Below are positions 1 through 64,000 of a stretch of DNA of 64,000 bases, one piece after another. A program made the position numbers and the translations under genes. Positions within the stretch are counted from its first letter, which is position 1. Every line of letters starts with the position of its first letter. The notes beneath the pieces are model-generated. The model did no database searches. It saw only the letters and a list, made by a program, of their open reading frames with translations, and had not been told where the DNA came from. Source of the DNA: Candidatus Binatia bacterium (GTDB taxonomy: Bacteria > Desulfobacterota > Binatia > UBA9968 > JAJDTQ01); the NCBI GenBank assembly GCA_963666515.2, contig OY762897.2:32001-96000 (forward strand), written 5' to 3'.

Positions 1-1501
1 GCTCCGCCAGCAGGGGAATGTCTTCCCGGCGTTGTCTCAGCGGCGGAATCACGATGGGGAAGACCGCCAGGCGAAAGTAGAGGTCCTGGCGGAAAGCGCC
101 CGCCCGGACCGCCTCCTCCAGGTCCTTGTTGGTGGCGGCAATCACCCGCACGTCCACCGGCCGGGTTTCGTTTCCGCCGAGCCGCTGGATATCCTTCTCC
201 TGCAGCACCCGCAACAGGCTGGCCTGGAGAGCCGGTTGCATGTCGCCGATCTCGTCCAGGAAGATCGTTCCCCCATGGGCGCGCTCGAAGGCTCCGGCGC
301 GCTGTTGCGTCGCGCCCGTGAAGGCCCCTCTTTCGTGGCCGAACAGCTCGCTTTCGATCAGGGCCTCGGGAAGGGCCGCGCAATTGATGGCCACGAACGG
401 TCCGGTCTTGCGCTGGCTGTCGAAGTGGAGCGACTTGGCCAGCAGTTCCTTGCCGGTGCCGCTCTCGCCCCGAACGAGCACGGTGACGTCGCTTTCGGCC
501 CCCAGCTTCATCAAGCCGTACACCTGCTTCATGTGAGGGCTGCTTCCGACGATGCCGGCAAACGAATAGGTCGTCTCCAGCTCGCTGCGCAAGCGCAGCA
601 CTTCCGCTTTCATCCGCTCGACTTCGATCTCCTTGGACACGTCCCGGTACACGATCAGGTTGCCGATCACGTCTTCTCCCCCGTCGTGTACCGGCGCGGT
701 GGAGCGATAGAACAGCCGGCTGCTCGACAGCTCGCCGGCGGTGGTTTCGTCCACCACCTCGCCCTGCTCCCCGAACAGGAACTTTCCTTCCTGGTCCGCG
801 AGACCGGCTTTCCCGAACCGCTCCATGAGCGCGTCCTGCGAGATCTCGTTCAATTCGTCGTCCGCCACGTCGAACAGGGTCTTGAACCCATGGTTGGCAA
901 ACACCAGGCGTCCGGCGGCATCGTACATGGCCATGGCGTCGGCCGTGGCGTTGAGCACGGCCTCCAGCCGCTGGTGGCTGTCGGTGAGCTGGCGCCGGTT
1001 CTCGTTCAACGCCTGTTCCACGTTCCACTTGCCGACCAGGGACAGCGTCATCTGCTGGATCTCCTCGCGCGTGAAAGGCTTTCGGATATAGAGGGTCTTG
1101 TGCACGAGTTCCATGTCGTCGAGAATTTCCGGCAACGACCTGTCCGTGTACGCGGTCATGATGACGACCTCGATGTCGCGGTCGATCTGTCTCACCCGGC
1201 GGACCGTTTCAATGCCGTCGATGCCCGGCGGCATTCGGATGTCGATGTAGGCCACGGCAATGGGACGGTTCGATTCCTTTGCCGTCCGGATCATCCCGCA
1301 GGCTTCATCTCCACTGGCGGCGTGCGCAAGCTCGAAATCCGGCAGAAACCGGTTGTCGGTGTCCTTGACGAAGGCCGCGGCCAGTTCGTCCGTCGACCGC
1401 TGTGGCAGTTTGGGGCACAGCATTTCCACGAAGTCGTCGTGGATCTCCGTCTGGTCATCGACGATCAGTACGCGATGGTTCTCCTGCTCCTTGAGTTCCA
1501 T
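1..1501 (-). CDS. Sigma-54-dependent response regulator (REC-PAS-AAA+), 3' end runs off the window
   Basis: Manual translation from ATG 1501: [17 protein letters not shown]... (REC), then [11 protein letters not shown] Walker [21 protein letters not shown] and FRQDLYFRL. Not in the ORF track. Confidence 0.92.
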
Positions 1502-1525
1502 GGACCATCCCTTCGTAAGGATACG

Positions 1526-4500
1526 TTACGTGGGCTTGTATTCGGGTTCCTTGACGGGCGTGACGGACGAGAGCCGCAGCATGACGCGCATGGTCGCTCC
1601 ATGGCCGATGCCGTCGCTCAGCGGATGGATCTGGCCGCCGGAGCCGACCACGAAATTGGCGGTGGAATGGAGGCCGAGCCCGCTGCCCTGTTTCTTCGTG
1701 GTGTAGCCTGCGGCAAAGATCAGCCTGGACGTCTTCGTGTCGATGCCGATGCCGTTGTCGCTTACGTCGAGGTTGAGAAAATCCCCCTCGACGTAGGCTC
1801 GAATGCCGACGCGCGGGGCTTCCGCAAGTTCGCCCGAGGCCGCGCGCTCGTCGATGGCTTCGATGGAGTTCTTGACCAGGTTCACCAGCATCTGATTGAA
1901 CCGACTCTCCTGGACGCGGATTTCCTGCGGCGCTTTTTCGCAGTCGACGGCGACGGCGATGCCTCTCTTGTCCAGGGACTCCTGCAGCACCTTGACGGCG
2001 TCCGAGAGCGCGTCGGGAAGGGAGATGTCTTTCCGGTCCATGCTGGAGTTGCCGAGGGCCTTCTGGCTGCGGACGATGTCGGTGATGTGCTTCGCGCGTT
2101 CGCTGACGCGCTCGACGGTCTTGATCAAGTCCGCGTTGTCTTGTGCAAAGTCGTCTGCCAGGGCGATGATGAACGGCGCCACCTGCCGGCCTTGCGGGTC
2201 GTTCAGGACGTAGTCGCTCCAGTCGTCCTGATGGGCCTTGACCGCGCCGGCGAGCGCGGAAAAGCGGTTTATCAGCCTGCTCTCCGCCATGCTCCGTTGC
2301 ACCGTGTCGACGCCGATGGTGACGCTGTTGATGGCGTTGCCGATGTTGTGGAGGATGGTTTCGACGATCTCCAGCCGCCCTTGCGCGAACGCACGGGTCA
2401 GCGCTTCGTCGGCGATGACCTGCTCGGTGACGTCGCGAGAGATGATCACGCCGCGCCGGGTCTCGCCGGAATCGGTACGCAGCGGCCGCGCGCTGACGCG
2501 GATGTAGACGCCGCCCTGTCCCGTCCGGCTGGGTATGAATACATCCTCGTCGTCAACGGCCTCGCCGTTGAAAATGGCCCGGGGCATGGGGAGGTCTTCG
2601 TTCTTGATGGGGGTCACCCGGTCGGGGTAGTAGAACTGCACGGGCTTTTCCGCCCAGGAGCCCGTCCGCCTTTCCTCGCCGAAGGTCTGTACGGCCTCGG
2701 GGTTCATGTAAAGGAACTCTCCGTCGGCGTCGGCCACGATCACGCCGTTGCTGATGCTGTTGAAGACGGTTTCCAGCAGTTGGGTCTTTTCGCGCAATTC
2801 ATCGATGGTTTGTTTCAGTTCGGCTTCCGTCCGTTTGATCTCCGTGATGTCCCGAAAGACCACGACGCCGCCTCTCGTCCCGCTCTCGGCGACCTCCAGG
2901 GGCCTGCCGCTGACGCTGAGGTAGGCGCCCTCCGGGTTCTTCGGACCATGCACGAACATCTCGACGTCGTTGACCTCCTCGCCTCGGATGGCGCGCTGGA
3001 GCGGCAGATCGTTCAGTTGATAAGGGGTTTCCCCGTCGGGCATGTAGAGGCCGTATGCCTTGGCGCGTTCCATCGGATCCATGTGGAACATTCCGGAATC
3101 GCGGAAGCGCTCTTCTGCGCGTGGATTCATGAGCAACAGGCGGCCGGTCGTGTCGGCGACGATGACGCCTTCGGCCATGCTTTCGAAAACGGCCTTCATG
3201 AGCTGTGTCTGGCGTTGCAACTCGTCCGTGGTATGGCCCAGCTTGGCCGCTGTCTCCCTGTCCACGGTGAGGTCGCGGAAAATGATGATGCCGGCCACCA
3301 CCTCGGTCCCGTCGTTGCCCAATATCGGCAGCGCGCGGCAGTCGATATAGGTTCCCGTGGGGTTTTTGCTGTTGCAGATGAAAAATTCCATTTCATCGGT
3401 GGTCTCGCCGCGCAGCGCGCGCACCATCGGAAGCCGTTCGAACGGGACCGGTGTCTTGACATCGGGATAGAACACCCCGTACGTGCTGGCCCAATCGGCC
3501 GGTTCCGGGGCCACGAGCCGCCTGCCGAAGATCCGTTCCGCAACCTTGTTGCCGAACACGACCCCACCTTGCGGGTCGGCGACGATCAAACCCTCGCTGA
3601 TGTTGTCGCAGATGGATTCCATGAGTTCGACGCGGTAGCGCAGCTTGTCGAGGACACGTTCCGGCGTGGACTCCGACTCGCCGTTCCCGGCAACGTCCGG
3701 CGCCCGTGTTTCCCCGTCCCCGGTGAGGTCCTGGACGATGGCCACGCCCGCCCTGACCCTTTCGCCGGCGTCGTCCCGCAAGGTCCGCCCGCGGACCCGG
3801 ATCGCCGTCCCGGCAGGGTTGTTCCGATTGTGCACGAACAGTTCCATGTGTTCCGTGTCCTCGCCGCTGACGGCGCGTACGAGCGGAAGCCGGTGAACGG
3901 GAACCTGTGTCCGTCGGTCCGGATAGAAGAGGCCGTAGGCCTTGGCTCTTTCGCTCACGTTCACGTTCAGGACGTCGGAGCCGTAGATGTGCCGGGCGCT
4001 CCGATTCATGTACACGAGGCGGTTGGTTGGATCGGAGACGAGAACGCCGTCGTCGATGTTGTCGAGGACGTATTCCATAAGGTAGTTCCGATCGCTCAAC
4101 TCGTTGACGTTCTGTTCCAGTCTGGCTTCCGCTTCCTTGGACCGGGTGGCGTCGTGAAAGACCACCACGCCCGCGCTCACGCCGTTGCCGTTGCCCTTGA
4201 TGGGTCTGCCGCTGACCCGGAGCAGTCGGCCTTCCGTCTGGCCCTGATTGTACGAGAAGACCTCGACGTCGTCGGTGGACTCGCCGGAGACCGCACGCGA
4301 GAGCGGCAGATCGGCCCTTGGAAACGGCGTGACCCGGTCCGCCATGAACAGTTTGTGCAGTCGGGATCCCCGACTCTGCCCCGTGCCCGGCAGATAGGTT
4401 CCCAGTATTCGTTGCGCGCTCGAATTGTAAACCAGGTACTTGCCGTCGGAGTCGGCGGCGATGACGCCCGCGCTGAGGCTGTCGAGGACACGTTCCAGGA

Positions 4501-4942
4501 CGTTGGCCTCCTGCCGTCGTTGTTCGGCGGTCTGCTCCAGCGCGCGCTCGGTCTCGCGGTGCCGGCGCTCACTCTCGTGCAGGGAAAGGGCGGTCTGGAG
4601 GCTCAGGTGCAGTTGCCGCTCGTTGAACGGCTTCACCACGTAACCGAACGGACGGGTCGTCGCGGTCCGCTGCAACGGATATTCCTCGACGCCGTTGGTG
4701 AGGTAGACCACGGGGACGTCGAGGCGGCCGCCGATCCGGTCGGCCACCTCGACGGCCTCGTCATCCCCCCGGAGTCCCAAGTCGATCAGCGCCAGATCGG
4801 GACGTCTGTCAGCCGCCTCTTCCAGGGCCTTTTGCCCGGACGACACCCGGGCGCACACCGTATAGCCCAGGCCCGTCAGGCACTGTTCGAGGCCGGTGGT
4901 GGAATCATCGTTTCCGACAATCAGTATGCTTGCGCCGGTCAT
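1526..4942 (-). CDS. Hybrid sensor histidine kinase: REC + 5 PAS + HisKA/HATPase
   Basis: N-terminal receiver (ILIVGND...LIDLGL...KPF). Five repeats of the pattern VF.S..EGVIVAD...LP..RA..GE...VVVFRD. H-box LHNIGNAINS, N-box NLVKNSIEAI, DNGIGI and GSGLGL. Confidence 0.93.
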   Translation of the reverse strand: MTGASILIVGNDDSTTGLEQCLTGLGYTVCARVSSGQKALEEAADRRPDLALIDLGLRGDDEAVEVADRIGGRLDVPVVYLTNGVEEYPLQRTATTRPFGYVVKPFNERQLHLSLQTALSLHESERRHRETERALEQTAEQRRQEANVLERVLDSLSAGVIAADSDGKYLVYNSSAQRILGTYLPGTGQSRGSRLHKLFMADRVTPFPRADLPLSRAVSGESTDDVEVFSYNQGQTEGRLLRVSGRPIKGNGNGVSAGVVVFHDATRSKEAEARLEQNVNELSDRNYLMEYVLDNIDDGVLVSDPTNRLVYMNRSARHIYGSDVLNVNVSERAKAYGLFYPDRRTQVPVHRLPLVRAVSGEDTEHMELFVHNRNNPAGTAIRVRGRTLRDDAGERVRAGVAIVQDLTGDGETRAPDVAGNGESESTPERVLDKLRYRVELMESICDNISEGLIVADPQGGVVFGNKVAERIFGRRLVAPEPADWASTYGVFYPDVKTPVPFERLPMVRALRGETTDEMEFFICNSKNPTGTYIDCRALPILGNDGTEVVAGIIIFRDLTVDRETAAKLGHTTDELQRQTQLMKAVFESMAEGVIVADTTGRLLLMNPRAEERFRDSGMFHMDPMERAKAYGLYMPDGETPYQLNDLPLQRAIRGEEVNDVEMFVHGPKNPEGAYLSVSGRPLEVAESGTRGGVVVFRDITEIKRTEAELKQTIDELREKTQLLETVFNSISNGVIVADADGEFLYMNPEAVQTFGEERRTGSWAEKPVQFYYPDRVTPIKNEDLPMPRAIFNGEAVDDEDVFIPSRTGQGGVYIRVSARPLRTDSGETRRGVIISRDVTEQVIADEALTRAFAQGRLEIVETILHNIGNAINSVTIGVDTVQRSMAESRLINRFSALAGAVKAHQDDWSDYVLNDPQGRQVAPFIIALADDFAQDNADLIKTVERVSERAKHITDIVRSQKALGNSSMDRKDISLPDALSDAVKVLQESLDKRGIAVAVDCEKAPQEIRVQESRFNQMLVNLVKNSIEAIDERAASGELAEAPRVGIRAYVEGDFLNLDVSDNGIGIDTKTSRLIFAAGYTTKKQGSGLGLHSTANFVVGSGGQIHPLSDGIGHGATMRVMLRLSSVTPVKEPEYKPT
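1553..2440. repeat. Copy 1 of a ~0.9 kb near-identical duplicated kinase-core segment
   Basis: Matches 4984-5871 at a constant offset of 3431 nt, with only scattered substitutions by eye. Confidence 0.9.
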
Positions 4943-7900
4943 CGCGCTCGCTTTCCTCTTGGAGAATCGGGGGCGAGTTCCTCGACGGGCGTGACGGACG
5001 AGAGCCGCAGCATGACGCGCATGGTCGCTCCATGGCCGATGCCGTCGCTCAGCGGATGGATCTGGCCGCCGGAGCCGACGACGAAATTGGCGGTGGAATG
5101 GAGGCCGAGCCCGCTGCCCTGTTTCTTGGTGGTGTAACCCGCGGCAAAGATCAACCTGGACGTCTTCGTGTCGATGCCGATGCCGTTGTCGCTTACGTCG
5201 AGGTTGAGGAAATCCCCCTCGACGTAGGCTCGAATGCCGATGCGCGGCGCTTCCGCGGGTCCGCCCGAGGCGGCGCGGTCGTCGATGGCTTCGATGGAGT
5301 TCTTGACGAGGTTCACCAGCATCTGGTGAAACGGACTCTCCTGGACACGGATTTCCTGCGGCGCGTTTTCGCAGTCGACGGCCACGCTGATGCCTCTCCT
5401 GTCCAGGGATTCCTGCAGGACCTTGACGGCGTCCGAGAGCGCGTCGGGAAGGGAGATGTCCTTCCGGTCCATGCTGGAGTTGCCGAGGGCCTTCTGGGTA
5501 CGGACGATGTCGGTGATGTGCTTCGTGCGCTCGCGGACGCGCTCGACGGTCTTGATCAAGTCCGCGTTGTCTCGCGCAAAGTCGTCGGCGAGGGCGATGA
5601 TGAACGGCGCCACCTGCCGGCCTTGCGGGTCGTTCAGGACGTAGTCGCTCCAGTCGTCCTGATGGGCCCTGACCGCGTCGGCGAGCGCGGAAAGGCGGTG
5701 TATCAGCCTGCTCTCCGCCATGCTCCGTTGCACCGTGTCGATGCCGATGGTGACGCTGTTGATGGCGTTGCCGATGTTGTGGAGGATGGTGTCGAGGATT
5801 TCCAGCCGCCCTTGCGCGAACGCCCGGGTCAGCGCTTCGTCGGCCATGACCTGCTCGGTCACGTCGCGAAAGACGACGACGCCCCGGTGGACCCCGCCGG
5901 CGTCGGCACGGAGCCGTCGCGAGCTTACCCGGATGTACACGCCGTCTTCCGCCTGGCCGGGTACGAAGATGTCCTCGTCGTCTACGGCTTCGTCGTTGAA
6001 AATGGCCCGGGGCATGGGCAGGTCTTCGTTCTTGATGGGCGTCACCCGATCCGGGTAGAAGAACTGCCCGGGCTTGTCCGCCCAGCGACCCTCACGCCGG
6101 GCGGAGTAGGCTTCGACGATCCGTTCGGCCCAGGGGTTCATGTACAGGTACTGCCCGTTGGCGTCGGCGACGATGATGCCTTCGTTGACGCTGTTGAAAG
6201 TGGTTTCCATCAGATCGTTCTGATCCTGCAACTCCGTCATCGTCTGGCGCAACTGCTCCTCCGCCCGCTTGCGGTCGGTGATGTCCTGGAAAACCACGAC
6301 GCCGCCGCCGGGGCCGCCGGTTCCCCCGCTCAGGGGTTGCCCGCTTACCCGGAGGTAGACCCCGTCGGGTTTCTTCTCGTTGCGGATGAACACCTCCATG
6401 GCTTCCACGGCTTGGCCTTGTACGGCGCGCACGAGCGGAATCTCTTCGGTGGGGACGCGGGTTTTCTCGTCCGGGTAGAAGATGCCGTAGGCATCCGTCC
6501 ACGCCTCCGGCGGCTGGTCCACCATGCCGACGCCGACGATGCGTTCGGCGCCGGGATTGAACAGCATGAATTTCGCCTCGGCGTCGGCCACGATCACGCC
6601 GTCACTGATGCTGTTGAATACGGTTTCCATGAGATGGGCCTGTTCCTGGGCTTCTCGCAGCGCTTGCGCCAGCTTGTCTTCCGCCACCTTCTGCTCGGTC
6701 ATGTCGTGAACGACGCTCACGGCGCCGACGATCTCTCGACCGTCTTCGCTGTATAGCGGCCGCGCGCTGGCGCTGATGTACCTTCCGGCCGGGATGTTGT
6801 CATTGCGCACGAAGAAGTCGAGCTTGCCCGTTTCTTCCCCCTGCAAGGCGCGCCAGAGCGGGATTTCTTCGGTCTGAACGAGCGTTTCCCGGTCCGTGTG
6901 GAACATGCCGTACGTTTCCGCCCATAGACCGGGGTCGACATCCTGGACCTCCATTTTGAAGATGTCCTTGACGCCCCGGTTGACGAGCAGCAATCGGCCG
7001 TCCTTGTTGGCGACGACGACGCCGTCGTTCATGTTTTCGAACACGGTCTCCATGAGCTCGGTCTGCTGACGCAACTCGTCGATGGTCCGTTTCAGGTCCG
7101 CTTCCGCCCGCTTGATCTCGGTGATGTCGCGAAAGACCACCACGCCGCCGTTCCTGCCGGTGGCGTCGAGGCTCAGCGGTTTGCCGCTGGCGCTGACGTA
7201 CATCCCTTCCGGTTTTGCCTGGTTGCAGATGAGCATCTCGACGTCGGTGGTCTCTTCACCGCGGATGGCGCGCTGGAGTGGAAGCTCATCCGGCGAGAAC
7301 AGCCCCGACCCGTCGGGGTGGTAGAATCCGAATCGCGCCGGGCGCTTGGTGATGTCGTTGTTCGGTATGTTGTCGTAGGTGACCTTCAGCGTCGTCGCAT
7401 TGGCCATCAGGTATTTGCCGTTTTCGTCGGTGGCGAAGACGCCGTCGCTGATGCTGTCGAAGACGACGTTCGTGAGGTCGATCTGGCGTTGCAGTTTGGC
7501 GATGGTGCTTTCCAGGTTGAATTCGGTGCGCTTGAGCCGGGTGATGTCGCGAAAGACGAGGATGCCGCCTCTCTCGCCGTTCTCGTCGATCTCGATAGGC
7601 CGGCCGCTGACACCGAGATAGAGACCTTCCGGGTTCAATCGATTGCGTACGTGCACCTCGACGTCGGTGATCTCCTCACCGTGGAGCACGCGCTCGATCG
7701 GCAGCTCATCCAGCGCATGGGGGTTTTCGCTGTCGAGCTTGAAGAGATCGTACGCGCTGACCGGTTCGCCATTTTCCACGTCGGACGCCCCGAAGATGTC
7801 TTCCGCGATCGGGTTCATGAACAACAGGCGGCCGGCCGCGTCGATGACGGCGACTCCCTCGCTCATGCTTTCGAAAACGGCCGTCATGAGCCGGATCTGG

Positions 7901-7977
7901 CGGTTCAATTCGCCGGTGGTGTCGCCCGGTCGGGATTCCGCGTCCCTTTCGCCGATCAGTGTCCTTGCGTTTGTCAT
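4939..7977 (-). CDS. Sensor histidine kinase: 5 PAS + HisKA/HATPase (paralog of 1526-4942)
   Basis: Likely start is ATG 7977 (MTNARTLIG); the longer ORF-track start overlaps the amidohydrolase gene. Five PAS repeats and the same H/N/G boxes. The stop overlaps the next ATG (ATGA). Confidence 0.9.
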   Translation of the reverse strand: MTNARTLIGERDAESRPGDTTGELNRQIRLMTAVFESMSEGVAVIDAAGRLLFMNPIAEDIFGASDVENGEPVSAYDLFKLDSENPHALDELPIERVLHGEEITDVEVHVRNRLNPEGLYLGVSGRPIEIDENGERGGILVFRDITRLKRTEFNLESTIAKLQRQIDLTNVVFDSISDGVFATDENGKYLMANATTLKVTYDNIPNNDITKRPARFGFYHPDGSGLFSPDELPLQRAIRGEETTDVEMLICNQAKPEGMYVSASGKPLSLDATGRNGGVVVFRDITEIKRAEADLKRTIDELRQQTELMETVFENMNDGVVVANKDGRLLLVNRGVKDIFKMEVQDVDPGLWAETYGMFHTDRETLVQTEEIPLWRALQGEETGKLDFFVRNDNIPAGRYISASARPLYSEDGREIVGAVSVVHDMTEQKVAEDKLAQALREAQEQAHLMETVFNSISDGVIVADAEAKFMLFNPGAERIVGVGMVDQPPEAWTDAYGIFYPDEKTRVPTEEIPLVRAVQGQAVEAMEVFIRNEKKPDGVYLRVSGQPLSGGTGGPGGGVVVFQDITDRKRAEEQLRQTMTELQDQNDLMETTFNSVNEGIIVADANGQYLYMNPWAERIVEAYSARREGRWADKPGQFFYPDRVTPIKNEDLPMPRAIFNDEAVDDEDIFVPGQAEDGVYIRVSSRRLRADAGGVHRGVVVFRDVTEQVMADEALTRAFAQGRLEILDTILHNIGNAINSVTIGIDTVQRSMAESRLIHRLSALADAVRAHQDDWSDYVLNDPQGRQVAPFIIALADDFARDNADLIKTVERVRERTKHITDIVRTQKALGNSSMDRKDISLPDALSDAVKVLQESLDRRGISVAVDCENAPQEIRVQESPFHQMLVNLVKNSIEAIDDRAASGGPAEAPRIGIRAYVEGDFLNLDVSDNGIGIDTKTSRLIFAAGYTTKKQGSGLGLHSTANFVVGSGGQIHPLSDGIGHGATMRVMLRLSSVTPVEELAPDSPRGKRAR
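4984..5871. repeat. Copy 2 of the duplicated kinase-core segment
   Basis: Near-identical to 1553-2440. Confidence 0.9.
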
Positions 7978-8026
7978 CGGGTTCACATCCTTCGTCGAGA
8001 AAACGCACCGAAAACTCCCCGGCTGC

Positions 8027-9154
8027 TCAGAGGCCGTAGAATTTCGCCGGATTGTCCGCCAGTATCTTCTCGATGATGCGGGGCGGAACGTCCTCGCGTT
8101 GCCGCATGACGTCCACCATTCGCGGCTCGTTGGCGGGGTCGGTGTGACCGTAGTCGGAGCCGATGAGGAGGTTGTCCTGGCCGGTGTAGTCGAGCAGGTA
8201 GGGCAGGTCCTCGTCGGCCTCGCAGGCCACGTAGATGCGGTAGTCGCGGAACAGCTCCTCGTTGGTCTCGTGCTTCCACCGGGGGCGCTGGATGGCGTTC
8301 CGGCCGCCCGCGGTCGCGGCTCGGGACTCGCGCCGCAGTAGGTGGATGAGATAGGGGATCCAGCTCGCCTTGGCCTCGATGAAGCCGAACCGCAGGCCGG
8401 GATACCGCGCCGGCAGGTGGTTGGCGACGATGTCCCGGAACGCGAACAGGGGCACCACCACCTGGTTGGCGAACACCGAGCTGATGGCCAGGTCGAACAG
8501 GTTGAGCAACGTGCGGGAGCCGGAGCCCGTGTGGATGCAGATGGGCAGGTCGAGCTTCTCGGCCTCCTCGTAGAGAGGAGAGAAGCAGGGATCGGCGATG
8601 CTGCGGTCGCCTTCCAGGCCGCGCAGGGTGACCCCCACCGCGCCGCCGGCCTTGCCCTTCCGCATCTCCTCCAGCGAGGCGTCCATGGAGTGGAGCGGCG
8701 GCACCACCACCCAGCGGAGCCGCCCACGGGACTTGGACCACACGTCCGCCATCCAGTCGTTGTAGGCCCGGCACAGCGCGGTCTCCAGCTCCGGGTCGTC
8801 GGTGAGGTAGACCAGGAACAGGGTCGGGTAGATGACCTGCACGTCCACGCCCAGCTTGTCCATGTCCGCCAGCCGCGCCGGCACGTCGGTGATCTCCCGG
8901 CAGGCGATGAGCATGTCCTTGCGGCGCGTCTGGCCCTTGGAGCGGGACGGCGTCACCAGCCGGAAGCCGCCCCGGCCCGCGGGCTTGGGAAAGAGGTTGC
9001 CGTCGATCAGCCACAGGACGTTGATGTCCGCGTAGAGCGTATCGTCCGGCACCTCGGTCATCACCGGCCGGCGGGGATGCATGGAAGGCTCCATCAGCTC
9101 CCACATCCCCTCCGACTCGGATATGTGCGTGTCCGCGTCGATCACACCGGGCAT
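8027..9154 (-). CDS. Amidohydrolase_2 family metal-dependent hydrolase/decarboxylase
   Basis: IDADTH (DxH), ICIHTG, FIEAKASW and GSDYGH motifs. Confidence 0.9.
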   Translation of the reverse strand: MPGVIDADTHISESEGMWELMEPSMHPRRPVMTEVPDDTLYADINVLWLIDGNLFPKPAGRGGFRLVTPSRSKGQTRRKDMLIACREITDVPARLADMDKLGVDVQVIYPTLFLVYLTDDPELETALCRAYNDWMADVWSKSRGRLRWVVVPPLHSMDASLEEMRKGKAGGAVGVTLRGLEGDRSIADPCFSPLYEEAEKLDLPICIHTGSGSRTLLNLFDLAISSVFANQVVVPLFAFRDIVANHLPARYPGLRFGFIEAKASWIPYLIHLLRRESRAATAGGRNAIQRPRWKHETNEELFRDYRIYVACEADEDLPYLLDYTGQDNLLIGSDYGHTDPANEPRMVDVMRQREDVPPRIIEKILADNPAKFYGL

Positions 9155-9231
9155 GTTGTCCCTCGTTCGGTCAGGTGGGCTGTCCTCGTTCGGATATCGC
9201 CGCCCGAACGGAGATGGGCGACGCGCTCTTG

Positions 9232-10209
9232 CTACTTCTTGAGCGCCTTGCGGATGGCGTCCGCCTCCTTTTCCACGTGGGAGATCACGTTGCTGGCCGA
9301 TTTCACCGCGGTAGCCGCGTCGCCCGGATTGATGGGGGTGCCGCTCTTCTTAGCCCAGTCGGTGAACACCGGGTCGTTCATGGCCTTGACCACGATCTCC
9401 TCCAGCTTCTTCGCCCGTTCGGGAGGGACGCCGGGAGGCAACGCCACCAGCCGCAGGATGCTGCTCAGATACCCCAGGCCCAACTCCTTGGAGGTGGGCG
9501 TGTCCGGACAGGCCCACGAACGTTCTGCCGCCAGGTGGACGATGCAGCGGAGATGACCGTCTTTCGCCAGCGGTCCCACCGTGGAATGCTCGCTCGGGTT
9601 CAGCCAGGTGACGAAGTCGCCCCGCATCAGGCCGGGAACGCTGTCTCCGGTTCCCCGGTAGCCCGTCACCAGGTCGAAGCGCAGCCCCAGGTTCTTGGCC
9701 GCCAGGTAGGACGGCAGCCATCGTCCGGTTCCGATCCCCTCGACTCCCCAGGGCAGCCGGTCCAGCTTCTTGAGATCGTCCAGGGTCTTGTGCGGGGATT
9801 TTCCCGACACGAAGATCGTATAGGCGTCGCTCCCCATGCGGGCGATCCACTGGTATTTGTTCAGGTCATAGCCGGGGTTCTTTGCGGCGGTGATCGTGGG
9901 CGGGATCAGGCCCAGCAGATCGAGAAGCCCCACCGTGTGGCCGTCCGGCTTGGACCGGTACAGGTAGATGGCGCCGCGCCGCCCGCCCGCGCCGGTGACG
10001 TTCTTGACGATGACGCGAACGCCCTTGGGCAGATACTTGTCGAGGCTGCGGGCCAGCGCCCGGCTCATGGCGTCATAGCCCCCGCCCGGCGGAAACTGCA
10101 CCACCCAGTTGATGTTCTTGCTGGGGAAGTCGGCCTGCGCGGGCGCCGCGGCCAGTGTGAAGGCTGCCAGGAAGAAGAACAACCCGGTGAAACGCACGAT
10201 CGCTTTCAT
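9232..10209 (-). CDS. Tripartite tricarboxylate transporter substrate-binding protein (Bug/TctC)
   Basis: Signal peptide, FPSKNINWVVQFPPGGGYD, KNVTGAGG and PDGHT motifs. Start chosen at MKAIVRF, which has a GAGG RBS. Confidence 0.9.
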   Translation of the reverse strand: MKAIVRFTGLFFFLAAFTLAAAPAQADFPSKNINWVVQFPPGGGYDAMSRALARSLDKYLPKGVRVIVKNVTGAGGRRGAIYLYRSKPDGHTVGLLDLLGLIPPTITAAKNPGYDLNKYQWIARMGSDAYTIFVSGKSPHKTLDDLKKLDRLPWGVEGIGTGRWLPSYLAAKNLGLRFDLVTGYRGTGDSVPGLMRGDFVTWLNPSEHSTVGPLAKDGHLRCIVHLAAERSWACPDTPTSKELGLGYLSSILRLVALPPGVPPERAKKLEEIVVKAMNDPVFTDWAKKSGTPINPGDAATAVKSASNVISHVEKEADAIRKALKK

Positions 10210-10260
10210 GAGTACCTCCTCATCGTTCTCTAGGAGCCTGTCCGAGTAGTCGAATTTCAG

Positions 10261-10328
10261 GGGGCGACCGCGGGTCGCCCCTACACATGCCCCAGCGGAA
10301 CCCATGTAGGGGCGACCCGCGGTCGCCC
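10261..10328. repeat. GTAG-type REP doublet (REPIN/BIME-like)
   Basis: GGGCGACCGCGGGTCGCCCCTAC, a ~21-nt linker, then GTAGGGGCGACCCGCGGTCGCCC. The same unit occurs at 43809-43873. Confidence 0.85.
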
Positions 10329-11215
10329 TAGGCTTCCGCCTTGACGTTCAGTTCCATCACGCCGATCTTCTCGATCTCTCCCCTGAGCTTGTCGCCGTCC
10401 AGCAGCGTGTGCACCCCGGCCGGCGTCCCGGTGGTGATGAGGTCGCCGGGCCGGAGGGTCACCACGCTCGACAGGAAGCGAATGTGGTCGCGCACGCCAC
10501 AGATCATGTCGCTGGTGTGCGAGGTCATCACCTGCTCACCGTTGTGCCAGGCGCTGAGTTTGAGGTCCTGCGGTTCCGGGATCTCGTCCGCGGTGACGAT
10601 CCAGGGGCCGAGCGGGCTGAAGGTGTCGAAGCCCTTGCGGATGTTGCGGGTGTTCTGCTTGCCGCGGCCCCAGGGGTCGCGCTGGCTGATGTCCCAGCAG
10701 ATGGTGTAGCCGAACACGTAGTCCAGCGCCTGTTCTTCGGTCACTTTCCGGGCGGTCTTGCCGATGACCACGCACAGCTCGCACTCGAAGTCCACGTCGT
10801 GGGAGACCTTGGGGATGATCACCGTGCCGCCCGGCCCGATGATGGACGACACCGGCTTCAGGAAGTCCTGGGACATGTGGTCGTCCTTGTCCGGCAGCGC
10901 CTGGTGGCCGCCGCCCATGCGCGTCTCCATTTCCTTCCGGTGGTCCATGTAGTTCGCCGCCGCCGCCCACAGCGAGGTGGGGTTGTCGATGGGCGCCCGC
11001 AGGGTCACCTGGTCCAGCGGCACCGAGTCGCCCGACCGGATGCATTCATCGACACAGGGTTGGGCGTCCGGGTTGTCGGTCATCGCCTCGATGACCTGGA
11101 CCATGGTGTAGCCCTCCTTGAGAATCCCGGCCGCCACCATGGCCGCGCCCACCGGATAGACCTTGCCGTCCGCCACCACTCCCGCCTGCTTGTCGTCGTA
11201 AGTGCAGAATTTCAT
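10328..11215 (-). CDS. Fumarylacetoacetate hydrolase family protein
   Basis: NYMDH, FLKPVSSIIGPG, DFECEL, DISQRD, KGFDTFSPLGP and LRPGDLITTGTP motifs. Confidence 0.93.
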   Translation of the reverse strand: MKFCTYDDKQAGVVADGKVYPVGAAMVAAGILKEGYTMVQVIEAMTDNPDAQPCVDECIRSGDSVPLDQVTLRAPIDNPTSLWAAAANYMDHRKEMETRMGGGHQALPDKDDHMSQDFLKPVSSIIGPGGTVIIPKVSHDVDFECELCVVIGKTARKVTEEQALDYVFGYTICWDISQRDPWGRGKQNTRNIRKGFDTFSPLGPWIVTADEIPEPQDLKLSAWHNGEQVMTSHTSDMICGVRDHIRFLSSVVTLRPGDLITTGTPAGVHTLLDGDKLRGEIEKIGVMELNVKAEA

Positions 11216-11373
11216 ATGGTTGAAGTCCTCCGCGCTGGAATCGTTGCCTTATACCATAACGGGCGAGGGGTGGGACAGCGGAGTGACCGCGCGGCGCGCC
11301 GGGCTTGACACCCGCGCGGAAATGTTCGATCCCGATGGCGTCCCCAGGGGCTCATACCAGCGGGAGGTCCACC

Positions 11374-12189
11374 ATGAAGACGCGAATCCGGCACATTGCC
11401 CTCAACACGGAGAACTGGGACCGGATGGCCCGGTTCTACCAGACGATCTTCGGCATGAAGAAGATCACCACCGGCATGACCGACGAGAAGGGCAACTACA
11501 ACCCCAACCGGGGCCACATCAGCGACGGCGTCATCGGCTTCGCCATGCTGCAGAAGCATCCGGGGAACCAGTCCGGGCTGGACCACTTCGGCTTCGAGGT
11601 GGAGGAGATCCCGCTGGTGCTGGAGCGCATGCGCAACGACTATCCCGAGCTGCTGGTGGCCAAGAGCCTGCCCCACGTGCCGTTCTCCGTGTCCCGCGGC
11701 ACCGACCCCTGCGGCACCCAGTACGACATCTCGCAGAAGGGTGTGGCCAAGGTCCGCGAGGGCTACTTGGAGGACGGCTGGGACCAGCCGCGGCAGATCA
11801 GCCACATCTCCATCCGCTCCAAGCAGCCCGAACGGGTCGCGGAGTTCTACCACAAGGTGTTCGAGTTGGACGCCGGCGAGACACCCGGTCCCGACGGCAG
11901 CTTCCGCATCACCGACGGCAAGGTGGAACTGCTGGTGCGCCCGTGCGACAACTCGCTCTACCGCGGCATGCGCGAGGGGCTCGACCACATCGGCTTCATC
12001 GTGGAAGACCTGGAGCGCACGCGCAAGGAAATCGAGGAGTTGAGCGAGTCCGCCCCCGAGTCAGCGCCCGCCAACCTGGACGCCGGCCGCTTCGGCCCCA
12101 TGACCCGCGCCGACCTGGAAGGCTGCGTCATCGGAGAGTATGCGATGGCCGATCCGGACGGTGTGCTGCTGGATATGACAGAGGCGTAA
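11374..12189 (+). CDS. Two-domain VOC/glyoxalase-fold protein
   Basis: IRHIAL...FYQTIFG, LDHFGFEV, ISHISI...FYHKVF, LDHIGF and DPDG. GGAGG RBS before ATG 11374. Confidence 0.85.
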   Translation: MKTRIRHIALNTENWDRMARFYQTIFGMKKITTGMTDEKGNYNPNRGHISDGVIGFAMLQKHPGNQSGLDHFGFEVEEIPLVLERMRNDYPELLVAKSLPHVPFSVSRGTDPCGTQYDISQKGVAKVREGYLEDGWDQPRQISHISIRSKQPERVAEFYHKVFELDAGETPGPDGSFRITDGKVELLVRPCDNSLYRGMREGLDHIGFIVEDLERTRKEIEELSESAPESAPANLDAGRFGPMTRADLEGCVIGEYAMADPDGVLLDMTEA

Positions 12190-12319
12190 AGCGCTCTCCT
12201 ACGCCGCGTTGCTCAGGGAACTCGAACCGCAAACGGCGAAGCTGGAGGGAACCCACGGCCGTCGTCCTCTCCTCGGAGGCTCGACCGTGGCGGCGGTCCC
12301 GAAGATCACCGGGGCTGCA

Positions 12320-12602
12320 TTATGCGGGATCGAAACTGATCCTAAGCTTGGTGCCCGTAGCGCGGGCGATCCTCTCCAGGGTCTGGGTGGACGGATGGAT
12401 ACGGCCGCTCTCCAGGCGGACCACGACCGATTGCGTCGTCTCCATGCGTTCGGCCAACTCGGCCTGGGTCAGTGCAGCACGAGTGCGGGCCTCGATCAGC
12501 ATGTGCGACAACGCGAATTCCGGCTCAAGACGATCATAGGCTTCCCGGTACTCCGGGTCCTTGCTCCATTCCCGGTGCAACTCCGATACCTTAGTTAGTC
12601 AT
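12320..12602 (-). pseudogene. HigA-like Xre HTH antitoxin with a 4-bp duplication after the start codon
   Basis: HTH LTQAELAERMETTQSVVVRLESG. The 5' end reads ATG ACT AAC TAA GGT; removing one ACTA restores MTKVSELHREWSKDPEYREAY. Confidence 0.75.
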
Positions 12603-12923
12603 GACCATATCTCCCCGGCGCGCCTGAGCGCCAATGCGATTTCCCGTTTCGGTGTCCGTCGCATTTTCTTGAGGAACGCCCGAGCCACGATCACCCGTCT
12701 GTCCCCGGCGGGGACATAGAGCGCTCGCGACGTGCCTGCACGGCCGCTCATGCGCATTCCCAGAGCGGGCCGGTGAGGTGCCTGACATGGGGCGCGTCCA
12801 TGCGTTCAAGACCAACCGCGGGATCAACTGACAGATGCGCGCGAAGCGCGCCGGCATATCGTGCGGCAACGCCCGCAACTCCGCGTCCACGGTTTCGTTG
12901 GGGGTCTCGACGGTCCATTCCAT
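12599..12923 (-). pseudogene. RelE/HigB (Gp49-like) toxin, frameshifted twice
   Basis: Fragments in three frames: MEWTVE...ARFARICQLI / AVGLERMDAPHVRHLTGPLWE / MRMSGRAGTSRALY...AFLKKMRRTPKREIALALRR. The stop overlaps the antitoxin ATG. Confidence 0.75.
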
Positions 12924-12986
12924 ATTCCGTCACTGTATCGCGTGTTTGCTATGAAGGCGGCCGGAAGGCAACCGGTAGGGATGTCG

Positions 12987-13898
12987 TCAAGCGGCGGTCA
13001 AATGAGGATTGCTTCCGAGCTTGCCACGACTGCAGATAGCTTCGATTGTGTCGGTGCGCCAACACAAACCCAATGCCGCTTCGCTTTCCGATTGCATAGC
13101 ACGACCGCTGTAGCATCCAACGAACTGGGTGCCCTGGCTGCCCCAGATCGCAACGTCGTCTCTATTCCAGAATCCCGGTTCGTCGGGATCAACCTTGCGA
13201 TATGGATCTTTCATATCCCAAGCGCCGTAGTAGCGGGCAAACACCGGGGACCCTGACATGCCGGCTCGCGTTTGCGCGTCTAAGAAGAACGCCGGTATGC
13301 GTGTGCCGCCTGTCAATCCGCCGTACGCCTGCGGCTTTCCGGCAAGGTCGATGTCATAATATGGTTCCGAAGCGATATAGCCTGACTTCCACAACGGCAG
13401 GCCGAAGGCAACGCTAATGGCCTGTGGGAAGCCGATAATGAAGACCGTACATCCGGGCTCAAGCGGTACTTCGTCTTCGCTGATACGGTTTGCCGCGTTG
13501 TGCATGAACTCGGGACATGATTCAGGTCTTGCCATCGGGATCGCAATCACGTCACAAGAAGGGCCTAGGTCAGGATGTTCAAGCCACACCGGATGCTCTC
13601 CGTCATAGAGTCGGATGGGATGTGGCACGATTCCGAACTTTCTGCTGTCAGGATCACCAATCTTGTATGACGACAACTTGGCGGTTAGACTGATGGGTTC
13701 TCGGAATGGATGGATCAATGGTTCGCGGGTCAGGAAATGGCGGCCGCTGACGATGTGCCAATTCGTGATGAGAAACCAGTTTCCGGCCGTCTCGAAGAAA
13801 AAGGCGCTACCTGACGACAGCACCGCCTCATGCTGATCGTGTGTCAGCAATTGTAAGGGGCATTGCGAGTAGGTGCTCCTGATTCCGTACCTTGGCAT
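12987..13898 (-). CDS. Trypsin-like serine peptidase domain protein (cytoplasmic)
   Basis: Triad-like motifs LITNWHIV, CDVIAI and AGMSGSPV, plus IIGFP. No signal peptide; lower GC than the flanks. Confidence 0.75.
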   Translation of the reverse strand: MPRYGIRSTYSQCPLQLLTHDQHEAVLSSGSAFFFETAGNWFLITNWHIVSGRHFLTREPLIHPFREPISLTAKLSSYKIGDPDSRKFGIVPHPIRLYDGEHPVWLEHPDLGPSCDVIAIPMARPESCPEFMHNAANRISEDEVPLEPGCTVFIIGFPQAISVAFGLPLWKSGYIASEPYYDIDLAGKPQAYGGLTGGTRIPAFFLDAQTRAGMSGSPVFARYYGAWDMKDPYRKVDPDEPGFWNRDDVAIWGSQGTQFVGCYSGRAMQSESEAALGLCWRTDTIEAICSRGKLGSNPHLTAA

Positions 13899-14042
13899 AA
13901 CTTCGTCCGCCTTCGTTGGGTACGATCATGTCAGGTCCGACGGCAGGTTTCTGGAGTCAAGGCATCCGGATCCGACTGCGAGTCAACTCGGCGCTCGAAC
14001 AAGTCCAATATCCGAAGGTCCGAAATCGAGTCGAAGAACTGC

Positions 14043-14405
14043 TCAATCACGCACCCGAATTCTCGATTCCTCAACGATCCAGAGTTGGCCGTCGAGGGAG
14101 CCGGCGGAAAGTCGATGAAGAAATCGTGCTCCGATTTCCAGAAGATGGTCGCGTGCTTGATTGTCCAGTCGAAACACGACGATTCCCGGATATGCGCCGG
14201 GCCGATATGTTCGGATGTCCGAGAAGTCACCATCCAGCGTCACGATTGCGCGGCGCTCCTGAACGCAGACGGTCGCCAGATCCGGATCGCTTACGCCGCC
14301 CAGTTGCTGATCGAGAACGGTCACCGCATCGTGACCCGCCCTATTGAACAAGTCCGCCATTTCTGCGGGGAGGTTTTCGTCCAGCTTGAATCGCACCAGG
14401 GCCAT
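14043..14405 (-). CDS. DUF5615 (VapC45-like) PIN-domain toxin
   Basis: FKLDENLP...GHDAVTV...D...IVTLDGDF pattern; lies directly downstream of a DUF433 gene. Confidence 0.85.
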   Translation of the reverse strand: MALVRFKLDENLPAEMADLFNRAGHDAVTVLDQQLGGVSDPDLATVCVQERRAIVTLDGDFSDIRTYRPGAYPGIVVFRLDNQARDHLLEIGARFLHRLSAGSLDGQLWIVEESRIRVRD

Positions 14406-14408
14406 TCC

Positions 14409-14636
14409 CTACTCGGATAGTGCTACCGTCCGCTCCTTGGCCAACTCCGCGGCGTAGCACACCGCTGCCTGCACGGACTCCCTTGTGATGGAAGGATAGC
14501 TCTTGGTGATTTCCTCTGAATCCAAGCCCGCTGCCAGATTGTTGAGGATGGTGGTGACCAAAACCCGCGTGCCCGTAATGCAGGCCCTGCCGTGGCAGAC
14601 TTCGGGATCGACGGTGATGTGCTCTCGCCAGTTCAT
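14409..14636 (-). CDS. DUF433 antitoxin
   Basis: ITVDPEVCHGRACITGTRV...YPSITRESVQAAVCYA. Confidence 0.9.
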   Translation of the reverse strand: MNWREHITVDPEVCHGRACITGTRVLVTTILNNLAAGLDSEEITKSYPSITRESVQAAVCYAAELAKERTVALSE

Positions 14637-14774
14637 TTGGCCGGTCCCCCTTTCATATCCTTGGTACGCCAAAACGTCCTCAGTTCCAACAAGGCAATGT
14701 TGGCTAAGTCAAGAGGACCACTTGGGGATCCAGGGACTGCGGCAGCGGATCGCGCCGTGGACCGTCGCCGCCTC

Positions 14775-16286
14775 TTACGCCGCGCTGCTCAGGAACTCCG
14801 CCAGCCGTTCGCCGATCACGTACACGGTGGAGTTGGTGTTGGCGCGCACCACCTCGGGCATGACCGAGGCGTCCGCCACCCACAGGTTGTCCAATCCGTG
14901 GACCCGCAGCCGCTGGTCTACGACCGCGGCCGGGTCGTCGACCGGTCCCATCTTGCAGGTGCCGCTGGCGTGTTGATAGCTGTCGTAGGTCGAGCGCGCC
15001 CAGGTCGCCCAGTCCTCGTCCGGCGCCGGGTTGCGCAGCTCGCCGTAGAACTCCCGCATCGGTGGCGTCCGGGTCAGGTCGCGGATGAACTCCATGGCGG
15101 CGACCATCTTCTCCACGTCCGCGGGGTGCTCCAGCAGCCCGGTTTCAACGGCCGGGAAATCCTTCGGGTCGGCGCTGTTGAGGCGTATTCGCCCGGGCGC
15201 CTCCTGCTCCAGCAGTTGCGCGGACAAGGGGAGCAGGGAGCCGACGTCCTGGATCTTCGTGGGCGGGCGCAGGGTGACGCTGAAGTCGCCGTGGTCCAGG
15301 CCGGCGGCGCTCCGGGCCATGAGCCGGAGCCTCGGCAGGGTCCAGTCCACCTCGAATTCCCTGGCGGCCGCGAAGGTCATGTGGATGGAGGCGTGGTCCT
15401 GGAAGTTCCTCCCCACGCCGTCCAGCGCATGAGTGACCTCGATGCCGAGGGCCTCCAGTTCCGCGGCCGGGCCGACACCCGACAGCATGAGGATCTGCGG
15501 GCTCCGGTACGCGCCCGCCGCCAGCACCACTTGGCCCGCGGTGTCGGTGTGGACCCTTCCGTCCTTCTCGTAGCGCACCCCGTCCACGCGGCTGCCGGAC
15601 AGGGTCAGGCCCAGCACCGGCGCTTCCGCCTTGATGGTGAGGTTCGGACGCGCGCGCGCCGGGTCGAGATGGCTCACCACCGCGGACTGGCGCACGTCGT
15701 CCTTGATGTTGCAGACCCCGGGGCCCACGCCCACGGGATCGGGGAGGTTGGTGTCGGGCAGGCGCGGGATGCCCATCTCCGCGGCGCCGTCGATATAGGC
15801 CCGGACCACCGGGGCGAGGTCGGAGTCCAGGCCGAAGGGGCGCTTGACGTACACCGGCCCGGCGTGGCCGTGGTCGGGGTCGTCCGGGAAGTCCTGGTCC
15901 GCCTCGATCCGTTTCAGCACGCCGTGGACCGTTTCCCAGGACCAGTCGGGATTGCCCGCCGCCACCCACCGGTCCATGTCGTGGCGGAGCGGCCACACCC
16001 AGCCCATGGCGTTGACGGACGAGCCCCCGCCCATGATCTTTCCGGCCATGGGGTAGAACCGGCTGCCGTCGATGGGCCGCTCGACGGTCAACGTGTCGAT
16101 GTAGGGACTCTCGAACCAGAGCCGGTCCCGGCCGCTGGCCAGCCGGACGGTGTCGGGCGCCGGCCGGGGATCCGTCGCGGCCTCCAGCAGCAGCACCTTG
16201 CGGCGCGGATCCTCGCTCAGCCGCGCCGCGGCCACACAGCCCCCGGAGCCGCCGCCGATGATGATGACGTCGTAGTGATCGGACAT
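14775..16286 (-). CDS. GMC (choline dehydrogenase-like) oxidoreductase, copy A
   Basis: GGGSGG FAD motif, GGGSSVNAM, VGRNFQDH, HASGTCKMG and LWVADASVMP...NTN. Confidence 0.93.
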   Translation of the reverse strand: MSDHYDVIIIGGGSGGCVAAARLSEDPRRKVLLLEAATDPRPAPDTVRLASGRDRLWFESPYIDTLTVERPIDGSRFYPMAGKIMGGGSSVNAMGWVWPLRHDMDRWVAAGNPDWSWETVHGVLKRIEADQDFPDDPDHGHAGPVYVKRPFGLDSDLAPVVRAYIDGAAEMGIPRLPDTNLPDPVGVGPGVCNIKDDVRQSAVVSHLDPARARPNLTIKAEAPVLGLTLSGSRVDGVRYEKDGRVHTDTAGQVVLAAGAYRSPQILMLSGVGPAAELEALGIEVTHALDGVGRNFQDHASIHMTFAAAREFEVDWTLPRLRLMARSAAGLDHGDFSVTLRPPTKIQDVGSLLPLSAQLLEQEAPGRIRLNSADPKDFPAVETGLLEHPADVEKMVAAMEFIRDLTRTPPMREFYGELRNPAPDEDWATWARSTYDSYQHASGTCKMGPVDDPAAVVDQRLRVHGLDNLWVADASVMPEVVRANTNSTVYVIGERLAEFLSSAA

Positions 16287-16299
16287 GGGTTCCTCCTTC

Positions 16300-17811
16300 T
16301 CACGCCGCGCTGCCCAGGAACTCCGCCAGCCGTTCGGCGATGACGTAGACCGTGGCGTTGGTGTTGGCGTGGGTTACCTCGGGCATGATCGAGGCGTCGG
16401 CCACCCACAGGTTGTCGAGGCCGTGGACGCGCAGTCGCTGGTCCACCACCGCGCCGGGGTCGTCCGCCGGCCCCATTTTGCAGGTGCCGGAGGCGTGGTG
16501 GTAGCTGTCGTAGGTGGAGCGGGCGAAGGTCGCCCAGTCCTCGTGGGGTGCCGGGTTGCGCACCGCTCCGTAGAACTCACGCATCGGCGAGGTTCGGGCC
16601 AAGTCCCGGAGGAACTCCATGGCCGCCACCATCTTCTCCACGTCCTTCGGGTCTTCCAGCAGGCCTGTCTCCACGACGGGAAAATCTCTGGCATCCAGGC
16701 TGGGGAGGCGGATCCGTCCCGGCGCTCCTTGCTCCAGCAGTTGCACGGACAAGGGCAGCAGGGTGCCTACGCCCTCGATCCTGGTGGGAGGCCGTAGCGA
16801 AGCGCTGAAGTCGCCGTGATCGATGCTGGGGGAAGTCTGCGCCAGGAGGCGAAGCCTCGACAGGGTCCACGCCACCTCGAAGTCCCTGGCGGCCGCGAAG
16901 GTCACGTGGACGACGGCGTGGTCCTGGAAGTTCCCTCCGACGCCCTCCAGCCCGTGGGTCACCTCGATGCCCATCCGTTCCAGCTCCGCGGCCGGGCCGA
17001 TGCCCGACAGCATGAGGACCTGGGGGGTGCGGTACGCTCCCGCGGCCAGAACCACTTGGCCGGCGGTGTCCGTGTGGATGCGGCCGTCCTTCTCGTAACG
17101 CACGCCGTCCACGCGCCTGCCCGACAGGGTCAGCCCCAGCACCGGCGCCTCGGCCTTGATGGTGAGGTTCGGCCGTCCCCGTGCCGGTTCGAGATGGCTC
17201 ACCGCCGCGGACTGACGTACGCCGTCCTTGATGTTGGAGACCCCCGGTCCCACGCCCACGGGGTCGGGGACGTTGGTGTCGGGGAGGCGTGGCAGGCCCA
17301 TTTCGACGGCGCCGTCGATACAGGCCCGCACCACCGGGGACAGGTCCGAATCCAGGCTGAAGGGACGCTTCACGTAGACCGGTCCGGCGTGGCCGTGGCC
17401 CGGATCGTCCGGGAAGTCCTGGTCCGCTTCGATGCGCTTCAGGACCCCGTGGACCGTTTCCCAGGACCAGTCGGGATTCCCCGCAGCCACCCAGCGGTCC
17501 ATGTCATGCCGGGTCGGCCACACCCAGGCCATGGCGTTGACCGACGAGCCCCCGCCCATGATCTTTCCCGCCAGGGAGCGGAACGGGCTGCCGTCGACGG
17601 GCCGCACGACCGGGACCATGTCGACGTAGGGGGTCTCCAGCCAGACCCGGTCACGGGCGCTGGCCAGCCGGATGGTTTCCGGGATCGGTTGCGGGTCCGG
17701 CGCCGCTTCCAGCAGCAGCACCTTGCGGCGCGGGTCTTCGCTGAGCCGCGCGGCCGCGACGCAGCCGCCCGAGCCGCCGCCGATGACGATGACGTCGTAG
17801 CGATCGGACAT
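16300..17811 (-). CDS. GMC oxidoreductase, copy B
   Basis: Same motifs as copy A. Start at MSDRYDV with an AAGGAG RBS gives the same 503-aa length. Confidence 0.93.
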   Translation of the reverse strand: MSDRYDVIVIGGGSGGCVAAARLSEDPRRKVLLLEAAPDPQPIPETIRLASARDRVWLETPYVDMVPVVRPVDGSPFRSLAGKIMGGGSSVNAMAWVWPTRHDMDRWVAAGNPDWSWETVHGVLKRIEADQDFPDDPGHGHAGPVYVKRPFSLDSDLSPVVRACIDGAVEMGLPRLPDTNVPDPVGVGPGVSNIKDGVRQSAAVSHLEPARGRPNLTIKAEAPVLGLTLSGRRVDGVRYEKDGRIHTDTAGQVVLAAGAYRTPQVLMLSGIGPAAELERMGIEVTHGLEGVGGNFQDHAVVHVTFAAARDFEVAWTLSRLRLLAQTSPSIDHGDFSASLRPPTRIEGVGTLLPLSVQLLEQGAPGRIRLPSLDARDFPVVETGLLEDPKDVEKMVAAMEFLRDLARTSPMREFYGAVRNPAPHEDWATFARSTYDSYHHASGTCKMGPADDPGAVVDQRLRVHGLDNLWVADASIMPEVTHANTNATVYVIAERLAEFLGSAA

Positions 17812-17850
17812 GGGGTTCTCCTTGCGGAAACTCCGATTATTGTCGCCGGG

Positions 17851-17907
17851 CAAGATGGCGCCCTTCGACTTCGCTTCGCTACGCTCAGGGCGAACGGTGC
17901 CATCTTG
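17851..17907. repeat. Intergenic palindromic element (CCCTTCGAC...GCTCAGGG type REP-like repeat)
   Basis: CAAGATGGC/GCCATCTTG inverted arms enclose CCCTTCGACTTCGCTTCGCTACGCTCAGGGCGAACGG. Confidence 0.55.
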
Positions 17908-17946
17908 ATCAGAGGTAGAGGCCGTTCTGCAATACGGATGGCCACC

Positions 17947-19305
17947 CTACACCGCAGTCGGCGTGGCCGCCCGGGCGAGGGCGCCGGCATCCTCCAGTTC
18001 CGCCGCCCCCCGGCAGGCGTGAATCATCGCCTGGGTCGAAGCCTCTCCCAGCAGCGGGTCGGCTAGGGCGTGGACCTTCGCGTCCATGTCTTCATCGGAT
18101 AGCGGGCATTCGTGGCTTCCCGAGGCCTGCTCGACGACCTCCTCGACGGTACGGCCGTCCTTCAGCCGTATCGTGACCACGGCGCCGGCTTCGCGGATAT
18201 TGCCGTCCACCACCGCGGTAACCCGGTCGCGCACGGCCGTGACGCGCGGGTCTTGCACCACCTCGTCGGTGAACTCGGCGACGCCGACCCGCCCCAGCAC
18301 GAGGGCGGCGCCCACCGCGTGGTACACGCTGAACTTGCCCTGGAGCCCGGTCTCCGGGGTCTTGTTGCCGGTCAGCTCCAGCACCAGCGGATGCACCCGC
18401 AGTTCCACCGACTCGATGTCGTCGCCGGTGAGTCCGTGCCGCCGTTTCAGGCTGATGCAGCCGTCGAGGCTCGGGTGGATCACGACGCCGCAGGGGTAGG
18501 GCTTGTAGGTGTTAAGCAGGGTCTCGTAGGTTTCGCCCAGGCCGTCGCAGATGGCGCCGTAGTCCTGCTTCGTGGACAGCACCCGGGCGAAGCCGCGCGG
18601 GGCCTCGATGGCGCGCTCGGAGCCGCTGAGTCCCTCGGCGGCCAGCAGCGCCGCGGCTAGGCCGTTCTGCGCCGCCCGTCCGATGTGGAAGGGCTTCAGC
18701 ATGGTCCCGAACATCTCCCGCAGCCCCGCGGCCTGGGTGGCGGCTCCGGCCAGCGCCCAGCACATGCGCTGCACGTCGAGTCCCAGCAGGCGGCCGGCCG
18801 CAGCCGCAGCCCCGAACACGCCGGCGGTGCCCGTGATGTGCCAGCCCACGTCGTAGTGGTCCGGGTAGACGGCGTTGCCGATGCGGCACTCCACCTCGAC
18901 ACCGAGGATCAGGGCGTGGAGGAAGTCGCGCCCGGAGACGGGTCGGTGCTCCGCCAGCGGCACCAGCGCCGACGCCACCGGCCCGGCGGGATGGATGATG
19001 GTCTGCAGGTGGGTGTCGTCGAAGTCGAACACGTGGGAGCCGATGCCGTTCAGCAGCGCCGCGTGCAGCACGTCGACCCGTTCCGTCCGGCCCAGCACCG
19101 AAGCCTGCGGCTGCCCCATGAAGGGACCCAGCGCGCGCAGCGTGATGTCCACGGATTCGTGCCGCGATCCGCCTACGGCGCAGCCCATCCAGTTGAGCAG
19201 GGTGCGCGCGGCCTCTACGCGCACGGCGTCGGGGACGGTGTCGAAATCCGACTCGCAGACCCACTCGGACAGCCGTCGGGTCACTTCCATATCCGTGTTG
19301 CTCAT
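17947..19305 (-). CDS. MmgE/PrpD family protein
   Basis: SHVFDFDDTH...IHP, GWHITGT, KPFHIG, KPYPCGVVIH and GKFS. Start at MSNTDMEV. Confidence 0.92.
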   Translation of the reverse strand: MSNTDMEVTRRLSEWVCESDFDTVPDAVRVEAARTLLNWMGCAVGGSRHESVDITLRALGPFMGQPQASVLGRTERVDVLHAALLNGIGSHVFDFDDTHLQTIIHPAGPVASALVPLAEHRPVSGRDFLHALILGVEVECRIGNAVYPDHYDVGWHITGTAGVFGAAAAAGRLLGLDVQRMCWALAGAATQAAGLREMFGTMLKPFHIGRAAQNGLAAALLAAEGLSGSERAIEAPRGFARVLSTKQDYGAICDGLGETYETLLNTYKPYPCGVVIHPSLDGCISLKRRHGLTGDDIESVELRVHPLVLELTGNKTPETGLQGKFSVYHAVGAALVLGRVGVAEFTDEVVQDPRVTAVRDRVTAVVDGNIREAGAVVTIRLKDGRTVEEVVEQASGSHECPLSDEDMDAKVHALADPLLGEASTQAMIHACRGAAELEDAGALARAATPTAV

Positions 19306-19440
19306 GTGAGGGACTCCATAGTGGGGCTTGGCTGGAGGTTCATGCGCCGGCGAGCCGCACGATCCTTGACAACGCGCGTCGGGGTCTTCAATGTTGGTCT
19401 TTTGTCCTGTCAATGTAAACCGAATCAACGGAGGTGAGAA

Positions 19441-20562
19441 ATGGACTGTGTAGACGCTGACGGCCACGTGGAAGAGTGCCTGGAGACTTTCGACGACAAG
19501 TACCTGGACCCCAAGTTCCGCAGCCAGCGGCCTCGGGTGGTGGGCGTGGACGGCATGGCCTACTGGATGATCGACGAGCAGCTCTTCCCGCGCCGGGTGG
19601 GCCGGGGCTGCAACAACCTCGGAACGCCCCTGACCATCAACGGCGAGCTTGCGAAACACTCGGTGGGCAAGGTGGACAGCGTCGGCAGCCAGGAGCTTAC
19701 CAACATCCCCGAGCGGCTGGCGATCATGGACGAGGAGGAGATCGCCGTGCAGGTGGTGTACACGACGCTCTTTCTCGCCTATCCGCTGACCGACAACGTC
19801 CCCCTCGCCACCGCGCTGTGCGACTCGTACAACCGTTGGCTGGGAGACCGGTTGGCCGGAAACGACCGCATCAAGTGGTCCGCGGTGGTGAACCTCGACG
19901 ATGTGGACGGCGCCGTGCGCTCGGTGAACGAGGCCGCGGGGCTGGGAGCCGTGTCCGTCATGGTGCTGGGGACCGCGGGAGACCGGCTGCTGGACGACGA
20001 CGCGCTGCTGCCGTTCTATGAAGCCGTGGAGGGAAACAACTTGGCGTTGGGGGTCCACGTGGGCTGGTCCTGCCCGTCGGTGAACAACCTCTACTCGCAC
20101 ATCTATCCTTCGGGCGTCATCGCTTTCCACATGCCGGTGCTGATGGCATGCACCTCGCTCATCGCCGGCGGCGTCCTCGACCGGCATCCGGACATGCGGG
20201 TGGTGTTCCTGGAGGCCGGGTGCATGTGGGTGCCGTTCATGCTCGACAGGCTGAAGCACCGCTACGAGAACCAGGGAGAGCTGCTGCTCAAGTTCCTCCC
20301 CGAGTGCGTCCCGAATCAGGCGCTACCGGCCATGGACTACGTGAAGAAGGGCAACCTCTTCTTCAGCGCCGAGATCGAGGACTCGCTGCTGCCGCAGGTC
20401 ATGGACCTGGTGGGGCAGGAGCAGATCGTCATGGGGACCGACATGCCCCACGGCGACCGCGAGCGCTTCGCCGCGCGCATGCTGCGGGAGCGCACCGACA
20501 TTTCCGACGCCGCCAAGGACGCGATCCTGGACGCCAACCCCCGGCGGCTCTACGGACTGTAA
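19441..20562 (+). CDS. Amidohydrolase_2 family protein
   Basis: VDADGHVEE, GVHVG, FLEAGCMW and GTDMPH. GGAGG RBS. Confidence 0.9.
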   Translation: MDCVDADGHVEECLETFDDKYLDPKFRSQRPRVVGVDGMAYWMIDEQLFPRRVGRGCNNLGTPLTINGELAKHSVGKVDSVGSQELTNIPERLAIMDEEEIAVQVVYTTLFLAYPLTDNVPLATALCDSYNRWLGDRLAGNDRIKWSAVVNLDDVDGAVRSVNEAAGLGAVSVMVLGTAGDRLLDDDALLPFYEAVEGNNLALGVHVGWSCPSVNNLYSHIYPSGVIAFHMPVLMACTSLIAGGVLDRHPDMRVVFLEAGCMWVPFMLDRLKHRYENQGELLLKFLPECVPNQALPAMDYVKKGNLFFSAEIEDSLLPQVMDLVGQEQIVMGTDMPHGDRERFAARMLRERTDISDAAKDAILDANPRRLYGL

Positions 20563-20637
20563 GCCTTCAACGGCGGACCGCCTGCTCCGCGTCAGGAAAG
20601 GAGCGGGCGGTCCCGCATCGACTCCCGGGAGACACGC

Positions 20638-21450
20638 ATGGCACTGAAAGCCTCCATGGGCGCCACTTACGGCTGGCGCGCGCGCATCGGTTTCGTAACT
20701 CCAAGTCCCGGCCACGAGAACAACGGCTACGAGTTCTATCTCATGGCCCCCGACGGCGTCACCATCGTGATGACGTCGCTGCACGTTACCCAGTTGACCC
20801 AGCAGCAGTATGACGACGCGGTGAGCCGCATGGACGCGGCGGTGAAGGAGCTGGAGGACCGGCGGGTGGATTCTATCATCCAGGCCGGGGTGCCGCTGGT
20901 GGTGACCCGGGGGTGGGGATTCGAGGAGAAACTCCTGGCCGAGGTGGCGCGTCAGACCGCCATACCGTTTGCCACGGACATCGGCTCCTGCATCCGCGCC
21001 ATGCACACCCTGAGCATGGCCCGCGTGGTGATGCTCACGCCCTTCGACGACGTCATGCACCGGCTGCTCGCCGAGTACGTGGGCCACGCCGGCATCGAGG
21101 TGGTGGCCACCCGCTCCCTGTGGCCCTCCGACGAGGCCGCCATGTCACGCCGCTACGGCGTGTCCACCATGCCCCTGGCGGAGATATACCGCGCCGCCAA
21201 GGACCTCTTTCTCTCGACGCCCGGCGCCGACGGCATCTGGATCACCGGCGCCCTCATGCCCAGCGTCGCCGTCATCGACAGCCTGGAGCAGGACCTCGAC
21301 GTCCCCGTGGTGACCAGCATGCAGGCCATGATGTGGGCCGGCCTGGGTCTGGCGCACGTGGACTCGGAGGTGGAAGGATACGGCCACCTGTTCGACTACG
21401 TGTACGGCGCCGAACCGGTTAACGATGACGGATATGACCCGGAAGCGTGA
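20638..21450 (+). CDS. Asp/Glu racemase / maleate isomerase / AMDase superfamily protein
   Basis: GWRARIGFVTPS, LTPF and LEQDLDVPVVTSMQA family motifs. Confidence 0.8.
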   Translation: MALKASMGATYGWRARIGFVTPSPGHENNGYEFYLMAPDGVTIVMTSLHVTQLTQQQYDDAVSRMDAAVKELEDRRVDSIIQAGVPLVVTRGWGFEEKLLAEVARQTAIPFATDIGSCIRAMHTLSMARVVMLTPFDDVMHRLLAEYVGHAGIEVVATRSLWPSDEAAMSRRYGVSTMPLAEIYRAAKDLFLSTPGADGIWITGALMPSVAVIDSLEQDLDVPVVTSMQAMMWAGLGLAHVDSEVEGYGHLFDYVYGAEPVNDDGYDPEA

Positions 21451-21537
21451 AGTGCTTGGTTTGGTTCCAGTAACTCGCGGGACGTAAACCGGCAATGCGC
21501 GAGGTTCGTCAAAGGACGGGCTTTCTTGGAGACTCTG

Positions 21538-24500
21538 ATGCCGTTTTCTCCCGGCCAGATCGTATGCTTGGCGTCCAACCCATCTGTTACGGGAGCCGTC
21601 GTCGACATCGTGGCAGGATCGTCCGAAGACTCCGTCAGGGTTTTTGTCAACGGCGATATTCGGACGTATTTCGCCTCTCAATTACAGGTTGCTGATCCAG
21701 CGGACCACGCAACGCCTCTGTCTGCAAGGCACTTTCAGGCCCGCCTGACCGCCCTGCAAATACGCCATCCCAACCTCTCGACGCTGTATTCGCTCAATGC
21801 CGCCCGTGTCGATTTCATCCCCTATCAGTTCCGTCCGGTGCTGAGATTCATCCGTTCCGACCGTCCGCGCTTGCTGATAGCCGATGGCGTGGGGGTGGGC
21901 AAAACCATCGAGGCCGGGCTGATTCTCAGGGAGTTGCAGGCTCGGCGGGAGGTCAAGTCCGTTCTCATCGTGTGTCCCCGTCCGCTCGTGACCGAGCGTA
22001 AATGGGAACTGGAGATGAAACGCTTTGACGAAAGGTTTACCCATTTGGACGGTGCAACATTGCGATACTGCATCAACGAAATGCACCTTGAGGGCGAATG
22101 GCCCGACCAGCATCGGAAAACGATCCTTCCGTATTCGCTGTTCGACGAGGCGCTTCTGTACGGTCCCGGCGGCAAAAAAAGCCGGAAACGACAACGCGGC
22201 AATGGTCTTTTGGATCTGGATCCGCCCCCGCGCTTCGACCTCGTCATCGTGGACGAAGCCCACCACATCCGCAATCCGGACACCCATAGGCACGCGGCGG
22301 TACGGTTTTTCTGTGAACATGCCGAAGCAGCGGTCTTTCTTACTGCCACCCCTGTTCAGCTCGACAGCCACGACCTTTTCGTGTTGTTGAACGTGTTGCG
22401 TCCCGATCTCGTACTGGATCAGGCCAGCTTCGAGCACATGGCGGAGCCGAACCCGTTCATCAACCAGGCCGTGCACCATGCCCGTACGCAAGGGCAAGGT
22501 TGGACGGGGCGCGCGACGGCCGCCCTTGAACAGGCAGCCGCCACCGCCTGGGGCCAAGCGATACTCAGGGACAATCCCGAATTCGGGCGGATCAGGGACA
22601 GGCTTGCCAAGGGGAGCGTCGCTGCCGACGAGAGGGTTCAATTCATCACCGACATGGAAGCCTTGCATACGTTTTCGGGCATTATCAACCGTACGCGTCG
22701 GCGCGATATCGGCGCGTTCACCATTCGGAAGCCGGAAACGTTCAAGGTTGCATTCACGCCCGACCAACAACGGCTTCATGACGAGTTGCTCCGTGTTCAG
22801 GCCGAGATATTCAGCCGGTTGCATCCAAGCGCCAACGTCAAGTTCATGATGACCACGATTCGACGGCAGGCTGCGAGTTGCCTTTATGGACTTGCTCCCT
22901 TCCTCACGGATATCCTGAATCGTCATCTCGATGAACTGGAATGGGAGGAGGTCGACGATACGGGTACGGTTCCGTGGAGCGATGTCAACGGCCCAATCCG
23001 CGCGCAGATCGAAACCATTCTGGAGCACGCCCGCAACCTTGACCCCGAAGACCCGAAACTTGAGACGTTGCGTAAAATCATCCGGGATAAGCAGGCCCTG
23101 CCTAACAACAGGATCATGCTGTTCAGCAGCTTTCGGCACACGCTTGCCTATCTGAACGGACGTCTCAGAGAGGATGGTATCCGCGCTGGAATGATTCACG
23201 GTGGTACGCCGGACGACGAACGTGTGGTACTGCGCAACCGCTTCGAGAAGCCACGTGAAGACCGTGACGCCCTTGATGTCCTGCTGTTCTCGGAGGTTGG
23301 TTGTGAAGGTTTGGACTACCAGTTCTGCGACTGCATCGTGAACTACGACCTGCCATGGAATCCCATGCGAATCGAGCAGCGCATCGGCCGTATCGACCGT
23401 AAGGGTCAGCGGAGCGAAAGCGTTGCCATCGTCAACCTGATTATCCCCGGAACGGTCGATGCGGACATTTACGAGCGCTGCCTTGTCCGCATCGGCGTGT
23501 TCGAGAATGCCTTGGGGGGCAGCGAGGCGATACTTGGCGACATCTCCACCGAAATCAAGAATATCGCCGAAAACTATTCCCTTAGTGAGGTAGACCGCCG
23601 GGAGAAACTGCAACAGTTGGCGGACAACAAGATTCGGTTGGTACAGGAACAGGAAAGGCTCGAGGAGCAGCAGTCGGAGCTCTTCGGTATTCGTCTGCCG
23701 GAAGATCAGATGAAGCAGGAGATCGAGGACGCATCGAGTTTCTGGCTGTCTCCGTCGTCGCTCCGCAAGCTGGTCACGGTGTATCTGCAAGATACCTGCG
23801 GGACGGCGCAGGAGTTCATCCTTGGCGAGAAATCCCTTAAAACATTGCGCCTTTCCCAAGATGCCCGGAATCACATGCTGCGTGACTTTCAGCAGCTCTC
23901 TGGACGGAGGAATACACCTGCCTATCGCGCCTGGGAAACTTGGTTAAAGGGAAGTGACCCACACTTGTCCATCACCTTCGATGCGGATTGCGCGAGCCAG
24001 AATCCACGAGTCACCTTCATCATGCCGCTGCACCCGCTCGTCATCCAGGCCGCCGGATCGCTTGTCGCAAAGCGGGTGGTCAGGACTACATTGAAGGCCA
24101 AGACTGACCGAATGCCTGCAGGGCGCTACGAGTTCGCCGTCTACCAATGGCAGTTCCACGGTATCCGGGAAGATCTGGTGCTCAAGCCGATTGCTGCATC
24201 GCGGGTTCTGACACCAGACCTTGGTCGTTTGCTTGAGAATGCGGTGGATGTCGAGCCGGACAGATGCGACAGTGTGGCTACCGAGTGGGACGAGTTGGAT
24301 GGACGGCACCACGACCTCTGGTCCGAGGCCCGTAGACAGCATCAACAACGGACTCGGGAACTCGCAGCGTACCGAAGGGAGAGCTTGGCCACCAGCCATC
24401 ACGCGCGCTTGGCGCTTCTAAGAGATCAACACCGAACCGCCGGCGACGACAATATCCGACGAATGCGTCAGTCGCAGATCGATTCTGCCGAGGCGGACTA

Positions 24501-24597
24501 CAATCGACGTTGCCGGGAGTTGGATTCGGCCATCGAGAGAGCGGATGTTGTCGCCGAGCCCGTGGCGTATGGGATACTGTATATTGAGCTATATTGA
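21538..24597 (+). CDS. SNF2/RapA-DrmD-like superfamily 2 helicase/translocase
   Basis: LIADGVGVGKTIEAG (I), DEAHH (II), LTATP (III), EVGCEGLDYQ (V) and YDLPWNPMRIEQRIGRIDRKGQ (VI). GGAG RBS before ATG 21538. Confidence 0.92.
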   Translation: MPFSPGQIVCLASNPSVTGAVVDIVAGSSEDSVRVFVNGDIRTYFASQLQVADPADHATPLSARHFQARLTALQIRHPNLSTLYSLNAARVDFIPYQFRPVLRFIRSDRPRLLIADGVGVGKTIEAGLILRELQARREVKSVLIVCPRPLVTERKWELEMKRFDERFTHLDGATLRYCINEMHLEGEWPDQHRKTILPYSLFDEALLYGPGGKKSRKRQRGNGLLDLDPPPRFDLVIVDEAHHIRNPDTHRHAAVRFFCEHAEAAVFLTATPVQLDSHDLFVLLNVLRPDLVLDQASFEHMAEPNPFINQAVHHARTQGQGWTGRATAALEQAAATAWGQAILRDNPEFGRIRDRLAKGSVAADERVQFITDMEALHTFSGIINRTRRRDIGAFTIRKPETFKVAFTPDQQRLHDELLRVQAEIFSRLHPSANVKFMMTTIRRQAASCLYGLAPFLTDILNRHLDELEWEEVDDTGTVPWSDVNGPIRAQIETILEHARNLDPEDPKLETLRKIIRDKQALPNNRIMLFSSFRHTLAYLNGRLREDGIRAGMIHGGTPDDERVVLRNRFEKPREDRDALDVLLFSEVGCEGLDYQFCDCIVNYDLPWNPMRIEQRIGRIDRKGQRSESVAIVNLIIPGTVDADIYERCLVRIGVFENALGGSEAILGDISTEIKNIAENYSLSEVDRREKLQQLADNKIRLVQEQERLEEQQSELFGIRLPEDQMKQEIEDASSFWLSPSSLRKLVTVYLQDTCGTAQEFILGEKSLKTLRLSQDARNHMLRDFQQLSGRRNTPAYRAWETWLKGSDPHLSITFDADCASQNPRVTFIMPLHPLVIQAAGSLVAKRVVRTTLKAKTDRMPAGRYEFAVYQWQFHGIREDLVLKPIAASRVLTPDLGRLLENAVDVEPDRCDSVATEWDELDGRHHDLWSEARRQHQQRTRELAAYRRESLATSHHARLALLRDQHRTAGDDNIRRMRQSQIDSAEADYNRRCRELDSAIERADVVAEPVAYGILYIELY

Positions 24598-24615
24598 GCG
24601 GGTCGAGAGGACACA

Positions 24616-27600
24616 ATGAATCTCGAAGAATTACGACAGAGACGCCTGAAATGGGTGGAAGCGAATCGCGAAAACGACTTTGAAGACGGTATCAGAGCCC
24701 TTCTCACGGACCTCTATCCGGACAATGCACATTTTATTTACGAGCTTCTTCAGAATGCTGAGGATGCCCAGGCAACGGCAGTTCGCTTCGTCCTCAAGCA
24801 GGACGGCGTTGAATTTGAGCACGACGGGAAGCTGTTTTCGATCCAGGACGTAAAGGACATTACAAGTATCGGAAATAGCGCAAAGAAAGACGATCCGACC
24901 AGCATCGGCAAGTTCGGGATCGGTTTCAAGGCCGTGTTTGCCTATACGACGACGCCGGAAATCGCATCTGGTCAATTTCATTTTCGCCTCCGTGACCTGG
25001 TGGTGCCAGAAACAGAGGGATTGGCGCCGCATCCACCTGATGGAGAAAAGACCCTGTTCGTCTTTCCTTTTAATAACCCTGCAAAGTCGCCCGAAAAGGC
25101 CCGTGATGAGATTGAGAGAAACCTCCGGCAGTTGGACGAATACGCCCTCCTTTTTCTGAAGAGTATCAAGAAAATAGAGTACCAGTTGCCCGATTCGTCC
25201 CAGGGGTCTCTGAGGCGGAAGGAACCAAAAGGTGACCGGATTGAAATTTTCATCGAGCACCCTGAAGAAGCAGGGTCGAGTTCACGTTCATTTCTCCGGT
25301 TCGACGGGTCCGTTGAAGTCGATGATGAGGACGGCGAACCCAAGGTGTGCCGCATTGCCGTTGCTTTCGGCTTGGAACGGAGCCAGGACCCGGAAGCGAA
25401 ACGGTCCGGCGGCAAGAGAAAACCACGGGTAGGCCGTTGGAAGATAGCGCCGTTGGAGCCGGGGAAGGTTTGCATCTATTTCCCTGCGGAAAAGGAAACA
25501 TCCAATCTTCGGTTTGCGTTGCACGCGCCTTTTGCCTCGACCGTTGCGCGCGACAGCGTGCGCGATTGCGCAGCGAACGATGCCTTGCGGGATCACTTGA
25601 CGGATCTCATCGCGGAGTCAATGACCAACCTGCGCGATCAGGATTTGTTGACGGTGAGCTTTCTTGCGACGTTACCCAACGACAAGGACAATTTGCCTCC
25701 ATTCTACAAGCCGATCTTGGAAAAGCTGGTCGAGGTGTTCCAGAGCCAGAAGCTTACACCGATGAAGGATGGCAGTCACGAGGTCGCAAATGGGGTATTT
25801 AGAGGTTCCAGGCAGCTATCCGACCTCATAGGTGATGAGGATTTGGCGACAATCCTCGGACAGGACGATTATTGCCCGCCGATGTGGATCGCCAATCCCC
25901 CTCAACAACACCAGCGTGAAGACAACTTTCTTTCCCTGCTGAGCGGCATCTCTGAATGGACGAGGGAAGATCTCGTCCAGCGGCTGTCCACTCGACCGGA
26001 ACAGGTCGCCAAATGGCTGACGAACAAGTCGGCTCATTGGCACCGAAAACTCTACGCGTTCCTGGGTGACTTCTTGACAAGCGCGCCAAATCGTCGGGAG
26101 GAAGCAGATCGTAAACGCAAGCTGGAACAGCTCCCCGTGGTTCTCTGCAGCGATGGCGCGCACAGGGTCGGGCAGGAATGTTACTTCCCTGGCGACGAAG
26201 ACGAGGGCGACGACGGGTTCCCACGTGTGGCCAGACACACCTATTCTTCTGGCGACAATCCGCAAGAGCAGAGGAAGGCCCGTGAGTTTCTTGACGTTGT
26301 TGGGGTTGGTGAAGTCGACGAGGCTGAAAGGGTGAAGGCGATTCTGAAGGAGCGATATTCGGAGGGCTCAATCGAACCTCGCCAACAGGATATGGAGAGA
26401 TTCATCAGGCTCGTCGAAGGATACGAGCGGTGTGCGGACATGTTCCGGGAACATTGTATCTTTCAATTGGAAACAGGAGATTGGGGGAAGCCAAGCACGG
26501 TCTTTCTTGACTCACCCTATCGAGACACCGGCCTGACGGCTTACTATGAGATACTCGGTGAAGCTCAGGGAAGGAGACGGGCGCTCTCCACGAAGTATGA
26601 CGCGTTTGGCATAGAGCCAACACGGTTGGGGGAGTTTGCTGAGGCGGTAGGCGCTCAGACAGAGCTACGACCCAGCAAACAAAGGATTCCCCCTAGCCAT
26701 CCTGAAAGGCGCAGGCTAAGTGACGGAGGGGGATGGTCAGAGAAGTACGGAATAGATAAGGACTACGATATCCCGGAGTTTGACGTGCTGTTGGGGCAGC
26801 CCAGCTTGGACAGGTCGAGGTTAATCTGGCAAACGATGACAGAACTGCCTGGTGCGTGTCTGAAAGCGGAGTATCGGTCCAATAGCTGGCATGCCTCGAA
26901 GGTTGCCGAGTCCACGCTTGTCCACAAGCTCAGAAGGCGCGAGTGGGTTCCGCAAACACAGGACGGCGGAGAGAGCATCCGTTTCGTGACGCCTGCTGAA
27001 GCCGTTTCTGACGGTCTCCTTAAGGGCTTTGCATTCGACCCGGGAGTGGAATGGCTGGAAGCAATCGAGTTTGGAAAGTCTCGACGAGATCGAGAGAAGG
27101 GTGAACGTCAGAGAAAAGAACAGTCTGCCCAAGACTTTCAGCGACAAAGCGAGGCATCTGAGGTGTTGGGGTTTCGGAGCGTTGAAGACGCGCTAGAGTT
27201 GGCACAGATGTTGCGTCAAGATCCTGGGATAGTGGAGCGATTGAAGAAAGACAAGCAGAAACCGCCATTTCCTGAAAGGGTGGCCCGTAACGCCGGTCGT
27301 GCGCGGGCACGGCTCATTGAAGATGTCGCTAGCCGTCCCGAGAAGGAATACGGTACGCGACCCAGAAGCGTGCGGGTCACAAGGAACGAGATCGATCCCG
27401 ATACCTGGTTGAGGAACCAGTACACGAACGAGGATGGACAGATGGTCTGCCAGATTTGCAAAGACGCAATGCCGTTCATGAAACGGGACGGCGAGCACTA
27501 CTTCGAGGCGGTGGAAGCCTTGTCCAGAGATTATTTTCCCAAGGAGCACGAAGAACAATTTCTGGCCCTGTGCCCACTTTGTGCCGCGATGTACAAGGAA

Positions 27601-27855
27601 TTCGTCAAGCGCGACGAAGATGTCATGAAACGTCTGTATGAGTGGTTGAAGGATTCAGATGAGCCTGAACTGCCACTGACGTTGGGACAATGGAGTGCGA
27701 GTCTCCGGTTCGTGGAAACTCACCGGCAGCGCCTGAAGGCGATCTTGGCCGTCGTGGACCACGGTGACGCGTGGACCGTGCAAGATGAAAACGATCTGAC
27801 CACTGCCTCCTTGCGGTACGCGGAAGGGCGCTACCCGGAGGAGGACGTTGTTTAA
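24616..27855 (+). CDS. Sacsin/NOV-like GHKL ATPase with a C-terminal Zn-binding HNH-like domain
   Basis: IYELLQNAEDA, EHDG and SIGNSAK...IGKFGIGFKAVF, plus LHAPF...RD transducer-like segment. The C-terminus reads CQIC...YFEAVE...LALCPLC. Confidence 0.85.
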   Translation: MNLEELRQRRLKWVEANRENDFEDGIRALLTDLYPDNAHFIYELLQNAEDAQATAVRFVLKQDGVEFEHDGKLFSIQDVKDITSIGNSAKKDDPTSIGKFGIGFKAVFAYTTTPEIASGQFHFRLRDLVVPETEGLAPHPPDGEKTLFVFPFNNPAKSPEKARDEIERNLRQLDEYALLFLKSIKKIEYQLPDSSQGSLRRKEPKGDRIEIFIEHPEEAGSSSRSFLRFDGSVEVDDEDGEPKVCRIAVAFGLERSQDPEAKRSGGKRKPRVGRWKIAPLEPGKVCIYFPAEKETSNLRFALHAPFASTVARDSVRDCAANDALRDHLTDLIAESMTNLRDQDLLTVSFLATLPNDKDNLPPFYKPILEKLVEVFQSQKLTPMKDGSHEVANGVFRGSRQLSDLIGDEDLATILGQDDYCPPMWIANPPQQHQREDNFLSLLSGISEWTREDLVQRLSTRPEQVAKWLTNKSAHWHRKLYAFLGDFLTSAPNRREEADRKRKLEQLPVVLCSDGAHRVGQECYFPGDEDEGDDGFPRVARHTYSSGDNPQEQRKAREFLDVVGVGEVDEAERVKAILKERYSEGSIEPRQQDMERFIRLVEGYERCADMFREHCIFQLETGDWGKPSTVFLDSPYRDTGLTAYYEILGEAQGRRRALSTKYDAFGIEPTRLGEFAEAVGAQTELRPSKQRIPPSHPERRRLSDGGGWSEKYGIDKDYDIPEFDVLLGQPSLDRSRLIWQTMTELPGACLKAEYRSNSWHASKVAESTLVHKLRRREWVPQTQDGGESIRFVTPAEAVSDGLLKGFAFDPGVEWLEAIEFGKSRRDREKGERQRKEQSAQDFQRQSEASEVLGFRSVEDALELAQMLRQDPGIVERLKKDKQKPPFPERVARNAGRARARLIEDVASRPEKEYGTRPRSVRVTRNEIDPDTWLRNQYTNEDGQMVCQICKDAMPFMKRDGEHYFEAVEALSRDYFPKEHEEQFLALCPLCAAMYKEFVKRDEDVMKRLYEWLKDSDEPELPLTLGQWSASLRFVETHRQRLKAILAVVDHGDAWTVQDENDLTTASLRYAEGRYPEEDVV

Positions 27856-28189
27856 GCCGAGCGATGTGGTAGTGCTCGACTTCCCTGGGGTGAGGGGTGT
27901 CAAACGCCGACCGGCAGTGGTCGTCTCCTCATCTGTTTACCATGCCTCCCGACCTGACGTGGTGGTCGGCCTGATAACGAGTCGCACCACCAGACTTGGC
28001 GCCATGGACTATGTCCTGCAGGATTGGGCACAGGCCGGCTTGAGGCTCCCTTCCGTTTTTAGGTGTTTTTTCGCCACGTTGCCCGGCACCCGGGCTAGCG
28101 TTGTCGGCGAACTGTCGGGCCGCGATTGGCGGGGCGTACGCGGGCGCGTAAGAGTCGCTCTGGCGCCATTGGCCACTCGGAAGCATTAG
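27848..28189 (+). CDS. PemK/MazF-family endoribonuclease toxin
   Basis: DVVVLDFP...KRRPAVVVSS...GLITS...AGLRLPS. TTG start with GGAGG RBS, overlapping the upstream stop by 8 nt. Confidence 0.85.
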   Translation: MFKPSDVVVLDFPGVRGVKRRPAVVVSSSVYHASRPDVVVGLITSRTTRLGAMDYVLQDWAQAGLRLPSVFRCFFATLPGTRASVVGELSGRDWRGVRGRVRVALAPLATRKH

Positions 28190-28267
28190 GGATGTCGCGT
28201 CCGTCAGGACATCGTACGCGGATGTGAGGACGGTGCGTAGTGGGGAAACTGCTGTTGCGGCGGGGAG

Positions 28268-29284
28268 TTACGCGAGCCGCGGCGCCACCTTCTCGGTGAG
28301 CAGACGGATGGAGTTGAGGACCTGTTCGTGGGGGATCTGGCCGCCGTGGTTCATGTCCAGGATCAGGCCGGTGAGTCCCGTGCGCTCGCGGAATTCCTCC
28401 AGGCGGTCGACCACCGACTCGGGCGAGCCGAAGATGACGCGGGTGTTCAGGAACTCGTCGTAATCGTTCATGAACCTCTGGGCCTGGGCGACGCGGTCGG
28501 CGGCGTTCATGGCCGTGGCTTCGGCGATGACCCGGTGCAGGTCGTGGACCACGCTGGCTCTCGGGGTCTCGCGCGCCAGCTCTTCCGACTCGGCGACGAA
28601 GACGGGCACGCGCACATGGATCTCGGGCGGGTCGGCGTGGCCGGCGGCCTGCCATTCGTCGCGGTAGATCTGCAAGCGGTCCTCGTAGTAGTCGCCCATG
28701 AACCACAACACCACGTTGAAACCGCGCCGGGCGGTGGCGGCGAAGCCTTCGGGGGTGCGGACGGCCATGTAGATGGGGGGATGGGGCTTCTGCAGCGGCC
28801 GGGGTGAAATGCTGACGTCGTGGTACGAGTAGTAGTCGCCCTCGAAGGAGAACGTGTCCTGGGTGAAGGCGCGCATGACGATCTCGAACGACTCGGTGAA
28901 ACGCGCGGTGCTTTCCGAGTAGGGGATGTTGAAGCCGTCGTAGAACTTGGGGATGCTGCTGCGGCCGACGCCGAAGTCGAACCGTCCGTGGCTCATGTGG
29001 TCGATGGAGGCCACCTCTTCGGCGATGCGCAGGGGGTTGCCCAAGGGCAGCACCTGCACCGCGGTGCCGATGCGCACGCGCTGCGTGCGCGACGCGATTG
29101 CGCCGGCCACAGCCATGGACGCCGACAGCACCGAGGCCTGGGGCCGGAAGTGGTGCTCGACGATCCAGATGGAGTCCAGGCCCATGGATTCGGCGGCATC
29201 CACCTGCGCGAACAGCTCGTCGAAGGCGAGCGTCTGTGTCTGATCCTTCCGAACGTGACAGTCAACCAGCAAGCCGAACTTCAT
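28268..29284 (-). CDS. LLM-class (luciferase-like) flavin-dependent oxidoreductase
   Basis: MKFGL, WIVEHHF, NPLRIAEE, GRFDFGVGR and PRPLQKPHPPI. Confidence 0.92.
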   Translation of the reverse strand: MKFGLLVDCHVRKDQTQTLAFDELFAQVDAAESMGLDSIWIVEHHFRPQASVLSASMAVAGAIASRTQRVRIGTAVQVLPLGNPLRIAEEVASIDHMSHGRFDFGVGRSSIPKFYDGFNIPYSESTARFTESFEIVMRAFTQDTFSFEGDYYSYHDVSISPRPLQKPHPPIYMAVRTPEGFAATARRGFNVVLWFMGDYYEDRLQIYRDEWQAAGHADPPEIHVRVPVFVAESEELARETPRASVVHDLHRVIAEATAMNAADRVAQAQRFMNDYDEFLNTRVIFGSPESVVDRLEEFRERTGLTGLILDMNHGGQIPHEQVLNSIRLLTEKVAPRLA

Positions 29285-29407
29285 TCGAATGATTCCTGTC
29301 GTGTTACCCGGAGCCCCCGGTCTCCGGGTAAGCGAATCCGCCCGAGCGCAGGGCAGTGACACTGCGCCCTGCCTCGTTCCGGAGCGCGGTTTTTCCGAAC
29401 TCCGCCC

Positions 29408-30484
29408 CTACGCTGCCTGCAGATCCTTGTAGTGGGCGTCCTTGGAGATGGGCGCCAGACCGCTGGCGATGACCGACCAACTGTCCCCGGCGTCGTCACT
29501 GCAATAGACGTCCCCGTTGGTGGTGGCGGCGAACACCGAGACGTCGTCCCCGGCCGCTTCCAGGCAGAGAGCCTCGACGCTCGCCTGCAGCATGTCCGGG
29601 AGCCCGTTGGTCAGGATCTCCCAGGTGCGCCCGCCGTCCGTGCTGCGCGAGATGCGCGCGTCGGCCGAATGGGTCTTTCGCCACTGTCCCGGGTTGTATT
29701 GAGCCGCGCTCAGGAACATCAGGTCGGGCCTTTGCGGATGGAGCACGCACCCGTCCGGATAGTTGCCGATGTCCGACGGCCGCGAGAGCCATTCCTCGAA
29801 GCTCTTGCCGCCGTCCAGGGACACGTACAACCCGCGCCCGGTGACGACGTACAACCGTTCGCTGTTCTCCGGGTGGATCACCAGCCGGTGCGCGTCCTCG
29901 TAGATGCCGTGGAGCTGCTCGAAGGACTCGCCGCGGTCCGTGCTCCTGAGCAGGCCGCCCACCTCCACGCTCACGTACACGGTGTCGGGATCGTGGGGAT
30001 CGAAGTTGATGTGCTTGGCGTGGGCGATGTGGGGCGGAACCGGGAAACTCCAGTCGGGCACGCTGGGCACCGACCGCAGTGCCGGCAGCTCGGTCCAGTG
30101 TCCGCCCATGTCATCGCTGCAGAACAGGTGCGCCGGCTCGGTGCCGGCGTACAGGCGGGTGCCGCCGTTGTTGCGGGAAGACGCGATGCTGTAGACGTCG
30201 TTGGAGGTGAGCCCGTTCTCCCGCGCCTCCCAGGTGGCGCCGTGGTCCGCGCTCACGTGCAGCCCGCCGTGGAACGCTCCGGCAAAGAACATCCCGCTTC
30301 CTGGTTCCTGGTGTATGGCGCTGATGTGCTTGTCCTCCAGCATGTGCCGGGCGAGGCGCCAGCCGCTGCCGCCGGACTCGCGCTCCAGCACGGCTATGCC
30401 CTTCCGGGTCCCCACCCAGACCTCGTCGGAGCGGGAAGGGGAAGAATAGATGGTGGTTCCACCGTGGGAAAGTGCGATGGTCAT
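29408..30484 (-). CDS. BNR/Asp-box beta-propeller protein
   Basis: Repeated S.D.G.TW Asp-boxes and WSFPVPPHIAH. Confidence 0.85.
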   Translation of the reverse strand: MTIALSHGGTTIYSSPSRSDEVWVGTRKGIAVLERESGGSGWRLARHMLEDKHISAIHQEPGSGMFFAGAFHGGLHVSADHGATWEARENGLTSNDVYSIASSRNNGGTRLYAGTEPAHLFCSDDMGGHWTELPALRSVPSVPDWSFPVPPHIAHAKHINFDPHDPDTVYVSVEVGGLLRSTDRGESFEQLHGIYEDAHRLVIHPENSERLYVVTGRGLYVSLDGGKSFEEWLSRPSDIGNYPDGCVLHPQRPDLMFLSAAQYNPGQWRKTHSADARISRSTDGGRTWEILTNGLPDMLQASVEALCLEAAGDDVSVFAATTNGDVYCSDDAGDSWSVIASGLAPISKDAHYKDLQAA

Positions 30485-30666
30485 GGCCGTGCCTCCTCGC
30501 GAGTATCGGGCTCTGGTTCCGGGCTTGCCGAATCAACCGTACGACGGTGTTGAACCGGCCCAGCCCTTCTATGCAAGGCGGTACACCTTCGCTATGGTGG
30601 TGTCAAGTTCCGCCGGGCGAGGCCGCGTGGGACGTGGCCGGTCCCGGGGGTGGGAACCGGGGAGGC

Positions 30667-31593
30667 ATGATGAAAGTGACACGGTTAAGGGTCCTGTACG
30701 GGGTTCTCGGCGAGGGACGGGAAAGCGTCGCGCGCGACCCGACGGGCTATCTGGGCATCGAGCGGGGGATATACCGGCGCCGCGGGCTGGATCTGTCCTG
30801 GGACCACGTTCAAGGCACGGACGAGCGCAACCAGGCGCTGGCGTCGGGCGAGGCCGACCTGTCGCTCGTCATCGGACGGGCGTCGTTGCAGCATTTCCTC
30901 CGTACCGGCGCGACACGGCTCATCGGCTCTTGCATGAACAGCAGCCCCTACCTGCTCATGGCCGCCTCCGGGACGCGCGCGCTTGCAGACCTCCGAGGCA
31001 AGGCGCTGGCATGTCGCCGCATCATCGCCGATACCGCGCCGCTGGCCGGGACGCTGCTGGACCGCGCCGGCCTCGCGTTGGGCGCCGATGTGCGGCTCGA
31101 ATCGGTGGACACGGATCAGCACGCGCTGGACCGTCTGACGGCCGGTTCGGCGGGCGCGGCGCTGCTGCCCCGCCCGTTCGACTTCGTCGCCAGGGAGCGC
31201 GGTTTCCTGCCTGTCTCCGACTGGCCGGAGGTGGCGGCAGATCCGCTCCCCATCAGCCTCGAGACCATGGCCTCCACCCTGCGTGACAAGGGCAACGCCT
31301 TGAGGATGTTCCTGGTTTCCCACCGGGAGGCGATCCGTTATCTGCAGGGCCACCGGAGCGAGACCCTGGCCATGCTCCAGCGGGTGTTCGGGTATGCGCC
31401 CGATCTGGCGGCGGTGCTCTACGACGACTACCTGGGGCTGCTGGACCCGCATATGACCGTGGACCTGCCGCAAGTGGAGAGGCTGTTGCGCTTGACGGCC
31501 CCGGATGCCGGCGTCGAAGTGGCGGACCTGGCGTCCCGCTGGCTTGCGCCGGGAGCCGCCAGCCCGGCGCCGGCATCCGGCGTCTCGGAGTGA
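30667..31593 (+). CDS. NitT/TauT (NMT1/THI5-like) substrate-binding-fold protein
   Basis: GIERGIYRRRGLD, ALASGEAD and LADLRGK. GGAGG RBS; no evident signal peptide. Confidence 0.75.
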   Translation: MMKVTRLRVLYGVLGEGRESVARDPTGYLGIERGIYRRRGLDLSWDHVQGTDERNQALASGEADLSLVIGRASLQHFLRTGATRLIGSCMNSSPYLLMAASGTRALADLRGKALACRRIIADTAPLAGTLLDRAGLALGADVRLESVDTDQHALDRLTAGSAGAALLPRPFDFVARERGFLPVSDWPEVAADPLPISLETMASTLRDKGNALRMFLVSHREAIRYLQGHRSETLAMLQRVFGYAPDLAAVLYDDYLGLLDPHMTVDLPQVERLLRLTAPDAGVEVADLASRWLAPGAASPAPASGVSE

Positions 31594-31617
31594 CGCGCGC
31601 GCAGGGACCCCGATCCG

Positions 31618-32484
31618 GTGCCCGCGGAAGCCATAGCCCTGATGGCGGCCTTCGCCTACGCGTCGGTCTCGGTCTCCTCGCGGCTGGGGTTTCGTTATTC
31701 CACACCCCTCACTGCCACCTGCATGGCGATGGTAGTCCGGATGACGCTGCTCTGGTGCGCCGTGCTCGCCACCGGCGGCGTTCCCGCGGTGGCATCGCTT
31801 GCGGTGTTGATCTTCGTGCTCCTGGGCGTCATGCAGACGGGCACGAGCTACCTGACCTTCACCGGCGTCGCGCGCATCGGCGCTTCCCGCAGCCAGCCGT
31901 TGCGGACCACCTACCCGCTCTGGAGCGCGGTATGGTCCGTGGCGTTGCTGGGCGAGAGCCTGACTCCGGGTGTCATGGCCGGAACGGTGCTGGTGGTGGC
32001 CGGGACGATCCTCATATCGTGGAGTCCCGACCGCGGGTCCCCCAGCTATCGCTGGTGGCACATCCTGTTCCCGCTGAGCGCGGCGTTCCTTGCCGGCATC
32101 GCGTTTCCGGTCCGACGCTACGGCCTGGACATCTCGAACGAGCCGCTCTTCTTCGCCGCGGTGCTGGCCACGGTGGCGTCCGTGTGTCTCGCCGTTTCCC
32201 TGTCGGCGGGCGGCACGCGCGACCGAATCGCCTGGGACCGGCGCGCCGTGCTGCCGTTCGTGGCGGCGGGAGCCTTCGAGACCGTGGCGTCGCTGTTCTC
32301 GCTCATCGCCGTGAGCATGGGCAAGGTGGTGGAGGTGGCCCCGCTGGTGGCCACCTCTCCCTTGTGGACCCTGCTCCTGACCCTGGTCGTGTTGCGCGGC
32401 GTGGAACGGATCAGCGCGAAGTCGGCGGCGGGCACCCTCGCCGTGGTCGCCGGAACCATCACCATCATCGCTACAAGCCACTAA
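31618..32484 (+). CDS. EamA/DMT family transporter
   Basis: About 10 TM helices in two repeats, with LLGE and PLV...PLW motifs. Confidence 0.88.
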   Translation: MPAEAIALMAAFAYASVSVSSRLGFRYSTPLTATCMAMVVRMTLLWCAVLATGGVPAVASLAVLIFVLLGVMQTGTSYLTFTGVARIGASRSQPLRTTYPLWSAVWSVALLGESLTPGVMAGTVLVVAGTILISWSPDRGSPSYRWWHILFPLSAAFLAGIAFPVRRYGLDISNEPLFFAAVLATVASVCLAVSLSAGGTRDRIAWDRRAVLPFVAAGAFETVASLFSLIAVSMGKVVEVAPLVATSPLWTLLLTLVVLRGVERISAKSAAGTLAVVAGTITIIATSH

Positions 32485-32499
32485 CCGGACTTAGCCGTC

Positions 32500-33360
32500 A
32501 TGCCGCCCGAGCTCATCGCCATCCTGTCCGCAATCCTCTATGCCCTGAGCTTCGTCCTCGCCCGCAAGGGCATGAGGTATTCCAACTCGGCCACCGTGAC
32601 GGTGGTCTCCCTGATCGCCATGTCCGTGATGTTCGGTATTCCGGTGGTGATCCTCGGAGTGCCGTCGTGGCACTGGACCGCCCTCTGGCTGATCGTCATC
32701 GCCGGGACCTTCCAGCCCTTCATCCGCCACTTGACCTACCAGGGCATGCAGATGATCGGCGCGGCGCGCACCGGCCCCCTGCGCGCCACCCACCCCTTCT
32801 GGGCCGGGCTCATCGCGGTCACGCTGCTGGGAGAGGTGCTGACGCCGCGGGTGTTCCTCGGCAACGTCACGGTCATCGCCGGCATTATCGCGATTTCCTG
32901 GCAGCGCGCCCAGGCGCGGATGGAGGTCTCGCGATGGTACGTCCTGTTGCCCATGACCGCGGCGTTCCTGGCCGGCGTCGCCTTCCCGTTGCGGCGGGCG
33001 GCGTTGACGCTCACCCCCGAGCCGCTGTTCTTCGCCGCGGTCATGGGCGTGGTGGGACTGCTGGTCGTGGGCATCGCCCAGGCCGTGCCGCGGCTGGTGC
33101 AACGCTACGTCTGGGACAGGCGGGCGCTGTGGGCGTTCGTGTGGGCCGGCGCCTTCGAATCGCTGGGCGGCGCGGGCATCCTCTACGCCCTCAACAAGGG
33201 GGAGGTCATCGTCGTCGCTCCCATCACGGCGACCCTGCCCATGTGGATCCTGCTGGCCACCGTGATCTTTCTCCGGGACATGGAGCGGGTCACCCGGACC
33301 ACCGTCCTCGGCACGGTGCTGGTAGTCGTCGGCATCATCCTGGTGACCACGGCCCGCTGA
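32500..33360 (+). CDS. EamA/DMT family transporter (paralog)
   Basis: About 10 TM helices; shares AAFLAG.AFP.RR and EPLFFAAV with the upstream gene. Confidence 0.88.
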   Translation: MPPELIAILSAILYALSFVLARKGMRYSNSATVTVVSLIAMSVMFGIPVVILGVPSWHWTALWLIVIAGTFQPFIRHLTYQGMQMIGAARTGPLRATHPFWAGLIAVTLLGEVLTPRVFLGNVTVIAGIIAISWQRAQARMEVSRWYVLLPMTAAFLAGVAFPLRRAALTLTPEPLFFAAVMGVVGLLVVGIAQAVPRLVQRYVWDRRALWAFVWAGAFESLGGAGILYALNKGEVIVVAPITATLPMWILLATVIFLRDMERVTRTTVLGTVLVVVGIILVTTAR

Positions 33361-33375
33361 GCGCCGCCGAAGGGG

Positions 33376-35493
33376 TCACGGTTCCGCCAGCTCGAAGTCG
33401 ATCTCGCCCTGAAACAGCTTGACCCGCGCCACCCAGACGGTGACCGGGTCGCCCATGCGGAAGCTCCGGCCGTGGTTCTGGCCCTTGATGAGGTGGGCGG
33501 TGTCGTAATAGTGGTAGAAATCGTCGTCCAGGGACTTGAGGCTCACCAGTCCCTCCACGAACCAGCGGTCCAGCTCTACGAAGAAGCCAAACGTGGTCAG
33601 ATCGGTGATGACGCCGGAGTGCACCTCGCCGACCTTGCCGGTCATGAACTGGGCCTTCTTGAGGTCCACCATCTCTCGCTCCGCGTCCATGGCCAGGCGC
33701 TCGCGCCGGGAGCTGTAGTCCGCAGCCTCCCGGAGGTAGGCGTCCAGATCTTCCCGCGTATTGGAGTCAAGCTTCGGGCCGGTCATGGCCCGGTCGAGGA
33801 GCCGGTGGACCATGAGGTCGGGGTAGCGGCGGATGGGCGACGTGAAATGCAGGTAGGCGTCGGACGCCAGGCCAAAGTGGCCGATGTTCTCCCGGTCGTA
33901 GGTGGCCTGCTTCATGGAGCGCAGCAGCATCCGGTTGAGCACGCGTTCCTCGGGCTTGCCGCGGCACGCTTCCAGGACGAGCTGGAGCTCCCGGGACGAT
34001 ATCTTTTCCCCGCTCCGGTGGAGTCGGTATCCGAGGGTGGAAAGGAACGGGCCGATGGCGTCCAGGGTGTCCTCGTCAGGGCCTTCGTGCACCCGGTACA
34101 CGCACGGAAACTTGCGCTTACGGAGGTGCGCCGCCACGGCTTCGTTGGCGGCGATCATGAACTCCTCGATCATTCGGTGGGCGATGGTGCGATCGGCGCG
34201 GCGGATGTCGGTGGGCAGGCCGTGGTCGTCGAGCAGGATTTCCGTTTCCGGGAGCTCGAAGTCCAGGCTTCCGCGAGCGCGCCGCCGGTCCATGAGGAGG
34301 TGCGTCAGTTCCTCCATGGCGCGGAGAGAGTCGATCAGTTGCGGGTACTGCCCGATGACGGAGGCGTCCCGGTCCACCAGCATGCGTCCCACCTCGGTGT
34401 AGGTGAGCCGGGCGTCGCTAAGGATCACGGACCGGAAGAACTCCGTCCGCTCCACCGCTCCCTTGCCGTCGAACTCCAGCAGCGCCGTGCGCGCAAGCCG
34501 GTCCTCCCCCGGCTTGAGGCTGCAGATGCCGGTGGACAGCGCCGGCGGCAGCATGGGCAGGGCGCGGTCCGGGAAGTACACGCTGGTGCCGCGGGCGTAG
34601 GCCTCGACGTCCAGAGCGGAGTCCCGGGGCACGTAGTGGGCCACGTCGGCGATGGACACGTAGAGTCGGTAGCCGTCGCCCGTCCGCTCGATGCCGACGG
34701 CGTCATCGAAATCGCGGGCGGTCTCGCCGTCCACGGTGAAGGTGGTGAGGGCGCGCAGGTCGCGGCGCCCAGCCAGACTCGCCGGGACCCCGGCCGCGGC
34801 GTGGCGCTCCGCCTCCTGCCGCGCGTCCTCTGAGAAATCCTCGGGAAAGCCGTAGCGGAAGATCACCGCCCGGGCCTGGACCTCGGGGTCGTCCGGCGAG
34901 CCCAGCAGCCGTTCGAGCCGGGCTTCGGCGGGCGTGTAGCCGCCGCCGTAGCGGGTCATCTCCACCGCCGCCACCTGGCCGTCGGGCAACGGCGCGTTCG
35001 CGGCCAGCGGAATCGCGGGGGCGATGCGCGGGTCCATGGGCACCACCAGCGTGCGGTCTCCGTCGGTCTGGACCACGCCAACGATGCGGCGCTGGCCCCG
35101 CTCCAGCACTTCCACCACGTGTCCCTGGCTGTCCCCGTGGCGCTTCTTCTCCGGGCGCACCAGCACGCGGTCGCCGTGCATCACCCGCCGCATCTCCCTG
35201 CGGCTGAGGTAGATGTCCTCCATCCCCTTTTGGTCGGGAATCACGAAACCGAAGCCGTCGGGATGCCCCTGCACGACCCCGGACACGACGCTGGCGGCCT
35301 TGGCGAGGGTGTAGTGGTTCTTGTGGAGGCGGATCACCTTGCGCTCGTGGATCAATTCCTTGAGCGCATCGACCACCGTTTCCCGGTCCGGCTTGCCGAA
35401 CCCTTTTCGTATCTCTTTCAGGCTGAAGCGGTGGCCCGGCCGGGCCAGCATGAACGAAAGGATGCGGGGCTTGAGGGTGGAGGGGTCACTCAT
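33376..35493 (-). CDS. rnr: Ribonuclease R
   Basis: GHPDGFGF cold-shock domain, TVDGETARDFDDA, IEEFMIAAN, HFTSPIRRYPDL and a C-terminal S1 domain. Confidence 0.95.
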   Translation of the reverse strand: MSDPSTLKPRILSFMLARPGHRFSLKEIRKGFGKPDRETVVDALKELIHERKVIRLHKNHYTLAKAASVVSGVVQGHPDGFGFVIPDQKGMEDIYLSRREMRRVMHGDRVLVRPEKKRHGDSQGHVVEVLERGQRRIVGVVQTDGDRTLVVPMDPRIAPAIPLAANAPLPDGQVAAVEMTRYGGGYTPAEARLERLLGSPDDPEVQARAVIFRYGFPEDFSEDARQEAERHAAAGVPASLAGRRDLRALTTFTVDGETARDFDDAVGIERTGDGYRLYVSIADVAHYVPRDSALDVEAYARGTSVYFPDRALPMLPPALSTGICSLKPGEDRLARTALLEFDGKGAVERTEFFRSVILSDARLTYTEVGRMLVDRDASVIGQYPQLIDSLRAMEELTHLLMDRRRARGSLDFELPETEILLDDHGLPTDIRRADRTIAHRMIEEFMIAANEAVAAHLRKRKFPCVYRVHEGPDEDTLDAIGPFLSTLGYRLHRSGEKISSRELQLVLEACRGKPEERVLNRMLLRSMKQATYDRENIGHFGLASDAYLHFTSPIRRYPDLMVHRLLDRAMTGPKLDSNTREDLDAYLREAADYSSRRERLAMDAEREMVDLKKAQFMTGKVGEVHSGVITDLTTFGFFVELDRWFVEGLVSLKSLDDDFYHYYDTAHLIKGQNHGRSFRMGDPVTVWVARVKLFQGEIDFELAEP

Positions 35494-35750
35494 GGGGCGA
35501 GATCGACCAGGAGCCAGTCATCGCCGAGATCCGCGGGCCGCGGAATCTCCTCCAGGTCCACTTCATCGGCCAGGGCGGCCAATACCTCGCGGGCCAGGGT
35601 CAGGGAGTCCTCCAGCACCAGGAGGACGATGACCGCCTCCACGGGGTCCACCGTGCGGATGATGCCGAGCAGCTCGTAGGACTCCACGATGAACTTGATG
35701 TACGCGATGTCCTGCGTGCGTACACGGAGATAAAGCTCGTGGACATCCAT
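35490..35750 (-). CDS. DUF4911-like small protein
   Basis: DIAYIKFIVESYELLGIIRTVD pattern; the stop overlaps the rnr start. Confidence 0.75.
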   Translation of the reverse strand: MDVHELYLRVRTQDIAYIKFIVESYELLGIIRTVDPVEAVIVLLVLEDSLTLAREVLAALADEVDLEEIPRPADLGDDWLLVDLAP

Positions 35751-35816
35751 GCCTGTCAGGGGAACGGGTTGTGGGCGCGGCGGCGCGAAAGAGACCCGGG
35801 CCGAGCCCGGCGCCGT

Positions 35817-38438
35817 TCAGCGCAGCATCTCCCGGAAGCCCTGTCCCAGTCTCTTCCACAGGTTGAAGCCGCCATTGGGGTCGGTCCTCGGCGGCCTCTC
35901 TTCGGCGAGCTTGTCGTACATGTAGCGGGTGAGCTGCACGACGTCGGGCCGGGCGGTCACGTCGGGGATGTTGCCGGTGAGCCGGAAGGGCAGGCTGACG
36001 CTGTCGGTATCGAGGAGATAACGGACGTTGCGGTAGCGTCCGCTCAAGTCACGGGAGAACGCGGACGACAGGACCAGGGTGGCCCGAAGGTCCACACCGC
36101 CGTCTGGGTCCGCCCAGCCTCTTCCGACGATGCTGTACTCGTCGGCGATCAGCAGCAGATCGTTGCTGCGGAGCCGGCCGTTGTCGATAGTCAACGTGCC
36201 CTCGGCGGTTCTGAAGGATGCCCGGTCGTCCCGCACCAGCGAGACGAACGCGGGTCCTGCCGTGTCGATGCGGTCGATGCCTTCTACGGTATCCAGGGCC
36301 GCAAGCACGCGGCGGACAAGGTTGAAGTTGGAGAAGACGCCCTTGTCCAGGGTGAAACGTCCTCGTCCGCTGAGGTTGCGGACTACGGACGGCCAGTCTT
36401 TTCCGGAGATACTGAACCGCCCCGTCAGGTCCAGGCGCGCTTTGAGGGGCTCCTTCGTGCCGAGAGGGAAGAGAGCGAGAACGCTCGCTACGTCCACGTC
36501 CTCCACGGTCGGGTTCAACTCGATGGCGAAGCCTTGGCCGTCGCGGTGGGTTAATGCGCCGTCACCCCGGATCCTGCCCCCCAGCGTCTCGACGTCAAGC
36601 CTGTCGACCTTCACCTCGGCCCCGGTCCAGCGCACCATACCCCGCAGATTGCGGTAATTGATGCCCTTCAGGCGTCCGTTGCTCGACGCCAAGTGCCCCT
36701 TGACGGACAGCACGCCCTTGGTGAACCCCGCGGATCCTTCGCTCACGAGGTTGTTGAAGGAATCGGCCCGGTGCGCCGCGTCTCCGGTGACGTCGGCAAG
36801 GTTCAGCAGACTGGACTGGAGACTGTAGTGCAGGACAGGCCGGCTCAGGTCCGCCAGCAGCCCCCGTACCTGGAGGTCCGACAGCCCCGACCTCCACTGA
36901 AGCTTTTGGATCTCGATGTCCCGCCCACGGAACTCCAGCTCTCCCTGGAGCCCCTGGATGTTCCTGTGCGTCCCCGGCGGGCCGATGACGTTGACGTTGG
37001 CCAGCCGCAGGCCGCCGGTGATGTTCGGCGGTTCGTTCCGCGGAGCCGACTTCCGCTCCAGCGAGAATCGGGCGCTCACGGTGCCGTCGAGCCGGTAGCC
37101 GTCGCTTGCCGGCACCAGGGCTTGCCATCCCGCCAGCGGCAACTCGCCGGTCTCGACGCGCAACCGGACCACGTGATCCGGGTCCTCACGGATGGAACCC
37201 GAAAACGTCACCGTCCCGTTGTGAAACCGCGCCCGGGACTCGTTGATGAGCAGGTGGTCCTTGCGCAACCTCATGGCCAGATCCACGCGGGCAGCCACCC
37301 CGGGCGCTTTGTGGAGCCACTTGCCGTACCGGACCGCGTTGGCGTCCGCGGTCACCGACGTGTGAATCTTCAGGTCGCCGAGCCGTCCTTCGATGTCGTT
37401 GGAGAGGGTAAGGTCTTCGTGCACCACCAGCGCCGCCGGCAACACGCGGTCCACCCAGGGAATCTGCCGGATCTGGTCGAGAGTCACCGGCCCCAGTTGC
37501 AGCTCGGCCTTGACGCGGCCGCCATTCCACGATGCCGCCTTGGAAAAGTCCACACCGCCGGCCAGCGTGGCATTGTCGGAGGCCTCGCCGAACAGGCGTC
37601 CGGTGACGCGCATTTCCGACAACCGGGGCCGGTGCAGCTTGCCGGACACGCGCGCGGTCACGGCCAGAGGCCCGGAGGGGCGAAGGTAGCCGGGCAGATG
37701 ATTTTCCAGCAGCTTCCAGCCGCGCTCGGCAACCACTTGCGGCAGCGACGCGGCGTTCAACTTCAGGTCCACCGGGTTCTCGGTCCACCTGGACAGCGGC
37801 CGTGACGTGCCGACTGTGCCGGTCACCGAGAACGGCTGCCCGCCGTCGGAGTCGAGGGATGCGGAGAGATCGACGTGAATACGTTGTTCCCGCGACCATT
37901 GGAGAGCCGCGGCGAGGTGGTGCAGCCGCAGTTCCTCGGGTTTGTCCGAGGAGCGGTCGATGAAGTAGAGCCTGCCTCCGTTGGCGCGGACCGTGGTGCC
38001 GGCCCGGTGCGCCGATTGGAACCCCGATTCGAGGGGCTGTGCCGGAGTGAAGATGTTGACGTCGCCGTACTCGTTGCGGATGACCTGGATCTCGGGCTGG
38101 CTCAGGACGATGTCGGAAACCGTGGGGTTGCCGGTGAGCAGGGACCACCACCCCAGAGAGATGGTCGCCTGGTTCGTGTGCACCAGCGGGGTGGCGGCGA
38201 ACTTCGGGTCGTCGGCGACACGCAGGTCGGTGACCGTGATGCCGAGGCTTCCCGGGTGCCCGAGGAAACTGAGGTGGACCGCGTCGAAGGTCACCGCACG
38301 GCCGACGGCGGCCTCCATCTGCCGGCGTATAGCGTCCTTGCGGCTATCCAGAAACGCTTCCAGCCCCACCACCGCGACCACCGCCAGAACCGCGGTCAGC
38401 GACAGGAAAACCAGGAGCCTGGATACCTTGCTTTTCAT
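35817..38438 (-). CDS. AsmA-family protein
   Basis: N-terminal TM anchor, beta-rich repeats and an AsmA-like C-terminus (LSGRGRFTLDKG...LPFRLTG). Confidence 0.85.
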   Translation of the reverse strand: MKSKVSRLLVFLSLTAVLAVVAVVGLEAFLDSRKDAIRRQMEAAVGRAVTFDAVHLSFLGHPGSLGITVTDLRVADDPKFAATPLVHTNQATISLGWWSLLTGNPTVSDIVLSQPEIQVIRNEYGDVNIFTPAQPLESGFQSAHRAGTTVRANGGRLYFIDRSSDKPEELRLHHLAAALQWSREQRIHVDLSASLDSDGGQPFSVTGTVGTSRPLSRWTENPVDLKLNAASLPQVVAERGWKLLENHLPGYLRPSGPLAVTARVSGKLHRPRLSEMRVTGRLFGEASDNATLAGGVDFSKAASWNGGRVKAELQLGPVTLDQIRQIPWVDRVLPAALVVHEDLTLSNDIEGRLGDLKIHTSVTADANAVRYGKWLHKAPGVAARVDLAMRLRKDHLLINESRARFHNGTVTFSGSIREDPDHVVRLRVETGELPLAGWQALVPASDGYRLDGTVSARFSLERKSAPRNEPPNITGGLRLANVNVIGPPGTHRNIQGLQGELEFRGRDIEIQKLQWRSGLSDLQVRGLLADLSRPVLHYSLQSSLLNLADVTGDAAHRADSFNNLVSEGSAGFTKGVLSVKGHLASSNGRLKGINYRNLRGMVRWTGAEVKVDRLDVETLGGRIRGDGALTHRDGQGFAIELNPTVEDVDVASVLALFPLGTKEPLKARLDLTGRFSISGKDWPSVVRNLSGRGRFTLDKGVFSNFNLVRRVLAALDTVEGIDRIDTAGPAFVSLVRDDRASFRTAEGTLTIDNGRLRSNDLLLIADEYSIVGRGWADPDGGVDLRATLVLSSAFSRDLSGRYRNVRYLLDTDSVSLPFRLTGNIPDVTARPDVVQLTRYMYDKLAEERPPRTDPNGGFNLWKRLGQGFREMLR

Positions 38439-38571
38439 TCGTCGAGGTCTTGCGGCCTGCTACCCCCTGAACGAAATCCTGCTCCAGTCGAGGAGAGGCC
38501 GTCTAACGTACCAGAATATATAACATTCGATGGCGCGTCGCCAATCCATTTGTCATGGCCGCCGAGGGCCG

Positions 38572-39771
38572 TCAGGCCCTTTCCACGATGGTCGCGATGC
38601 CCTGTCCCACGCCGATGCACATGGCGGCCATGCCGTAGCGGCTGCCCCGCCGTCTCATCTCGTGGATCAGCGTGGTCATGATCCGTGCGCCGCTGCAACC
38701 CAAAGGGTGCCCCAGGGCGATGGCGCCGCCGTTGACGTTGACCTTGTCCGGGTCGAGGTCCAGCTCCCTGACGCAGGCCAGCGACTGGGACGCGAACGCC
38801 TCGTTGATCTCCACCAGGTCCAACTGATCCGCGGTGAGCCCCGCCCGCGCGAGCGCCTTGCGGCTGGCCGGTATCGGCCCGATGCCCATGAAGGCGGGGT
38901 CCACCCCCGCCACCGCGGAAGCGACGATCCGCACCATGGGCTTGAGCTTCAACGCTTCCGCCTTCTCGCGGGAGGCCACCACCAGCGCCGCGGCGCCGTC
39001 CGACAACGGCGACGAGTTGCCCGCGGTGACCGTGCCGTTCTTGACGAAGGCCGGCCTCAAGGCGGCGAGCTGTTCCAGGCTAGTATCCGGCCGCGGCCCT
39101 TCATCGCGGCCGTGGACCACCGGGTCGCCGCGCCGGGCGGGCGCGGCCACGGGAATGATCTCGTCGTCCAGGCGCCCGGCCTCCTGAGCCGCCACCGCGT
39201 TGCGATGGCTCCTGAGTCCGAAGGCGTCCTGCTCCTCCCGGCTGACCGAGTACTTCTCCGCCACGTTCTCCGCGGTCTCGCCCAGGCTGATGAGCGGGTA
39301 CAGTTCGCCCATGCGGGGGTTGGGGAAACGCCACCCGAGCACGCTGTCGTAGACCGTGACGTCGCCCCGGGCGAACGCGACGCCGCCCTTGGGCATCACC
39401 AGCGGCGCGCGGGTCATCATCTCCACGCCGCCGGCCACGAACAGGTCCCCCTCCTCGGCCCCTACCGCCCGTCCGGCCTGGTTGACCGCCTCCAGCCCGG
39501 AGCCGCAAAGGCGGTTCACGGTGGCGCCGGGCACCGAGTCCGGAATGCCCGCCAGCAGCGATGCGTTGCGGCCGACGTTACGGCAGTCCTCCCCGGCCTG
39601 GTTCGTGCAGCCGAGGATCACGTCCTCGATGGTCGCCTTGTCGATGCCGTTCCGGGCGATGAGCTTCGCGATGACGTGCGCCGCCAGATCATCCGGGCGG
39701 ATGTCCTTGAGGATTCCTCCATAGCGCCCCATGGGAGTGCGGGCGGCGTCGACGATGACGGCTTCGGGCAT
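38572..39771 (-). CDS. paaJ: Thiolase (3-oxoadipyl-CoA thiolase PaaJ/PcaF-like)
   Basis: [29 protein letters not shown] and MCIGVGQG; paa-like gene context. Confidence 0.8.
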
Positions 39772-39837
39772 GACGTGCCTTTCGGGCGCCTGAAAGGCGC
39801 CGGTCAGAATGAATATTCCAGTAATAGGGTCCGGCGG

Positions 39838-40587
39838 TCAAGCGGCGCCGCCGCCCTTTTCCCCGTGCTGGTAGAACCCCCGTCCGGTGGTTTCGCCGAG
39901 ATGGCCGGACGCGACCATCTTTCTGAGCAGGGGCGCGGGCCGGTAACGGTCGTCGCCGGTCTCTTCCTGGAGCCCTTCGATGACCGCCAGCACCTCGTCC
40001 AGGCCGATCTCGTCGGCCCAGCGGAGCGGTCCCTGGGGGTAGTTGGTCCCGAGCCTGAGTGCGATGTCGATCTCCTCCGCGGTGGCGATGCCCTCGTCCA
40101 GGCTGCGCGCGGCTTCGTTGATGATGAGGCTCAGGATCCGCGGGAACACGAGGCCGGGAGCGTCCTTGACCTCGGCGCTCTCCTTGCCGACGCTGCGCAC
40201 CAGGGATTCCGCGGCCCGGAAGGCTTCGTCCGCGGTGTCGAGCCCGCGCGCCAGCTCGATGACGTTTCGTTGCGCGAGGGGGTGGAAGGTGGCGAAACCC
40301 ACGACCCTCTCCGGCCGCCGGCTCCAGCAGGCGATGGCGTTGGCGGACCAGCGGACGCACGAAGTCAGCACCAACGCGGCCCCCGGCGCCGCGGCGTCGA
40401 GTTCCTCCAGCAGCCGCCGCTTGTCCTCGTACGCGTCGGCCAGGGTGTCCACCACCACGTCGGTTGCCGGATCCACCTCCGCGCCGCGCGCGTATCGCGC
40501 GCACGTGATGTCGCTATCGGCGGCGAGCCGCTGCCAGTCATCCGCCAGCCGGTTGGTCCCGAGGATCGCAACCTTACTTGGACTCAT
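39838..40587 (-). CDS. 3-hydroxyacyl-CoA dehydrogenase-like protein (resembles the C-terminal half of PaaH)
   Basis: [28 protein letters not shown] and GRGFY. Degenerate NAD-binding motif. Confidence 0.82.
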
Positions 40588-41437
40588 AGTCGTAGAAGCC
40601 CTTCCCGGTCTTCCGTCCCAGGTGTCCGGCGAGATACAGCTTCTGCTGCAACGGGCTCGGCCGGAATCGCGGGTCCTCGAAGAAGGCCCGGTACAGGGTC
40701 TCGGTGGCGGTGAAGTTGATGTCGATGCCGATGAGGTCCTGAAGCTCGAAGGGACCCATGCGGAAGCCGCCGGATTCCCGCATGATCCGGTCCACCGTCT
40801 CCACCTCGACGCCGCCGTCGCTCAGGATGCGCAGGGCCTCGTTGTAGAAGGGCCGTGCGATGCGGTTGACGATGAAGCCGGGCGTGTCCTTGGCGCGCAC
40901 CGGGGTCTTTCCGAACCTCCGGGTGATGTCCGCGGCCTTGGCCACCGTCGCGTCGCTGGTCAGCTCGCCCTGCACCACCTCCACCAGCCGCATGAGCGGC
41001 GCGGGATTGAAGAAGTGCATGCCGAGGACGCGGGAGGCGTCCTTCACCGCGCCGCCGATGGCCGTCACCGACAGCGAGGAGGTGTTGGTGGCCAGGAGCG
41101 TTTCCGCGGCGCAGGCGGCGTCCAGCTTCTGGAACAGCTCCCGCTTGACCTGGAGGTTCTCCGTGGCCGCTTCGATGACCAGGGCGGCGTCGGCAAGGTC
41201 CTCCAGGTCCAGGGAGCCGCCGAGGCGGGACAGGATGCGCTTCTCCTCGGCCTCGTCGATGTTGCCCTTCTCCCGGCTGCGTCCGATGAACCCGCGGATC
41301 CTTGAAAGCCCCCGGTCGAGGAACTCCTGGGAGATGTCGTAGACCACCGCCTCGAAGCCGCCCTGGACGGCGACCTGCGCGATGCCGGCGCCCATGGTTC
41401 CGGCGCCGATCACCCCGATCCTGTTCTCGTTGACCAT
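40574..41437 (-). CDS. paaH: 3-hydroxyacyl-CoA dehydrogenase (N-terminal PaaH-like unit)
   Basis: [39 protein letters not shown] and FRMGPF. Confidence 0.8.
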
Positions 41438-41473
41438 GATGGATTCCCGGAGCGCCGAGACTTCCCCCGGAGC

Positions 41474-42256
41474 CTACTCCCCCTTGAACACGGGCGCGCG
41501 CTTCTCCATGAAGGCCCGGACGCCTTCGTCGTAGTCGGAGGTGCGGCCGGCGATCTCCTGGGTGCTGGCCTCGTATTCGAGCTGGGCTTCGAGATCGGCG
41601 TACATGGACCGGTTGAGCGTCCTCTTGATCAGGCCGGCGCTGCGGGGCCCTTGCGCCAGCCGCTCGGCCATGGCCCGGGCCTCCGCGGCCAGCTCGGCTG
41701 CCGGGACGACCTTCGCCACCAGCCCGTAGCGGAGCGCGTCCTGCGCGCCCAGGGGCTCTCCCAGCAGGAACATCTCGGTGGCCTTGCTGAGGCCGATGAG
41801 CCGCGGCATGAAGTAGCTGCCGCCGCAGTCCGGTCCCAGGCCCACCCGCACGAACGCTTCGATGAAGCGGGCGTTGTCCGAGGCGATGCGCAGGTCGCAG
41901 GCCAGGGTGAGGTTGCATCCCGCTCCCGCAGCCACGCCGTTGACGGCGCAAAGCACGATCTTCTCGGTCCGGCGGATGGCGAGGATGATGGGGTTGTAGC
42001 GGTCCCTCAGGGACTCGCCCAGGGACCCCTTCCGGTCCGGGGAGCGTTCCTTGAGATCCTGTCCGGCGCAGAACGCGCGGTCGCCGGCCCCGGTGAGGAC
42101 GAAGCAGCGGACCGCCTTGTCCCGGTTGCCGTCCTTGAGGGCGTCCAGGAGTTCCCGGTTCATCTGCGGCGTGAAGGCGTTGAGGGCCTGGGGCCGGTTC
42201 AGGGTGATGGTGGCGACGCCGTCCCGCTTTTCGTAGAGAATGGTTTCGTAGCTCAT
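41474..42256 (-). CDS. paaG: Enoyl-CoA hydratase/isomerase, PaaG-like
   Basis: [20 protein letters not shown] and GLGPDCGG. Confidence 0.78.
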
Positions 42257-43026
42257 GTTCCCTTGAACTCGGGCTTGCGCTTGTCGAGGAAAGCCTTCAT
42301 GCCTTCCCGCCGGTCCTCGGACGCGAACAGCGTGTAGAACGACTTGCGCTCGAAGGCAAGACCTTCGTCAAGGGGCGTGTTGGCGGCCTTGAGGACGGCT
42401 TCCTTGGCGAAGCGGATGGCGATGGGCGGCTTGCGCGCGATGGTGTGGGCCATGGCCCTGGCTTCGTCCAGCAGCACCTCCACCGGCACCACCTTGTTGA
42501 CCAGACCGCAGCGCTCGGCCTCGGCCGCGTTCATGAACCGGCCGGTGAGCACCAGCTCCATGGCCTTGTGCTTGCCCACCAGGTGAGTGAGCCGCTGGGT
42601 CCCGCCGGAACCCGGGATGACGCCCAGGTTGACCTCGGGCTGGCCGAAGACCGCGGACTCCGAGGCGATGATGATGTCGCAGCTCATGGCCAGCTCGCAG
42701 CCGCCGCCGAGGGCGAAGCCGCTCACCGCGGCGATGACCGGCTTGGCGAGGTGGTTCAGGCGGTCGCGCAACACCAGCCGGTCGTGCGCCGTGCCGGCGA
42801 ACGGTGTGGCGTCCACCATCTCGTTGATGTCGGCGCCGGCGGCGAACACCCGTTCGCCCCCGGTGATGATGAAGACCCGCACGGAGTCGTCGCGGTCAAG
42901 CTCTTCGAAGGCCGTGCACAGGTCCTTGCACAGGCCGTAGGACAACGCATTGAGCTGTTTCGGGCGGTTCAGGGTGGCGACGGCCACGGGACCGTCCCGG
43001 TCGATCACGATGTTCTCGAAGTCCAT
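42253..43026 (-). CDS. paaF: Enoyl-CoA hydratase, PaaF-like
   Basis: [15 protein letters not shown] and FGQPE...PG.GGTQRL. Confidence 0.78.
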
Positions 43027-43112
43027 ACAGAGTCAGAGCTATACACTATGACATATGGGGATTCAACGTAAGGCGGTTTCGTTGACTTCAAAAACGCCAT
43101 CTGACAAGATCC

Positions 43113-43808
43113 GTGCTGATGCCGCCCGATTCGGGATCGAACACGACCCACCACGACGACAAGCTGCAGCAGATTCTCGAGCATTCCGCCAGGATATTCG
43201 CGGAGAAGGGATTCGACGGAACTTCCATCCGCGAGATCAGCCGCGCCACGGGCATGAGCCTCGCCGGCCTCTACTACTATTTCCGCACCAAGGAGGAGCT
43301 GCTCTGCCTGATCCAGGAGCGCTGCCTCGTGACCTTGCTGGAGAACGGGCGGAAGATCGAGGAATCCGGCAAGACCCCCCGGGAGAAGATCGCGCTGTTC
43401 GTCCACAACCACCTGGGCTTCTTCCTGCACAACATGAACGAGATGAAGGTGATGTCCCGGGAGGACACCGCGCTGACCGCGGACTACGAGAAGCGCATCC
43501 TCGATCTCAAGCGGCGTTACGTGAAGGCGCTCGTCGACATGGTGGAGGAGCTTCAACGGCACGAGCAGGCCGCGAAGCTCGACGTGCGGGTGGCGGCGCT
43601 GGCGCTCTTCGGCATGATGAACTGGATCTACACCTGGTACAATCCCAAACGGGACCCGCCCCTCCGGCCCCTCATCGAGCAGATGCTTCAGATATTCTTC
43701 TTCGGCGTGCTGAGCCGGGACGGGGAGGGCACGGGCGTCCGGGACGGGCTCTTCCAGTCCTTCCTTCCGGGCGACAGGAGCTTCGGGTTGTGGCCGGGGT
43801 CCGTGTAA
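43113..43808 (+). CDS. TetR family regulator, divergent from the paa-like operon
   Basis: FAEKGFDGTSIREI...LYYYFRTKEEL and FGMMNWIYTWY. Confidence 0.9.
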   Translation: MLMPPDSGSNTTHHDDKLQQILEHSARIFAEKGFDGTSIREISRATGMSLAGLYYYFRTKEELLCLIQERCLVTLLENGRKIEESGKTPREKIALFVHNHLGFFLHNMNEMKVMSREDTALTADYEKRILDLKRRYVKALVDMVEELQRHEQAAKLDVRVAALALFGMMNWIYTWYNPKRDPPLRPLIEQMLQIFFFGVLSRDGEGTGVRDGLFQSFLPGDRSFGLWPGSV

Positions 43809-43873
43809 GGGCGACCGCGGGTCGCCCCTACGTGCCCAGCGATGAACCCCGTAGGGGCGACCTGCGGTCGCCC
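43809..43873. repeat. GTAG-type REP doublet
   Basis: GGGCGACCGCGGGTCGCCCCTAC, linker, GTAGGGGCGACCTGCGGTCGCCC; fills the gap between two convergent stop codons. Confidence 0.85.
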
Positions 43874-44502
43874 TAGGCGGCGGCGCTGGGGCGGGCGCTG
43901 ACCCGCTCGTACCAGTCGGCGGCGTGGCGCAGCTCGGCGGGCAGGCTCATCTTGATCCAGCCCGCGAAGTCCACCGCGACCTGGGCGGTGATGTCGGCGA
44001 TGGTGTAGCGCTCGCCCGCGACGAAAGGACGGCCGGCGAGTTGCGCGTCGAGTTCGCGGAAGAACCGCTCCACTCGCGCGCGCCCGCGCTGCGCCAGCTC
44101 CGGGATCTGCGCGACGCTTTCCGGCCCGGTGAGCGCCCGGCCCGCCAGCCCCCTGGCCTGGTTGCGGAAGGCCTCGGTGACGGCCAGGAAGCCGTCGATC
44201 TCGAAGCGGTGCTCCCACATGGCCACCAGCGCCCGGTCACGCGCGTCCACGCCCATGAGCGGCGGCTCGGGATGGGCGTCCTCCAGGTACCGGCACACGG
44301 CCACCGCCTCGCTGATGGCGGTGCCGTCATCGAGCTCCAGCACCGGCACCGTGCACCACGGATTGAGCCGGCGGAACGCCTCCGTCAGGTGCTCCCCGTT
44401 GCGCAGGTCCACCTGCACGGTGGGGATGTCCAGGCCCTTCTCGGCGATGAAGATGCGCACCCGGCGCGGACTCGGCGCGGTCTGGCAGTCGTAGAACTTC
44501 AT
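43873..44502 (-). CDS. Glutathione S-transferase
   Basis: APSPRRVRIF, NPWCTVPVL, ISEAVA and YTIADI. True start at MKFYD. Confidence 0.92.
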   Translation of the reverse strand: MKFYDCQTAPSPRRVRIFIAEKGLDIPTVQVDLRNGEHLTEAFRRLNPWCTVPVLELDDGTAISEAVAVCRYLEDAHPEPPLMGVDARDRALVAMWEHRFEIDGFLAVTEAFRNQARGLAGRALTGPESVAQIPELAQRGRARVERFFRELDAQLAGRPFVAGERYTIADITAQVAVDFAGWIKMSLPAELRHAADWYERVSARPSAAA

Positions 44503-44513
44503 GGTCGGTGTCC

Positions 44514-45812
44514 TCAACTCACGCTTCGAACCGGAATGCCGTAATGCTGCAGGGTGGTCTGCAGGGTCGGACGGCCGAGCCGGAGCCGCCCGTCGTTCAG
44601 CAGGTACGAGAACAGGTAGCCGGCGCCGAGCATCAGGATTCCTATCAGGAAGCAGTACATGACGGCGCGGTCGGGATACGAATCCTTCAGGTATCCCACG
44701 TAGAGCGGGCCGAAGATGCCGGCCGCGGCCCACGCGGTCAGCACCACGCCGTACATCCTGGACATCTTCTCGGTGCCGAAGACGTCCAGGATGTACGGCG
44801 GCATGGTGGCGAAACCGCCGCCGAAACACAGCAGCACGTAGCACACGAGCACCGAGAAGACCCACGGGTTCTCTTCGGTCATGAGGACTCCGAACACCAC
44901 CATCTGGCTGGCCAGCAGGATGCGGAAGACCTTGACCCGGCCGATGCGGTCGGACAGGAGGCCCCAGAACAGCCGTCCGACGCCGTTGCATACGGAGCTG
45001 GCGGCGATCAGCGTGGCGCCGTACTCGGCCAGCACCGCGGGCTCGACGGTGGGGTCGGCCAGACCCCAGACCTCCTGGAGCAGCTCCGACTGGAAGCTGA
45101 TGACGGAGATGCCGGCGGCGATGTTGAAGAAGAACACGGTCCACATGATGATGAACTGGCCGGAAGTGAGGTAGGGCAGGGTGGAGTCCGGCTCCTCGAC
45201 GTCGGCGCGCGTCACGGACGCGCCGACCTTCATCGGCGCCACCGGGTCGCTCAACATGAGGCTGCAAGGGACGAGAATGCTCGCGAATATGATGCCAAGC
45301 CACAGGAACACCAGGGCTAGGTCGCCCTCCGTGCGCACCACCAGGAAAGGCGCCAGCCCCTTGCTCAGGAGCAGCGCGCCCACGCCGAAGCCCATCACGA
45401 CGATGCCGGTGACCAGTCCCTTCATGTCGGGGAACCACTTGGCTACGGTCGCCACCGGGGTCACGTAGCCGAGCCCGATGCCCGCCCCGCCGATGACGCC
45501 GTACCCGATGTAGAAGAGCGGCAGGTGCTCCAGCCAGAGCGCGGCGCTCGCGATCACGTAACCGCCGGAGAACATCAGGCTGCCGGTAAGGGCGAGCCGC
45601 CGGGGTCCCAACCGGCCCAGCGCCGAGCCCGCCCACGCCGCGGACGTGCCGAGAGAGAAGATCGCGATGCTGAAGGCCCACGCCGTCTCCGTGTGGGTCC
45701 ATCCGGACTGGCGGACCAGCATGGTCTGAAAGAAGCTCCAGGCGTAGACGGTCCCGAAGCATATCTGCAGCATGGTGCAGAAGAGCGCGATGCCGATCCT
45801 TTGAATGCGCAC
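44514..45812 (-). CDS. OFA (oxalate:formate antiporter-like) MFS transporter
   Basis: GTVYAWS, GLGYVTPV, KWFPDMKGL and NGVGRLFWG.LSDRIGR. Confidence 0.9.
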   Translation of the reverse strand: MRIQRIGIALFCTMLQICFGTVYAWSFFQTMLVRQSGWTHTETAWAFSIAIFSLGTSAAWAGSALGRLGPRRLALTGSLMFSGGYVIASAALWLEHLPLFYIGYGVIGGAGIGLGYVTPVATVAKWFPDMKGLVTGIVVMGFGVGALLLSKGLAPFLVVRTEGDLALVFLWLGIIFASILVPCSLMLSDPVAPMKVGASVTRADVEEPDSTLPYLTSGQFIIMWTVFFFNIAAGISVISFQSELLQEVWGLADPTVEPAVLAEYGATLIAASSVCNGVGRLFWGLLSDRIGRVKVFRILLASQMVVFGVLMTEENPWVFSVLVCYVLLCFGGGFATMPPYILDVFGTEKMSRMYGVVLTAWAAAGIFGPLYVGYLKDSYPDRAVMYCFLIGILMLGAGYLFSYLLNDGRLRLGRPTLQTTLQHYGIPVRSVS

Positions 45813-45846
45813 CTCGAAAACCTCAGGGACCAGGTGGTTCGAACGG

Positions 45847-46599
45847 CTAACGAGCGCCCTCGGCCCCCGGCGGAGGCGACTCTCCGGATGCGGTCTCGCG
45901 CTGCGCCACGTGAAGCAGCAGCCGCGCCAACTCCCCGGCCTCGTCGTCGCGCGCGAGGATGCGCTCGTCCTGCTTTCCGTCCGGCTCCTCCTGCCTGGCC
46001 AGCTTCACGGCGAAGGCCAGCAGTTCTCCCAACGGCCTGGCGGCGAGGTTGACGAACCAGATGGAGCCCAGGACTCCCACCAGCAGCAGGATGGAGATGA
46101 GGTAGACCTGCTGGCCGATGGCCCGCTGGATCTTGAGGCCGATGACGTCCAGGTCCATGCCCACGTGCACGGTGCCGGCGAAACCCGCCAGGATCGGGCT
46201 GCCCACCTCCACGAACTCGCCCATTCCCGGCAGCGTGCGGTTCACCGCCTCGGTCTCATCGGGGTCGCTGTTGAGGATGACCTCGGGAATGCCGGGAACG
46301 AAGGTGTGGGCAAGGAATTCGCCCGTGTCGCTGGTGATGTAGACGTAGCGGATGCCCTGGATCTCCACGAACTGGTCGATGAGCGATTGGAGCGTGGCCA
46401 GATTGCGGTTGAGCAGGATGTCCACGCTGGCGTCGGCGATGGTCTTGGCGATGTTCCGGCTGTTGCTCTCGTACTCCGCCGACAGGTGGGTCTGGACGGT
46501 GTAGATGGTCAGCGCCGAGGTGGACAGCACGATCAGGCCGAAGAGCCCGAAGATGCCGAACTGGGTCTTCTGAAAGAGTTTCCTTATTTTCATGATCAC
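45847..46599 (-). CDS. 2-TM periplasmic-sensor (Cache-like) + HAMP protein with no output domain
   Basis: Two TM helices flank a LAHTF-containing domain, followed by HAMP-like ARPLGEL...RDDEAGELARL and then the stop. Confidence 0.75.
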   Translation of the reverse strand: MIMKIRKLFQKTQFGIFGLFGLIVLSTSALTIYTVQTHLSAEYESNSRNIAKTIADASVDILLNRNLATLQSLIDQFVEIQGIRYVYITSDTGEFLAHTFVPGIPEVILNSDPDETEAVNRTLPGMGEFVEVGSPILAGFAGTVHVGMDLDVIGLKIQRAIGQQVYLISILLLVGVLGSIWFVNLAARPLGELLAFAVKLARQEEPDGKQDERILARDDEAGELARLLLHVAQRETASGESPPPGAEGAR

Positions 46600-47885
46600 C
46601 CGAACTTGGCCTTCCAGTCGTCCAGGGTGACGAACCGGCCGTCATCGACGACTGTGTAGTAGACCTTCTGCAGTCCCTGCCTGCGTTCCGGCCCGAAGGA
46701 TACCGCCTCGCCGATGCCCAGGTCATAGTCGCGCACCGAGAACACGGCCTCCTCCAGGCCCCCTCTGTCCGGCTTGCCCTTGAGGCGCCGGAGAATCTCC
46801 ACCAACAGCTTCGCGTCCAGGAACCCTTCCAGGCTGACGAAGCTGTGGGGAAACGGCTTGTAGGCCTCCTTTACCAGCTTCTTCGGCACCTGGGGGTCGT
46901 AGCGCGCCATCAGCTCGCGGTACTCCTTGACCGCCGGGATCGAGGTGTCCTCGTAGCTGGGCACCACCTGTGAGTTCACCAGGTACCGGGTGTAGGCATC
47001 GGCGTCCTCCTGACCCTCGGACAGCAGGTTGAGCAGGTTCTCGCTGCCGACGAAGGATAGGTTGGCGATGGGGACCCGCAGGCCCAGGTCGACGGCGTCG
47101 CGGGCAAAGCCGGCGCACGCGGCGTAGGCGCCGACGCAGATCACGGCGTCGGGAGAGGCCTTCTTGAGGATCTCCACCTGGGCCCGGAAGCTGCCGGTGA
47201 ACCGCGACCCCCGGCGGTAGGTGGCCTCGCCGGCGATCTCGAAGCCGTGCCGGGCCAGGGCCGCCCGCACGCCCGCCCAGCCGCTACGGCCGTAGGCATC
47301 GGCCTGGTAGAACATGGCGATGCGTTGCCGGCCGATGCCGACGAAGTTGTTCACGAGGCCGGCGGTCTCCTGGCGGTAGGAGGCCCGCAGGTTGAAGGCG
47401 AAGTCGCCGTAGGGCGGCTCCCGCTGGGGCTGGGCGCCGGTGAAGGGGAAGAACAGGTAGACCCGTTGGGCCTGGAACTTCTTCAGCATCGGCAGCACGC
47501 GGGTGACGGTGGGGGTGCCCACGTAGCCGAAGAGCAGAAAGACCTGGTCCTCCAGCATGAGCTTCACGGTGTTCTCGACGCAGGGGTCCGGCTGGTAGCC
47601 GTCGTCGTAGAGCCTGAGGGAGATCTTGCGGCCGTTGACGCCGCCGTTCTCGTTGACGTGGTTGAAGTAGGACTTGGCGCCGCGATACAGCTCGGTGCCC
47701 AGGCCGCGGGAGGGACCGGAGAACGCGGCGGACACTCCCAGCACGATCTCGCCGCCGGGTCCGATGCCTCTCACCGCGGCGGCTCGGGCGCCCGCGTTCG
47801 AGGAGTGGAGCCAGGGCGGCGCCAGCACTGCCGCCAGTCCCGCGCCGAGCACCTGTCTGCGCGTCAGATGAGTCCTGGTACGCAT
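46596..47885 (-). CDS. Tat-exported LivJ-like (Peripla_BP_6) substrate-binding protein
   Basis: LTRRQVL Tat motif, GGVNGRKI...DDGYQP, GYVGTPT and NLRASY. Start at MRTRTH. Confidence 0.88.
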   Translation of the reverse strand: MRTRTHLTRRQVLGAGLAAVLAPPWLHSSNAGARAAAVRGIGPGGEIVLGVSAAFSGPSRGLGTELYRGAKSYFNHVNENGGVNGRKISLRLYDDGYQPDPCVENTVKLMLEDQVFLLFGYVGTPTVTRVLPMLKKFQAQRVYLFFPFTGAQPQREPPYGDFAFNLRASYRQETAGLVNNFVGIGRQRIAMFYQADAYGRSGWAGVRAALARHGFEIAGEATYRRGSRFTGSFRAQVEILKKASPDAVICVGAYAACAGFARDAVDLGLRVPIANLSFVGSENLLNLLSEGQEDADAYTRYLVNSQVVPSYEDTSIPAVKEYRELMARYDPQVPKKLVKEAYKPFPHSFVSLEGFLDAKLLVEILRRLKGKPDRGGLEEAVFSVRDYDLGIGEAVSFGPERRQGLQKVYYTVVDDGRFVTLDDWKAKFG

Positions 47886-47899
47886 GCCGTTGGGGCTCC

Positions 47900-48790
47900 T
47901 CACGTTCCGCTGCGGAAGGAGCGCAGCAGCTCCAGGGTTTCCTGGTCTTCCTTCAGGTCCTTGCCCTTGGGGGTTTCGAGGCACATGGGGAGGCCGAAGA
48001 AACGCTTGTCGTTCATCAGCAGGCGGAACGGCTCCACGTCGATGTGCCCCTTGCCGATGATCTCGTGGCGGTCCACCCGGCAGTCGAGTTCCTTCTTCGA
48101 GTCGTTCAGGTGGAAGGCGGCCAGGAGCTTGACGCCGATGGCCTCGTCGAACTCGGTAAAGGTCCGCTCGTAGCCTTCGCGGGTGCGGATGTCGTAGCCG
48201 GCGGCGAAGGCGTGCTGGGTGTCGAAGCACACCCTCAGCCGGTCGCTCTCCCTGGCGCTGTCGATGATGTTGCGGATGTGCTCGAAGCGGTAGCCCAGGT
48301 TGGTGCCCTGTCCGGCGGTGATCTCCAGCGCCACGCGCACCTTGAAGCCCGCGCAGCGCCGGTGGATCGCGTCCAGGGAGCGCGCGATGGTGCGCAGGCC
48401 GGCGCGTTCGCCGGCGCCGGTGTGGGCGCCCGGATGGGCGATGAGGCAGGGGATGGCCAGGGCCTCGCACCGCTCCATCTCGTCCACGAAGGCTGTGATG
48501 GACTTCTGCCGCAGGTCCTTGTCCGGCGCGCCGAGGTTCAGCAGGTAGGAGTCGTGGGCCACCACCGTATGGACCCCGCTGGCCTCCTGCGTCTCCTTGA
48601 AGGCCCGGATGTCGTCGTCGCTCAGGGGCGCGGCGGCCCACTGCCGCGAGGACTTGGTGAAGATCTGGATAGCTTCGCAACCCACGCTGTCGCCGGCGTG
48701 CAGCGCATTGTGGACCCCGCCGGCGATGGACATGTGGGCTCCCAGCAGGGGGCGGTCCCTGGGCTTCTTCTTCCGGGGCGTGGACGCCAT
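47900..48790 (-). CDS. nfo: Endonuclease IV
   Basis: GAHMSIAGG, HDSYLLNL, HPGAH, EITAGQG, CFDTQH and HLNDSK...DRHE. Confidence 0.95.
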   Translation of the reverse strand: MASTPRKKKPRDRPLLGAHMSIAGGVHNALHAGDSVGCEAIQIFTKSSRQWAAAPLSDDDIRAFKETQEASGVHTVVAHDSYLLNLGAPDKDLRQKSITAFVDEMERCEALAIPCLIAHPGAHTGAGERAGLRTIARSLDAIHRRCAGFKVRVALEITAGQGTNLGYRFEHIRNIIDSARESDRLRVCFDTQHAFAAGYDIRTREGYERTFTEFDEAIGVKLLAAFHLNDSKKELDCRVDRHEIIGKGHIDVEPFRLLMNDKRFFGLPMCLETPKGKDLKEDQETLELLRSFRSGT

Positions 48791-48904
48791 GGCTGCATAT
48801 GTACCACAAGGACGCCGCCCACTTCACCCCGAAGACGGGCGGAATGTTGCCACGCGGGCCGGATTGCAGTATTTCAAGACGACGCCGAGCAAGGAGGGAC
48901 TACG

Positions 48905-49312
48905 ATGGCCAACTGGCTGCTCAAGACCGAACCCAGCGTTTATTCCTTCGCCGACCTGCAGCGGGACAAGTCCACGATCTGGGACGGCATCAAGAATAAC
49001 CTGGCGCTCAAGCACCTCAAGACCGTGAAGAAGGGCGACCGCTGCATCATCTACCACACCGGCGGCGAACGGATCTGCGTCGGCCTCGGCACCGCCACCA
49101 CCGGCGCCTATCCCGATCCCGAGAAGGACGACCCCAGGCTCCTGGTGTTCGACATCAAGGTGGGCAGGGCGCTGAAGCGCGAGGTGTCGCTGGCCGAAAT
49201 GAAGCTCAACCCCAAGCTGGAAGGTTTCGACCTGTTCAGGCTAGGCCGGCTGTCCTTCGTGCCGGTGAGCGACGCCCATTACGACGAGATCCTGGAGATG
49301 GCCAAGGGCTGA
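48905..49312 (+). CDS. EVE domain protein
   Basis: WLLKTEP, WDGIKN, YHTG, AYPDP and RLSFVPV. Confidence 0.92.
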   Translation: MANWLLKTEPSVYSFADLQRDKSTIWDGIKNNLALKHLKTVKKGDRCIIYHTGGERICVGLGTATTGAYPDPEKDDPRLLVFDIKVGRALKREVSLAEMKLNPKLEGFDLFRLGRLSFVPVSDAHYDEILEMAKG

Positions 49313-49358
49313 CACCGCGCCGGCCTGGCCGTCGCGTGCCGCCCGCAGGAGAGAAACC

Positions 49359-49625
49359 ATGAAAAAGGCAGACTTCCGCCAGTTCTACCGCGATGCCCAC
49401 GCCGTCGAGTGCCTCAGCGAGCGGGAGAAGATATTCCTCGGCCTCGCCGTCGCCATGACGCGCAACTGCGATCCCTGAGTGGACCGCCGCCTTGCGGACG
49501 CAAGGAAAGCAGGGATCCTCGAGGAGGACCTTGACGCCGCGGTGGACGTCATCGCCGCGGTGGACGCGGGGATTCTGCAGTCGCTGAACCAGCGCATCAA
49601 GCAGCGGCACAAGGAGCGGGAATAA
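49359..49625 (+). CDS. AhpD/carboxymuconolactone-decarboxylase-like selenoprotein (CxxU), 88 aa
   Basis: AGGAG RBS, then MKKADFRQFYRDAHAVECLSEREKIFLGLAVAMTRNCDP-TGA(49476-78)-VDRRLADARKAGILEEDLDAAVDVIAAV...TAA. The CMD-like pattern continues through the TGA. Confidence 0.82.
49479..49510 (+). promoter_or_regulatory. Putative bacterial SECIS hairpin
   Basis: CCTTGC-GGAC-GCAAGG (49490-49505); the G-first apical loop begins 17 nt after the UGA. Confidence 0.72.
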
Positions 49626-49693
49626 CCTGTCCGTGGCGGCCCCCGCGTTGTTGAAACCCGCCCTCCAAGGTGGTAAATGTCAAGGTCCACAGT

Positions 49694-49770
49694 GGTCGCA
49701 TAGCTCAGTCGGCTAGAGCGCTTGCCTCACATGCAAGAGGCCGCAGGTTCGAGTCCTGCTGCGACCACCA
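49694..49770 (+). tRNA. tRNA-Val (CAC)
   Basis: Acceptor GGTCGCA/TGCGACC, anticodon arm CTTGC-CTCACAT-GCAAG, GGTTCGAGTCC T-loop and encoded CCA. Confidence 0.96.
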
Positions 49771-49817
49771 TCACTCCCACAAGTGACGCACCCTCTTGAC
49801 CAAAGGCCTCATCGGCC

Positions 49818-49850
49818 TTGACATCCGGGTTAGTACTATTATAGATACTA
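49818..49850 (+). promoter_or_regulatory. Putative hicAB promoter/operator
   Basis: TTGACA at 49818, then the imperfect AT-rich palindrome TAGTACTAT-T-ATAGATACTA just before the GTG start. Confidence 0.55.
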
Positions 49851-49853
49851 TTC

Positions 49854-50093
49854 GTGTCGTCCTTGGAAAGCCTTCGTCGGAATCCAACAGGGGTCAGATA
49901 TGCTGACTTGGTCAAGATTTGCGACCACTACTTCGGTGAGCCGCGCCAGAAGGGCAGCAGTCATCGGGTGTACCGTACCCCTTGGCTCGGAGACCCTAGA
50001 GTAAACATCCAGAAGGACAAAGGAATGGCGAAGGCCTATCAGGTTCGTCAGGTAATCAAGGCGATAGAGAAACTGGAGGCTCAAGATGGTTGA
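49854..50093 (+). CDS. hicA: HicA-family toxin
   Basis: FGEPRQKGSSHRVY...VNIQ...KAYQVRQV. Confidence 0.88.
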   Translation: MSSLESLRRNPTGVRYADLVKICDHYFGEPRQKGSSHRVYRTPWLGDPRVNIQKDKGMAKAYQVRQVIKAIEKLEAQDG

Positions 50094-50409
50094 ACGCTAT
50101 ACGTACCGTATCACTTGGTCCCCGGAAGACGGTGAGCACGTCGCCTTGTGCGTTGAGTTTCCATCGTTGAGTTGGCTGGCGCCCACTCCGGACAAGGCAC
50201 TGGCAGGAATCCGCAGGTTGGTGGCCGACATCTTGAAGGACATGCGAGCCACCGGAGAAAAACCGCCGGAGCCGCTGGCGGCCCGTATCTACAGCGGAAA
50301 ATTCGTAGTGCGGGTTCCACCGGAAATGCATCGCCAACTGGCCCTTCAAGCAGCAGAAGAGGGTGTAAGTCTGAATCGGTTGGTGAACGCGCGGCTGGCC
50401 GGACCGTGA
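50086..50409 (+). CDS. hicB: HicB-family antitoxin
   Basis: YRITWSPEDGEHV...YSGKFVVRVPPEMHRQLA...GVSLN; overlaps hicA. Confidence 0.9.
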   Translation: MVERYTYRITWSPEDGEHVALCVEFPSLSWLAPTPDKALAGIRRLVADILKDMRATGEKPPEPLAARIYSGKFVVRVPPEMHRQLALQAAEEGVSLNRLVNARLAGP

Positions 50410-50548
50410 CCGCGCGATATGGTCGGACCCTTGGAGACAGCTCGTGGTGAACAGTTGCACGCGCGCAACCGCGCACGCATCGGTGGAACTTGCACCGCGA
50501 GAATTCACGGGTTAATTTCGGGGCAACTTGCGCCTCGGAGGACAGGAC

Positions 50549-51709
50549 ATGAGTACTGATTTGAAGATGTTTCTGTTGACCGCCGACAACCTGGTGCGGT
50601 GCCACTGGGACGGCCGCTCCAGACAGGTGGACGTGCTGGATCGGGTGCTGGAGGGCGAGGTGCTGCGGGAGGTGGCTCGAGACGCGGGGGATACGGACCG
50701 GCTGTATGCCGCGACGGGCACCGAGGTGCACGTGAGCGAAGACGGCGGCGAGAGTTGGAAGTGGATCCCGTCCGGCGGCCTGGATTACCGGGATATCTGG
50801 ACCATGCAGCCGCATCCCACCCGGCCCGGTGAGATCTACGTGGGCACGCTGCCCGCGGCGGTGTACGTGAGCGAAAACGGCGGGCGCTCGTTCCGTGAAT
50901 TGACGGCCTTCCGCAAGATCGAGGACTACGCCCGCTGGACTTTTCCGCCGCCGCCCCACACGCCGCACATCCGCTGCATCGTGCTGGACGGCCGGGTGCC
51001 GGACGAGATTGTCGTGGGGGTCGAGGAAGGCGGCGTGGTGCGGAGCCGCGACCGCGGCGAGACCTGGGAGGACATCAGCGGTCCGGGGAGCGGCGCGGCC
51101 TACCCGGAGGTCAACGACCCGTCGGGCGTGCTGCCCTACCAGATGGGCGCCCACGAGGACGGCCGCGTCTATCGCGACGTCCATTGGGTGATGCGGGATC
51201 CCGCGAGCCTCGATACGCTGTACGCCACCACCGGCATCGGCACCTACCGCACCGACGACGGCGGCGCATCCTGGCGCAAGCTGGAATACGACATGGGGCG
51301 ATCCTACGCCATTCCCTTCGACATCCACCCCAACGCCCCGGAGCGCATCTTTCTGGGCGCGGCCGAGAACGGTCCGACCTCCTGGAAGGGTTACCGGACG
51401 GTCCGCCCGGGACCGTACAACACCATCCGCTTCAGCCGCGACACCTCGGAGGAGCTGGGGGGCGCCAAGTCCGCCATCCTGCGCAGCGACGACCGCGGGG
51501 CGTCGTGGCGCAAGCTCGAAGGCGGTCTGCCCCTTGGCCACGCCCACATGACGAGCTGCGTGGCGGTGCACCCCGGCGATCCCGACACCGTGGTCATCGG
51601 CTACACCGACGGGTCGGTGTACGCCAGTCACGACGCCGGCGAGGCGTGGGAGAGGCTGGAACTGCCCGAGACGCGGCTGTACGGGGTGCGGCTGCTGTCC
51701 GATTCCTGA
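50549..51709 (+). CDS. BNR/Asp-box beta-propeller protein
   Basis: Multiple S.D.G.SW repeats and WTFPPPPHTPH, similar to 29408-30484. Confidence 0.85.
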   Translation: MSTDLKMFLLTADNLVRCHWDGRSRQVDVLDRVLEGEVLREVARDAGDTDRLYAATGTEVHVSEDGGESWKWIPSGGLDYRDIWTMQPHPTRPGEIYVGTLPAAVYVSENGGRSFRELTAFRKIEDYARWTFPPPPHTPHIRCIVLDGRVPDEIVVGVEEGGVVRSRDRGETWEDISGPGSGAAYPEVNDPSGVLPYQMGAHEDGRVYRDVHWVMRDPASLDTLYATTGIGTYRTDDGGASWRKLEYDMGRSYAIPFDIHPNAPERIFLGAAENGPTSWKGYRTVRPGPYNTIRFSRDTSEELGGAKSAILRSDDRGASWRKLEGGLPLGHAHMTSCVAVHPGDPDTVVIGYTDGSVYASHDAGEAWERLELPETRLYGVRLLSDS

Positions 51710-51721
51710 TCTACACTGAAC

Positions 51722-51749
51722 GAAGCGGACGGGGCTCCCCGTCCGCTTC
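51722..51749. terminator. Hairpin between convergent genes (putative bidirectional terminator)
   Basis: GAAGCGGACGGG-GCTC-CCCGTCCGCTTC. Confidence 0.7.
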
Positions 51750-51763
51750 TTGGCCAAGTATCT

Positions 51764-52609
51764 TCAGCCCGAACAGAGCGTGTGGGTCACGGTGATCCGC
51801 GCGGCCCTGTAGAACTCGTTCAGGAAGTCATCCGGATCGTCATAGCGGCGGTTCGGCACCAGCCGGGCGGGGAAGCTGAACACCAGGGGATCCACCGCGA
51901 AGGGGTAGGGGTCGAGGACGGCGCGGTGCTCGGCCACCGTGTCGATGTGGATACGCACGGGAGGCGCGCCTTTCCTGGTGGGCACGTCCACGTCGTTGAG
52001 CGTGTCGCTGGGGCCCAGCTTCCGCTTCTTGCTGTTCAGGGGATAACGGTTGCAGACGTACTGGGCGAGCTGGTCGAAGACCTCGATGTAGTCGTAGTTG
52101 GTCCAGATCTGCTCCTCGGAGGTGTAGGCGCCGAACTCTTGGGACTCCGCCAGTTCGGCGGCCAGCCGTTTCCTCAAATCCTCCTGGTGGTCGACGTAGG
52201 CGCGCACCCGCGGGTCGGCTGTGCGATCGGGCGGATGGGTGTACTTGCCGTAGCCGGCGTTCATGAGCGCCACCCCGTGCATGGCGATCAGCATGGCCGC
52301 GTAGGGGTCCCGCTGGAGGACGTTGTCCACGACGTTCTTGTAGAAGTCCAGCCTGAGCTGCCCGAGGAACTTGAAGCTGCCGTCGTGGTAGTCCATGGGG
52401 AAGTTTTCGTCGTTCAGCGTGGACGGTCTCATCTCCCATTCCCACCAGCCGTGATCGTGTTCCTGGGCCGCCAGCACCACCGACGCGTACGGCTCCGGGC
52501 GGTCGAACTCCTCGTTGCCCCAGTGGGCGGCGAAGAAGCCCGCCACACGTGAGTGATCGAACTGAAGCGCCAGCATCAACTGCGAATCATTGTAGGGATT
52601 GACCATCAT
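51764..52609 (-). CDS. DUF3891-like protein
   Basis: QFDH...AAHWGN, EHDHGW.EWE, DPYAA.LIAMH and DPYPF. Confidence 0.75.
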   Translation of the reverse strand: MMVNPYNDSQLMLALQFDHSRVAGFFAAHWGNEEFDRPEPYASVVLAAQEHDHGWWEWEMRPSTLNDENFPMDYHDGSFKFLGQLRLDFYKNVVDNVLQRDPYAAMLIAMHGVALMNAGYGKYTHPPDRTADPRVRAYVDHQEDLRKRLAAELAESQEFGAYTSEEQIWTNYDYIEVFDQLAQYVCNRYPLNSKKRKLGPSDTLNDVDVPTRKGAPPVRIHIDTVAEHRAVLDPYPFAVDPLVFSFPARLVPNRRYDDPDDFLNEFYRAARITVTHTLCSG

Positions 52610-52654
52610 GGCGAATCTTCTCCTGGGCTTGTCCGGGGGGCCTCCGTGGTCCGG

Positions 52655-53629
52655 CTACTTCTTCTTGAGCGCGTCCAGCATCGGCTGGCGGTACTTGCTG
52701 TAGAGGTCCACGAACACCTTCATGTCGCCGGCCGCCGCCGCGGCGTTCCCCGGCACCAGCGGGATACCGAAAGAGGCCGCCCAATCCTTGTACGGCTTGC
52801 TCTCCATGGTCTTCAACAGCAGGCTCTCCCACTTCTTGTGGAGGTCCTTGGGCAGCCCCGGAGGTCCGACCATGGCGCGAAACACCTTGACGATCAGGTT
52901 CTTGTAGCCCAGCTCGATGGCCGTGGGCGTATCCGGCGCGTTCTTGGCGCGGGATTCGCCGAGGTTGACGATGGGCACGATTTCGCCCGACCGGATGTAC
53001 GGCAGCGTGGAGGGGTGGTCGATGGGCTGCGTGAACACGTCGAAGTCGCCCCTAAGCAGGCCCGGCAGCGTCTCGCCGGTGCCGCCGTAGCCCGCCACCA
53101 CGTCGAACGGGATCTTCAGCTCGTTGGCGGCGAGAAACGCGTGGACCCAGCGCGCGATGCCGATGCCCTCCACCCCCCAGGTCACCCGCTTGGCCTTCTG
53201 CAGGTCCTCGACGGTGCGGTAGGGCGATTCCCGGCGGACCAGCAACGCCTCCGCCTCCTGCGAGCTGACCACCGCAAGCCAGGTGAACTTGTCGATGTCG
53301 TAGCCGACGTTGCTGCGGATCATCTGGGTTCCCAGCATCCCGTCGGCGTAGATGTGTCCGATGGTGTAGCCGTCGGGCCTGGCGCGGTACATGGCGACGG
53401 TGCCGGTGATGCCGCCGGCGCCGACGACGTTCTTGACGACGATGTCGACGTTCTTCGGAATGAAGGGTTTCATGTAGCGGCCCAGGGCCCTGGCGATGGC
53501 GTCGAACCCGCCTCCGGGCGAAGCGTGCACGAGAATCGTGACGGTCCGGTTGGGGAAATCGGCGTGAGCGGTGTTGGCGAATACGACGAGGCCGAAGGCG
53601 GCGATAACGGCGGCGAAGGTCCTTTTCAT
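52655..53629 (-). CDS. Bug/TctC substrate-binding protein
   Basis: Signal peptide, SPGGGFD, KNVVGAGG and PDGYTIG. Confidence 0.9.
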   Translation of the reverse strand: MKRTFAAVIAAFGLVVFANTAHADFPNRTVTILVHASPGGGFDAIARALGRYMKPFIPKNVDIVVKNVVGAGGITGTVAMYRARPDGYTIGHIYADGMLGTQMIRSNVGYDIDKFTWLAVVSSQEAEALLVRRESPYRTVEDLQKAKRVTWGVEGIGIARWVHAFLAANELKIPFDVVAGYGGTGETLPGLLRGDFDVFTQPIDHPSTLPYIRSGEIVPIVNLGESRAKNAPDTPTAIELGYKNLIVKVFRAMVGPPGLPKDLHKKWESLLLKTMESKPYKDWAASFGIPLVPGNAAAAAGDMKVFVDLYSKYRQPMLDALKKK

Positions 53630-53748
53630 GTCACCCTCCTTGATTGCGGTTGTGCGGTTGAAGCGAAACGGGCCGCATTATAGGGTCGGGCCGAAGGCGG
53701 TGTCAACGATGGCGTTTCCAGTTCCGTGCCCGGAAAGGATGGCGCAAC

Positions 53749-55311
53749 ATGAACATGACCAGACGAAATTTCATCCAGTCCCTCGGCGTGGTCGCCGGGG
53801 TGGAGGCCGCTCACCGGACCATGCAGGCGCTGGGGCTGTCGGGGGCGGGCGAGGGCCACGCCGCTTCCCTGGAGTTGCCGCGCGGCTCGGGACAGGGAAA
53901 GAGCGTCGTCATTCTCGGAGCCGGCATCTCCGGCATGACCGCCGCTTACGAGCTGTCGAAGGCCGGATACCGCTGCACGATCCTGGAGGCCACGGGCCGC
54001 GCCGGCGGGCGCAACCTCACGGTGCGCGGCGGCGACGTGATCGAGGAGACCGGCGGCCGGCAACGGGTGCACTTCGACCGCGGAGACCACCTCTACGCCA
54101 ATATGGGGCCGGCCCGCATTCCCTATCACCACCGGGCGGTCCTCGGTTACTGCAAGGAGTTCGGCGTCGATCTGGAGGTCTTCACCAACGACAACCGTGC
54201 GGCTCTGTTCCACAACCGGGAACGCTTCGGCGGCAAGCCCGTGGCGGCTCGCCAAGTCATCACCGACACCCGCGGCTACGTCGCCGAGCTTCTCGCCAAG
54301 GCAGTGAACGCCGACGTCCTGGACAGCGAACTGACGGGCGAGGACAAGGAACGCATCCTGGAAATGCTGGTCCGGTACGGCGGCCTGGATCCGGACCGGC
54401 TCTACAAGGGCTCGAACCGCGGCGGCTATCGCGGCACGCAACTCCATGCCGGCCTCAAGGCCGGGGAGGTGAACTCCCCGCTGGACCTGAGCGAGCTGCT
54501 CAAGGCGGACTTCTGGCAGTACAAGCTCCACTTCAGCCAGTTCCTCAACCAGAACCCAACGCTGTTCCAGCCCGTCGGCGGCATGGACGCCATCGCCAGG
54601 GCCTTCGAGCAGCGCGTCGGGCCGCTCGTTCGGTATCGAAGCGTGGTCAAGGAACTTCGGAAGACCGCCGGGGGCGTTCGCGTCGTCTACAGGCAGGCGG
54701 GACGGGACGCCAACGACGCCGTCGACGCGGATTTCGCCATCTGCACCATACCCGCTCCCGTGCTCAAGGACATTCCCAATGACCTGTCCCCGGAGACCCG
54801 CGCGACCATCGAGTCGATCGAGTTCGTGTCCGCGGTCAAGGTCGCCTTCCAGGCCCGCCGCCGCTTCTGGGAGGAGGACCACGCCATCTACGGCGGCATC
54901 TCGTGGACCGACCAGGACATCACGCAGATCTGGTATCCGCCCTACGGCTATCACCGGGACAAGGGGATCATCGTCGGCGCCTACATATGGGACGAGGAGC
55001 CGGGACTGCGCTTCGGCGCCATGACCCCGGCGGAGCGGCTGCGGGCCGCCGTCGCCGAGGGCGAGCGCATCCATCCGGAGTATGGCGCGGAAATGGAGTC
55101 CGGGATCAGTCTGGCCTGGGCCCAGCGGCCCTTCCAGAAAGGCGGCTGGCCGAAAAGCCGTCACAAGTCGCCGGAAGCGCTGCAAAAGCCCGACGGACCC
55201 ATCCACTTCGCCGGCGATCAGGTGACCGGCCTGCCCGGATGGCAGGAGGGCGCCGTGCTGGGAGCCTACATGGCGGTCAAGGCCATCAACGCGCGGGTTA
55301 CGGCAAAGTAG
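53749..55311 (+). CDS. Tat-exported flavin amine oxidase (L-amino-acid oxidase-like)
   Basis: MTRRNFI Tat motif, GAGISG, RAGGR, MGPARIP and FAGD...WQEGA. Confidence 0.9.
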   Translation: MNMTRRNFIQSLGVVAGVEAAHRTMQALGLSGAGEGHAASLELPRGSGQGKSVVILGAGISGMTAAYELSKAGYRCTILEATGRAGGRNLTVRGGDVIEETGGRQRVHFDRGDHLYANMGPARIPYHHRAVLGYCKEFGVDLEVFTNDNRAALFHNRERFGGKPVAARQVITDTRGYVAELLAKAVNADVLDSELTGEDKERILEMLVRYGGLDPDRLYKGSNRGGYRGTQLHAGLKAGEVNSPLDLSELLKADFWQYKLHFSQFLNQNPTLFQPVGGMDAIARAFEQRVGPLVRYRSVVKELRKTAGGVRVVYRQAGRDANDAVDADFAICTIPAPVLKDIPNDLSPETRATIESIEFVSAVKVAFQARRRFWEEDHAIYGGISWTDQDITQIWYPPYGYHRDKGIIVGAYIWDEEPGLRFGAMTPAERLRAAVAEGERIHPEYGAEMESGISLAWAQRPFQKGGWPKSRHKSPEALQKPDGPIHFAGDQVTGLPGWQEGAVLGAYMAVKAINARVTAK

Positions 55312-55481
55312 AAGGGGACTCCGGATGCAGTGGGCAACGAGTTTCTCCGGGCAGCGTCAAAAATCGCACGTGACACCGTTGACCCGGCCGGTTTCGATGC
55401 TTACCTTTTCTTTCGACAGGGAGCTCCACGGAATACGCGAAAGCATTGCAGCAAAGGGTTTCAGGGAAGGAGGAATGGAAA

Positions 55482-55940
55482 ATGTTGGGACGTGAAGTGA
55501 CAAGATGGCACCCGTTCGTATTCGGCGGACACCGCGACCTGGATGCCGTGCTCGACCGGTTCCTGGGGCGCCGCGAGCCGGACGCCGGCTGGACGCCTCC
55601 GATGGACGCGTACGCCAGGGACGGCCTCTATGTCTTCCGCGTCGATCTGCCGGGAGTGGACCCCAAGGACCTGGACATCCAGGTGGAAGGACGAGTCCTG
55701 ACCATCAGGGGCGAGCGGAAGGCCGAGGAGAAGGACCACTACCACAAGGAGACCTTCCACGGCAGGTTCGAGCGCGCGGTGCGGCTGCCCAACGGCATCG
55801 ACGCCGACAAGGTCGAGGCCCGGTACAGCAACGGCGTGATCGAGGTTTCGGTGCCGCTGCCCGCCAAGGCAGTGGGGCGCAAGGTGCCCATCCAGAGCGA
55901 AGGCGGCGAGGCGCCGTCCATCGAGCACAACGCCGGGTGA
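55482..55940 (+). CDS. Hsp20/alpha-crystallin small heat-shock protein
   Basis: DLPGV, LTIRGER, GRFERAVRLP and ARYSNGVIEV. AGGAGG RBS. Confidence 0.92.
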   Translation: MLGREVTRWHPFVFGGHRDLDAVLDRFLGRREPDAGWTPPMDAYARDGLYVFRVDLPGVDPKDLDIQVEGRVLTIRGERKAEEKDHYHKETFHGRFERAVRLPNGIDADKVEARYSNGVIEVSVPLPAKAVGRKVPIQSEGGEAPSIEHNAG

Positions 55941-55976
55941 GCCGCGGACGAGCCGGCTGAACCGGCGCAGACACGG

Positions 55977-56010
55977 CAAAGGGGTCTCTCGAAAGAGAGG
56001 CCCCTTTTTG
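55977..56010 (+). terminator. Rho-independent terminator
   Basis: AAAGGGGTCTCTC-GAAA-GAGAGGCCCCTTTTTG. Confidence 0.85.
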
Positions 56011-56035
56011 CTTTCTCACACTTCCACGATGGGCT

Positions 56036-56098
56036 GGCCGATGATCCACCGGCTGAGGCCGATGATCCACCGGCTGAGGCCGATGATCCACCGGCTGA
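56036..56098. repeat. Perfect 3 x 21-bp tandem repeat
   Basis: GGCCGATGATCCACCGGCTGA at 56036, 56057 and 56078. Confidence 0.95.
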
Positions 56099-56179
56099 AG
56101 ACGGTGTAGCCGACCGGCTCATTGACAAACGAGGTCAAAAGACAATACAGGGAAACCAAATCAACATGGAGGTGGAACC

Positions 56180-57226
56180 ATGGGTAGCGCGACTTGTGTC
56201 GATACGGATGGGCACGTCCTCGAACGGCAGGCGGATATCCGCAAGTACCTGGAGGCGCCTTGGAACGAGCGCCCGACGCCGCTGTGGCCGGGAGACCAGC
56301 CTTGGGACCCGAACCTGTTCAACGGCTTCAAGATGTCCGTGAACTGGGAGGGCCTGTCGCCGGAGGAGCAGGTGCGGCGCTGGCACACGCTCATGGACAA
56401 GCAGGACATGGAGGTGGCCATCTGCTTCCCCACGGGCTCGGGCAACATCGCCAAGAACCAGGAAGTGCCGTACCAGATCGCGGTAACCAAGGCCGCCAAC
56501 ACCCACTTCGCCAAGGAGTACAACGCGCTGTCGAACCGGCTGAGCTGCGTCGGGGTGCTGCCCATGAGGGCGCCGGAAGAGGCCGCCAAGGAACTCCGCC
56601 GCTCGGTCAACGAGCTCGGCCTCAAGGGCTTCGAGATCCTGCCCACGGGGCTGCCCATCGCTCTCGGCGAGACCTACTACGATCCCATCTACAAGGCGGC
56701 TGAGGAAGAAGGCGTGGTGCTGGGCGTCCACGGCACCCGCAACACCTCACGCGAGCTGGGGGCCTCCATCCTCAGCACTTTCGCCGAGGTCCACTCCTAC
56801 GCCTTCACCGCCGGCATCCTGCTGCAGTTCACCAGCATGGTCTGCCAGGGCATCACCGAGCGGTTCCCGAAGCTCAAGATCGCCTTCCTGGAGATCGGCG
56901 CCACGTGGCTTCCCTACTACATGGACCGGCTTGACGAGCACTGGGAGAAGCGCGGCGCCCACGAGATGCCGCTGCTCAAGCAGAAGCCCAGCGACGTGGT
57001 GCGCGAGTCCAACATGTACTTCAGCCTGGAGTCCGGCGAGTCCCAGCTTGCCGCCACCGTGGACTACATGGGCAGCGATCACTTCGTCTACGCCTCCGAC
57101 ATCCCGCACTGGGACAACGAGTTCCCCGAGAACCTGCACCATCTCAGGAACCACCCGGACCTGTCGGACGAAGTAAAGGAGAAGATCCTCCGCAAGAACG
57201 CCCAGCGGCTGTTCGATCTCAACTGA
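56180..57226 (+). CDS. Amidohydrolase_2 family protein
   Basis: VDTDGHVLE, GVHG, FLEIGATW and ASDIPHWD. Confidence 0.9.
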   Translation: MGSATCVDTDGHVLERQADIRKYLEAPWNERPTPLWPGDQPWDPNLFNGFKMSVNWEGLSPEEQVRRWHTLMDKQDMEVAICFPTGSGNIAKNQEVPYQIAVTKAANTHFAKEYNALSNRLSCVGVLPMRAPEEAAKELRRSVNELGLKGFEILPTGLPIALGETYYDPIYKAAEEEGVVLGVHGTRNTSRELGASILSTFAEVHSYAFTAGILLQFTSMVCQGITERFPKLKIAFLEIGATWLPYYMDRLDEHWEKRGAHEMPLLKQKPSDVVRESNMYFSLESGESQLAATVDYMGSDHFVYASDIPHWDNEFPENLHHLRNHPDLSDEVKEKILRKNAQRLFDLN

Positions 57227-57252
57227 CGCGGGGTGTGTTGGAAAGACGGCGT

Positions 57253-57280
57253 GCAGGGGCGACCGGCCGGTCGCCCCTGC
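57253..57280. repeat. Single REP-like palindrome
   Basis: GCAGGGGCGACC-GGCC-GGTCGCCCCTGC, with the same core as the doublets. Confidence 0.75.
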
Positions 57281-57330
57281 ATCCGCTCGGAATGAACTCG
57301 TACCAGCTTCTGGAGGCACAAGGATCTCGC

Positions 57331-57600
57331 ATGCCGGCCATTTCCATGTTTTACGGTATCATCGTCTACATGTACTTCCTCGACAACCGGGGACACAGCA
57401 GGCCGCATGTGCACGCCAAGTATCAGGGTCATGAAGCGGTGGTTGCGATACCGGACGGGGAGGTCCTGGAAGGCGAGATCCCGAATCCCAAGATGAAGCT
57501 GTTGCAGGCATGGATCGAACTCCATAAGGAAGAGCTGGAGGCGAACTGGGAACTTGCCGCGTCGGGACAGCAACCCTACAAGATCGACCCCTTGAGGTGA
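57331..57600 (+). CDS. DUF4160 protein (putative TA component)
   Basis: MPAISMFYGIIVYMY...H..PHVHAKY...WIELHKEEL.ANW...IDPL. Confidence 0.88.
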   Translation: MPAISMFYGIIVYMYFLDNRGHSRPHVHAKYQGHEAVVAIPDGEVLEGEIPNPKMKLLQAWIELHKEELEANWELAASGQQPYKIDPLR

Positions 57601-57860
57601 TAATTGTGAACCCCAGAGTGTCGGAAGTCACGGTATTGGGCAGGAAGAGACTGAAGCTCCGGTTCGACAACGGCGAGCAGGGCATCTACGACTGTTCGGG
57701 CTTGTTGGACTTCGGGGTCTTTCAGGAGCTACAGGACGATAAGTACTTCCAACAGGTAAGGGTTCTGGACGGGACCGTTGTCTGGCCCCACGAACAGGAC
57801 ATATGCCCGGACACGCTCTACATGGACTCGACAATGATCGTGGGCACCCATTCCCGATGA
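57597..57860 (+). CDS. DUF2442 protein (putative TA partner)
   Basis: LRFDNGE...GVF..L.D...F..V....GTVVWP...DICPDTLY; GTGA overlap with the upstream gene. Confidence 0.88.
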   Translation: MIIVNPRVSEVTVLGRKRLKLRFDNGEQGIYDCSGLLDFGVFQELQDDKYFQQVRVLDGTVVWPHEQDICPDTLYMDSTMIVGTHSR

Positions 57861-57876
57861 GGATAGCCAATGCTCG

Positions 57877-58389
57877 TCAACTTTGAACGAGTTGAAGGTT
57901 CATTAGCCGGTAGGTCATGGCCTGCGTACTTACCTCAAATTTCCTTGCCAGGATTTCTAGTCCATCGTCCTCGGTCAAATCGAAGGGCTGTTCCTCAAAA
58001 GCCTTGCGGACCCAGTCGGCAGGCATGAGTAAGGCCGCAGCGAAGATGTTGGCGTCGATTTCTTCCTGCTTCGTGCCTGATCCAGACTCAAGGTCGCGGA
58101 AATTTACGCGATACCCCTTGTCTACATAAGTGTCCCCGTCGTGCAGGAGAAAATGACCGATTTCGTGTGCGATACTGAAACGTCGCCGGTTCGTATGGTG
58201 ACCCCAGTTGACACCAATGGTAGCTCCTTCGGCGTTACGGACAAGCACACCCGAACAATCCTCGCCAAGATCTGCCAATCTTATCTGTATTCCCAGGTGG
58301 TCCGCGATTCGGTCCACGGCAACCGGGGCGCTACGTACGCCCACCTCTGCGAGCAACTCCGCAGCTCTGCTTTCGGGTGTCTTCGACAT
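57877..58389 (-). CDS. ImmA/IrrE-family Zn metallopeptidase
   Basis: RRRFSIAHEIGHFLLH (HExxH), EIDANIFAAALLMP and FEVS..AM.YRL. Confidence 0.92.
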   Translation of the reverse strand: MSKTPESRAAELLAEVGVRSAPVAVDRIADHLGIQIRLADLGEDCSGVLVRNAEGATIGVNWGHHTNRRRFSIAHEIGHFLLHDGDTYVDKGYRVNFRDLESGSGTKQEEIDANIFAAALLMPADWVRKAFEEQPFDLTEDDGLEILARKFEVSTQAMTYRLMNLQLVQS

Positions 58390-58395
58390 TGCCGC

Positions 58396-58752
58396 TCACC
58401 TCTTTAGGTTTTCGGCGATGAACGAGGCGACTTGGTTGTGGCTGTCGCCTGCCACCTTCTTTTGTCGACTCGAAATTTTGAGTTTTTTTGCACGTGTTTC
58501 GCGCAGTGAGGACTCCTCCCGCCCTGGCAAGAGTGAGCGCAAGTCAATCCCGAGTGCATCGGCTAGCAGCCAGAGTGTGTGAAGGGTTGGCCGTTGGTTT
58601 CCACTTTCGATGTTGGCGACAGAGCCCCTGGCGAGGTTACAGCGATTGGCAAGCTGGGTCTGAGAAAGCTTTGCCTCACGTCGCCGCCGTCCTAAATTTC
58701 TTCCTACGAGTTCATAGAGCCACTCGGAATCGGGTACCCGTCGCATTTTCAT
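58396..58752 (-). CDS. Xre-family HTH repressor
   Basis: LSQTQLANRCNLARGSVANIESGNQRPTL; the start (58746-58755) is uncertain. Confidence 0.85.
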   Translation of the reverse strand: MKMRRVPDSEWLYELVGRNLGRRRREAKLSQTQLANRCNLARGSVANIESGNQRPTLHTLWLLADALGIDLRSLLPGREESSLRETRAKKLKISSRQKKVAGDSHNQVASFIAENLKR

Positions 58753-58853
58753 CACAACTATACGAGATTTCCTGTGGTGTCAACCAATAAAAAGCGGGCG
58801 GAGAGCGTCCCTGTAGTGTGTGTTAATACAAAGCAAAATCTGCCTTTCATTAG

Positions 58854-58882
58854 TTGACACTCGCTGTCAAGGACACTAGACT
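58854..58882 (+). promoter_or_regulatory. Sigma-70 promoter with an overlapping palindromic operator
   Basis: TTGACA(58854)-17 nt-TAGACT(58877); TTGACA-N5-TGTCAA inverted repeat at 58854-58870. Confidence 0.7.
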
Positions 58883-59025
58883 ACCAGAAAGACGAAACGG
58901 CCGAGGTGACGCTCGACCGTTTCGATAGACCCCGGGAGGGTCTCGCACAAGGATTGAGTAGCTTTTTCTTGTAGCGCACACCCCTTGTCCCGTCAAGGCC
59001 CTCCCTCAACCAAATGGAGGGCTCC

Positions 59026-59376
59026 ATGGCCGATATATCTCATCCACCTCCTGTAGAACCGGATCAGAAGCCCGGTCTGTTCGGGAGACTCAGATCGCGC
59101 AAAACAGTCGAGGACAAGATCAAACTCCGTCGAAGTAAAGTACGGGTGGTTGTCACCTATGGTGCGGCTGCATTTCTCTTCGCCGGCGGAGCATTGTTCA
59201 TCGGCTATCTTGTTTTGTACCCGGCGGAGAAAGAAGTGGTGACGCTAACCCTGGCGAAGGAAATATTCTTCGTTCTCGTCCCTGTCGCCACGTCCATCGT
59301 CACCTTCTGGTTCGCTGGCCAAAGGGGGGAAGACACAGGTACGCAACCACGTCCGGATGACGGGAGCCAGGGCTAA
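59026..59376 (+). CDS. Small two-TM membrane protein, function unknown
   Basis: GGAGG RBS, basic N-terminus and two hydrophobic segments (VVVTYGAAAFLFAGGALFIGYLVLY; IFFVLVPVATSIVTFWFAG). Confidence 0.7.
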   Translation: MADISHPPPVEPDQKPGLFGRLRSRKTVEDKIKLRRSKVRVVVTYGAAAFLFAGGALFIGYLVLYPAEKEVVTLTLAKEIFFVLVPVATSIVTFWFAGQRGEDTGTQPRPDDGSQG

Positions 59377-59434
59377 ACCTGTCACGACCTGTGCCCAGCA
59401 CGAGCAGCTCCACTCGCCGTCGGGGCCCCGCCGG

Positions 59435-59671
59435 TCATGGGCGTGGAAATGATGAAAGGAGGTTATGAAGATATGTTGCCACCCTAACGAAGAGTCCGGT
59501 TGTCGTTGTTGCGGGGATTTTGGTCACAATTTCGCCCTCTACTTTCCCGAAGTGGATAGCGGACAAACGGGCTTGGGCGTCCTCAAAACCCTGTGCCATT
59601 ATTTCTAAGCACCACTTCTTCCCTTGGTAGTAGTAGGTGCACTCAAACAGTCTATAAGGAGACTGATCCAT
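59435..59671 (-). CDS. Small hypothetical protein (phage-like)
   Basis: MDQSPYRLFECTYYYQGKKWCLEIMAQGFEDAQARL...; plausible composition in an otherwise unoccupied low-GC region. Confidence 0.55.
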   Translation of the reverse strand: MDQSPYRLFECTYYYQGKKWCLEIMAQGFEDAQARLSAIHFGKVEGEIVTKIPATTTTGLFVRVATYLHNLLSSFPRP

Positions 59672-59837
59672 GTACTTCACCATTTATCGAGACTCAGCAG
59701 GAGAGTGGCGATGGAACCTCAAGGCGGGAAACCATGAAGTCATCGCTTCCGGAGAAGGCTATGTGAACAAGAGCGACTGCGAGCATGCCGTCGGTCTCGT
59801 CAAGTCCTCCTCCAATGCCCCCGTTCGCGAGGCATGA
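59670..59837 (+). CDS. YegP/DUF1508 family protein (55 aa)
   Basis: AAGGAG RBS, then MYFTIYRDSAGEWRWNLKAGNHEVIASGEGYVNKSDCEHAVGLVK. Below the ORF-track cutoff. Confidence 0.85.
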   Translation: MYFTIYRDSAGEWRWNLKAGNHEVIASGEGYVNKSDCEHAVGLVKSSSNAPVREA

Positions 59838-59844
59838 CCCGGAT

Positions 59845-59882
59845 CGGGCAGCAGGCACCATAGGCGGACCTGCTGCCCGTTC
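59845..59882. terminator. Hairpin/terminator after yegP-like gene
   Basis: CGGGCAGCAGG...CCTGCTGCCCG-TTC between convergent genes. Confidence 0.65.
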
Positions 59883-59905
59883 ACTTCCATTTCGAGAGAT
59901 GGGTC

Positions 59906-60925
59906 TCAGTAGTTGAACGTCTTCTTCAGCACCGGCTTGTTCGCCTCCGGGATATCCACCATCTGCGCCACCAGCGTCTGCAATTCTTTGCCGTGGAGCG
60001 GGTTGATCTGTATCCGTACCTTTGCGGCGTCCTTGAGGAACGCCGGGTCCGTCATCACCTTGGCGAAGGCCTGGCGCATGGTCTCCACGCGTTCCGGCGG
60101 CACTCCGGGAGGCATGGTCCAGGGGCGTCCCACGGAGAGCTGCTTGTTGTAGACCTCCAGGATGGCCTTCTTGTCGCCCTTGGCGAGGTCGGACGCCAGC
60201 GGAACGTCCTTGAGGCCGGGGTGCTTCTCGCGCCCGACCTGCACCAGGATGCGGATGGCCTTCTTCTCGAACCAGTCCTTCTTGAGCGCCCGCAGCGAGG
60301 CGTAGCCCCAGCCGCAGATGCCGTCCACCTCGCCCTTGTCCACGGCCAGGGCGGTGGCCATGATGCCGCGGTACCCGGAGGTCACCTTCATGTTGGCGCC
60401 CATCACGTTGTTGAGCATCAGCGGCACGATGAAGATGTCGGAGCGCGGCTGGGTGGCGGCCATCTTCACCGGCTCCTTGGCATTGACCAGGTCCTCGGCG
60501 GTCTTGTACTTGCTGTCGGACCGGACGAAGCAGGACGCGGTCTCCTGCACGGGCGTGCCGATCCAGTTGAACTTCACCGGATCGAACCGCGCCTGTTTCA
60601 CGCCCAGGGCCTGAGTGAGCGGCAGGGTGCGGTGAATCGCGCCCATGGTGAGGCCGTCCTTCTTGGCGATGTTGTAGAGCCAGTTGGCCGCCACCATGCC
60701 CGAGGCGCCGGGCATGTTCTTGACCACGATCCTGGGGTTTCCGGGAATGTGCTTCGACATGTGCCGCGCCGCGGTCCGCGGGTAGAGGTCATAGGACGTG
60801 CCCGCGTCCGCGGACACGACGATCACCACCTGCTTGCCCTTGTAAACCGATTCGTCGGCGAGCACGGCTTGCGCGAGACACCCGAGCACCATCGAAGCCA
60901 CGAGGAAGTTGCGAAGAAAAGCCAT
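59906..60925 (-). CDS. Bug/TctC substrate-binding protein
   Basis: YKGKQV.IVV, HIPGNP.IVVKNMPGASG and PPGVPPER. Confidence 0.9.
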   Translation of the reverse strand: MAFLRNFLVASMVLGCLAQAVLADESVYKGKQVVIVVSADAGTSYDLYPRTAARHMSKHIPGNPRIVVKNMPGASGMVAANWLYNIAKKDGLTMGAIHRTLPLTQALGVKQARFDPVKFNWIGTPVQETASCFVRSDSKYKTAEDLVNAKEPVKMAATQPRSDIFIVPLMLNNVMGANMKVTSGYRGIMATALAVDKGEVDGICGWGYASLRALKKDWFEKKAIRILVQVGREKHPGLKDVPLASDLAKGDKKAILEVYNKQLSVGRPWTMPPGVPPERVETMRQAFAKVMTDPAFLKDAAKVRIQINPLHGKELQTLVAQMVDIPEANKPVLKKTFNY

Positions 60926-61157
60926 CGTTGTTCTCCTTCTGTTGCGCCGTCTGTCGTGAAACCGTTCACAGTGACTTGTCGTCCACTTGTGCTCCGTTTG
61001 TCAAGCCGGCCATGGCGCGCCGGTGACGACACCAACCCGCGTCGGGCCGTCCGATTTTGTATGGCGGGACGAAGTGTGGCAATCTCGGCGGTGCCGTCCG
61101 TGCGGCGTTCGTCACCGCGGGAGCTGCCCGCGAATCAGGGCCAGGAGGAAAACGGCG

Positions 61158-62117
61158 GTGCTTATCCGGTACGTCGCCATGCGCCTCGTGCAGTTGGTCC
61201 CCATGGTGCTGGTCGTCACCATGGTGGTCTTCTTCGTCATGAGGATCATCCCGGGAGACCCGGTGCTCGTGATGCTGGGCGCGGTGGAGGGGGCGGCGAT
61301 CTCCCAGGACGTCTATGACGCCATGCGCCTGCGACTCGGTCTGGACCGGCCGCTGATCGTCCAGTATCTCGACTGGCTGTGGGACATGGTGCGGGGCGAC
61401 CTGGGCGACTCCATAACCTACCGGGTTCCGGCCCTGGACGTCATCCTTCTCCGCCTGGTGCCCACCGCGTACCTGATGGTGGGCGGCGTGGTCATGGCGG
61501 TGGCCATCGCCGTGCCCGGCGGCGTGCTGGCCGCCATCCACAACAACACCAAGTGGGACCACTTCGCCACCGGTTTCGTGATCCTCGGCATCACGGTGCC
61601 GACCTTCTGGCTGGCGCTGGTGGCCATCCTCGTCTTTGCCGTGTACCTGGGCTGGCTCCCCGCCATCGGCTATGCGCCTCCGCAGAAGGACGTCGTGGAG
61701 TTCCTCCGGCACCTGATCCTGCCCATGACCGTGGTCGCCCTGAACGTGGCCGCCACGGTGTTGCGCTTCCAGCGCCAGGACTTTCTCGAGCAGATGAACC
61801 TGGACTACGTGCGCACCGCCAGAGCCAAGGGTCTGGGCGAGAGGGTGGTGCTGTGGAAGCACGTCCTGCGCAATTCGCTGATGACGACGGTCACGGTGGT
61901 GGGTTTGCAGATGGCCTACCTGAGCGGTCTGGTGACCGTCGTCGAGAACGTCTTCAACTATCCCGGCATCGGTTTTCTGCTCTTGAACTCGATTCACACG
62001 CGGGACTTCGTGGTTGTACAGGGTGTGGTGCTGTTCATGGTTTTCCTGGCCATCGCGGTCAACCTGGTGGTGGACATTCTGTACGCCGTGCTGGATCCAC
62101 GGATCCGCTATCGGTAG
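61158..62117 (+). CDS. Peptide/nickel ABC permease (DppB/OppB-like)
   Basis: IPGDP, LGLDRP..VQY, DYVRTARAKGL and ENVFNYPGIG. GTG start after AGGAGG. Confidence 0.92.
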   Translation: MLIRYVAMRLVQLVPMVLVVTMVVFFVMRIIPGDPVLVMLGAVEGAAISQDVYDAMRLRLGLDRPLIVQYLDWLWDMVRGDLGDSITYRVPALDVILLRLVPTAYLMVGGVVMAVAIAVPGGVLAAIHNNTKWDHFATGFVILGITVPTFWLALVAILVFAVYLGWLPAIGYAPPQKDVVEFLRHLILPMTVVALNVAATVLRFQRQDFLEQMNLDYVRTARAKGLGERVVLWKHVLRNSLMTTVTVVGLQMAYLSGLVTVVENVFNYPGIGFLLLNSIHTRDFVVVQGVVLFMVFLAIAVNLVVDILYAVLDPRIRYR

Positions 62118-62123
62118 GAGCGT

Positions 62124-63053
62124 GTGGTGGAATCCCAAGCTGCATATCCTCCCGCATATCCGCCGTCCGCCCCCGGCCCGGGGTTGCGTTTGTGGCGCGC
62201 GTCCCGTCGCGCCGCTCGGGCCGCGCGCCACGACCCGCGGACGGCGGTGGGCGTCACGCTGCTCTTTCTGTACATTCTGATCGCCTTGGCAGGGCCGGCC
62301 TTCTCCCCCTACGATACCACCACCCCCAACATCAAGGTGCGCATGCAAGGCCCGAGCGCGGCGCACCCTTTCGGCACCGACCGCATCGGCAGGGATGTCG
62401 CGACCCGCATCATCGCGGGCTCGCGCGTGAGTCTGCAGGTGGCCACGGGCGCGGTCATCGTGGCGTTGCTGCTGGGCGCGCCTTTGGGCGCCCTGTCGAG
62501 CTACGTGGGCGGAACCTTCGACGCTCTGGTCCAGCGCGTGATGGAGGGCATCATGGCCTTCCCGTCGCTGGTGCTGGCGCTGGCTCTGGTGGCGCTGGCC
62601 GGGCCGAGCGTCCCCATGCTGTGGTTCGCCATCGCCTTCAGCTCCATCCCGCGCTACGCCCGCATCGTCCGAAGCGGCGTGCTTACGCACAAGGAACGGG
62701 AATACGTCGAGGCCGCACGGGCCATGGGACAGCGGCCCATGGGCGTCCTGACGAAACAGATCCTGCCCAATATCATGGCGCCCATCGCGGTGCAGATCAC
62801 CCTGGACTTCGCCCGCGCCATCGGCGTGGAGGCGGCTCTCAGCTACCTGGGCCTGGGGCTGTCGGTGCCTTACATCAGTTGGGGCCTGATGGTCCGGGAG
62901 GCCCAGGACTTTCTCGAGGTGGCGCCCTGGCTGGCGGTGTTCCCGGGAATAGCCCTGGCGGGTGTCATCCTGGCCTTCACCCTGGTGGGGGACAGCCTGC
63001 GGGACCGCATGGACCCGCGCACGCGCCTGCCCTTGAACCGGCGCGGACAGTAA
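62124..63053 (+). CDS. Peptide/nickel ABC permease (DppC/OppC-like)
   Basis: HPFGTDRIGRD, EYVEAARAMG, LSYLGLG and GDSLRDRMDP. Confidence 0.92.
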   Translation: MVESQAAYPPAYPPSAPGPGLRLWRASRRAARAARHDPRTAVGVTLLFLYILIALAGPAFSPYDTTTPNIKVRMQGPSAAHPFGTDRIGRDVATRIIAGSRVSLQVATGAVIVALLLGAPLGALSSYVGGTFDALVQRVMEGIMAFPSLVLALALVALAGPSVPMLWFAIAFSSIPRYARIVRSGVLTHKEREYVEAARAMGQRPMGVLTKQILPNIMAPIAVQITLDFARAIGVEAALSYLGLGLSVPYISWGLMVREAQDFLEVAPWLAVFPGIALAGVILAFTLVGDSLRDRMDPRTRLPLNRRGQ

Positions 63054-63169
63054 CGGCCTGGAGGGCCTTCCGGCTCCGCAGCGCAAGTTGACACCCGCTG
63101 CCCTGCGGTGCGAATATGCGCAAGCATGATTGCAGATCGTAAGATCGTAGTATGCGAGCCGCCACCACT

Positions 63170-63198
63170 GCAGGAGCAGGGTTCAAACCCGCCCGTGC
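63170..63198. repeat. Degenerate REP-like palindrome
   Basis: GCAGGAGCAGGGTTCAAACCCGCCCGTGC resembles GTAGGGGCGGGTTTCAAACCCGCCC-type REPs. Confidence 0.45.
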
Positions 63199-63229
63199 GC
63201 GGCACTCACCCAAGGAAGGAGCCGTCACC

Positions 63230-64000
63230 ATGAAGGTCGATACCCGGAAAGGCATTGTGCGCGTAACATTGGTCGGCGCGGCGCTGGTGTTGTCATTGGT
63301 TGTCGCTTCCCCTCACGGCGGCGGTCCGCTGGCGTTGAGCGCCACGGCCGAGGCCGCGGACAAGCCCAGCATCGGGGGAACGCTGAGACTCGGCAACGCC
63401 AAGGGCATCGGCACGCCCATTCCCTTCGTGGCCTTCACCTCCATCCCCGAGTACATCAAGAACAACATGTACGAGCCCCTGGTCATGTACGACCAGAAGG
63501 GCGACATCCACCCGTGGCTGGCGGAAAGCTGGTCGCCCAACGCTGATTCCAGCGAGTGGACGTTCAATATCCGCAAGGGGGTCAAGTTCCATAACGGCAA
63601 GGAGCTGACCGCCGAGGACGTGGTCTGGTCCGTAAACCACATCAGGGACCCGGCCAACGGCGCAGCGGGCCAGGGACAGTTGGCCGACAACGTGGCCTCG
63701 GCCACGGCCGTGGACAAGCACACCGTGCTGTTCAAGGCGCCCGGCCCGCGCGGCCTGCTGCCCGAGGTGCTTGCCAACACGTCGACCCTTCACATCGCTC
63801 CTGCGGGGTCGCTGGCGAAAGGCCAGCAGAAGATGAAGGGCGGCGCGCCGCCGGCGGGCACGGGACCTTTCAAGTTCAAGTCCTGGACCCCCGGGCAGGA
63901 ACTGCACGTGGTCCGTCACGACGACTACTGGGGCGGCGCTCCCTACCTGGACGGCGTGCGCTTCATCGTGATCCGGCAAAAGGCGGCCCGGGCCGCCGCG
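63230..64000 (+). CDS. Family 5 ABC substrate-binding protein (DppA-like), runs off the window
   Basis: AAGGAG RBS and signal peptide, then YEPLV...PWLAESW...WTFNIRKGVKFHNGKELTAEDV and GTGPFKF. Not in the ORF track. Confidence 0.9.
   Translation, partial: MKVDTRKGIVRVTLVGAALVLSLVVASPHGGGPLALSATAEAADKPSIGGTLRLGNAKGIGTPIPFVAFTSIPEYIKNNMYEPLVMYDQKGDIHPWLAESWSPNADSSEWTFNIRKGVKFHNGKELTAEDVVWSVNHIRDPANGAAGQGQLADNVASATAVDKHTVLFKAPGPRGLLPEVLANTSTLHIAPAGSLAKGQQKMKGGAPPAGTGPFKFKSWTPGQELHVVRHDDYWGGAPYLDGVRFIVIRQKAARAAA

Follow-up and report, generated by a model that had tools for sequence, protein, structure and literature searches.

A conserved pair of a DrmD-like helicase and a Tiamat-like ATPase, with a predicted MazF antitoxin tail on the ATPase, in an inserted bacterial island

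The window analysed here (the whole stretch of DNA, 64,000 nucleotides) carries a foreign island in which a DrmD-like SNF2 helicase (gene A) and a sacsin/Tiamat-like GHKL ATPase (gene B), together a widespread conserved two-gene module, are followed by a MazF-family toxin (gene C). The last ~35 residues of B are homologous to the C-terminus of the stand-alone antitoxin of this MazF clade. Computation showed that A and B are co-conserved, that the island is an insertion and that the tail is related to stand-alone antitoxins, and it gave a predicted interface between tail and MazF. The novelty lies in the tail, and the A+B pairing itself is probably in print in outline. The tail fusion suggests a way in which an immune-type protein might keep a suicide RNase in check.

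The initial annotation had described three co-oriented genes, with an 18-nt gap between A and B and an 8-nt overlap between B and C, in a lower-GC block between two metabolic genes and accompanied by no methylase, restriction or integrase gene. The arrangement was confirmed by the ORF coordinates (Table 1), GC content was 0.53–0.58 over ~21500–28000 compared with 0.65–0.71 in the flanks, and none of these gene types was present in the island. The site is empty in six congeners (L092, L093, L094, L096, L097 and L100), in which the flank genes lie 31–137 nt apart, thus placing the island bounds at ~21449–28268. Homology of the left flank to congeners (84–91% DNA identity) reaches ~21448 of the window, and to the right of the island it restarts at 28269. 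Other congeners hold different cargo at the same site, including a pair that looks like HTH and Fic genes by eye. Relatives of B are patchy within the genus (9 of 24 other genomes), and all copies are divergent. The island is a real insertion between the two metabolic genes, and the GC drop, the empty site, the other cargo and the patchy, divergent B relatives identify it as horizontally acquired. The island showed no boundary repeats and no promoter or terminator signal above chance. The sole tRNA of the window is located at 49694.

Table 1. Features of the island and its flanks (positions in the window)
Feature	Position	Strand	Basis
Left flank (host): arylmalonate decarboxylase / Asp-Glu racemase-like gene	20638..21450	+	Pfam Amdase, E 5.2e-28
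Inserted low-GC island, ~6.8 kb	21449..28268	.	GC drop and empty site in congeners
Gene A (P0001): DrmD-like SNF2 helicase	21538..24597 (alternative start 21526)	+	Pfam and PADLOC
Gene B (P0002): sacsin/Tiamat-like GHKL ATPase, 1079 aa, 120 kDa	24616..27855	+	Pfam, NCBIfam, PADLOC
B residues 25-120: Bergerat-fold ATP-binding core	24688..24975	+	ELLQNAEDA N-box, GKFGIGFK glycine box
B residues 905-1050: HNH-like Cys4 zinc module (CQIC ... CPLC) without catalytic histidines	27328..27765	+	Profile and Foldseek
B residues 1044-1079: putative fused antitoxin tail (VVDHGDAWTVQDENDLTTASLRYAEGRYPEEDVV)	27745..27852	+	Homology to stand-alone antitoxin and predicted complex
Gene C: MazF/PemK-family endoribonuclease toxin, 113 aa, TTG start	27848..28189	+	Pfam PemK_toxin
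Right flank (host): luciferase-like monooxygenase	28268..29362	-	Pfam Bac_luciferase, E 6.7e-64

The products had been annotated as an SNF2 helicase, a sacsin-like GHKL ATPase with an HNH-like end, and MazF, which was borne out by Pfam, profile and Foldseek comparisons. For gene A, the ATG at 21538 (1019 aa) is a likelier start than the TTG at 21526 (1023 aa), and GGAG is found 6 nt before it. Pfam assigned the domains SNF2-rel_dom, Helicase_C and ResIII, and the translation shows GVGKT and DEAH motifs. The protein is similar at full length to the PADLOC DrmD model (PDLC02623, E 2e-111, residues 5–891) and also matches the BrxH, HmaA and DpdE models, whereas its score against NCBIfam DISARM_DrmD (303 bits) lies under the equivalog cut-off of 610. 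An N-terminal HEPN domain is absent from gene A, and the HEPN_Swt1 profile had zero matches within the window.

Gene B has Pfam matches to SACS (residues 25–120) and HATPase_c_3 and scores 93 bits against NCBIfam P_loop_sacsin. Its N-box and glycine box are invariant in alignment A1, and 3422 homologues at E<=1e-3 were found among 8000 scored candidates. The sacsin/Hsp90-like ATPase head links B to Tiamat, as the PADLOC TmtA model PDLC03972 (E 8.8e-58) matches residues 3–588 only. However, B lacks the active PD-(D/E)xK nuclease of Tiamat proper, which consists of one gene. Instead, a profile of the C-terminal module (54 sequences) matches the HNH domain of EcoKMcrA (6ghc, E 7.5e-6), and the AlphaFold model of the module (pLDDT 89.9) retrieved 6ghc as the top Foldseek match (E 1.3e-3, probability 1.00), with further HNH nucleases ranking behind it. 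The two share the fold and a CxxC...CPxC zinc site, but the positions of B opposite the McrA HH and CPNCH histidines are non-histidine and not conserved. Since the catalytic histidines are replaced, this end is an inactivated McrA-type HNH that probably serves as a DNA-binding module and not as a nuclease. At E<=1e-3, the module is found in 2264 clusters (50% identity). When B was modelled at full length, the result was poor (pLDDT 63.5, ATPase domain below 50).

Gene C, a single copy in the genome, reached 32.6 bits against Pfam PemK_toxin (cut-off 23.1) and had zero PADLOC matches. Its closest solved relative is Mycobacterium tuberculosis MazF6 (5hk0, E 2.5e-4), with which the KRRP and ITS motifs are aligned. 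Both motifs are invariant in 30 relatives, and by sequence the toxin looks intact.

The initial annotation had suggested checking the two large proteins for conserved adjacency, which was found, and for defence-island enrichment. In 72 of the 79 best related loci, B is immediately preceded by a homologue of A on the same strand. The spacing between the matches is at most 90 nt in 64 loci, and five of the seven remaining loci have less than 130 nt of upstream sequence. These loci come from Latescibacterota, Poribacteria, Desulfobacterota, Actinomycetota, Bacillota, Campylobacterota and others. PADLOC matches, including BREX, type IIG and type III restriction-modification, GmrSD-like and DISARM-like genes, were present within 4 kb in 14 of 22 related loci, a raw count with no background control. 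It might be argued that A and B have a housekeeping role in transcription or DNA repair, as a RapA-like SNF2 protein paired with a chaperone-like GHKL protein, and no immune function, with MazF as an unrelated neighbour. RapA is indeed the second-best NCBIfam match of A (166 bits, far under the cut-off of 576), the C-terminal region of A matches RapA weakly (E 0.04), and eukaryotic sacsin is a chaperone according to the accessible part of PMC3710099. This explanation is nevertheless very improbable, given the location of the pair in a foreign insertion missing from congeners, its patchiness within the genus, the frequent defence neighbours, the HEPN RNase domain in 27 of 63 assessable gene A-type partners of related loci, and best profile matches to defence proteins.

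Similarly, the cassette might be a decayed, non-working fragment of DISARM class 1, Hma or a full Tiamat with nuclease, in line with the matches of A to several defence helicase models, the alignment of B to just the first 582 of 1302 TmtA profile positions and the loss of catalytic residues from the HNH-like end. Against such decay, for which there is hardly any likelihood, the related loci show this two-gene layout again, with full-length proteins, and the ATPase motifs are intact. No DrmA, DrmB, DrmC or methylase gene is found in the island, and the conserved partner of A is a GHKL ATPase, which also sets the pair apart from DISARM. The sole DUF1998 match in the genome is ~375 kb away, and this family was also matched in 8 of 14 control genomes.

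The combination had been considered unnamed. PADLOC-DB v2 indeed gave no named system for the island, only the single components DrmD and TmtA, but A+B probably belongs to Tiamat-like Type IV, judged by the text descriptions in the accessible part of a preprint of October 2026 (10.64898/2026.09.30.754977). There, Type IV-A is defined by an inactive HNH-like end and Type IV-B by a helicase neighbour, with Swi/Snf among the helicase kinds listed, and Bacillus cereus Tiamat is the only one assayed. The terms MazF and DrmD have 0 occurrences each in this accessible text.

A three-gene system, as had been proposed, did not hold up. The genes, their domains and the pair stand, but among the 79 best loci mazF adjoins the pair only once, with two more genomes known outside this set, and the antitoxin tail fused to B had been overlooked. 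MazF is a lineage-specific add-on and not a core member, and most lineages therefore have a pair that works without it. RNase or toxin genes beside the pair are equally rare with a HEPN-less helicase (4 of 36 loci) or with HEPN (2 of 27), which gives no support to MazF replacing a lost effector.

Homologues of the tail were found in metagenomes. In 41 of 55 loci with MazF relatives, tblastn with P0002 matched only residues 1030–1079 (38–62% identity), and the motif ends an ORF directly upstream of the toxin gene. These ORFs are mostly small and stand-alone (79–91 aa) and run into the start of mazF. All 55 loci lacked both the body of B and any SNF2 gene. Among close B homologues, 21 of 122 bear the tail and the rest lack it. 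Residues W1053, D1057, D1060, S1065, Y1068, Y1073, P1074 and E1075 are invariant. In the predicted complex of two MazF chains with B residues 1020–1079, ipSAE was 0.83 (best of three controls 0.01). In the calibration, 116 of 157 solved complexes attained the mark, as did 2 of 215 mismatched pairs, although custom alignments and three chains were used here, unlike in this calibration. The predicted interface comprises B residues 1047–1078, runs agreed in at least 61% of contacts and partner pLDDT was at least 61; since MazE-MazF complexes have already been solved, the prediction may pass by likeness. Taken together, homology to the stand-alone antitoxin and predicted binding of the MazF dimer suggest that B itself is the antitoxin, which would be fused to the C-terminus of B and not absent. 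As in MazEF/PemIK, the toxin has the PemK/MazF fold and motifs, and an antitoxin peptide, predicted to lie across the MazF dimer, is encoded immediately upstream and overlaps the toxin start. Different from these systems, the antitoxin has neither a gene of its own nor a domain for DNA binding or dimerisation, and the peptide forms the end of a 1079-aa ATPase.

Fused tail and overlapping mazF occur together in four genomes (the window, G443/L003, G453/L168 and G456/L169), and three further tail-bearing B proteins are linked to close MazFs by coinciding contig sizes (7253, 3280995 and 5709 nt). On the B tree, the tail requires at least five changes, of which well-supported branches force at least three, and the AU test rejects a single tail-bearing clade (p 1e-13). 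Thus, the fusion was repeatedly gained or lost.

An even chance is given to a defence-type cassette, in which the A+B core has captured MazF, with the B tail as antitoxin and MazF as a possible abortive-infection effector. The core would combine a DrmD-like SNF2 translocase with a Tiamat-like GHKL ATPase, in which the nuclease end has been swapped for the catalytically dead, zinc-binding HNH-like module. In this lineage, the module would have captured a MazEF-type toxin-antitoxin pair. The antitoxin would have lost its N-terminal body, and its C-terminal peptide, which neutralises the toxin, would be joined in frame to the last helix of B, with mazF translationally coupled to B through the overlap. 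The 120-kDa ATPase would then hold the MazF dimer on its tail, and foreign DNA would be sensed or acted on by helicase and ATPase together. If B were remodelled, inhibited, degraded or no longer made during infection, MazF would be freed, cleave RNA and stop growth, in line with the sensor pair coupled to an abortive-infection RNase that the initial annotation had proposed.

A real though less than even prospect is selfish addiction with no signalling role, in which an ordinary MazEF-type module came to lie downstream of B and its antitoxin peptide was joined to B by a deletion, so that B and the island became impossible to lose without releasing MazF. In a variant, MazF responds generically to the shut-off of transcription, whatever A and B do. 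The closest MazFs, in the same clade, are mostly plain toxin-antitoxin pairs with their own small antitoxin, which speaks against a wired effector, and one B locus (L002) keeps a stand-alone antitoxin remnant after B without mazF. Unfused toxin-antitoxin modules lie in or beside the operon elsewhere (DUF2281 with YafQ in L029, PIN in L010, UPF0175 with DUF3368 in L068, PemK upstream in L076 and ParE in L021), and toxin frequency is independent of the helicase HEPN. With mazF present, conservation of the tail is obligatory anyway. The fusion could be an insertion accident, kept only because tail loss would be lethal. However, its occurrence in at least three B lineages, which differ by up to ~45% in sequence, points to greater persistence or recurrence than would suit a neutral accident, and with the DNA-binding body of the antitoxin lost, mazF expression is wholly under the A-B operon.

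The defence scheme would resemble latent RNases silenced by a DNA-targeting defence complex. In PrrC-EcoprrI, a latent RNase is held by such a complex and freed on infection. PARIS (AriA-AriB) follows the same logic, with an RNase sequestered by an ATPase or DNA-targeting complex until infection sets it free, according to the accessible discussion of 10.64898/2026.09.30.754977. Both share only the proposed logic with the island and no sequence relationship, and the tether here would be the covalently fused antitoxin peptide. Precedents from experiments, in which a helicase is linked to a MazF-like effector, favour the defence scheme and weigh against addiction: in the accessible part of PMC13069673, type II Gabija (GajB helicase with MazF-like GajC) and ietHAS (a DrmD-like SNF2 helicase joined to a toxin-antitoxin defence system) are experimentally validated. 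These systems have other partner proteins and lack both a GHKL ATPase and a fused antitoxin tail, and GajC has a split MazF-like fold.

The locus is better described as a two-gene Tiamat-like/SNF2 module that is probably already known in outline, joined by a lineage-specific MazF whose putative antitoxin is fused onto the ATPase. It consists of a DrmD-like SNF2 helicase gene (A), a gene for a sacsin/Tiamat-like GHKL ATPase of 1079 aa (B) and mazF (C), which encodes a MazF/PemK-family toxin of 113 aa from a TTG start. The likelier start of A is ATG 21538, with GGAG 6 nt before it.

Open reading frames of the island, in window coordinates
Feature	Position	Strand	Type
A	21526/21538-24597	+	ORF
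B	24616-27855	+	ORF
C (mazF)	27848-28189	+	ORF

The initial annotation had placed three co-oriented genes in a lower-GC block between metabolic genes, and all of this was borne out. A gap of 18 nt lies between A and B, the first 8 nt of C fall within B, and GC is 0.53-0.58 in the block versus 0.65-0.71 in the flanks. On the left, a domain scan identified GMC oxidoreductases, MmgE/PrpD, amidohydrolase and arylmalonate-decarboxylase-like genes; on the right, it identified genes for a luciferase-like monooxygenase and for a protein with BNR repeats. The observation stands and goes beyond chance. Across 28 genomes from the genus, a search with the left flank gave 12 loci, including that of the window's own genome, and 12 kb of the window were aligned with these loci. 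In six congeners (L092, L093, L094, L096, L097 and L100) the flanking genes lie only 31-137 nt apart, and this empty site sets the island bounds at about 21449-28268. The other five (L090, L091, L095, L098 and L099) carry different cargo in the same intergenic site, namely an HTH-like 155-aa ORF plus a 201-aa ORF, Fic-like by eye, in two, an ORF of 259-271 aa in two and, in one, a low-GC ORF that spans 418 aa or more. Because the cargo between the arylmalonate-decarboxylase-like and the luciferase-like genes differs in this way, the site is regarded as a variable hotspot. No boundary repeats were found at the island ends, no integrase was detected by domain scan among the genes at the island and its flanks, no tRNA lies near the island, and promoter and terminator scans of the island stayed at chance level. 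The window's genome holds a single mazF copy. Relatives of B occur in nine of 24 other genomes of the genus, where they are patchy, divergent (best 56% identity) and located elsewhere.

Gene A has the Pfam domains SNF2-rel_dom, Helicase_C and ResIII and contains GVGKT and DEAH motifs. The PADLOC cluster model for DrmD matches it over nearly its full length (residues 5-891, E 2e-111), with weaker PADLOC matches to BrxH, HmaA (1.4e-39) and DpdE. Despite this strong match, A fails the NCBIfam equivalog for the DrmD of DISARM (NF038317), scoring 303 bits against a cut-off of 610. DISARM also has adjacent drmA, drmB (DUF1998), drmC and methylase genes, whereas the island consists of three genes flanked by metabolic ones, and the sole DUF1998 match in the window's genome is about 375 kb away. 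Likewise, an Hma locus has a methylase and the HmaC ATPase besides the HmaA helicase, whereas the island has no methylase and B has no HmaC match at E≤0.01. The C-terminal third of A is conserved; its alignment contains no nuclease-like motif, and its profile found only a non-significant match to RapA (E 0.04) among PDB sequences.

Many relatives of A carry an additional domain. Among 63 loci with an assessable 5' end of A, the helicase of 27 begins with a Swt1-like HEPN domain (Pfam PF18731, 69 bits) that contains an RNRWAH motif; the HEPN profile was built from 25 of these 27 loci. Examples are L001:1397-1924, L005, L013, L031 and L048. No such domain was found in the window's A with the PF18731 profile. 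A 2013 paper (PMC3710099) already noted a Swt1-like HEPN joined to a SWI2/SNF2 ATPase. Together, the HEPN-SNF2 helicase and the sacsin-like GHKL ATPase of these relatives mirror the GHKL-plus-HEPN make-up of eukaryotic sacsin. In the Entotheonella locus L003, which also has a MazF fusion, the SNF2 gene (L003:3746-7004) is in two frames covering residues 2-891 and 887-1021, which is due to either a frameshift or an assembly error.

The product of gene B matches Pfam SACS (76 bits) and HATPase_c_3 and exceeds the NCBIfam P_loop_sacsin cut-off (93 versus 50 bits). It has a sacsin-type Bergerat fold, with ELLQNAEDA and GKFGIGFK invariant in the alignment. PADLOC's TmtA matches residues 3-588 (8.8e-58), the profile remaining unmatched beyond position 582 of 1302, and Pfam gave no match at E≤0.01 in B to DUF3684, the central region of Tiamat, although the TmtA alignment continues up to residue 588. 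B thus has the N-terminal Hsp90/sacsin-like GHKL ATPase in common with Tiamat (TmtA) but ends in an HNH-like Cys4 module instead of a PD-(D/E)xK nuclease. A model of the whole protein was discarded (pLDDT 63.5, below 50 in the ATPase domain); its Foldseek search against the PDB returned helical-repeat noise and no match at E≤0.001.

For the C-terminal end of B, the initial annotation had used the term HNH-like, and both profile and structure searches agree. A 54-sequence profile of residues ~905-1050 matched the EcoKMcrA HNH domain (6ghc, E 7.5e-6), and the model of the C-terminal module (pLDDT 89.9) matched the same structure best in Foldseek (E 1.3e-3, probability 1.00), ahead of weaker matches to Cas9, Cap5, Cascade-HNH, TagI, ScoMcrA and PacI. 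The module has a beta-beta-alpha-metal fold with a zinc-binding Cys4 site, and the CxxC...CPxC zinc ligands are invariant in the family. B therefore shares fold and zinc site with HNH nucleases, whereas their catalytic His...Asn...His is absent; the columns of the McrA HH and CPNCH histidines are occupied by A/V/E and A, respectively, and are unconserved. The module is probably a DNA-binding remnant. In three loci of Poribacteria type (L011:7335-8000, L012:7365-8000 and L040:3898-4440) B is extended at its N-terminus by ~180-220 aa that weakly resemble Hfq/LSM, at scores under the Pfam cut-offs, and that may be an RNA-binding add-on; L012 additionally has an Hfq-domain ORF upstream (L012:3393-3935, 34.7 bits).

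The two large genes belong together far beyond this genus. Among 8000 scored candidates, 3422 B homologues were found at E≤1e-3, most of them ~1030-1090 aa long and aligning end to end, and none with an informative source name; the profile of the C-terminal module hit 2264 clusters (50% identity) at E≤1e-3, of which 515 remain at E≤1e-30. With one genome per species, 534 relatives were obtained, and the 79 best loci among them were retained. In 72 of these 79, tblastn detected an A homologue (residues ~7-1020) directly upstream on the same strand, so that the adjacency of the two genes is conserved. Five of the seven exceptions have less than 130 nt of upstream sequence, and only L066 and L073 have room yet no A. 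In 64 of the best 79 loci, the matches to A and B lie no more than 90 nt apart. Hosts include Latescibacterota, Poribacteria, Entotheonella, Desulfobacterota, Actinomycetota, Bacillota, Campylobacterota, Planctomycetota and more. No conserved third gene was found downstream of the pair in the best 79 of the 534 relatives.

Within 4 kb of the pair, 14 of 22 related loci have a PADLOC match (E≤1e-10) and eight have none, a raw count over 131 ORFs without matched background and with a PADLOC set that also covers broad families, for instance methyltransferases and kinases. The matches include BrxL plus PglZ, type IIG and type III restriction-modification, GmrSD-like, DISARM-like and PADLOC candidate systems. 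With fair confidence, A and B are considered a mobile, defence-type two-gene module. Individual loci vary in their arrangement. In L007 (3963-11138 and 12461-16708), one HEPN-SNF2 gene is followed by two tandem B-like genes, after which come genes for a cytosine methylase and for a helicase of DrmA/DrmD type, and in L048:4337-18993 the whole pair is duplicated in tandem. In some Latescibacterota loci, the gene directly upstream of the SNF2 gene is a match to the PADLOC candidate PDC-M23A (1.4e-98; L004:3365-4207, also L045 and L009), and a gene for a MazG-like nucleotide pyrophosphohydrolase overlaps or abuts the end of B in L014:11135-11521 and L045:12727-13113.

As the initial annotation had expected, no named system was assigned by PADLOC, and the pair is unnamed in PADLOC-DB v2. 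The idea of an undescribed three-gene system is better restated, as the two-gene module is probably known in outline and the MazF is lineage-specific, lying beside the pair in only one of the best 79 loci (L003, Entotheonella, 75% identity). The closest description of the pair is in a bioRxiv preprint of October 2026 (10.64898/2026.09.30.754977), whose Tiamat-like Type IV is defined by an HNH-like fold without catalytic residues and, in IV-B, by a helicase neighbour. Both are present here, so that by the definition in the preprint's text the family probably belongs to this type, and the fit is strengthened because the helicase carries a HEPN domain in relatives. The text of the preprint contains neither MazF nor DrmD (0 occurrences) and the assays it describes appear to concern B. 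cereus Tiamat only; thus, the pair has probably been described in outline. No link of MazF to GHKL, Tiamat or SNF2 proteins was found in the literature outside subscription journals and the supplements of this preprint, and a paper on BREX diversity (PMC12839542) uses none of the terms GHKL, sacsin, Hsp90, MORC, Tiamat and HATPase.

The third gene, C, matches Pfam PemK_toxin (32.6 bits, cut-off 23.1). Its KRRP and ITS motifs align to M. tuberculosis MazF6 and are invariant, including T44, in 30 relatives; from E. coli and B. subtilis MazF, these positions are presumably catalytic. The PemK/MazF fold with catalytic-loop motifs is common to MazEF/PemIK systems, but these have a separate small antitoxin gene upstream, whereas here the frame of B runs to the mazF start. 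In the window's phylum, one of 401 genomes, the window's own, has this MazF at E≤1e-15, and no other does. B itself ends in ~35 extra C-terminal residues (1044-1079, the tail), which are present in 21 of 122 B homologues; the others end at the last helix. From metagenomes, 55 loci with MazF relatives were gathered, and in 41 of them tblastn with P0002 (the window's B) matched residues 1030-1079 only, at 38-62% identity. In those loci, an ORF ends a few bases past the mazF start; it is mostly stand-alone, 79-91 aa long, and its end has the tail motif (...D.W[ST]EQD..DLT..SL.YA...YPE.E.). Neither the body of B nor an SNF2 gene was found in the 55 loci. Antitoxins of other kinds accompany the more distant MazFs (30-41% identity), and one of these antitoxins matches Pfam MazE_antitoxin. 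Since the tail shares its motif with the stand-alone antitoxin ORFs, it appears to be the toxin-binding end of the antitoxin proper to this MazF clade. With fair confidence, the tail of B is a putative fused antitoxin peptide and mazF is co-translated with B.

The association is recurrent. A fused tail with an overlapping mazF was found in four genomes (the window's, G443/L003, G453/L168 and G456/L169), and in the phylum of those further fusion contexts all three MazFs of at least 73% identity are attached to a tailed B, whereas two at ~50% are not. Three more tail-bearing B proteins lie on contigs of the same size as those of close MazFs (7253, 3280995 and 5709 nt), which serves as a proxy for co-location; by the same proxy, one tail-less B (P0021) coincides with a MazF at 12002 nt.

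A complex of two MazF chains with B residues 1020-1079 was predicted with a custom alignment for each and scored 0.83, compared with 0.01 for the best of three controls, in a set-up that differs from the tool's calibration. In that calibration, 116 of 157 solved complexes and two of 215 mismatched pairs attained the score mark. Contact agreement between runs was at least 61%, partner pLDDT was at least 61, and the predicted interface involves B residues 1047-1078 and both MazF protomers. As MazE-MazF complexes have been solved, the pass may reflect likeness to them. With this reservation, the model supports binding of the tail to MazF.

What the toxin might do was approached through the neighbours of the pair. 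A Pfam scan of same-strand ORFs within 900 nt found an RNase or toxin gene in four of 36 HEPN-less loci (150 of 166 ORFs scanned, the 16 shortest dropped) and in two of 27 HEPN-bearing loci (121 ORFs). The former are L003 with MazF and AbiJ_NTD4, L010 with PIN, L021 with ParE and L076 with PemK just upstream of A; the latter are L029 with DUF2281 and YafQ between A and B, and L078 with Abi_2 just downstream. The idea that MazF had replaced a lost HEPN as effector was rejected in this form, as the two proportions do not differ, and most HEPN-less pairs have no visible effector. The specific and recurring fusion is what is left to explain. Toxin or abortive-infection genes wedged into the A-B operon or up against it lie at L029:7480-7946 (DUF2281 and YafQ), L010:6539-7959 (PIN), L003:7021-7899 (AbiJ_NTD4), L076:4401-4757 (PemK) and L078:11319-12245 (Abi_2).

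Two readings of the fusion share the same structural finding. In the first, the SNF2 motor and the GHKL clamp would use the dead HNH module to sense foreign DNA or to act on it, and MazF would be freed once B undergoes remodelling, inhibition or degradation or once its synthesis stops. Such wiring is plausible because of experimentally validated precedents, namely type II Gabija, which combines a MazF-like GajC with a helicase, and ietHAS, in which a DrmD-like helicase is added to a toxin-antitoxin system (both PMC13069673); an analogy to PARIS is drawn in the discussion of the preprint (10.64898/2026.09.30.754977). That MazF is a wired effector of A and B is held only tentatively. PrrC-EcoprrI is a further analogue of this wiring. 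In the second reading, the main rival, the fusion would serve selfish addiction, or would be a generic sensor of shut-off, unlinked to the function of A and B, which is possible and likewise short of an even chance. A more specific form of the first reading takes B as a sensor-antitoxin chimera in which the ATP-driven GHKL clamp, together with the SNF2 translocase on foreign DNA, would directly govern the release of a tail-docked MazF dimer, on a chassis with interchangeable RNase arms; this is considered rather unlikely. If it held, a type II toxin-antitoxin pair would be the executioner arm of a DNA-sensing immune complex, the arms would comprise HEPN_Swt1 on the helicase (27/63 loci), the MazF tether and the YafQ, PIN, AbiJ and Abi_2 inserts, and the SNF2/Tiamat-like chassis would echo the GHKL-plus-HEPN architecture of eukaryotic sacsin.

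If the tail is truly an antitoxin, the locus would be a compact natural case of toxin-antitoxin wiring into an immune sensor by a peptide-only fusion; if it is only an addiction device, it would illustrate how a defence island becomes hard to lose. The tail offers a testable handle on a very widespread two-gene module, with thousands of members across phyla, and the locus joins Tiamat/sacsin GHKL ATPases, DrmD-like helicases and toxin-antitoxin-based abortive infection.

The history of the fusion was addressed with trees of the first 1000 residues of B, which exclude the tail. The tail-bearing proteins fall into five groups, with at least five changes on both a 122-sequence FastTree tree and a 50-sequence IQ-TREE tree, and well-supported branches force at least three. 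A single tail clade was rejected by the AU test (p 1e-13, log-likelihood difference 328), the group being trait-defined after the first tree was seen and compared with 29 non-tail rows hand-picked from 101. As the trees are unrooted, gains of the tail are not separable from losses. Junction lengths of the fusion differ among the groups, which is compatible with more than one fusion event. In L002, a stand-alone antitoxin-like ORF follows B without mazF.

Follow-up and report, generated by a model that had tools for sequence, protein, structure and literature searches.

The window analysed here, a stretch of 64,000 nucleotides, holds a low-GC island of three genes, encoding an SNF2/DrmD-like helicase, a sacsin/Tiamat-like GHKL ATPase and a PemK/MazF-like toxin, in which the ATPase finishes with a stretch homologous to the last ~36-46 residues of standalone antitoxins of ~73 aa. 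Homology, co-occurrence with MazF, a single genomic copy and a complex model together make the ATPase most likely the cognate antitoxin, and it is probable that its tail binds and neutralises MazF. The features referred to below are as follows.

21526..24597, forward strand: SNF2-family helicase (DrmD-like), island gene 1 (Pfam Helicase_C 2.8e-19 and SNF2-rel_dom 1.8e-15; PADLOC DrmD 2e-111).
24616..27855, forward strand: whole ATPase open reading frame (ORF), 1079 aa.
24616..27750, forward strand: sacsin/Tiamat-like GHKL ATPase core, residues 1-1045 (Pfam SACS 4.5e-21; NCBIfam P_loop_sacsin 8.7e-27; PADLOC TmtA 8.8e-58, covering residues 3-588).
27358..27753, forward strand: last folded ATPase domain, approximately residues 915-1046, with an HNH-like zinc-ribbon fold (domain model, VIA-align and Foldseek).
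27751..27855, forward strand: putative antitoxin-type tail, residues 1046-1079 plus stop codon (homology to standalone antitoxin C-termini).
27837..27845, forward strand: Shine-Dalgarno-like GGAGGAGGA for mazF, within the P-E-E-D codons of the tail (read off the sequence).
27848..28189, forward strand: PemK/MazF-like endoribonuclease toxin gene, 113 aa, TTG start (Pfam PemK_toxin).
28216..28268, no strand: right edge of the island (GC rise to 0.66; insertion-bearing contig).

GC content was ~0.55-0.62 inside the island and 0.66 in the flanks, and the interval 28216-28268 was found to hold 1824 other letters in one contig of run X5. Searches for att-like direct repeats and inverted repeats flanking the island returned just short, chance-like matches. 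A close orthologue of the ATPase was present in 0 of the 18 same-genus genomes searched, where the best match (38% identity) was tailless. Among 80 genome loci with ATPase homologues, 69 carried a helicase homologue immediately upstream on the same strand. The window helicase scored 303 bits with NCBIfam DISARM_DrmD, under the cut-off of 610, and the low-GC island contains three ORFs only, so it was not assigned to DISARM.

The ATPase was modelled with AlphaFold2 (mean pLDDT 80.7), and Foldseek searches with the model returned Hsp90/TRAP1 (E 1.7e-9 and weaker) and the sacsin SR1 domain (5v46_A, E 2.7e-8); Pfam, NCBIfam and the fold search all yielded a GHKL fold and none gave an AAA family. 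The protein thus has the N-terminal GHKL (sacsin/Hsp90-like) ATPase of Tiamat (TmtA), and Pfam gave no DUF3883 match in it for the C-terminal PD-(D/E)xK nuclease of that system. Because DUF3883 is missing, the TmtA match ends at residue 588 and the last domain is HNH-like, it is called Tiamat-like here rather than Tiamat. The last domain (mean pLDDT 89.3) has two CxxC pairs and was aligned by VIA-align, with modest Z scores, to EcoKMcrA (6ghc_B, Z 6.2, rmsd 3.3, 87 aligned) and TagI (6ghs_A, Z 5.8, rmsd 3.8, 94 aligned), and by Foldseek to 6ghc_A (E 0.01, probability 0.97). Its invariant columns include C945, Q946, C948, C986 and P987, the fourth cysteine (C989) is all but invariant, and the stretch separating the cysteine pairs has no invariant His. 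At 1079 aa the protein would be an unusual 'labile' antitoxin.

The tail begins with codon 1046 at 27751 and runs for 34 residues to the ATPase stop; the peptide quoted in the initial annotation matches residues 1046-1079 exactly. The fused frame is real, and an assembly slip is excluded because related proteins (one 99% identical and three 85-88% identical, all with the tail in frame) and a contig from a different study, spanning 27500-28201 with 20 substitutions and zero gaps relative to the window, keep the tail in frame. The first 8 nt of mazF overlap the end of the ATPase ORF, including its stop codon (27853-27855), and the ribosome-binding site lies within the tail as had been described. 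The antitoxin-homologous peptide therefore ends 8 nt past the mazF start, the arrangement of an adjacent, co-translated antitoxin, with the unusual feature that the ORF it closes is 1079 aa long. It had also been claimed that this MazF has no antitoxin gene of its own, and this held: no ORF lies between the ATPase and mazF, the tail profile matches the whole genome (4.67 Mb, 98% complete) just once, at the ATPase, and the genome has a single MazF of this type.

Assignment of the toxin rests on a Pfam match to PemK_toxin (PF02452, E 1e-7, 32.6 bits where the cut-off is 23.1), which places the 113-aa product in the PemK/MazF family; PADLOC and NCBIfam gave zero matches for it. A total of 640 MazF homologues were collected, of which the best 120 are 65-93% identical, several being named 'mRNA interferase MazF' by their source and all but two carrying PF02452. 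The N-terminus, M-F-x-P-x-D-V-V, agrees with the homologues, and 32 positions are invariant across 31 sequences, including R21, P22 and T44. The best PDB sequence match was Mycobacterium tuberculosis MazF6 (E 2.9e-4), in which R21/P22 and T44 align with the K-R-R-P and I-T-S stretches; in MazF enzymes the catalytic residues include an Arg and a Thr/Ser at these places.

For remote homology detection, a profile (A2) built from ATPase tails alone was searched against 1.84e9 (1.84 billion) representatives and matched 114 proteins at E<=1e-3, 16 of these at E<=1e-10. All but four of the 114 (110) are 38-142 aa long, and in nearly every one of these the matched stretch ends at the C-terminus or close to it. 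The top match, P0121 (1437 aa, 18 matched stretches), was dropped as an unrelated repeat protein and a spurious hit. By BLASTP, the standalone 73-aa antitoxin P0124 aligned with the window ATPase over the tail region alone (E 7e-12), and with the tailed homologue P0008 at 74% identity across 46 residues (E 7e-19). This likeness is well beyond chance on sequence comparison, and eight residues are invariant in 20 ATPase tails (W1053, D1057, D1060, S1065, Y1068, Y1073, P1074 and E1075). At least five N-terminal partners, unrelated to one another, carry this peptide at their end, namely the small helical antitoxin, DUF433, two proteins of 293 aa and 415 aa, and the ATPase. Neither the tail nor its standalone relatives P0124 and P0370 matched a Pfam family at E<=1, and the tail showed no match to any antitoxin family of the MazE or AbrB-SpoVT type. 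A PDB search with the tail profile gave antibody chains as its best match (E 0.49), and a search of viral contigs gave 19 pattern matches, 0 of which were confirmed.

The standalone proteins consist of a short helical N-terminus followed by the C-terminal peptide that matches the ATPase tail; in four of them (L107, L087, L156 and L160) this N-terminus has sub-threshold similarity to Unstab_antitox (PF09720, E 0.0095-0.041). Across 80 metagenome loci, the small antitoxin ORF lies directly upstream of a MazF homologue (56-79% identical) in 66, which bears out the resemblance to small antitoxins preceding PemK-like toxins that had been proposed; of the remainder, 6 are cut short by the end of the contig, 7 offer enough space yet gave no match, and 1 was unparsed. 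The 8-nt overlap is exact in 44 of the 44 loci whose alignment starts at MazF residue 1, and TTG occupies the mazF start site at 56 of 76 junctions. By sequence, the standalone antitoxins (114 cluster representatives at E<=1e-3) are an unannotated family with a cognate MazF subfamily. A Pfam scan of 50 ORFs neighbouring standalone pairs at 18 loci returned mostly housekeeping functions. Defence-like neighbours were SduA_C (L087), Uma2 (L107 and L154), NACHT (L149) and PDDEXK_9 (L119).

Within the 120 best ATPase homologues, the position at which the protein ends was compared, as the initial annotation had suggested. The tail is absent from 97, which stop just past '...TILQ', and present in 23, among which the fusion is retained down to ~50-60% identity. 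On a 112-tip ATPase tree, parsimony required 4 changes of tail state, whereas 1000 label shuffles each required 15 or more; tailed ATPases show no clean monophyly under midpoint rooting, and the changes may be gains or losses. From its sequence distribution, the tail is an optional, inherited module. Co-occurrence with MazF was scored at the 59 genome loci where the ATPase end is complete and is followed by 500 nt or more. At the sole tailed locus (L001) MazF is present, and both its overlap and its GGAGGAGGA-type Shine-Dalgarno junction are those of the window, whereas 58 of 58 tailless loci have no MazF match at E<1e-3 anywhere in the locus; at L011, for example, tail and MazF are both missing. 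A tailed ATPase homologue without MazF, which would have counted against the proposal, was not encountered in available DNA. Adjacency of tail and mazF was read in DNA for two tailed ATPases only (window and L001), the other 21 being known as proteins. Five further tailed ATPase/MazF pairs are listed on equal-sized contigs (P0002/P0234, P0008/P0250, P0029/P0344, P0101/P0242 and P0112/P0239), which denotes the same contig at best and does not imply adjacency; the contig given is the longest of a 90% cluster, which limits this comparison to 5 of the 23 tailed ATPases, and the L001 MazF as a second query gave no further such pairs. Protein P0151 is a read-through product comprising an ATPase end, tail and MazF start. 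Tailless ATPase P0053 and MazF homologue P0337 both list a 12002-nt contig, and if the two entries refer to a single contig, MazF can also occur alongside an ATPase that lacks the tail, perhaps together with an antitoxin of its own.

In MazEF-type type II pairs, the tails of MazE-type antitoxins lie across the toxin dimer. Prediction of two MazF copies with the tail, an experiment proposed in the initial annotation, gave ipSAE values of 0.89, 0.89 and 0.88, against 0.01 for the best of 3 controls, above a mark that 116 of 157 solved complexes attained, as did 2 of 215 mismatched pairs. The runs agree on at least 86% of contacts with partner pLDDT of at least 74, and modelled tail residues 12-43 of 44 contact both MazF copies, including MazF residues 19-22, 42-45 and 47. 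All eight invariant tail residues fall in the predicted contact set. The tail of the whole-protein model forms a helix of low confidence (1055-1072) after a hinge of pLDDT <50 (1050-1053), which is what a peptide that takes up its fold on a partner would show. The predictions support a tail that, on a flexible hinge, would span the MazF dimer and cover the conserved R21/T44 region. The pass may owe something to likeness, because MazE-MazF complexes are solved, although by sequence the MazF profile reaches the PDB only at the E-value given above and the tail profile reaches nothing there beyond the antibody chains. The tail would work like a MazE tail yet is outside the MazE family.

Several explanations other than a tail acting on MazF from the end of the ATPase were considered. 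That the tail is an intrinsic ATPase element, serving for example oligomerisation or helicase docking beside a coincidental mazF, has a precedent in the C-terminal extensions of another Tiamat subtype, which are predicted to dock a helicase in the part of 10.64898/2026.09.30.754977 consulted. We give this next to no credence, as 97 of the 120 homologues with this helicase partner lack the tail, which has its homologues in antitoxin C-termini and was found in DNA with MazF only. It is very improbable, if less so, that tail and MazF are decaying, functionless passengers left by a single fusion: decay is seen at standalone loci L135, L151 and L081, where the antitoxin is kept and MazF reduced to a stump, and the tail may have been lost in several ATPase lineages, but the invariant positions of both peptides, the intact ORFs in the window, L001 and the independent contig, and the joint absence of tail and MazF argue otherwise. 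Nor is the fusion at all likely to be merely apparent, with an internal in-frame start near the ATPase end yielding a small free antitoxin. In-frame Met codons ~70-90 residues from the C-terminus would give an antitoxin-sized product, but these positions are equally conserved in tailless homologues and so belong to the ATPase fold, and a scan of 27300-28500, of limited power in this organism, found no sigma-70-like promoter. The stop that follows '...TILQ' in tailless ATPases is moreover missing from 23 of 23 tailed ones, making read-through the conserved state, and standalone homology starts only at 'ILQ', so that an internal product would bear an ATPase-derived N-terminus.

An alternative that we rate as unlikely, yet well above those just described, accepts that the tail binds MazF and dispenses with phage sensing: the pair would serve for addiction or as a lock on gene integrity, and island loss or ATPase breakage would arrest the cell. 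Because the antidote is the last part of the polypeptide, a frameshift or nonsense mutation in the 3.2-kb gene, like loss of the island, would remove the antitoxin while MazF persists. This accords with the origin of the module in a type II toxin-antitoxin pair of the usual kind, whose neighbourhoods are mostly unrelated to defence, with the accessory nature of the island (no close same-genus orthologue, deviating GC), and with the 97 of the best 120 ATPase homologues that work without tail or MazF, from which MazF appears dispensable for core function. A standalone pair inside a type I restriction-modification operon on a Planktothrix plasmid could equally be there for stabilisation. On the other side, and none of it decisive, a standalone pair would stabilise equally and yet the fusion has been kept over considerable divergence; translational coupling, through the overlap and weak TTG, means that an early nonsense mutation would also cut new MazF synthesis; and a large ATPase is not obviously a short-lived antitoxin. 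The initial annotation had itself offered two accounts, an ATPase acting as the antitoxin or a deletion/insertion that joined it to an antitoxin remnant. The former is favoured because the fusion is kept in 23 of 120 homologues, the invariant residues lie in the predicted interface, and tail and MazF are present or absent together; a recent accidental remnant is disfavoured.

If the ATPase is the antitoxin, the 3' half of a small antitoxin gene with its overlapping mazF would have become fused, in frame, behind the ATPase gene in a system of two genes, SNF2 helicase and Tiamat-like ATPase. The helical N-terminal part of the antitoxin would have been swapped for the 1045-residue ATPase, and the C-terminal toxin-binding peptide, internal ribosome-binding site and 8-nt mazF overlap kept. 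MazF would then be parked inactive on the helicase-ATPase machine through the tail and be activated when the machine is triggered, through a nucleotide-driven conformational change upon sensing of foreign DNA, or alternatively when a phage inhibitor or protease disables or degrades it; RNA would be cleaved and growth arrested as a second, abortive-infection layer. We infer this release of MazF as an effector, the guard part of the model in the initial annotation, with a little less than even confidence. The fuller proposal, that the ATPase is a sensor-antitoxin, that nucleotide-driven clamp movement of the helicase-ATPase machine on foreign DNA, or inactivation of the machine by phage, pulls a 34-residue 'leash' off the MazF dimer or frees it, and that the leash is a portable module, is put forward more tentatively.

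A toxin-neutralising peptide would on this evidence be movable onto the end of a large enzyme as a cassette with a ribosome-binding site and toxin gene. Finders that seek small antitoxin genes miss such an arrangement: PADLOC and NCBIfam are silent on this MazF and the standalone antitoxin is annotated 'hypothetical protein', as on RefSeq Planktothrix plasmid p4. The tail also offers a testable handle on how a Tiamat-like/SNF2 two-gene system signals to an effector, as a 34-residue deletion or a single Trp change should uncouple MazF. If the sensor-antitoxin proposal is true, a DNA-surveillance complex is wired straight to an RNA-cleaving abortive-infection effector, and with a portable leash many 'orphan' toxins would have an antidote concealed at the end of a large gene next to them; if the integrity lock is true instead, a defence gene polices its own reading frame.

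The island shares with type II MazEF/PemIK systems a PemK/MazF-fold RNase, an antidote immediately upstream with overlapping, coupled translation and a C-terminal peptide, acidic and containing Trp, that is predicted to span the toxin dimer. It differs in that its peptide is outside Pfam antitoxin families and has no PDB relative by sequence, and the classical DNA-binding, autoregulating antitoxin domain is missing because the GHKL ATPase replaces the small N-terminal part. The standalone antitoxin and MazF family is closest in tail, toxin, overlap and TTG start, and differs in having its short helical N-terminus where the island has the ATPase. In PrrC-EcoprrI, a latent RNA-directed nuclease is restrained by a restriction complex and freed upon a phage cue. 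In PARIS, as described in the part of 10.64898/2026.09.30.754977 consulted, the AriA ATPase sequesters the AriB nuclease. On these accounts both systems resemble the island in proposed logic, a large defence complex restraining a latent RNA-directed nuclease, but the proteins are unrelated, and in the island the restraint would be a short transplanted antitoxin peptide. The ABC/AAA-type ATPase fold of PARIS (AriA-like) and NetFlax D29 was not found in the island ATPase.

Large antitoxins of other kinds appear in the part of Ernits et al. 2023 (PMC10440598) consulted, where, in the NetFlax network, AAA-ATPase antitoxins pair with a MazF-fold toxin (AarT) and Panacea (PanA) antitoxins have a separate element that neutralises. 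The island is alike, as far as these excerpts go, in that a large NTPase or accessory domain is the antitoxin of an mRNA-interferase-fold toxin, with a separable neutralising element joined to a proposed sensory domain; its ATPase is of GHKL/sacsin type and not AAA/ABC, its element is borrowed from a small antitoxin, and it sits in a helicase-ATPase operon. Open-access papers and bioRxiv main texts yielded no literature tying MazF/PemK to GHKL, sacsin, MORC or Tiamat ATPases, and 'MazF' is absent from the main text of 10.64898/2026.09.30.754977. The Tiamat-like ATPases of that work, in the sections consulted, share the N-terminal sacsin/Hsp90-like ATPase and Swi/Snf-type helicase neighbour; canonical Tiamat is there a single gene with a PD-(D/E)xK (DUF3883) nuclease, unlike the island. 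In type II Gabija, a phage-validated helicase-containing system, the likely effector GajC is MazF-like (Liu et al. 2026, PMC13069673, excerpted text). According to that excerpt GajC is a MazF-like domain that is split and for which no antitoxin peptide is described, the helicase is of UvrD type and there is no GHKL ATPase, but a MazF-like protein has, as in the island, been recruited beside a helicase.

An antitoxin C-terminal peptide, a ribosome-binding site (RBS) and mazF form a cassette that was fused in frame to the end of the gene for a Tiamat-like ATPase and has been maintained since. The junction lies in an island of three genes, all in one direction, at ~21.5-28.2 kb of the window, where GC content is 0.55-0.62 versus 0.66 in the flanks:

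21526-24597, gene 1: SNF2-family helicase (Pfam Helicase_C 2.8e-19, SNF2-rel_dom 1.8e-15; PADLOC DrmD 2e-111)
24616-27855, same direction, gene 2: sacsin-type GHKL ATPase, 1079 aa (Pfam SACS 4.5e-21; NCBIfam P_loop_sacsin 8.7e-27)
27848-28189, same direction, gene 3: PemK/MazF-family toxin gene, 113 aa, TTG start (Pfam 1e-7, above cut-off)

The helicase scored 303 bits against NCBIfam DISARM DrmD, under the cut-off of 610, and the PADLOC match of the ATPase to TmtA (Tiamat; 8.8e-58) was limited to residues 3-588. The ATPase stop codon (27853-27855) falls within the first mazF codons, giving an 8-nt overlap, and GGAGGAGGA at 27837-27845 is encoded by the P-E-E-D codons of the ATPase tail (residues 1046-1079). 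The initial annotation, which had described an antitoxin-like tail containing the mazF RBS and overlapping mazF, was therefore correct in every detail.

Contigs from two runs of one study span the junction without differences and are possibly the source of the window sequence. A 9789-nt contig from a different study covers 27500-28201 with 20 substitutions and 0 gaps; an independent assembly thus also has an uninterrupted fused frame and an intact mazF. Further contigs (715 and 4104 nt) in sequencing runs X1 and X2 are ~86% identical over window positions 27830-27930 with differing flanks; these apparently are second, related tail-MazF modules of other organisms in the same samples. A contig from run X5 (another study) carries 1824 other letters between window positions 28216 and 28268, so the sequence immediately to the right of mazF varies and marks the edge of the island.

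The whole ATPase was modelled from a 48-row alignment (mean pLDDT 80.7, pTM 0.54), giving a folded body to approximately residue 1048, a hinge at 1050-1053 (pLDDT <50) and a low-confidence helix at 1055-1072. By Foldseek, the N-terminal half has an Hsp90/TRAP1/sacsin-SR1 fold. The last domain (~915-1046; window 27358-27753), modelled separately as part of residues 691-1048 (mean pLDDT 89.3), resembles HNH nuclease domains, with modest Z scores for EcoKMcrA (Z 6.2, with an rmsd of 3.3 over 87 residues), TagI (Z 5.8) and many Cas9, Cap5 and IscB HNH domains (Z 3.3-4.2), and a Foldseek match to 6ghc_A (E 0.01). In its two CxxC pairs, C945, C948 and C986 are invariant and C989 nearly so. No histidine was found among the invariant columns between the pairs, so this domain may bind DNA instead of cutting it. 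It fits the description, in the text of the Tiamat preprint, of 'Type IV' Tiamat-like proteins with helicase neighbours and an 'HNH-like fold lacking catalytic residues' (10.64898/2026.09.30.754977).

A search with ATPase residues 760-1079 returned 695 proteins, and the C-termini of the best 120 fell into two classes. Most (97) are tailless and stop a few residues from a conserved '...FVETH..D.K.IL' motif; the other 23 are tailed, continuing through a short variable linker into a conserved peptide with the core W-[ST]-E-Q-D-Q-x-D-L-T, then S-L-x-Y-A and Y-P-E-E. Across 20 aligned ATPase tails, W1053, D1057, D1060, S1065, Y1068, Y1073, P1074 and E1075 (window numbering) are invariant. A FastTree phylogeny of 112 full-length ATPases was built with tails cut off before alignment and rooted at its midpoint; so rooted, tailed proteins do not form one clade, and whether the tail was gained or lost would depend on the placement of the root. 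Tail presence changes 4 times on this tree and at least 15 times in each of 1000 label shuffles, and because related sequences have common labels, this low count indicates stable inheritance (to ~50-60% identity), not function. The tailed ATPases P0101, P0112, P0113 (and P0116) are 34-36% identical to the window protein overall, 57-62% over the C-terminal region, and are placed on a long branch; their N- and C-terminal halves may have recombined.

Sequence comparison identifies the tail as a TRANSPLANTED antitoxin C-terminus. A HMMER search of 1.84 billion cluster representatives with a profile made from ATPase tails alone matched 114 proteins at E<=1e-3 (16 at E<=1e-10), 110 of them 38-142 aa long with the matched stretch ending at or near the C-terminus in almost all, which bears out the likeness to small antitoxins upstream of PemK-like toxins proposed in the initial annotation. 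Of the four longer matches, P0116 is an ATPase, P0139 a 293-aa protein whose N-terminal part is unrelated, and P0151 a 215-aa read-through product comprising ATPase end, tail and MazF start; the fourth (P0121), a repeat protein, was rejected as spurious. A typical standalone antitoxin (P0124, 73 aa) matched the window ATPase at E 7e-12 and the tailed ATPase P0008 at 74% identity over 46 residues (E 7e-19). The latter alignment runs from 'ILQ' to the last residue, placing the joint where ATPase '...TILQ' meets antitoxin '...LILQ'. The N-terminal ~35 residues of standalone antitoxins are helical, with a below-threshold match to Unstab_antitox (PF09720; E 0.01-0.04). No Pfam family was found for the tail, and a sequence search of PDB found no relative either, the best match being antibody chains (E 0.49).

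Scanning metagenome contigs with the tail profile produced 393 pattern matches; 97 were confirmed as relatives, and the best 80 loci were retained, one of which (L121) did not match the parsing pattern and is outside the parsed set. Of the 79 motif ORFs, 64 measured <=110 aa from stop to stop, nine were cut by the contig start, and six were longer, four of these with the usual internal start. Among longer ORFs the tail follows unrelated N-terminal parts, namely a DUF433 domain (Pfam 4e-24; L081:100-429) and 415 aa for which no family was found (L129:2858-4102), as it does in P0139; two proteins of 114 and 127 aa (P0142, P0188) carry it on other N-termini. The tail peptide appears to behave as a portable module.

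Small antitoxin ORFs do lie upstream of MazF: a homologue 56-79% identical to the window MazF follows directly in 66 of the 80 metagenome loci, the contig ends <=90 nt past the antitoxin ORF in 6, and 7 have downstream room and no MazF match. Every one of the 44 loci with a tblastn alignment from MazF residue 1 shows the window's overlap of exactly 8 nt between antitoxin ORF and mazF. TTG occupies the mazF-start position at 56 of 76 junctions, followed in 50 of those by F-[NSD]-P-[GA]-[DNE]. At three of the seven loci with room but no match, L135 (2268-2350), L151 (104-200) and L081 (432-500), the antitoxin ORF is intact and the MazF frame is broken after 10-20 N-terminal residues; these apparently are decayed toxins beside retained antitoxins. 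On Planktothrix agardhii plasmid p4 (NZ_LR882956.1 8472-9037), a standalone 74-aa antitoxin with the tail motif, annotated 'hypothetical protein', and a PemK/MazF toxin are embedded in a type I restriction-modification operon, flanked by the N-6 DNA methylase gene on one side and the S-subunit gene on the other; a DEAD/DEAH helicase gene lies farther along. The arrangement resembles that of PrrC, which is encoded within EcoprrI.

The ATPase alignment was also used to scan genomes, one for each GTDB species; it recovered 558 relatives, and the best 80 were retained. In 69 of these loci the gene immediately upstream of the ATPase, and on its strand, is a helicase homologue (several of the remaining 11 are truncated contigs); the helicase-ATPase pair is the conserved core. 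The two genes are 18 nt apart in the window and abut in most other loci; at L001 (4004-5001) and L011 (3356-5001) ~1.0-1.6 kb separates them, where an extra gene may be inserted. The ATPase C-terminal domain was present in 63 loci, 59 of which also had >=500 nt downstream. Only one of these 59 is tailed (L001, a Candidatus Entotheonella MAG), and none of the other loci among the 80 has a MazF match at E<1e-3; in L001 the MazF match is 74% identical and its start precedes the end of the aligned ATPase ORF by 5 nt, so the sole tailed genome locus also has MazF. The 58 tailless loci have C-terminal extensions of <30 residues and no MazF; P0064 (L011), a tailless lineage nested among tailed ones, is likewise without MazF. 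Further, indirect cases of tail with MazF are P0151 and five tailed ATPases listing contigs of the same size as a MazF homologue's (7253; 3,280,995; 5709; 9894; 121,547). For tailless ATPase P0053 and MazF homologue P0337 the longest contig listed is 12002 nt in both cases and comes from the same source; this may be an unfused arrangement on one contig and is a possible counter-example. As had been noted, MazF has no separate antitoxin gene: in the genome from which the window comes (98% complete; 4.67 Mb in 2 contigs) the ATPase is the single tail-profile match, and no second MazF of this kind was found (next match E 0.34).

Two MazF copies (31-row alignment) were modelled with a 44-residue tail segment (20-row alignment). 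The runs scored 0.89, 0.89 and 0.88, the best of 3 controls 0.01; 116 of 157 solved complexes had reached the score mark, compared with 2 of 215 mismatched pairs. This calibration was done on single-chain pairs with different alignments, so the counts hold only roughly here. Between runs, >=86% of contacts agreed, and partner pLDDT was at least 74. Tail positions 12-43 contact both MazF copies, all eight invariant tail residues are contacts, and the MazF contact residues include 19-22, 42-45 and 47, among them invariant R21, P22 and T44. The model supports binding of the tail to MazF, with the peptide occupying the dimer groove; it favours the binding envisaged in the initial annotation and does not establish it. 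Structures of MazE-MazF complexes have been solved, so the pass may partly reflect likeness; by sequence, the window MazF has a weak PDB match (MazF6, E 2.9e-4) and the tail none.

Given the joined and maintained cassette and the modelled groove occupancy, the ATPase is probably the antitoxin of MazF. As to purpose, we favour, tentatively, a tethered effector: MazF would be parked on the helicase-ATPase machine and become active when the machine fires or is disabled. Abortive infection at the RNA level would then supplement a system whose own HNH-like domain seems poorly equipped for catalysis. The main rival, somewhat less likely in our view, is a lock that secures the accessory island through addiction or guards the integrity of the reading frame; it accords with the accessory character of the island, as none of the 18 same-genus genomes searched contains a close orthologue. 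For the tethered effector, precedents are described in passages on AAA-ATPase antitoxins paired with a MazF-fold toxin and on Panacea antitoxins with separable neutralising elements (PMC10440598), on PARIS, as summarised in the Tiamat preprint (10.64898/2026.09.30.754977), and on type II Gabija, in which a MazF-like effector stands beside a helicase (PMC13069673).

No paper linking MazF/PemK with GHKL, sacsin, MORC or Tiamat ATPases was found in the literature searched, and 'MazF' does not occur in the main text of the Tiamat preprint, whose supplements might list such neighbours (10.64898/2026.09.30.754977). Type II toxin-antitoxin pairs, multidomain antitoxins and nucleases restrained by an ATPase are all known already; what is new is their combination, in which the grafted antitoxin peptide comes from an unannotated family, its carrier is a Tiamat-like GHKL ATPase, and the neighbouring gene encodes an SNF2 helicase.
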